Source: Zygophlyctis sp. KS116 | Lineage: Eukaryota; Fungi; Chytridiomycota | Reading direction: 5' to 3' | Length of the DNA stretch: 32,000 bases | Assembly (NCBI GenBank): GCA_054661495.1 | Contig: BAAFSQ010000025.1 | Coordinates: 32,916 to 64,915 of the forward strand | In this document: in pieces, positions 1 through 32,000 of the stretch | How the letters are laid out: every line of letters starts with the position of its first letter | How positions within the stretch are numbered: the first letter of the stretch is position 1 | Notes under the pieces: generated by a model | What the model saw: the letters and a program-made list of their open reading frames with translations, nothing else | What the model was told of the DNA's origin: nothing | Database searches by the model: none | Made by a program: the position numbers and the translations under genes

Positions 1-1
1 G

Positions 2-604
2 GGGATGTATACAAGAGTTTACAGGACTGTATTGAATAAATATGGATGGGTAGAATCATGTAATGCAGTTCATCATCCGTATTCTGACTCATCACTGTTT
101 GTTATAAAGATTGCTGTTCCTCCTTCTCCTGGTTCTCATCAACATGTAGTTGATGTAGTTTGTGATCAGCTAGTTGGAATGGTAGAACGCATTGATCCTG
201 AAGAATTATCAAGAGCAAAGAATCAATTAAAATCATCCTTATTGATGTCTCTAGAATCTAGATTAACTGAAGCTGAAGATATCGGAAGACAGATTTTAAC
301 ATTTAACAAGAGATTAGATGTAGTTGAAACTTGCAAAAGAATCGACAGTTTAACGACTGAAGATTTGAAGCGAGTTGCCCGTCGTGTTATTCTAGGATCA
401 AATGAAGAATCACCTCTTAATTTCAATGATCCTAGCAGTTCTCCATGGAAAAGAACAGGAAATGGAGAGGCGTCAGTTCTAGTTTGGGGAAATTTAGGAC
501 GGGGGGATTATCTTTATAAAATCAATGATCGAATGACTCAATGGGGAATCAAGACTCTCCCACCTCAATCTTGGATAGATAAACTTAAAAGATTAGTATT
601 TTAA
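2..604 (+). CDS. MAS2: Mitochondrial processing peptidase alpha subunit, 3' part (gene starts left of window)
   Basis: GMYTRVY...VLNKYGWVESC (end of the glycine-rich loop), ELSRAKNQLKSSLLMSLESR and EDIGRQIL are M16 peptidase alpha-MPP motifs. Confidence 0.93.
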   Translation, partial: GMYTRVYRTVLNKYGWVESCNAVHHPYSDSSLFVIKIAVPPSPGSHQHVVDVVCDQLVGMVERIDPEELSRAKNQLKSSLLMSLESRLTEAEDIGRQILTFNKRLDVVETCKRIDSLTTEDLKRVARRVILGSNEESPLNFNDPSSSPWKRTGNGEASVLVWGNLGRGDYLYKINDRMTQWGIKTLPPQSWIDKLKRLVF

Positions 605-691
605 TATATTGCTCTCTTTCGACCCACTAAAAAATCATTCTTTTTGTGGGAGATACAGAGAGACATTTATATATGAACTTCTAGCATAGAA

Positions 692-1607
692 TTAATCATT
701 GACAGATGTGATCATTGCCAAAAGAAATTCAGTTAATCGAGGGTCGTGTTCGAGGTGAAAAAAAAATAATCCAAATCTAAACCTACGACTCAAGATTTAC
801 GGATTGTATTAAAGGCCAACTTATCTAGCTCCATTCCGAAAAATCCAATCTTTGACTCGGAATGATTGCATTGTCCCATTGATTTGGTATTTTCTGCGGT
901 CGGAAATCTATTTAGAATTTCTGATTTCACGACATCATCCAACTCCATCCTATAATTTCACTAAAATCTATCATACCAACTCTGATCACTTTTAATAAAA
1001 TCCAAATAGTTTTTTTGTGATTGATTTTCACCATTACACGTTTTTAAATGATCAAAATAATCAATATGAGTAAAGTAAGATTTAATAGCAGTCATCCATT
1101 CACTTAATACAATACTCTTATTTTGGCAGAAATCTGCGATATCGAAAGTAGCTTGAAAAACAGATTTTGGAAAATCCGGACAAATCTATTGTGAATACTA
1201 CTGTTATTACTAATAGCATCCAGTTATGCAATTCATCTAGGCTAAAACATTCTTCAATAGACTTTTTCTCAGATTTAATGATCTTACATTTGTAAACAGA
1301 TTCTCATAATGTGAAATCAATGCTGTCCGATTACGCTTGTTTTTACAAATATAATCATATTCTCGAAGTAATACATGAGTATTTAAAGAAACGGCATCAA
1401 AACTAGATTTAGCAGTTTATGTCGTACTATTCGCTTAGAAACAGTAAAGGTTTATCATCCTTTTTGTTAAGTAATTAAATTAATACGTATTGGGCAGACA
1501 TTAATCTTGATAATGAATCATTTAGATAAAATTCAATATTATGTTTTCCTGGTTTTAATGCGATGGAAAATACTTAGATACAATTCATCCGCATCGCCGT
1601 CCATCAT
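692..1607 (-). CDS. CSTPP1/C11orf49 (UPF0705)-like centriolar satellite/tubulin polyglutamylase regulator; 8 exons, not in the ORF track
   Basis: Introns 1549-1573, 1460-1486, 1403-1427, 1262-1287, 1186-1210, 950-976 and ~777-800 give MMDGDADELYLRKHNIEFYLND...LFLSEYFDAVSLNTHVLLREYDYI...NRTALI...LICPDFP, resembling C11orf49 (EYFNSV.QGTHILFREF, LLCPDFP). The last exon is ambiguous (stop at 733 or 692). Confidence 0.75.
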
Positions 1608-1778
1608 ACGTAAGTAGAGCGCGTTAAAAGTTGGACGGTACTTGGGTACTTGATCGTATTACCGTTTGAGAATCGGTAGATGAGAAGGATAATTTAAAAT
1701 CTGAGATCTAGTAATAGTCGCATGCAATACTATCAAACCATGAGTATACTTGGATCGCAATGTTAGGCATGGGTTTTT

Positions 1779-3032
1779 ATGGCGTCTAAATTTGGTCAAA
1801 TCCCTGCTATTGAAAATTCAAATGAGCGATCTGCTGCTATATCTAGCATGGTTGCTCAAACGATTGGAAATGAAGAATACAAGGAAGTGATTGCTTGGGC
1901 TGTGCAGGAAGCACATGGATTGACATTTTCAAGATTGGTTGTGAATGAATTTCTTGATCAGGTTAATAAGCTTACAGAGGATGTTAAATATGATATGCTG
2001 CTTTTTTCTCTTAATATATGTAGTCAGAGAACTACAGCATTTGAAGAACAGGTAGCTGGTTTATACTTATCTTAGATTTCTGTCATTAGGGAGCAATTGG
2101 CTGATATCGCACAGAATAGAGGGGAATATACTCTCTCTGCAAATTATCTCATAGGAATTCCTCTTGACTCTGGTCATCGTAGTATATCAAACAATACTAA
2201 ATTATCCTATTATGTTCGAATATCTAGGTTATTCTTGGAAGATGAGGATTTTGTTGGTGCTGAATCCTATATTAATAGAGCGGGATTCTTGTTGGATAAT
2301 TCTGTTGAAAAAGTATTACAATTACAGTTTAAGGCTGCACAAGCTCGAATTTTAGATATGAAGAGACAGTTCTTGCCAGCAGCTACTAAATACTATGAGT
2401 TATCTTTGGATCAAGAAATGCATGAATCTGAAAGAAATTCTGCTTTGAAATCTGCAATCACTTGCTGTATATTGGCTGGTGCAGGGTATTTAAGAATTTG
2501 ATAATATTATAGGCCTCTTCGCTCTAGAATGTTAAATACTCTTTATAAAGACGAACGGCTACATAGCAAAAATATAGATACTTCATACAATGAGTTTAGA
2601 GAAAAAGGCCTGTATTTTATTCTCGAGCAAATGTATTATGGAGGAATCTTAAAAAAAGATCAAGTTGCAGAGTTTCAAGAGAGTCTATTATCACATCAAT
2701 TGGCCAAGTTGGCTGATGGATCTACGGTCTTTGATAGGGCTATCATGGAACATAATTTACTTTCAGTATCCAAGCTATTTTCAAATATTACATTTCAGTT
2801 ATTGGGTTATTTACTTTCCGTTTCTCCATCACAAGCTGAACAGATTGCAGCAAGTATGATTGAAGAAGGGAGAATGTCTGGAACATTAGATCAAGTTGAA
2901 TCTTTAATACATTTTAGCCAGGAAAATCCCATGGAGGAATGGAACAAGTCAATCACGCAAATGTACAGTCAGTTAGATGAAATAGTATCTAAAGTAGCCA
3001 AAAAACACCCAGAATGGATAGGAAGTTTATGA
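1779..3032 (+). CDS. CSN4: COP9 signalosome subunit 4
   Basis: Introns 2052-2075 (24 nt) and 2486-2512 (27 nt) join three ORFs: FEEQISVIREQLAD, GIPLDSGHR, AESYINRA, LAGAGPLRSRML, DRAIMEHNLLS, C-terminal PCI domain. Confidence 0.95.
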
Positions 3033-3106
3033 CTGTAGAAAATTCAATAGAGTTGATAAGGATATACAATATTCCGTGTATTAAACATTCAGTTATAGAC
3101 AGATTC

Positions 3107-5161
3107 CTAAACTTCAAATATATGATCAAAGTTTAGGATTATAGACTCTATAACGCGAATCATATAGTTCAGGTCGTTTGGATAGGATCCACCGCCATTC
3201 TCTGGAGAACTGAACAGAGAATTTGCCCATACAATCGATAAATTGAGAGCCGTCATTCGTGTATCCATTTGATGCGTCTGAATACTATAATAAGCATGAG
3301 AAAATTACAGATTCAAGTGCTTCATTAGATCGCGCAATGTTGCATAATGCGCATCATGAAGACGATTAACCAATTCGTGAATCGCAATCAATCGTCTTTT
3401 AGGATCCTCCATACCTAGAAATTCAGCAAATCAATAGAGCTTACGTCCAGCATCCATAAATGAATGGTACATTGCCTTTGGAAATAACGAATCAGGTAAT
3501 TCTGCAAAAAATGTTTTCAAAACTAGTGTCACGTCATATATATTCCAGCTTCCTTGATCTAATACGACCGAATCTATATCTAAGACCTTATTAAAATGCG
3601 AAAATACCCTTGTTAAAAGCATCTCGGATTCTTTGAGAGTTTTTCCATGATCCAGGCTCGCGATAAAGACCATGTGTTTTTAATCCTTTGTCTTCAATAT
3701 GTTCAATACACTTTTTAACAACTTTCGGGACAGGTTCTTCTTCTCTTTCCATCAATTGAACGAGGTTCACTGCAAAATTACATTGAACAGTCCCATCAGG
3801 AAGAGGGAGCTGCATTGGAGATTCTGAAAGATTTAGAGAAAGATTGGCCATATAAGCCACCATAAATTCTTGAAAATCAGCAGAATTATCAATAGAGTCA
3901 ATAGCTTGATTGATACCACAATTCTCTTAAAATTAAGCGCTAAAATATATATACCCGTATTTTCAGGATCCACATCCACTGGACTGACTGCTGTAGCTTC
4001 CATCATTAACATTTCTTCAACAGTTCTAGAGTATGTGAACAAATGTCCTTTTAAAGACTCATCACATTGATCATTAGCTTCTTTTAGCAACTAAAATTTA
4101 ATTTTCAAGCCTTTGATTACCCGAACGAATCTTGGAAGATTTCGATGATAATAATTGTTTCTCATCTCCTGCGTAGCCCTCAATTGATTTTGATAAGCCT
4201 GGACAGAGACTGAAACTTTTCCTCTTGCTTCTTCCTCATATTTTTGCATCTAACTATTAGAATACTTGAAAAAATTATACCTTTGAGGCCGACGCATGAC
4301 TACTCTTCAAAAGAGATAATGGCATAGAAAGAGATCGAGTTATATTATTCATTGGTTTAGGAGGATACAAAGTCTTATTTTGACCATCTCTAGCAATAAT
4401 TGTTCGTTCCCATTCTTCTGAATACATTTCATATTTGTTTTTAGACTATGATTAAACAAAATATTCATACTTTAGTCAATGCATGCTCCGTTTCCTGTAA
4501 GAGTTTTGCATGTTGGTATCCCGCAGATTTTAACTAGATTGATTAGTCCTAAAGATCAACTTACTTGTTTACGTGATCGTTCCGTATCCTTAAATAATCC
4601 ACTTAATCCATCTCCCAACTCAGAAACTTTAAGCGCCAACTTCATATGAACAGAGGCAATCTTCTCATGCAGAGATAAAAACTGTTGCCAGTTATTGCCA
4701 AAAGTACTACTGATTAAACGCGACATCTACCCCTTCTTGCCTCCTTCTTTTGCCGAACTTTGTACCAACTTTATCATAGATTTAGAGTATTCTTCTTCAA
4801 TCGCAGCTCTTTTCTTTAAGAAGGATGCAGCCTCCTTTAAATTTATTAAATCTAAAAATTACCTTGCTTGAATTAATATTCTCTTTGAGTCGTTCCAAGA
4901 GCAAATGAAATCCATCCTATTGATTAGAGCGCGCCGACTAAATTACTTGAAATTGACAGAGTGCAGATAGAGTAGAATCGGTGACTCCAGGCTCATCGTC
5001 TTTGGCGAAATCACCCTCTTCGGACGGTGGAGTTCCTGGCCGAGAAGCTTTGCATTAATCAGCCTAAACATACTAAACTTGTTTAAATATTCATTGGAAT
5101 CAGACAGCTCAGTTTTGGCCTTTGAAAAGAATGAGGCCTTGTCTTCTTTACTGGTGAGCAT
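3107..5161 (-). CDS. F-BAR + RhoGAP protein (Rgd1/Rga7-like), 13 exons
   Basis: 12 introns of 24-31 nt (5048-5073, 4917-4946, 4835-4862, 4707-4730, 4534-4564, 4446-4470, 4250-4280, 4091-4120, 3926-3954, 3580-3607, 3415-3444, 3285-3308). F-BAR: DGFHLLLERLKENINSSKEAASFLKKRAAIEEEYSK. RhoGAP: VPKVVKKCIEHIEDKGLKTHGLYREPG, LKTFFAELPDSLF, NLSIVW. Confidence 0.92.
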
Positions 5162-5184
5162 TTATTTTATACCCGTTAATTCTC

Positions 5185-6350
5185 CTATACTTTCTTTAGA
5201 AAAGCCGACTTATTTGTAATCATCCAAGAGTCCAACTTTTGCCAAAAATTAAAATATACTGTAGCATCAAGATATCTCTTTGTTCTATTTATCTAAATAT
5301 ATTATTCTAAAAAGATTTACATTTAATTGATCTACTTTCCAACTTTGAATTGTTGATTTTGCAGGTTCATCTGTAAACTTTAATGAAAATCCACAAACTA
5401 AGCAATAATTAAAATGACTATTACCACTATTAAAAATTTCAACAGGTTGCTTCCATTTCCATCCTTTAAATTGCCATTCTTGTCCTAGAGCAAACACGGC
5501 AACAATTCTATCCCTAAAAATTAATTAAATCTCTTCATATTTACCAGTCCGCAGGTTTCAATTTATCAACAGAATCAATCACTTGATATTTTACTGGTAA
5601 ATTTGGACTTATTTTTGACCCATCCCTTTCAATATATACTGAAACTGGTTTATCTATCCCTTGACTCCTATAACTCTCTCCTGGTATATATTTTTGAAAT
5701 TGCAACAAATCTTTTACATTATACATGGTGATCAAAGATTGTACTGCTGATGGTATAACAATCAATGGAACAAATTCCATCTTTTGTGAAACTTTTTGCG
5801 CAGGATTATTTAAACTACTCTTTTCCTTCTTTTTTAACGCCATTAAACTTGACACTGTCTCCCTTATTCCACTAAATCCTCTTCCAGATTTAGAGAGTAA
5901 TATACTAGTTGAATTTCTTAGAGTTCGTTCTCTAGATCTAACAAACAATGTAAATTTCTTATTCTTGACGTTTGTTAAATACTTATTTTTCCTTGATTCT
6001 TCCTTGACTAGAGTAGATCCCGCAAGAGCAGAAGTTGCGCCAGATAAATAATCCAAAATTCCCTTTCTATCGAGCATTGATATTGGATCTAATGCAACGG
6101 CAGTCGTTGGAGCCACTTCCAAGACTGACGAAAGATATGTTTGATGATCCAGAGACTTTGACAGATAGAAATAAACAATCGTATTAATGCTGTAATTCTT
6201 ATATCCAGACGGCTCTGCAAGACTAAACTTGACGTCTTGTATTTCAACTTGGGTTGCATTCTCAACTTTAACATCTTGGCCATCGTCATCAAAAAAAGTT
6301 AAATCTTGTCCATTAAGACTGGCTGATCGAAGACTCTCAAGAATTGACAT
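5185..6350 (-). CDS. CDC73: PAF1 complex subunit Cdc73/parafibromin
   Basis: [54 protein letters not shown]...NFWQKLDSWM. Introns 5514-5544, 5398-5424 and 5293-5320. Confidence 0.94.
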
Positions 6351-6384
6351 TTAAAGGGTTTTTTAAAACAATTTCCTAGACTTT

Positions 6385-8412
6385 TCAGATCTGATATGCT
6401 TGCATCAACTCTGTTAATTCTCCACATGCTTTAGAGTAATCAATCAGAGTTGCAGTATTAATGCTACATCGAACCTTGGTTTCTTCATTGTAATTTTCAC
6501 TCTTGATACGAACTCTGAAATCATACATGGTAAAGTTTCTGGTGGCTATATAAGCTGTAAAGGCTGTTGAATCAGAATTCTTTAATTCTAGTAATTCATT
6601 TGCAGGCATTCCCAATATTTGCATTCCAACTTCATTAAAAGCTTGAAGCCAAGTTTGTCCAGAATGATCAGAGACTGTTAGAGATAGAATATAACGATGA
6701 TCTGGTTCCGGATAAGAACGGTCACATTTTTCACATCGCCAGCCAGTACCAGATTCAAATACCTTTTTATTACATCCTTCTGTTGGGCAGGCAGGGTATG
6801 ACATGTTTTCTTGTCTAATAAACGTAATTGTACAACGAAGAGTTAAATAGTCTGGCTAAAATAAGTTCATTATATATTTACCTTTTCTCCCTGTCCAAGG
6901 TGATCATCCTTGATGGCAGATATAGGTCTAAATAAGTCTTTAGTTCCTGGAATTCCAGGTATTCCTGGACCTCCAGAATTAAAACCAGCAAAGCTCATAT
7001 TGTTTCCAGTTAAATCATACCATCCTCTTAATTGATGTGCTTCAGGCAAATCTGGATTAAGAGTCATGGAAGAGGAATTCATCATGGATAAGGAACGGCC
7101 TTATAATAAAAATAACAGATTTACCCCCATAATCGCCAACCTTTACTCCTTTAAACGCTACAACGGGCGCATCATAGTGCTCAAATGATTCTGCAGTACG
7201 ACCCCAAAGAGTTAATTTGACTTGATAGCCAGTAGAGTCAACGAGAGTTAATTCTCTCTTTTTCAACTATAAATTAAAAAATTCTAAACTCACAGGTTTT
7301 TGCGTATTTTTAGAGATTAAATCAGATAAAGATCCAGTTTCTCTAACAATTGCAATTATATCTAAAAATAAATCAAATTGTTTTACCAACATTAGTATCT
7401 TTATCTACAGACATCAAGTTTGCAATCAGAACTGGTTCATATTTAATTCCAGGAACACTAGTATCTGCACACTATTTTTAATTAAATTCCAATTACAGCA
7501 ATAATACTTGTATCTGGATCAAATGTTATTTCATAATCATTCTTGACATTAGAATACTGCTTATTAGCAGCTTTAATTTGCGCTTTTGAAATTAGATATA
7601 CCTAATTTCTTAATTTTAACTCAAAAATACAGAATTTTCAACCAACTTTTCATAGTGTGCATCTACAGCTTCATTAAAACCAGTAGCTCTTATTTCTCCC
7701 TAATATTAATCTTAATTAAAAAAGTACACTAGCATCAGCAAAAGTCACACTAAACAATTTCCCATCACCTCTAGTATTACTCCACTTTCTAATTTCAGAC
7801 TTGTTTATAACTCTAGCACAAATCGTCCATTTATTTTGATAAGGACTTAGACCGCATATCGGTATAGTATTTGCATTTCCTGTACTTTCATTCTTGGTTA
7901 CATTCGCAAACTCCTTTTTAGGGGCATTAAATCCAGGATTACTATTCAAATTATTAGTTTTTGGAAAAGCTGTTGGTTTGACATCTTCCATTGCATTTTT
8001 TGAAGCTTCGGCAATATCAACCGGTTCCCCAAGTCTTCCAATTTCCTGTCCTAAAATCTCCAAATCAACAATAATCATGATTCTAATAATAAATAGAGCT
8101 GTACTACCTTATCTGATTACCGTTTGAATTTACAACATTCACCATATACCGCTTCAACTTGAGAACAGAGTACCGAGTGAGCGCATTACTAGTAACAAAT
8201 GTATTTAGTTGAGACGATAACATGGCAGACATATAATGTGAGCCATCAGACACAACAAGTTTAAAACGATCAGCACCGCCGTTTGTACTTGACTGCAAGT
8301 GTTTTAAGTGAATTACTTGTAGTATAATTTCAGGCAATACAGTAGACTCTGGAGGACTTCCTGCCTTTGCATAAGCATTCTTTATTCCATCTGTAGTTAA
8401 TGTCGCAGTCAT
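6385..8412 (-). CDS. RFA1: Replication protein A 70 kDa subunit, 9 exons
   Basis: OB-fold motifs [48 protein letters not shown] and Zn finger [13 protein letters not shown]...WRCEKC. Eight introns of 25-29 nt. Confidence 0.96.
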
Positions 8413-8453
8413 TAAAATTTGGGCTGAAATTTCTTTATTAATTAAAAGGCAAT

Positions 8454-9431
8454 TTAATGTTTTGTTAATAATGCAAGCGGTACATCTTCTTCAGATCTTT
8501 CAATCTTTTTAGATCTTCCAGGAGCTCTTTTAGAATTCTCTGATTTGTTTTTAATTGAATCAGTCTGAAATTCTACTAAATTAACTCCTTTTTTAACTAG
8601 AAATTCTTTTGCTTTTCTTGAATCTCCCTTTTTCTTTACAAAATTCCTTGATAATTTCTTCCTAATATTCTTTGGCCTTGACAGAGTGACATCATTGTTT
8701 GTATTTACTATTGAAATAATGAAATTTGTGATTAATATTTTTTGTAACAGAGGTTTTTTCTCTGATAATTTCTTGTATGAAGCTTTATAAATAGACTTGA
8801 TATTGATAATTTCATTTTTGATTTTTAATGCAGCACATGAATTTTCATCAAATTCATCTTGAGATTCTTGTAATGTTTCTATAGAGTCTAATGATTCCTG
8901 AACTTTTAATAATTCTTTTTGAGTTTCTACAAATGTGTTTTTTGAGTCTTTTTCTTGTTCCTTTATATAACTTTCTAGAGACTTATCTAGAGACTTATCT
9001 AGTATTCCTCTTGATTTGATATTAGAAAACTTGAAAAATCCAGTAAATACATTTATAGCCTTTTTTAAAGACTTTGATAGAGGTTTCTTTGGTAAAAAAC
9101 TTTCAAAGGCATGAGACTTGAGAGGTTGTACAATCAGTTCCTTTATAGATTGTTTATCATTTAGAGGTTTAAAATCCCTTAAAGAGTCCTGAAAAGAGAG
9201 TCTACTAGACTTTTCAGTTCTCTTACTAGTTTCTAATCTCTTTGGAATTGGATGTGTTTCTGGAGGCTCTGTTTGTGAGAATTGTTCTAATAGAAAAGAC
9301 TTTAGTGCATTTGTACTTAATGATTCATTGTCTGGAAAAGAAAAGGAGACAAGATCAAAGTCTTGCTCTAAATAGACAGAAAAGTTTTCTACTAAATTAT
9401 CATTAGAATTCATCTTGTCCAGTTGAATCAT
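8454..9431 (-). CDS. Hypothetical Lys/Ser/Glu-rich protein (325 aa)
   Basis: Single long ORF in AT-rich DNA that fills the gap exactly. Central coiled-coil-like segment and C-terminal EEDVPLALL. No family recognised. Confidence 0.7.
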   Translation of the reverse strand: MIQLDKMNSNDNLVENFSVYLEQDFDLVSFSFPDNESLSTNALKSFLLEQFSQTEPPETHPIPKRLETSKRTEKSSRLSFQDSLRDFKPLNDKQSIKELIVQPLKSHAFESFLPKKPLSKSLKKAINVFTGFFKFSNIKSRGILDKSLDKSLESYIKEQEKDSKNTFVETQKELLKVQESLDSIETLQESQDEFDENSCAALKIKNEIINIKSIYKASYKKLSEKKPLLQKILITNFIISIVNTNNDVTLSRPKNIRKKLSRNFVKKKGDSRKAKEFLVKKGVNLVEFQTDSIKNKSENSKRAPGRSKKIERSEEDVPLALLTKH

Positions 9432-9507
9432 GAGCTATTTTTAGAATTTGTGCTTTTTGCTCAAGTTCTTTCACACGCCGCCGTTCAAACCAACGCCTCC
9501 TGCCCTC

Positions 9508-9582
9508 GGACACCTACGGGACACCTACGCAAAGGCTTGCTAAACCATGGGTAGGCTGTACGGTCAGGCTGTACGGTCAGGC
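9508..9582. repeat. Two short tandem duplications in a GC-rich divergent promoter
   Basis: GGACACCTACG x2 (9508-9529) and AGGCTGTACGGTC x2.3 (9553-9582). Confidence 0.85.
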
Positions 9583-9627
9583 GTCCGGACAAGGATCCCC
9601 AGTGGCTTGACTTAAAAAAAAGAAAAA

Positions 9628-10194
9628 ATGAAACATATCCTGCAAGAAAGAGATATATCCATCCCAGAAGGTGTGACTCTCAAGATAAAGGCTAGATCAG
9701 TCTATGTCAAAGGTCCAAGAGGAGAACTCACAAAATCTCTAAAACATACAGATTTGGACATTCAACGAATCTCTGAATCTAAATTGAAAGTAAAGGTATG
9801 GCATGGATCTAGAAAACATATCGCTTGTATTAGAACTTGTTGTGCTCACATTGAGAATATGATCAAGGGAGTCACAAAGGGGTTTGAATACAAGATGAGA
9901 TTGGCCTATGCACATTTTCCAATTAATGCTGTGGCCGTCAATGATGGAAAAATGATTGAAATTAGAAATTTCTTGGGTGAAAAAATCACTCGTAGAGTAC
10001 CAATGTTGGATGGTGTAAAAGTTTCAATCTCTGAATCTCAAAAGGATGAATTGGTCTTGATTGGAAATGATTTACAAAATGTTTCACAATCTGCTGCTTC
10101 TATTCAACAATCTGTTCTCGTAAAAAATAAGGATATCAGAAAATTCTTGGATGGAATCTATGTCTCGGAGAAAGGTCTTTTGGTTAAAGAATAA
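9628..10194 (+). CDS. RPL9: 60S ribosomal protein L9 (uL6), intronless
   Basis: VKGPRGEL, NMIKGVTKGFEYKMR..YAHFPIN, IEIRNFLGEK, KNKDIRKFLDGIYVSEKG. Confidence 0.98.
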   Translation: MKHILQERDISIPEGVTLKIKARSVYVKGPRGELTKSLKHTDLDIQRISESKLKVKVWHGSRKHIACIRTCCAHIENMIKGVTKGFEYKMRLAYAHFPINAVAVNDGKMIEIRNFLGEKITRRVPMLDGVKVSISESQKDELVLIGNDLQNVSQSAASIQQSVLVKNKDIRKFLDGIYVSEKGLLVKE

Positions 10195-10230
10195 ATTCTC
10201 TTATTATTTGAACAGTAGAATAACTCGGCT

Positions 10231-13221
10231 TCATGATAGGATCAGATGTGAGATTCCAATACAGGCTAATTGTAATATACTCTCTACTATTGTAAAGAGG
10301 AATTTAGGTGCAAAGACTCTCCATACCATCAAGTGTCGGCGGAAATGTCCGGCAAAGGTTATGCTAACAGTTGCATTCAACATATATAGTATAATCATTC
10401 CATTAAAGAGCCATAATAGTTCTTCTGGTTTGCTTTTGCGTTTCCAAACAATTAATAGTGGACAGCTAAACGCAAATAATATTTGAGAGCCATACGTATT
10501 GAATAGGACAAATAACGGAGATAAAATCCAATTTACAGTTTCCTGTCCCACAAATCCAATTTCATATTGAATTGAAGATAATGCACGCTGATGTCCGGTA
10601 GAGAAGAAATAACGTTCTCCAATTAGAAATAGGCAAATCATAAATGAGTATACTAGATTTTTACTAGGAATAGTATTCTTGCGGGTTTTTGATGAATTAT
10701 CACGCCACATACAAAAGATTTCCAGGACAGTCTGAAGTTGAATAAATGATAAACAGAGCATGATTGCTCCCATTGGTTTTTGAATCATATTTAGCATCAT
10801 GAATATAATCTTGACAAAAAGATAATATGATGTTCCTAATGATTCAGGAGTTTTCAAAAGTGCACTACGTATCCATAACGTTAATGATAACATGATAATA
10901 ATGGGAAATCCTACTGATCCAACTTTTAATTTGGTAACAGTTACAGTTGTTTGCCAAACTGGGAAGAGATTATGGCCCTCGATGGTATCTAAAGCCCAAT
11001 AGATATTTGAGAACAACACCCCAAATGGAATAACGAAAAATTGTAATGATTTGTGAGAATTGGAGTTGTGAAGGCTTTTAAGAATACGGTATGTTCTCCA
11101 AACCGTCAACGAGCTGAGGAAAAATAAAACAATTACAGAGTATGGGCTAGCAATAGATGAGGTAGGAGAAAAATTAAAAGTAGGAGTACAGTATGGATGT
11201 TGCTCTTCACGACAAATAGTAGAATACCCACTGATCCTAGTAATTATCATGAAAAATATTCTGCGTATTAGTTTAAGAAGTAATTACGAATGAATGATTA
11301 TTTTGTTCCGATAAACCACATTTTTAATGGAAAACGAGTACAGGATATTGAAGAGTGCGAATGATTGTAAAAGATAAAGTGTTGAACTGTCTTCATATAC
11401 AGTAAAGCTATCTGAAGCCGGTGATACAATATACATGAGACCAATGACCGAAGATAGAACACTGAGCATGTTGGGAGATTGTGAAATCCACTTGAAGCCC
11501 CATCTTTTACTTGCAGAGCTATAAACAAGCAGCCAAATGTTTAAAAGGGCACCCAATGTCCCAAGAAAGGCAGCGTGATGGTACCAGCTCTGAGCAGCAT
11601 CTTCCTCTACGTAAGCAGACATCAATTGCTTAAAATACTTTGACCATCCAATTAATGAAAATAAAACTCCAGATATAAATATTTTCGAATATTCCTGTCT
11701 TAAAATATCGGCTATTGATAAATTGAAAGCAAATGAAGAAGCAAAAATGATTGTTGTAGATACTAGAATAAATACACCCATGAGGATAAGAGTAACATCA
11801 AAACGTGCCCAAATTTTTCTGGCTGAAGTCAATGCTTTCCTAGAATATATAGTATAATCTAAAAAAGATTGGATCAAATCATCTTCATATTCCTTGGAAG
11901 TTTGTAGAGTTTCGTAAAAGGCTTCTGCAGTCTTAAAATGAGCATTGAGATCCTTTAAAGAATCGGAAGCCCAGGACCTAAGCTTACTATATTCTGATAT
12001 ATATGCCTGAATCTGATGAGAATTAAGCCTTGTTTCACGAACCAGGTTTTCTAATGCTTCAATTGAAGAATTTTCTTTTGAATAGTAAAAGAGTTCAGGA
12101 ATGATAGAGCCCAAATTTCCAAAAGGTATAGGCAAACCTGCTAAAAGAGCAATTGTAGGATTTATATCTATTTGTGGAAATGTCCTTTCAGAGTTTAAGG
12201 ATACCAAAGGCTCATCAGAATCAAAATCTACCGAGTCTAACCTCTTGAACAACTTTATCCACGTAGAATCAAACAAGGTTAATGGCTGTTTTGAATATAA
12301 ATATAGTCCAGCCGAGAGTTCATTTTCCGAATCTCCTCCATGATCTCCTTTTGGATCCATCCCATGATCTCCCATAACTATAACAAGTGTTTCCTCATCT
12401 ACTTTATCAAAAACCTGTTCTAAAACCCCATTCATTTGAGATAATTTCCTTGACATTTCCGGATGTTCTGGTCCATATCTTTAATTAGCAAAATAAATAA
12501 GCGAATTTTAGTATAATTTAGAATTTTAAAAACAGTATTGATATTCATACCTATGTCCTGCATGATCTACTCCCAGAAAATGTGCAATACATAAATCCCA
12601 ATCTCCTTCCTCTCCCTTTAAAACCGGAAAAAGATTCTTGATTACACCATTATCAACTGTATGTAAATCCCAAACATCAAATGATGGATACGGCCAAGCT
12701 TTTTTAAAAGAATTTGGATATAGTCCCATCCATGTATCATCTCCCATAAAGAATACTGTTTCATTAAAAAGTAAATCCTTACTAGTCTTGTTTGCATTTA
12801 AATACTGAAGCAATAAATTATCTTCATTTATAGCATCAGAATTAAAATTACTTCCAGCATCTACAAAAGTCGGTAAATTCCCTGTTGTAATTGCTTTTAA
12901 ACGCTGCAAAGTAGTTGTTGGAGGATCAGCTCTTGCTCTTGCTAAAAATCCCTTCTTCTCCGATAGCACTGGCAGCTTATTTAAATAAGGCCCATCAGAT
13001 AAAGGATCCAATAGAGTAAAATCATATCTTAAAGCATCAATAATTATCAAGACTGTCTTTTTGAATCTTGGACTTGAGCAACCAATAGAATGATGACAAA
13101 TAGAAATACTTTCCAACTCAAGTCTAGTTAAAAGAAATCCTGAAGAGAACAGCCATATTCCTATTCCTAAAAAGAAGGAACTGAATACCCAGAGCAACCC
13201 AATGTTCAATTTAAAACTCAT
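10231..13221 (-). CDS. GPI13: GPI ethanolamine phosphate transferase 3 (PIG-O/Gpi13)
   Basis: GFLLTRLEL, IIDALRYDF, ADPPTTTLQRLKAITTGNLPTFVDAGSNF, FMGDDTW, HFLGVDHAGHRYGP, GDHGMD..GDHGG, RRHLMVWRVFAPKF. Introns 12756-12782, 12479-12550 and 11261-11287. Confidence 0.95.
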
Positions 13222-13240
13222 TTCTCACTATTAAACGCGA

Positions 13241-13739
13241 TTAATTATAACCAATCGTTACTTTAACTCCAGTAGATCCCATCTTACTAATGAAATCTGA
13301 CATTGCATAATCTACATTAGACTTTGTATGATCTCCAACTCCCAATCTTCCATGTCCAACAGTAAATGTAATTGATCTTGATCCACGCCGACCTTTGGCT
13401 TGAATGTTTACTCCAGTGATTTTACCAGCAGGACTTTCATTCTTCATATTAAGATTTGGTTCCAAGATATGTCTATGCAATGTTTTCGGAAGTGGTATAT
13501 TATCATAAAATTTAGATTTTGGATTACTTTGAAATGTTGCATTGAAAGCCTCTGATTTCAATTTAACGACTTGTCCCTTGACAAATAAAATCGGAGATGC
13601 TTCAAAAGGATTTGGTTTATATAAATGATAGTTTAAGAGTTTTGGTACTTTGATCTCAAGATTATTTTTTAGATCATCTTACATATGGGGCCTCTTTAGT
13701 GATGGCCTTTAGACCATTAATCAGTTGTAGATAACTCAT
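13241..13739 (-). CDS. Nuclear-encoded ribosomal protein S3 C-terminal-domain protein (probable mitochondrial uS3m fragment), 156 aa
   Basis: ATG 13739 and intron 13655-13682. GKITGVNIQAKGRR.SRS...GRL...VDYA...SKMGSTGVKVTIGY matches the bacterial/organellar S3 C-terminal domain pattern (G.KI...GRL ... IDY...TKYG.IGVKVWI). Confidence 0.72.
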
Positions 13740-13761
13740 TTCAACGCTCAAGGGTTCTTTT

Positions 13762-13797
13762 GGGCTCAGCAAGGGCTCAACAAGGGCTCAACAAGGG
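13762..13797. repeat. 11-bp tandem repeat GGGCTCAACAA x~3.3 upstream of the S3-like gene
   Basis: gggctcagcaa gggctcaacaa gggctcaacaa ggg, read directly. Confidence 0.85.
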
Positions 13798-13849
13798 TTT
13801 AGAAGGATTTAATGGGTCAAGCTAGGAATTTATTCAGAAGAAAACCTAA

Positions 13850-14548
13850 TCATCTTTTTCTACAAGGTTTCCACTTGTATACATTTAATCCTTGATTATC
13901 AACTCCGACTTTAAGTCTGGCGCCTTTTCCCATTAAATGTCTTTGAATTTCCAATTCTCGAGCAACTTTTGCTAATTTTTCTTCTCTTTCTTGTCTTTTC
14001 CTAGATTGATTTTCAAATTTTAATCTTTCTTCCAATAATTCCTTATCAAGTTTAATAGATTCTTCTGTTCTATTCCAAGGTTTTTTTAAAATAATTTCTT
14101 GAGGTGCTTTAAAATGATCTTGTAGATTAAAAGATTTTGCATCAGCTTCAGAATCTACAAAAATAGTATGATTGTTTTCAGGTTCACTAGATAATTTTAA
14201 ACCACTAGACATTTTTTTAGCATTAATAGATCGCTTTAGAGAAATATAATTTTGATCTTGAGTTTTTAATAATTTTAACAAGTCTGGTTCAAAGGATTTA
14301 TTCCGATTATTGAGAATATGAACCCCTTTAGAAGTTTTAGAAGAAATCATTCCAAAATAAAATTCATCTGGATTCCTTAAAAATGCCTTTCTTTTTAAAT
14401 TTGACAATGCCTTTTCCTTTTTATGGTAATCTTGAGCTCTTTTGATGTAATCCTTATGTTTTTCTAATAGACCCCATTTAGATCTTGTTGCAGGCTGTGA
14501 TCTCTCTCGATGTGTCTTTTGATTGATTGCATTCTTGTACGACGACAT
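13850..14548 (-). CDS. UTP11: U3 snoRNP/SSU processome protein Utp11
   Basis: MSSYKNA..KTHRERSQP..R.KWGLLEKHKDY..RA.DYH, RNPDEFYFGM, LLKTQD..Y, VYKWK..RKR. The start at 14548 is preferred over the ORF start at 14575 by family N-terminus. Confidence 0.95.
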   Translation of the reverse strand: MSSYKNAINQKTHRERSQPATRSKWGLLEKHKDYIKRAQDYHKKEKALSNLKRKAFLRNPDEFYFGMISSKTSKGVHILNNRNKSFEPDLLKLLKTQDQNYISLKRSINAKKMSSGLKLSSEPENNHTIFVDSEADAKSFNLQDHFKAPQEIILKKPWNRTEESIKLDKELLEERLKFENQSRKRQEREEKLAKVARELEIQRHLMGKGARLKVGVDNQGLNVYKWKPCRKR

Positions 14549-14639
14549 TTTCAAATTTTTTTTGCCCAACGCCATAACGCCACGGCCATGAATCCATGAG
14601 TCTGATTTCCACCTCTTTTATCAGTGATTTTTACTTGAA

Positions 14640-15140
14640 ATGAATGATTTATGCAAACATATCAGTAATCACATCAATAGAGATTCTGAAACTTTATGGT
14701 CGCACGGAGGTTTAACAAGACATAATCTGGAGCTGATTCAATCTATTTTACAAGATCCAACAAGAGATTATAATCCAATAGAAAACAGTGCACCTCCATA
14801 CACTTTTAAAAAACAGGCTTCAGAGACTTCAATGTCTGAAAAACCATTAGTTCCTCCAAGAAATCCTAGTTTAGCTGAACAGCCCAAACCAATTACTCAA
14901 GGACATGATTCTCCACCTCCGTTTCATAAACAGCCTGTAAAGCCTGCAAGACCACCTCCACCTGCTTCAAAACCAGTGGCAAATGATAAGTTGTCGGGTC
15001 TGTACAAGAGTGAAAAACAGACAGCGGGAGCAGGGAGCGGAAGCGGGCGTGGCGGTCAATTTAAAGATCGGATCGCAGACTCGGCTGCATCTGGATTAGG
15101 ATGGGGAGTTGGAATGGGAGTTGCTAGACGTTTGATTTAA
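14640..15140 (+). CDS. Proline-rich Lsb1/Pin3-like protein lacking an evident SH3 domain
   Basis: N-terminal helix (HINRDSETLWSHGGLTRHNLELIQSIL) and C-terminal glycine helix (AASGLGWGVGMGVARRLI) resemble Lsb1/Pin3 termini. PPY and PxxPxR motifs lie in between. Confidence 0.55.
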   Translation: MNDLCKHISNHINRDSETLWSHGGLTRHNLELIQSILQDPTRDYNPIENSAPPYTFKKQASETSMSEKPLVPPRNPSLAEQPKPITQGHDSPPPFHKQPVKPARPPPPASKPVANDKLSGLYKSEKQTAGAGSGSGRGGQFKDRIADSAASGLGWGVGMGVARRLI

Positions 15141-15568
15141 GAAAAGGATTTATTTTGATTATTTTGAATATTGTCCAGCTTCTTTAAATGATCTTGCAGG
15201 TTATAAATTAAAGTCTTTTTCCTGTCTCTTAAAGTATCAAAGTCTTGAGAGCTAGAAAGAATAATAGAGTCTAATGATTCAAGGCTCTTCATGATGCAGT
15301 CTTCTATTCCTGCCAAACTTGCAAGGGAATGTAATTGACTCTGAGATTGTAAATCTTGGATTTGATCTTTGATATTACTTATGATTTCTTGATGGGATGA
15401 CAATAATTTTGAGATTTCCCTCTTTTCTTTCTGATCTCGACGATATTGGACTTTAGAGTGATGATCGCTAATGATGAAATAAGTAACACAACTGATTGAA
15501 AAAAGTGTAGCGGTTGTACATAGTATGCCCAATGTGAGATTATGATCTAGCAGACTTTTTAAAAACAT
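15137..15568 (-). CDS. Membrane-anchored BAG-domain Hsp70 co-chaperone (Snl1-like)
   Basis: N-terminal TM helix (LTLGILCTTATLFSISCVTYFII) and BAG signature IEDCIMKSLESLDSI...LRDRKKTLI..LQDHLKKLD. First ATG at 15568. Confidence 0.8.
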   Translation of the reverse strand: MFLKSLLDHNLTLGILCTTATLFSISCVTYFIISDHHSKVQYRRDQKEKREISKLLSSHQEIISNIKDQIQDLQSQSQLHSLASLAGIEDCIMKSLESLDSIILSSSQDFDTLRDRKKTLIYNLQDHLKKLDNIQNNQNKSFS

Positions 15569-15724
15569 TTGCAAATCTTGATAACTCAAATTTGATTCTC
15601 AAGACTATGATATCGGACTACGGCTATCGGACCGACAAAAATTCTCAAGAGTCTAGTACACTGGATTTAAACGTATAGTCATAATTTCTACAAATTTAAA
15701 CTGTTCTAGGAATACTCTAAAAGA

Positions 15725-16963
15725 TCACCATCCGATTTCATCATCAAATATGTCTTTTTGTCCTAATATCAACTTGAAATCCTATCATTAAAATAAATTT
15801 AATAGTACCTTTTTGGAAATATGTTTTTCTGGATCCGATTCTCGAAAATATAATCGTCCATAGTTGGGGATTTGATAAGGTTCAGACTTTAAAAAGTAAT
15901 CTTTTGGGGTATGAAGATATCGAGCAGTTGTAAAAGATTTATCAGTGCATCTTTGAAGAATCTCTTGTCTTTTTTCCTCCCTTTTATAATCCTGAGTATC
16001 ATAATAATTAGTTTGAACTCTTAATGTCGGCTTTAATGGTAAATGAGTTCTTTTATGCAGATAATATTTTGGCTTGCGTAAATTTAAATAGAATTACCAA
16101 AAATGGTCCCTGTACTAATTTCTTATTACTGTCACAATCTGGTTGTAATCCTTTATGAAACTTTTTCAGGAATTTTTTAGAATTTTTGATATTGTCAGCA
16201 ATCCATTTTTCCAAGACATGATTGGATCGGATTTTAGATTCTGTAATTTTTAAAATTGTATGTTGAAGATGAATTGCTTGTTCTGTAGGAGGTCTTTTAT
16301 CTCTTGGAGGTAATGCATACACGCCGGGATTAGATATTGTTCCTAGTAAATGATGCCTTTTTCCTGCTAATTTTGAAATTAGATCCAAATGTTTTTCTTG
16401 TTTTTGTAGAATTTCAGCTTCTTTTTGATCTAATGCATGTTTTGCTAATGCCTGTCGTAAACTTTCCATCTATGTATTTTAATTTAAAATGTTTTACCTT
16501 TTCTTGCAAATCTTGCAGATATTGTTTCCGTCCTTTAAAATCAAATATTTTCATTCTTGAATGATAACCACGCCAACTTTATAATAAGATCATTTTCACA
16601 ATACCATTTTTGAATAATTGTAGCATTTTCATTATAATACTTGATTCTAGTTTTAATATTTATCTCTTCGCAGAGGAATTTAAAGCGTTTTCGTCCAGAG
16701 TATCCTCTAAATGTCCGCTGAATCTGAATCGCTGCATTCCTAAAGATCAAATTTAATTGAATACTCTAATTCTCTAAAGAATGCTCTAGTATTATATCCC
16801 TTCCATTTCTTCTGGATCTTGACTGCTGCTCTAATCTCCCGTTCTCTGAATTTTGCTGCATCACTATCATTATCAATGTGCATGCTTACCGGGCGAGCTC
16901 AAAATATTCATACATGAATGATTCTTTCTTACTGGAATTGATCTCTAAAAGAATATGTGCCAT
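15725..16963 (-). CDS. SPATA17-like IQ-motif flagellar protein, 7 exons
   Basis: Three IQ motifs (AAVKIQKKWKGY, AAIQIQRTFRGY, ATIIQKCWRGY), plus HHLLGTISNPGVY, QGPF and PLKPTLRVQT. Six mini-introns. Confidence 0.82.
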
Positions 16964-17150
16964 GTTTATTTAAATAAATATTTACGTCATTCAGTACTTT
17001 CGGATGTTTTCTTATTGTAGCTAGATGATTACTACTAATCACTCTCTATCGGTCAATGCATGATGCATAATGCATGCTTGATGATCTCATATTTTGTAAT
17101 AATATCAGCAAATCAAATCCCAAACTGGCGCCGGCCCTAAAATTAAGTTT

Positions 17151-18638
17151 ATGCCAGTCAAAAAGGATCCTGTTGCTTCTCCTTACTCCTTACGGCCTCG
17201 TAGTAGGCCTTCTACCCCGTCAAAGTCGACTGTCTCTGCTAAAATCTTTGAAAAGCCAGAAGAGAATACCGAAAAGTCTTGGGGTCGAGCGCATTCAATC
17301 GGATGGTTGACGGTTTTGGCTTGTTTTTTGCTTCTTGCGCTGTGTCCAATTTTTGTGATTTATGTTTGGTCTAGCTGCACTAATTTTAATTGTGAAATTC
17401 TTACTCCTGCTCAAACTATTTTGCAAAATCTATCGTTGGGAACGTTGAAAGCGTTTGCGCCCGCTCCAACTATAAAAGGATTTGGAATATTTTTTGGTTG
17501 GCTTGGATTTCAAGCCCTTTTATATGTTGTTTTACCAGGGAAAATTGGATATGGGCAACGTACTCCAGCAGGTCATTTATTACCATATGTTGTCAATGGG
17601 CTGTTGGCGTGGTTTGTAACGCATGCTCTCTTTATTGGTGTGTCTCTCCAAACAGGATGGTATAAACTATCTATAATTCATGATTATTGGGGTCCTTTAC
17701 TAGTTGCAGCTAATGTATATGGTTATGGTCTTGCGATATTTTCTTATGTTAAAGCTCACTTCTTTCCTTCACATCCTAATGATCGAAAGTTTTCAGGCTC
17801 AATCATTTATGATTTCTTTATGGGGATTGAGTTTAATCCGAGATTAGGAAAGTATTTTGATTTTAAACTTTTCCATAATGGACGTCCAGGGATTGTAGCT
17901 TGGACATTAATCAATTTTTCTTTTGCTGCTGCACAATATAATGAAATTGGATATGTTACAAATTCTATGTTGTTACTCAACTGGCTACATTTGGTTTATG
18001 TATTGGATTTCTTTTATAATGAAGACTGGTATTTACGAACAATTGATATTGCTCATGATCATTTTGGATTTTACTTGGCATGGGGAGATAGTGTATGGCT
18101 TCCATACATGTAAGATTTTGTATTTTATATATAGGTATACGATACAGTCTCATTTCCTTGTAAGACATCCTATTGATTTAAGCTGGCCCTATTTTTCCTT
18201 TGTATTATTAGTGGGAATGACTGGATATTATATCTTTAGAGCTGTGAATCATCAGAAAGATATTGTACGTTCTTCAAATGGTAAATGTAATATTTGGGGA
18301 AAGCCAGCTCAAGTCATTCGAACTGAGTATCAAACTTCTGATGGAAAAACCCACAAGTCTCTTTTACTTGTTTCCGGTTTTTGGGGTCTTTCAAGACATT
18401 TCAATTATGTTGGCGACTTACTAATTTCTTCTGCAATGTGTATGACATGTGGTGTTGGATATATACTTCCATATTTTTACATTATATACATGACTATTTT
18501 GCTACTTCAACGTATTGAACGTAATTATTTTTAGACTTATTAATAGGTGATCAAGAAAGATGCCAAGGCAAGTATGGAAAATATTGGAAGGAATATTGCT
18601 CCAAAGTTCCTTATAAACTTATTCCTTTAATTTACTAA
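17151..18638 (+). CDS. DHCR7: 7-dehydrocholesterol (sterol delta-7) reductase
   Basis: ERG4/ERG24 family with DHCR7-type motifs TPAGHLLPY.VNGL, FDFKLFHNGRPGIVAWTLIN, YVLDFFYNEDWYLRTIDIAHDHFGFYLAWGDSVWLP and GFWGLSRHFNYVGDL. Introns 18110-18134 and 18521-18546. Confidence 0.9.
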
Positions 18639-18736
18639 TTGGATAATAGATTTTCTTGATATCGCACATTATTCCGATTTTACGATTGCAACGTCATGCG
18701 TGAGTTGTCCCAGATAGAGTGACTTCATTATAAAAT

Positions 18737-21700
18737 ATGGAATTAGATAATGATAAGATTGTTCAAGATCAGGTTCTACAGGATCATTACATTAGTATGC
18801 AAAAGGCTCTGATCACTGCCGTTGATAAGGAACTTAGTCAGATGGAGTCGAAATTAAGGAATGCAGATTTAGATTTGGTCAAAACAACAGAAGAAAAGAC
18901 TGCGGTGGGAATGGCTCTTTATCAAGCAAACACTAAAATAGAACGTATGAATGGACAGCTTGAAATATTCAAAAAAGCATTAACGATGGTGGAAGGAGGA
19001 ACATTGATCAAAGATCAAGAAAGGACGAATTTAGTTTCGCAGCTTCAAAATACTATTAGAGATCTCACTGAAACTCAGGGAGATTTAGAAAAGACTCGTC
19101 GATATTTAGAAGATTCAAATATGAAGATTCAGCAATTAACTGATCTTAATGCATCGTATAATTCGGACATCAAAATTCAAAAAAGGATTCAAAGTAAATA
19201 TAAAAAGGAATTGGAAATCTCTGAAACTAAAAGGAAACAGAATGATTCAGAGTTAATCGATGAGAAACGCAGAAATCAAGAGCTTTCACGATCATTAAAG
19301 GAAGTCATGGATTTTAACGCAGAACAGAAAAATGAAACTAGAATTGCGCAAATGGCAATTACAAAAATGAATCAAGGTATGCTTGTTAATTATAGTTTTC
19401 TAAATATTAAGAAATCTCACAATTGCAAGCGGCCAAGAAAACAATGGAAAAACAGTGGGAGGAATCAATCACTGCAATGGCAAAAAGAGATCAGACGTTG
19501 CAAATAACACATGATTCAAAAGAAAAAATGGAAGTTCAGCTAACAGAGTACTCTATAAATTTAAACGCTGTAAAAAATCAAAGAAATGATTCGTTTGCTG
19601 AATTAAGAGAAAAAGATAATGGTAAAAAGTTTGACTCCTAACTCAAGAAAATAAAAATCTTTTGTCAGCACAAATATACTTAAAAACGAAATTAAATGAT
19701 CTAGAAAATGAACTTTTGCAATGTCAAAATACTCTGGCCCATTCTCAGCAAACTCAACAGCTTTACAAACAGGATTTAGAACAGGAAAAAAATGCAGTTT
19801 TGGTTAGTTTTTTCATCTTATTTTTAGAAAGCACATGCTGAAACTGAAGGTAAAATGAAGCTTATTTCGAATTTGAGATCTCAATTGGAGGATATGAAGA
19901 GTAAATACGATTTGGCTATTTCGGATAAAGTCACTTTGGTATGATAAGAGATCTAAAATATAAGGAACAATCTATAAAGATTGAAGAACAAGAAAGACAA
20001 CAGCAAGAAGCGAAAAATCACATAGTTGAACTCAGCGAGGAAGCAAAAAAGGTTCATCTAGGGAATCAACATGTAAATCTGAAATTACAGCATAGAGCAG
20101 ACTTGGATGAGCTGGTATGATATATCACATCATAATAATCTATAGAATGATGTGAAACGCGAGCGTGATAATATTAAAGAGCAGTATGATCAACTTAATG
20201 AAGCATATAATTCACTTTGTTCAGAATCAAAATATTTACAATATGGGATTGAAAAAACGCAGCATCAAATGGACCTAATGGCTTTACAAACGAGTAAAGT
20301 GGATGATGGTATTTCAAAATAGCATAATATTTAGGATCTGAGGGGTTCTTTAAAATGGAAATTAGACGGGTCAGTCAAGAGCTGGAGGATGCCGTAAAAG
20401 AAAAAGATCGAATTCAAAAAATGTGGATGAGCGAAAGGGCAGACTCATTAAAGATGAGAGATGTTATTAAAGAGTTGCAATCAGACAAAGAATTTATGGC
20501 TGTATTTTTTAACTTTAATAAGTAGGTAAAACACAATATTTTGGACACAGTCAAGTTTAAGACTTCTGCTGAGACTGAAGACGCTAAAAGAGAAGCGATT
20601 GATAACAAAATAGAAAATGCGAGATTATACATACATTTAAAGAAATTGCAACCCGTAATTGAAGACTTGACACAAAAGAATGTATGATTATGTTTATAAT
20701 TTGTCCAGTCATTTTTGGAGAAGCAGTTGGAAGAGTCTCGAGCTATAATACAAGAGTCTAAGTTAGAAGCTACGGTATATTTGTATATTTTTATTGACAA
20801 ATAGACATCCAACCATATGCTTCGAAGTGAATTACGCCGTCTTCATCATGATCGTCATTCCGTGCATCAGACACTTATATCCCATGAAAAATCTTCCAGT
20901 ATAATTGAGCGGAAATATACTATTGCAAAGGAAATGCTTGATAAGGCCACTTCCGAGCGACAAAAACTTGCAAAAACCAATTTTGATTTAAAAAGAAGAG
21001 CTGACCAATTAGAGGCAAAACTAAATGCTAACAAGATCAAGGAGCAGATAATGGCGAAAAAAGGAATCAAAAGTTTCTCAATCAAGCCAGATATTTTATC
21101 GGATACCAGAATCATGACACCCGAAACGCAGGTATCACATTCTTGGCAATCAATATTATATTCCGGCTCAGAAGATCAGAATAATAGTGATCCTGCCCCA
21201 TCAGCTATCACTAATCTTACAGAAAAATCGACCATAGAGAAACCCACAATCACTGATGTTCCCGATTTTGAAGCATTGAGACTAAAGATTGAAAGTCTTG
21301 GAAAGGAAAGGGACTTCGTTCAAAATGAAAATAGGCTTTTAAAAGTTCGTGTAGAAGAATTAACTAGAAAAATTGTGAATTTGGAGAAACGACTCTCAGA
21401 ATCAAACACAAAATCTGATAAGTTAAAACAAACTTTGGACAACAAATCAGAAGAATTAGATAATGCGTCTAAAAAATATGAAAGAGCAGAAAAAATCGCA
21501 GCACATTTAGAAAAACAATACAAGGTAGCTTATAATTAGTGACTGGTAGGATCTTCGTCCGAATGGAAAGATCGATTACTATCTATTATCAGATTCTGAA
21601 CCTTCCACTCAACTTTTGGCAGCACTGATGGCACAAAGACCACCTGCAAATATGGAAAAGATCAATACGAGCATGCTTCCAGCACTGCCCCGCAAGTTAA

Positions 21701-21747
21701 CCCGAAAACCATCTCAACTTCAAACGCCTAAATTAGGTCTAGCGTAA
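18737..21747 (+). CDS. Long coiled-coil protein, CCDC40-like axonemal ruler family, about 11 exons
   Basis: MQKAL...EKTAVGMALYQ and EISQLQAAKKTMEKQWEESITAMAKRD resemble CCDC40 motifs (ELGVNLY; KRRIMQQWASSLVGMKHRD). About 10 short introns. Central exon boundaries were not all verified. Confidence 0.65.
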
Positions 21748-21769
21748 TATAGTGCATATATATTGAAAT

Positions 21770-22151
21770 CTACAAAATAACATGTTCAATGGTCCGATGC
21801 GTTTGCATTTCAAATGCTTTGTACATTGCCAGCTCCTCCTGTATCAAAACAATTTCACCATGAGAATAGCGCTTAAGGCTGTGCTTTCTATCATACTCAT
21901 CTAATCTGAGTTTTAAAACACATACCTTGAGACCACGTATGATGGAAAGTGTCCGATTCCTCCTGAAAACTTACATGCTTGTTTAATCTATTGGTTGATT
22001 GGATGGTAGAAATATCATGACTTTGATCAATCAAAGGTTCATTTGAATAAATCTGATCTGATGATTTTCTAGATTTGGATTTGCGATGATAAAATGCGTC
22101 AAAGAATTGAGTCCAAGATCTTATTCTGGAAAGTAACTCAAATAAATACAT
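21770..22151 (-). CDS. Small PP1-binding protein with a Phactr/Bni4-type C-terminal domain
   Basis: Intron 21901-21925 yields KHVSF...HTWSQDEYDRK...IQEELAMYKAFEMQTH, i.e. RVxF-like + YDR + EL..K..EM..H. Confidence 0.75.
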
Positions 22152-22211
22152 GATCAATAATCAATTATCTTATTCCCGAACAAAGGCTTCCCATGGGCGG
22201 ATTCTCATAGA

Positions 22212-23908
22212 TTAAGTAGCGAACACGTGATTGGGATTCGTTTGCGGAGAAGAGTTTTCCTTCAATCCCTAGAGATTTAACAGTCACAAAGCTTACCCAT
22301 TGCACATAATCTGCAGATTCGCACGCTTCATATTCCGCAATTAAATCTTGAACGACTTCCCTAAAATATTGATTTCCTAAATTTTACCTTGAAGAATCAA
22401 ATTCCTCGAGTCCATCAGCAAACATTGCTTCACGTTTATATTGATCCAAATAAGCATTGCGCTTTCTCATTCTTTCATACTGAACAACTGTGCGCTTAAA
22501 CAGCTAAAACAATTAAAATTAATGATAGTACAGAAGCAATTGAAGTATGGTTGGCCAACATCAACCCAGAAACTCGCTGAGATTGATCCACAAAAGGACT
22601 CTTCCTGGAAAGTGCTACCTGAATAGATGCAGGCCCCCAAGGTATAAACTGTGCAAGACGACGTTCTCTGATTCTTAAAAGAGACTTATGAACCTACTAT
22701 TATACAAAAAGATCATACATCTGTTGGATCCGCCTCACCTTGAATTATATTAAGAATAGAGATATAGCAACTCTTTTTCGAAGGTGTAGTTGACACCATC
22801 CTATTCTTATTCTGCAATAAACGGCGCATCACATCTAAAACAGTCGTTTTACGCACATTTTTTGCATTTTCCACTTGATCATTTGTAAAAGGAGTATAAG
22901 AAGTCATTAGGAAATGACATCTAGGAGTTGGAATTAGTGAAGCTAAAAGCCCAACCAGATCATTATTCATGTATCCAGGATAACGCAAAGTTGATGTACT
23001 TGCACTCATTACAGTAGAGACCTATTTTAAGAAAAGTAAAAATTACCAACTGATTAGTTTGAGCAAATGTAGGATTTTGAATATGTAAATGATCCGAAGC
23101 AATTCTTGTTAAAGCAGAATTATCCAAAACCACCTATAAACTCTTAAAAAACCATTAAAATTACCACAGAATCCGCGTTTAGAGCCAACCTTTTCAAAGA
23201 CAAGAGAGAATTATAAGGTTGAACCACGACATCAGAAATCTTATCATCACTTGGAAAAACCGAATAAGTTTGTGTTAATTTTTTTGGATACCTATCGGAC
23301 AAAGTTTCCAACAAGTAAGATCCCAAACCAGAACCAGTTCCTCCAGCAATAGAATGTAAAAGCATAAATCCCTCCAAACTATCACTTCCATCCGCTTCTC
23401 GATCAATCATTTCCATAATTTCATCGTATACTTTTTCCCCTTGAGCAAATCCATAAGCCCAATTATTTCCAGCACCTCCCCCATCAGCCGATAATGAAAT
23501 ATTCTCTGGATTATATAGATTTGCATATGGCGAAGACAATATAGAATTGATCACCTACTTATTAGAATATGTATTAAATCTTATCAGAAACTGATTCAAC
23601 AATATCAGACAAGATATTCAAAGTTGAGCATTGTAAATAACTTACACGAGGTTCTAAATCCACTAGAATAGCCCTTGGGATATAATGTTCATCGTCAGCC
23701 TATATTTACACTTGAGCTTTTACCTGATAGAAGAAAACATCTTTTCTATCTCCCTGTCCTGCAGAGTCAGTTAGAATTCCCGAAGGCGATATCCCATGTT
23801 CAGCACAGAGCGTTTTCCAAAACTCTTGTCCGACTATACTATTACATGATTTTAAATACTTTGGTTTCCGCATTGTCCAACTTGCAACGTTATGATTTCT
23901 CGAGGCAT
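22212..23908 (-). CDS. TUB4: Gamma-tubulin, 10 exons
   Basis: [83 protein letters not shown]. Nine introns, one of 91 nt. Confidence 0.97.
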
Positions 23909-24229
23909 TTCAAACTGATTGCGGAGATTAGTTTAATATAATCTACCTTGTACGATTCAGTTGGCGATCAATGTCCTAAATCGCTAGTATAGTGTACAGA
24001 TGATCATGATGGATTAATGCAGTTGTTATATACCATTGTACATGTTTGATCATTAATCACAAGCGTGTGGATGTTTAAATTGTCAAGATTAAGAATGTCA
24101 AGAGTGCATTTATTAAGTGTACAAGAAATAAAATAGATGCAATAGTTTACCTAGATGGAATAGATGGTAGAAATAGATGAAATCAACTGATAACACAGCC
24201 TACGCCTTGACTGAGTGGTTAATTTGAAA

Positions 24230-25496
24230 ATGGCGGCGCTGACTGATCTTGAAATTCAAGCAAGAGCAGAGGAACTGGGTCTATCGTCTGTTGGGACTCG
24301 ATCTACGCTTTTACAATTAATCAAGGAGAAGGAAGCTGCATTTGCAAAGGAAGCTACACAATCAAAACAGGACTCGAAAAAGAAGAAAAGACGGCGAAAG
24401 AAGAAGAATCGGCTTGTAAAAAGTTCTGTTGATGGGTCTGATGAGAAAATGGATGATTTCATGGATACAGATGAAAATGTGGAAATCGAATATATTCCTG
24501 AACAGATTCAACTTGATCCTGAATTTTTAGAATTTTCTATAATCTTTAAACAGTTTCAAGAGCCCAAAGACATTCAGGAACAAGAAGAAGTGGAAAAATT
24601 ACCAGTTGATGAAACTCCAGATCTGGAAGATTTGGAAGATTCACCAGAAGATAAACCGCTCTCAAAAAAGAAATTGAAGAAATTGAATAGACCAAGTGTG
24701 GCAATGTTGAAAAAAGTAGCATTCATGCCAGAAGTTGTAGATGTACGTACTTGTAAATTGTTAATAGGAATAGTGGGTTGATGTGACTGCGTCTGATCCA
24801 TACTTATTGATTCAACTTAAATCTACTAGGAATACTGTTCCTGTTCCTGTACATTGGTCCCAAAAAAAGAGATATTTAGGGGGGAAGAGAGGATTTGAAA
24901 AAATTCCATTTGAATTACCACAGTATATTAAAGATACTGGAATTATGGAAATGAGAAATGCAATGATTGAAAGGGATGAGGCAGCAGGAATTAAAGGAAG
25001 GACTCGTGCTAGAATGAAGCCAAAATTGGGTAGGCTGGATATTGATTATCAAAAACTCCATGATGCTTTTTTCAAGTATCAGACTAAACCAATAATGACT
25101 AAATTTGGTGATATGTATTATGAAGGAAAAGAATTTGCAGCAAATGTTCAGTTAAAGCGCCCTGGATCATTATCTGAAGAACTCAAAAATGCGTTAAATA
25201 TACCTCCAGGGGCTCCACCTCCTTGGTTGCTGAATATGCAACGTTATGGACCTCCCCCTGCATATCCTAATTTAAAGATTCCTGGCTTAAACGCTCCTAT
25301 TCCTGAAGGAGCACAATGGGGTTATCATCCTGGAGGCTGGGGTAAACCACCAGTGGATGAACTTAATAGACCATTGTATGGAGATGTCTTTGGAATGATT
25401 AAAGCTCCAAAAGCTTCCAAGATTAATGAAAATATTGATAAAACATTATGGGGAGAATTAGAATCCGAACCTGAAGCAGAAGAAGAACTAGAAGAA

Positions 25497-25528
<32 letters not shown>

Positions 25529-25896
25529 AAAAGAAGTTGAAGAAACTGAAAGTCCAATTGAAGAGATTGCTGTTGCCTCAGGACTTGCAACTCCTTCTGA
25601 GGGAATCGAAACCCCTAAAACCATTGAATTACGAAAAAGGTAATTTTATAAGTTCTAATTCTAGTATTCCAACTTCAGCTCGCCCTCTTTATACAGTCCT
25701 TCCCTCTAAACCATCTTCTGTATCTGGATTTATGGGCTCATCTCATGGCTATGATTTACAAGAATCAACAGAGTTATCTCTTAATCCTGAAGATCTTGAA
25801 AGTGGAATAGAATCAGAGATGTTGAAGAGGAAATTGGAATCATCTGTGGATAGTAGCACTGGAGATAAATCCAAGAAGAAAAAGTTTAAGTTTTAA
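24230..25896 (+). CDS. SF3B2: Splicing factor 3B subunit 2 (SAP145/Cus1)
   Basis: N-terminal SAP-like motif, WVDVTASDPYLL..LK..RNTVPVP.HW, PKLGRLDIDYQKLHDAFF, PPPWL.NMQRYGPPP.YP.LKIPG, WGYHPGGWGKPP, C-terminal KFKF. Introns 24743-24773 and 25640-25664. Confidence 0.96.
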
Positions 25897-25934
25897 GAGA
25901 ATTTAATATTTCCACGAAACGGGTTACGAATAAA

Positions 25935-26681
25935 ATGAAGAGAAAGTCTAAACGTCTTGCTATATTTCCCAGAAAGAAATCTACACAGACTCCCTGGAAG
26001 ATTCATCCGCTTAAAGAAGTTGATTCCCTTGAAGAAAGTACCAGAGAGGAGTTATCTTGTTCTATTTGCATGGATTATCTCAGTGTTCCTCAAGCCACTC
26101 CTTACGGTCATGTATTTTGCTATGTTTGTTTGTATAAATGGCTGGAACAAGAATCGGTGTGTCCTCAATGTCGTAAAGATGTAGATAGCGCTCCATATCC
26201 TGTATATCTATTATCAAATCAAGTGGATCAAGCTCTTGTTAAATTTCCAGATCCAAATGCTCTGACTAGAATCGGCAAAGACTTGGAATATTATAAATCT
26301 TTTCCGGCTCCTTGGGATAGTATGTTTTCATGCAATTCAAATTTTTGGGATCATACATACTCTACATCATCATCGGATTATGATCAAAATGAACATTTTT
26401 TCTATATTACAAATGGGTTTGATCAACATACATCTGCTAATGAAGAAAATGATGATGACTCTAGTGATTCTGATGACTCTGATGAAAATGAATCTCCCGC
26501 TCAGGTTGTAAATTCTGAAGCAGATAGAAATGTAAATAATCCAAATTCTCAAAATCCAAATCTAGTACAGGATTCAGATAGTGATGATTCAGATTCTTCC
26601 CAAGGTCCTATAGAAATAAGATCTAGAAGACCTGGGCCGGCACTAAGAAGAAGAGGTCAAAGGGAGTTTCCTCGTATTTAG
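25935..26681 (+). CDS. RING-HC-like protein with acidic tail (Psh1-like layout); third Zn ligand is Tyr
   Basis: CSIC..L..P..TPYGHVFCYVC...W.....CPQCR and D/S-rich C-terminus. Confidence 0.8.
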   Translation: MKRKSKRLAIFPRKKSTQTPWKIHPLKEVDSLEESTREELSCSICMDYLSVPQATPYGHVFCYVCLYKWLEQESVCPQCRKDVDSAPYPVYLLSNQVDQALVKFPDPNALTRIGKDLEYYKSFPAPWDSMFSCNSNFWDHTYSTSSSDYDQNEHFFYITNGFDQHTSANEENDDDSSDSDDSDENESPAQVVNSEADRNVNNPNSQNPNLVQDSDSDDSDSSQGPIEIRSRRPGPALRRRGQREFPRI

Positions 26682-26706
26682 GTCAATAAGAGTCTCAAGT
26701 TTTGAA

Positions 26707-27955
26707 ATGTCAATATTGAAAATGAGTTTAGCGGGTGATGCAATGCTGGGAAGACTAGTAGATCAGGTACAGGAAATTCATTTGACTGTTGATGATGAAT
26801 CTAGAGCATATGTAAAATACTTGAAAGAAAAGCATCCAACCTTGTCCAATGCTGATAAGAATTATCCGTTTGGAGATTTATTGAGTGAATTTCAAAGTTC
26901 TGATGTCAATGTTTTGAATCTTGAAACAGCAATCACTACAGAATCTAGGCCTTTTCCGAAAACTTTCAATTATAGAATGCATCCAAAAAATATTGACATT
27001 TTGACCAATGCACAAATATCATACGTTTCCTTGGCAAACAATCATATTTTGGATTATGGAGTAAAAGGTTTGTTGGATACGATACATCATTTGTCAAAAT
27101 CAAATATTGCATACGCTGGTATCTATTATAACTTTTGGATAAATAAAAGGTGTGGGGAAATCAAGGACAGAAGCGGTATTTCCTACTTATAGATATATTA
27201 AAGGGATCAAGTTTGCATTCTTGTCTGCATCTGATCACCCAAAAGTCTGGGGAGCTTTTGAAGGATTTAATTACCAAGATGTAGAGAATCCTTCGATTTT
27301 GGGTCTATCTACTACGATCAAGGTTGCAAAAGAGTCTGCTGATTTTGTTTTGTTTAGTTTTCATTGGGGTCCAAATTATCAATGGTTTCCTGATGCGCAA
27401 ATACGTCGTTTGGCACACTCCTTGATTGATTTGGGAGTTGATCTCATACACGGCCATTCAAGTCATCATATTCAAGGGATTGAGATATATAAAGGTAAAC
27501 CAATCTTTTATGGGATGGGAGATTTTGTAGATGACTATGCGGTAAATTTATCTTATCGTAATGGTAATCGTGTCCGAAAATATTAAAATTAGATCTTTCG
27601 TTTCTTTATCAGTTAGAATACAATGTGTATGATTCTAGTGATCTTGAAAACATTGACCCGTCTCTGAAAGTAATTCAAGGTTGGGAAATACCAGAAATGA
27701 AATTACCAGGAGGATTCAATCATAAAAAGAGACTTTTCTTGTCAAAATTGACCTTGATTCCAACAAAAATTGAATTGATGCAGGTTAAGAGAATTTCAAA
27801 AGACTGCCATGACTTGAACTGGCTTTTTGAAAATATGTCAAGGTTTATTACTTTTTTAATAATCCAAAAGATTATGCTTTGATCTAGGGACAAGGATTGA
27901 ATTTGAGCGGGATCCTCTTGGAAATCCGACATTTAGAGTGTCTGAAAAAGATTAA
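26707..27955 (+). CDS. CapA/PGA_cap-family metallophosphoesterase
   Basis: GDAMLGR, NLETAIT, KTFNYRMHP, SLANNHILDYG, FHWGPNY, LIHGHSSHHIQGIE, YGMGDFVDDY, YRNDLSF. Introns 27119-27149, 27564-27592 and 27843-27870. Confidence 0.9.
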
Positions 27956-27962
27956 ATAAAAT

Positions 27963-29176
27963 TCAATCAAATGCTTTACACAAGGCATTAAATTGATCCA
28001 TTGATAGTCCTGTTTTTTGTACAATTTTCTCCCATTTTCCATTAAAATCTTGAAAAATTCTGTCTGATTTGAATGACAAGGCTCTTAAAAATACGCTAGT
28101 TAAAATCCAATTTTCCTGATTAGACGAAACAGAAGAAAATCTTGCATAATCAAAAGACTTTAACAGATTCAACAAATCATCTTCAAGCCGAAGTGATATA
28201 TTGAAACTTTTCTTGATATTATTATACGAAACCAGAATACTTTTTGAGAAAAGATTTAACCTTGTGACATTTCCCGAGTCTGATGACATTTTAAAATCAA
28301 TAGAGTCATCTTCTTTAACCATCATTTTTGAATTTTCCGTAATCAATCTATCCAAATACATCCATATTCTAGCAAAACAACTTAATTTTAAATTAAGCTT
28401 CTTCTTTGAGGGTACTAACCATTCTTCTTCCTCGGATGAATCAGATAAAGTTGCTTGTGAATTTATAGAATCTTGCATTGAATCATCATCTGATTCTTTT
28501 AAATTTACATTTTCTCTTTGAAATTGACCTTTTCCTAGTTTCTCTTTATTTATATTCTTTTTAGTACTTGAAGATCTTTCTTTAACTGAATTTCCAGACT
28601 GTGAATTTGCAGGCACTAAAGAACTCTGAGGCCTGTTAATTTCCACTTTCCTTTCCTTTATAGTCAACGCCTTGATTGACTCGTCCAGTCCTACATCTCT
28701 ACAAGACTCATCTCTGAGTGAATTGTCGTTGACTGGCTGATCTCTGAGCGACTGATTTCTAAAATGCTCAATGAGCGAATCCTGAGATTCTTTTTCTGCA
28801 GGAGAATGAAACTGTAATAGTTCAATTTGTGGCACTCTGGTTCGAACATAGACAGGCTCAATTGACATTTGTGAGATCAAGTACTTATAACAAGCCAAAC
28901 ATTCCCTAGAACAAAAGAAATACAACTGATCCATTGGCAACAACTTTAAATCCCTAGAGATTTTATATTTTCCCTTTAAACCAGACTTTTTCTTTGGACA
29001 AATCGGATATCCACATAAATCAGACGCACATCTTTCTTCAATAACAGTTTGGAACTGATCAACTGTTAGATATTGAGCCTAAATTTAATAGTACTAATTC
29101 ATACACTCTTGATCAGTACTTTAGCATCTACAAATGAATCAAAGAGAGCCGACTGCATCTCATAAACCTCTTTCAT
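27963..29176 (-). CDS. RTR1: RNA Pol II CTD phosphatase Rtr1/RPAP2-like
   Basis: One mini-intron near 29079-29104 gives VIEERCASDLCGYPIC...KYKIS...FCSREC and C-terminal LSCFARIW..L...IT. Start uncertain. Confidence 0.85.
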
Positions 29177-29299
29177 GATTAAAATATTTAAGTGCAAATT
29201 GTACTAAAAACCTGCGTCTAGACCTCGGCTATACAGTCATAGACTGATATGTCTGACTGATCGGACTGATCTTTAGTATAAGTCTAAATTGTATTTTTT

Positions 29300-29948
29300 C
29301 TATTTAGAAATTTCATCATAAAACTTGATTAGAATTAATACTATTTTTTCCATGGCTAATCTCCAATTATTAAATTGAGATTGTAATCTAGCATCATCCT
29401 CTGATCCTCCTAAATATTTGAAAAAATTAGATTTGGAAGGAACTGCCTTCATTGCAACTGAAAAGATTGGTCTAATTAGAAAAGAATGATACTTTGAAAG
29501 CGTTTCTTGATACGCACTAGTAAAACTAACCGATAATTCTTGATCCGGACGAAAATTAAGTCCTTTACTACTAAATTCCAGTGCTCTTTTCAGCCTATAT
29601 TTACAATATTTAAATTACCATAATAGAGCTTCTTTTGCTACATTTTGATTCTGTTTGATTTCTTTGAATACTATAGATTGTAGAGTTTTACAGTCTGGAT
29701 TAGATTTAGCTTGAGCTCTAATTGTCTATTATAAATTACAGTCTATAATTACTCTAACGTTTCCTAGAATATCACTCTTTACAGGTCCGAATGCAGTTCC
29801 AAGTAATTCTACTGATTAAATAGTATTTTCTACCCAAAATAACTACAAGAGACTCTGTAGCTTCCAAAAACCCAGTTATTTCTATTTGATCATCATTGGT
29901 ATCTACATCTATCCATGATTTACCAATCTTATCAAAGGCTGTAGTCAT
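29300..29948 (-). CDS. Glycolipid transfer protein (GLTP/HET-C2-like), 4 exons, not in the ORF track
   Basis: Introns 29809-29833, 29726-29752 and 29595-29618 give FLEATESLV..LELLGTAFGPVKSDILGNV, ALLWLKRALEF, AYQETLSKYHSFLIRPIFSVAMKAVP. Confidence 0.92.
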
Positions 29949-29983
29949 TCCTATGACGCAATCAACGATCCGGAACTTTACTT
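29949..29983. promoter_or_regulatory. 35-bp bidirectional promoter between the GLTP and stathmin-like genes
   Basis: Only 35 nt separate the two divergent ATGs. The spacer contains ATGACGCAAT and CCGGAA. Confidence 0.6.
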
Positions 29984-30788
29984 ATGGGTTGTGGAGCCTC
30001 AAAGGAAGCATCAGTCATACAAACTACGATTCCAAAGAATGATGATTCAAAGGAAAAGGCTGTAATGTTCATTGCGGAAAAGGGAGTACTTCCAGGGATT
30101 AAAGTCAAGTCGAGTCAAACGGCTGTTTGTTTTGAAATTCCATTAGAAGATCTGGCTACAAATAGTGTTAATACTCTTAAAAATAGTATTAGTAACTCAA
30201 AGAATTCTCTTCCTAAAATGGGTCTATCTAATGAAGATATACATTCTAAATTGGCTAATGCAGAAGAGAGATGGAAGGTAGTAGTTTATTTTTATATTTT
30301 AGGAATTGGAAAATAGAAAATCTAAACGGAAAAAGGGAGATCGGCCTCTACTTTCATCGTCTACAAAGGATGATCCTAAATTACTTGAAAAGAAATTAAA
30401 AGAAAAGGAAATTCAAGCGGCTCTTAATCGTCAAAAAGAAAAGGAAAAGTTGGCTGCTAAAATTGCTGCTCAAGAAGAACGTGCTAGACTAGTTCTTGAA
30501 AGGAAAAAGTTATTGCAAGACTCTAATCAGGAAGAGAGATTATCAGTAGGAGGAGAGAACGATTCTTCCCAGTCTGCGTCAGATCAGTCTAGTACTCGTG
30601 ATAGTGTCAGCAATCAATCTTGTTCAGAGTCTAATGCGAGTTCACGAATTAGTCAATCTTTAGAGACTGAAACCACTGATGTTGACGATCGTGATGAATC
30701 ATCAACTTCTCTTGAATCATCCCCAATAATTATTAAAAAAGACTTTAAAAACAAGACTCAAGAAAGAGTAGAGACTAGAGTCAAATAG
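29984..30788 (+). CDS. Stathmin-domain protein (STMND1-like), 259 aa, with N-terminal acylation motif
   Basis: Intron 30278-30302. MGCGAS; AVCFEIPL; LSNEDIHSKLANAEERWK; LEKKLKEKEIQAALNRQKEKEKLAAKIAAQEERARLVLERK. Confidence 0.75.
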
Positions 30789-30816
30789 AAAATATAGAAT
30801 TTAGACTTTTACTTAA

Positions 30817-31836
30817 TTATAGAGTAGGACTCCAAAATGCCAAATCTGAATCTGCACTTGCAAACATCATATATCTAGGATTCCAAGCAACAGCTGTACT
30901 TGCTTTACAATGTCCTTCAAGCGAAGTTATTAATTTTCCAGATTCAACTTCCCAAAAATATATAGAACCATCTTGAGATCCTGAATATACAAATTTCCCA
31001 CAAGGAGTAAAATTGGAATCTAAAGAAAGACCTTGTTGATTTGAATGTCCTTCTAGTCTATGTTTCAAATCTCCACTAAAAGCATCTATTATATAAATGA
31101 CATTCATTTTTGTTGAAATTAGTATATAATTCCCATCATTACTAAATTGAATATTTGACCATTGAGGAATAAATGAAGTATTTGATTCTATATTTTTAGC
31201 TTTTGATTCTATATTTTTAGCTACATCAAATGAAGCAAAAGGTCCATTTTCATAATTTTTTAAATCATATAATCTCAACATCCTTGATTGCATTCCCACA
31301 CCAAATACCAAACCACCTTGATCAAATCCAATGACTGAAGGACCTGAGCCTGCCATTGTACTCATGAATCCCTGACAATTTGGACTCCTTAGATCCCATA
31401 ACCTAACAGTTTCATCCTCTGAACAACTTAAAAATGTATCATCTTGTGGAGACATTTTCAAGTTTACTACTCTTTTAGTATGTCCCTTGTAGTATCTTAG
31501 ATATTTGTTATCATAAATTGAAAGATATCTAATTGCATCGTCTTCTTTAGTAGAAGCGTAAATTAAATTTGTAGGTTTATGAGTGAATCTAGCCAAAGAA
31601 CAACCATATTTCTTTGAGTATGCAGTATTTTTCAATTTTCCTAATCTTGCATCGTAGAGCCTTAGAGTTTCATCACCTGAAGAACTTAACAAGTATGATC
31701 CGGTTGCATCAAAATCAATAGAGTAATTACAAGTAGCATTGGGAAATACCTTTCCAACTTGAAATTTCTGAAATAAATCTCTGGATAAAACCATTCCATT
31801 TCCCTTTTTTGCGCCGCCGGTTGTTGTTTTTTCCAT
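30817..31836 (-). CDS. SWD2: WD40 protein Swd2/WDR82 (COMPASS/CPF)
   Basis: SKKYGC.LARFTH, ASTKEDDAIRYLS.YDNKYLRYY.GH, DETVRLWDLRSPNCQG, GPFASF, NPRYMMFASA...LAFW. The true start may be the second Met at 31794. Confidence 0.95.
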   Translation of the reverse strand: MEKTTTGGAKKGNGMVLSRDLFQKFQVGKVFPNATCNYSIDFDATGSYLLSSSGDETLRLYDARLGKLKNTAYSKKYGCSLARFTHKPTNLIYASTKEDDAIRYLSIYDNKYLRYYKGHTKRVVNLKMSPQDDTFLSCSEDETVRLWDLRSPNCQGFMSTMAGSGPSVIGFDQGGLVFGVGMQSRMLRLYDLKNYENGPFASFDVAKNIESKAKNIESNTSFIPQWSNIQFSNDGNYILISTKMNVIYIIDAFSGDLKHRLEGHSNQQGLSLDSNFTPCGKFVYSGSQDGSIYFWEVESGKLITSLEGHCKASTAVAWNPRYMMFASADSDLAFWSPTL

Positions 31837-32000
31837 TGACCTGATGTTTAACCCAACCAGCCGTTGGACTTGACCTGATGTTTAACCCAACCAGCCGTTG
31901 AACTTGACCTGATGTTAACCCAACCAGCCGTTGAACTTGACCTGATGTTAACCCAACCAGCCGTTGGACTTGCCCTGATGTTTAACCCAACCAGCCGTTG
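31836..32000. repeat. 33-34 bp minisatellite, at least 4.9 copies, runs off the window
   Basis: TTGACCTGATGTT(T)AACCCAACCAGCCGTTG(G/A)AC units at 31836, 31870, 31904, 31937 and 31970, with no spacers. Confidence 0.95.

Follow-up and report, generated by a model that had tools for sequence, protein, structure and literature searches.

A putative lipid-anchored stathmin-like protein of zoosporic fungi, encoded by a two-exon gene of the chytrid Zygophlyctis sp. KS116

Do fungi that still build a flagellum also keep a stathmin, and if so, of which type? This question is raised by a short gene in a stretch of 32,000 nt from the chytrid Zygophlyctis sp. KS116 (assembly GCA_054661495.1, contig BAAFSQ010000025.1, positions 32,916-64,915 of the forward strand), which was analysed as a whole and is called the window below. 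A first-pass annotation of this DNA had read the gene as a fungal stathmin with two tubulin-binding repeats, a lipid anchor and a basic patch, and had stated that stathmins are usually regarded as proteins of animals and other holozoans. The latter view is out of date, since the non-metazoan stathmins listed by Deng et al. (2024, Mol Biol Cell; PMC11238091) already include members from Fungi and ciliates, so a fungal stathmin per se is not new. In the same work STMND1 is described as the ancient stathmin clade that can be traced to choanoflagellate-like ancestors (PMC11238091). Its consensus start MGCGPSQ was found by experiment to be dually lipidated and to be required for membrane localisation; additionally, STMND1 possesses an NLS within its stathmin-like domain, binds tubulin and is localised to the motile cilium (PMC11238091).

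Here, we describe the chytrid gene together with its relatives from other zoosporic fungi. We consider it likely that it is a gene of the expressed type whose spliced product is a stathmin family member with a membrane anchor, animal STMND1 being the closest architectural match. All features of the locus that are discussed in the following are collected in Table 1.

Gene model and splicing

The spliced product, as read from the sequence and its open reading frames, comprises 98 + 161 = 259 codons. If the intron is retained, translation meets a stop at 30314-30316 and the result is a 110-aa ORF. The first-pass annotation had joined the two reading frames into a 259-aa protein by removal of this 25-nt intron, and comparison with relatives bears this out. 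A profile of the conserved core (the domain only) of 32 relatives, denominated A4, was searched back against the Zygophlyctis genome. Its positions 3-58 match the window at 30113-30277 (E 2.8e-15) and its positions 59-138 match at 30303-30530 (E 1.3e-19). The profile thus breaks exactly at the intron with no position gained or lost, which argues that the exon junction is real.

Table 1. Features of the stathmin-like gene and of its surroundings, with positions counted from the first letter of the window
Feature	Position	Strand	Description
Gamma-tubulin gene, multi-exon	about 22165-23873	-	about 6 kb upstream of the stathmin-like gene
Gamma-tubulin exon	23147-23554	-	matches human TUBG1 residues 74-205, E 1.4e-65
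GLTP orthologue	29775-29948	-	divergent neighbour
Gap between start codons	29949-29983		35 nt
Stathmin-like gene, exon 1	29984-30277	+	ATG at 29984; 294 nt, 98 codons, last codons TGG AAG; lipidation start, then disordered spacer and cap motif, then first part of helix/repeat 1
MGCGASK (residues 1-7; MGCGAS 1-6)	29984-30004	+	predicted N-myristoylation of Gly2 and S-palmitoylation of Cys3
AVCFEIPL (residues 47-54)	30122-30145	+	candidate alpha-tubulin cap (N-terminal hairpin) motif
SLPK...LSNEDIHSKLANAEERWK	30206-30277	+	start of helix/repeat 1, aligned to RB3 in the profile-to-PDB alignment; LSNEDIHSKLANAEERWK are the last residues of exon 1
Stathmin-like gene, intron	30278-30302	+	25 nt, GT-AG, phase 0, follows the WK codons immediately
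Stathmin-like gene, exon 2	30303-30788	+	161 codons (30303-30785) and TAG (30786-30788); from the rest of helix 1 through the basic loop and helix/repeat 2 to the Ser-rich acidic tail
RKSKRKKGDRP	30315-30347	+	conserved basic, Gly/Pro-containing, NLS-like patch between the two helices
PKLLEKKLKEKEIQAALNRQKE...LVLERKKL	30375-30512	+	helix/repeat 2, collinear with repeat 2 of RB3
LSVGGE	30540-30557	+	family-specific motif just past the stathmin-like domain
ETETTDVDD	30663-30689	+	conserved acidic, Thr-rich C-terminal motif
Gap between stop codons	30789-30816		28 nt
WD40 gene	30817-31836	-	convergent neighbour

The opposite reading takes the two frames as separate or decayed, with the intron left unspliced and a product that is either the 110-aa read-through peptide or nothing at all. 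It can appeal to the available RNA, which consists of one 160-nt contig from a single metatranscriptome run (on 30603-30762, within exon 2) and does not bridge the intron, and to the metagenome gene callers, which give only the 110-aa ORF (P0001). Against this reading speaks the strong constraint that the family puts on both exons, together with their exact abutment in A4. The same junction is also found in relatives that have no intron: in the orthologues P0063 and P0002, at 62-64% identity, WK|EL is continuous in one open frame. P0063 is 64% identical over exon 2, is encoded on a genomic contig and has the same neighbours on both sides. In Batrachochytrium dendrobatidis an intron occurs at the identical point (AAG|GTGCGT), and the exon-1 ORFs of several uncultured relatives run past WK directly into a Val codon (GTN), i.e., into a codon that starts with GT. 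The unspliced reading is therefore extremely improbable, and at the level of sequence comparison we regard the two-exon stathmin-like gene with its 25-nt intron as confirmed. For analyses of the whole protein the intact orthologues P0002 and P0063 were used, and the exons of the window were searched individually.

The same splice point shows variation elsewhere in the family. Many chytrid annotations (P0005, P0007, P0012, P0036, P0038) show, immediately behind WK, a conserved insert of about 11 residues that keeps the reading frame and is of the types VGAQLDHLLYG, VGNDLDNLLYG or VREGLDRLLGV. Isoforms with and without the insert are annotated in Batrachochytrium (P0014 vs P0022; locus L010, about 3684-3760). 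The insert begins at the GT of the conserved intron. This is suggestive of an alternative 5' splice site, with the retained segment itself conserved at the protein level. The 25-nt intron of the window cannot yield such an insert because its retention meets a stop.

Relationship to the stathmin family

Whether the encoded protein is a stathmin was approached with profile, structure-database and feature searches. The Pfam profile Stathmin (PF00836), whose curated cut-off is 24.7 bits, matches exon 1 with residues 42-97 against profile positions 9-58 (E 0.0018, 18.7 bits), and exon 2 alone gave no Stathmin match in Pfam. Two orthologues score higher with PF00836, namely P0007 from Gorgonomyces with 26.6 bits, above the cut-off, over positions 15-135 of the 136 in the profile, and P0010 with 23.5 bits over positions 28-134. 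In the Pfam check, which had been proposed together with the first reading of the gene, exon 1 is matched and one orthologue clears the curated cut-off, but the exons of the window themselves stay below it. Throughout the family a Stathmin match at E < 0.1 was obtained for 9 of 56 members, and a match to Spectrin repeat for 8.

The profile A4 was also compared with 177,635 distinct PDB sequences. Among its 25 matches the ranks 1 to 16 are occupied by Stathmin-4 or Stathmin throughout (E 0.024-0.11), and A4 positions 32-134 are collinear with residues 33-139 of RB3, a region that covers both repeats. Spectrin follows at E 0.22, so the margin is weak, and the E-values of 0.024 carry a large correction for composition bias. 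In this alignment the residue of RB3 recurs in six of 11 family-invariant columns: L and P of SLP, K of KL, R of NR, and, in repeat 2, V together with the last K. The trimming to the domain was needed, as the full-length family profile A1 had 0 PDB matches at E <= 1. Searches of the PDB by phmmer with each exon gave chance matches only and no stathmin, and word-limited searches with the family profiles retrieved no stathmin from animals or choanoflagellates.

A search of a protein atlas by language-model features is independent of these alignments. It placed P0002 nearest to clusters labelled 'Stathmin domain containing 1' (score 0.93, 206 of 256 features), which make up 24 of the 30 hits. For exon 1 alone the nearest clusters were Stathmin and DUF4619/Stathmin at 0.87, which is to be taken as a lead only.

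An alternative has to be weighed here, according to which these sequences form a lineage-specific, lipid-anchored and disordered coiled-coil family of zoosporic fungi without homology to stathmin, the likeness being due to the K/E/R-rich composition of the helices and to a common acylation motif. MGC-type N-termini are indeed found in many unrelated proteins. The borderline statistics fit this explanation, as does the fact that Spectrin repeat is matched about as often as Stathmin among the members, and so does the failure of both the single-sequence PDB searches and A1 to find any stathmin. Against it stand the best 16 PDB matches, which are stathmins without exception and share a single collinear register for some 100 residues, and the Pfam match, which takes in the non-helical cap motif as well. 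The identity with RB3 in more than half of the invariant columns, the preference of the feature search for STMND1 and the orthologue that passes the curated Pfam cut-off point in the same direction. We therefore regard the coiled-coil explanation as unlikely. The identity as a stathmin, as proposed in the first reading, is supported by Pfam, by the comparison of A4 with the PDB, by the atlas features and by the conserved architecture of STMND1 type, each statistical link being borderline. Judged from these borderline but concordant sequence data, the interpretation of the chytrid gene as a stathmin is largely supported.

Domain architecture and possible tubulin binding

The members of the family share a typical layout. 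It starts with MGCGASK and a variable disordered spacer, followed by FEIP, the first repeat SLPKL...[DE][IL]..KLAN.E.RWK and the basic patch R.RKRGDKP.L. The C-terminal half comprises the helix LK.RL.EKE..A..NR.RE..KLQ.KLA.QE.HA..V.ERK, the motif LS[WV]GGE and a Ser-rich tail that ends in SGSGRS..TDTTDV. The motifs that the first-pass annotation had named occur in the Zygophlyctis protein and show little or no variation across the family. In the start motif M1, G2, C3, G4, S6 and K7 are nearly invariant across the chytrid family; it is close to MGCGPSQ of STMND1, in line with the STMND1-like start that had been claimed, and its lipidation is a prediction. MGCGASK fits the PROSITE pattern for N-myristoylation, with the adjacent Cys available for palmitoylation. 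Within the proposed cap AVCFEIPL the residues FEIP are invariant or nearly so, and they are situated in the N-terminal part of the Pfam Stathmin match. At the start of repeat 1 the family-invariant L, P and K are identical in RB3. The same holds for the invariant or nearly invariant N, R, V and K of repeat 2 and for its conserved H-A pair. Both of the suggested tubulin-binding repeats thus align collinearly with RB3 and correspond to two predicted helices, which are split by a loop. The basic stretch RKSKRKK is present in exon 2 as stated; it is part of the conserved patch inside the stathmin-like domain and is NLS-like.

Beyond this domain two further motifs are conserved. An alignment of 10 sequences shows no variation at S, G, G and E of LSVGGE, a motif without counterpart in the alignment with RB3. 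ETETTDVDD is kept in P0063 and corresponds to the family consensus ...SGSGRS..T.TTDV. The tails of several orthologues (P0008-P0011, P0017) contain in addition DSGKGSS, a sequence of the DSGxxS type known from beta-TrCP phosphodegrons, which may hint at regulated turnover in a part of the family. The protein of the window is without DSGKGSS.

An AlphaFold2 model of P0063, calculated with the family alignment, is mostly disordered (mean pLDDT 61) and shows helices at 71-92 and 110-162 with a pLDDT of about 94. Residues 93-109, i.e., the basic Gly/Pro stretch, form a loop between them. According to this model the domain would be bipartite; RB3, by contrast, has one long continuous helix.

The resemblance to STMND1 concerns several levels. 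The size is similar (259 aa here vs about 280 aa), the start is of the form MGCG.S in both proteins, and a spacer is followed by a stathmin-like domain with an internal basic patch, NLS-like in the chytrid protein. Both come from organisms or cells that bear motile cilia, and STMND1 clusters are the nearest ones in the feature search. The basic patch appears to be placed differently: in the chytrid protein it is located between the helices, whereas the NLS consensus of STMND1, PLRKPPARLKKLKIKK, seems to precede helix 1. A further difference is given by the additional C-terminal motifs LS[WV]GGE and SGSGRS..TDTTDV of the chytrids. The atlas features point to a possible orthology of the two.

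With RB3, whose stathmin-like domain is part of the tubulin T2R crystal structures 1SA0 and 4I4T, and the other canonical stathmins STMN1-4, the chytrid protein has in common the collinear start of repeat 1 (SLP...S..[DE]I..KL.A.E.R.K), the likewise collinear pattern NR...HA..V..K of repeat 2 and an upstream cap-like motif [AC]FE[IL], at E-values of only 0.02-0.1. It is intrinsically disordered outside the helices, as are STMN1-4. In contrast with RB3 its helix is interrupted by the basic Pro/Gly loop. The predicted combination of myristoyl and palmitoyl distinguishes it from STMN1, which has no anchor, and from STMN2-4, which carry palmitoyl only, and the long Ser-rich acidic tail is a further difference.

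Binding of tubulin was addressed by complex prediction with one dimer, composed of the large exons of Zygophlyctis alpha- and beta-tubulin, and residues 40-159 of P0063. The ipSAE of 0.57 (0.55-0.57 among runs), compared with 0.23 for the best control, lends weak support. At least 54% of the contacts are shared among the runs, and the pLDDT of the partner is at least 56. In a benchmark, 51 of 78 solved complexes came up to the mark, as did 2 of 108 mismatched pairs; the range up to 0.60 contained only 5 of the 78 solved complexes, yet all 4 passing mismatches out of 180. As complexes of stathmin with tubulin have already been solved, the positive outcome may reflect memory of them, and the prediction is to be understood as a sign of likeness and not of binding.

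We infer a membrane-tethered binder or sensor of tubulin of the STMND1 type, the lipid anchor, the tubulin binding and any nuclear or flagellar role all being part of this inference. Myristoylation of Gly2 and palmitoylation of Cys3 would provide a membrane tether, perhaps to the plasma membrane or the flagellar membrane of the zoospore. FEIPL and the two helices could then bind soluble alpha/beta-tubulin in the manner of stathmin, with the former capping alpha-tubulin and the latter lying along one or more dimers. The basic patch between the helices might provide an additional contact with the acidic surface of tubulin, or it might be an NLS that is masked as long as tubulin is bound, as has been proposed for STMND1. 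Such a protein would act as a local sensor or buffer of tubulin instead of a bulk sequesterer.

It could of course also be a classical bulk sequesterer like STMN1, which destabilises microtubules by forming a T2S complex with two dimers along one continuous helix. The alignment of both repeats with RB3 is compatible with this, and so is the one-dimer prediction with its weak support. A lipid anchor, however, speaks for a membrane-bound pool, and the conserved basic Gly/Pro loop breaks the helix. In stathmin the starts of the two repeats are about 51 residues apart, as opposed to about 44 residues counted on the sequence here. The short stathmin-like protein without anchor that is encoded elsewhere in the same genome (see below) would suit the role of a soluble sequesterer better. 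As for STMND1, it interferes with assembly at high concentrations only, and a function as a sensor has been proposed for it (PMC11238091). Taken together, a bulk sequesterer is quite unlikely, and the membrane-tethered sensor or buffer is preferred.

A more far-reaching proposal is that fungi keep this stathmin-like protein only where a flagellum is still built, and that it serves there as a membrane-tethered sensor of free tubulin that links assembly or retraction of the flagellum with the nucleus or with the turnover of tubulin. We put it forward tentatively, as a possibility that we hold to be somewhat less probable than its opposite.

Distribution, genomic neighbourhood and a second stathmin-like gene

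A phmmer search of 1.84 billion representative proteins with exon 1 as the query yielded 17 matches, and searches with family profiles yielded 78 and then 21. All named homologues come from zoosporic fungi of the Chytridiomycetes or Neocallimastigomycota, with at least 40 named fungi. The former are represented by Batrachochytrium, Boothiomyces, Gorgonomyces, Globomyces, Chytriomyces, Rhizoclosmatium, Cladochytrium, Polychytrium, Rhizophlyctis, Lobulomyces and others, the latter by Neocallimastix, Anaeromyces and Piromyces. Of these, Anaeromyces and Piromyces were added by a second profile (A6) that was built from the most divergent members. The profile searches, which were word-limited and non-exhaustive for distant members, found no homologue in Dikarya, Mucoromycota or Zoopagomycota. 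Including A6 they also found none in Blastocladiomycota, Spizellomyces, Monoblepharidomycetes, holozoans or ciliates. As Blastocladiomycota, Spizellomyces and Monoblepharidomycetes are without matches too, the pattern fits a retention in flagellated fungi only and equally well a family that is restricted to certain clades. Of the suggested retention in flagellated fungi it therefore holds that every named homologue is from a flagellated fungus, but the same distribution would result from clade restriction.

All named matches are annotated as 'hypothetical protein', and a precomputed Pfam Stathmin label is attached to 1 of 78, so the family is almost wholly invisible to standard annotation. In the literature no paper was found that treats stathmin together with chytrids, and none that contains the locus tag of the Batrachochytrium orthologue. 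What appears to be new, on the evidence of these sequences, is an STMND1-like architecture conserved across dozens of zoosporic fungi, nearly all of them under the Pfam threshold, of which we found no description. The result extends a published idea (PMC11238091) and is not a new kind of system. If the homology holds, the origin of the STMND1-like architecture moves back to the opisthokont ancestor, its phyletic pattern can be tested against the loss of the flagellum, and experiments become possible in chytrids that combine a motile cilium with a walled stage devoid of cilia. Transformable chytrids exist (Spizellomyces). A tractable chytrid that bears the gene would then offer a unicellular system for the function of the oldest stathmins; in Spizellomyces itself the word-limited searches found no orthologue.

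The window is AT-rich (GC about 34%) and contains, besides the genes listed in Table 1, those for Cdc73, ERG4/24, an SF3b145-type protein with DUF382/PSP and a GPI ethanolamine-phosphate transferase of the PIGO/PIGG type. The gene that diverges from the stathmin-like one is an orthologue of GLTP (glycolipid-transfer protein). The short exons upstream of the stathmin-like gene gave no GLTP match in Pfam; the identity comes from orthologous loci, as in L011, where the GLTP gene next to the orthologue shares 63% identity with the first exon found here. This head-to-head pair of GLTP and stathmin-like genes is conserved from Zygophlyctis to Batrachochytrium dendrobatidis (L010), and with 35 nt between the two ATGs their 5' ends must share a promoter or have overlapping ones. 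On the other side the same convergent WD40 neighbour recurs in the loci L011 and L002. Since only 28 nt separate the two stop codons, the 3' ends of the transcripts must overlap. The window also contains a gamma-tubulin gene (Table 1), and we see no reason to assume a functional link between it and the stathmin-like gene.

Outside the window the same genome harbours a second stathmin-like gene (G000:C12, locus L001, 1501-2138, minus strand). Its model consists of 4 exons with about 185 codons, 0 stops and introns of 26, 28 and 26 nt, of which the second is apparently of the GC-AG type (GCAAGT...TAG). The encoded protein starts with MESVKKSIAFEIEI and possesses neither a lipidation motif nor a basic patch. 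The A4 search of the genome left this gene unmatched, and hhalign of A4 against its exons was insignificant (probability 3.7% and 0.6%). With the gene of the window it shares a cap-like motif, IAFEIEI, and two repeat starts of the pattern ..KL/M.A...R.K.., and its last exon alone reaches 23.7 bits with Pfam Stathmin (E 5e-5). Judged by these features, it is a separate and more canonical-looking lineage.
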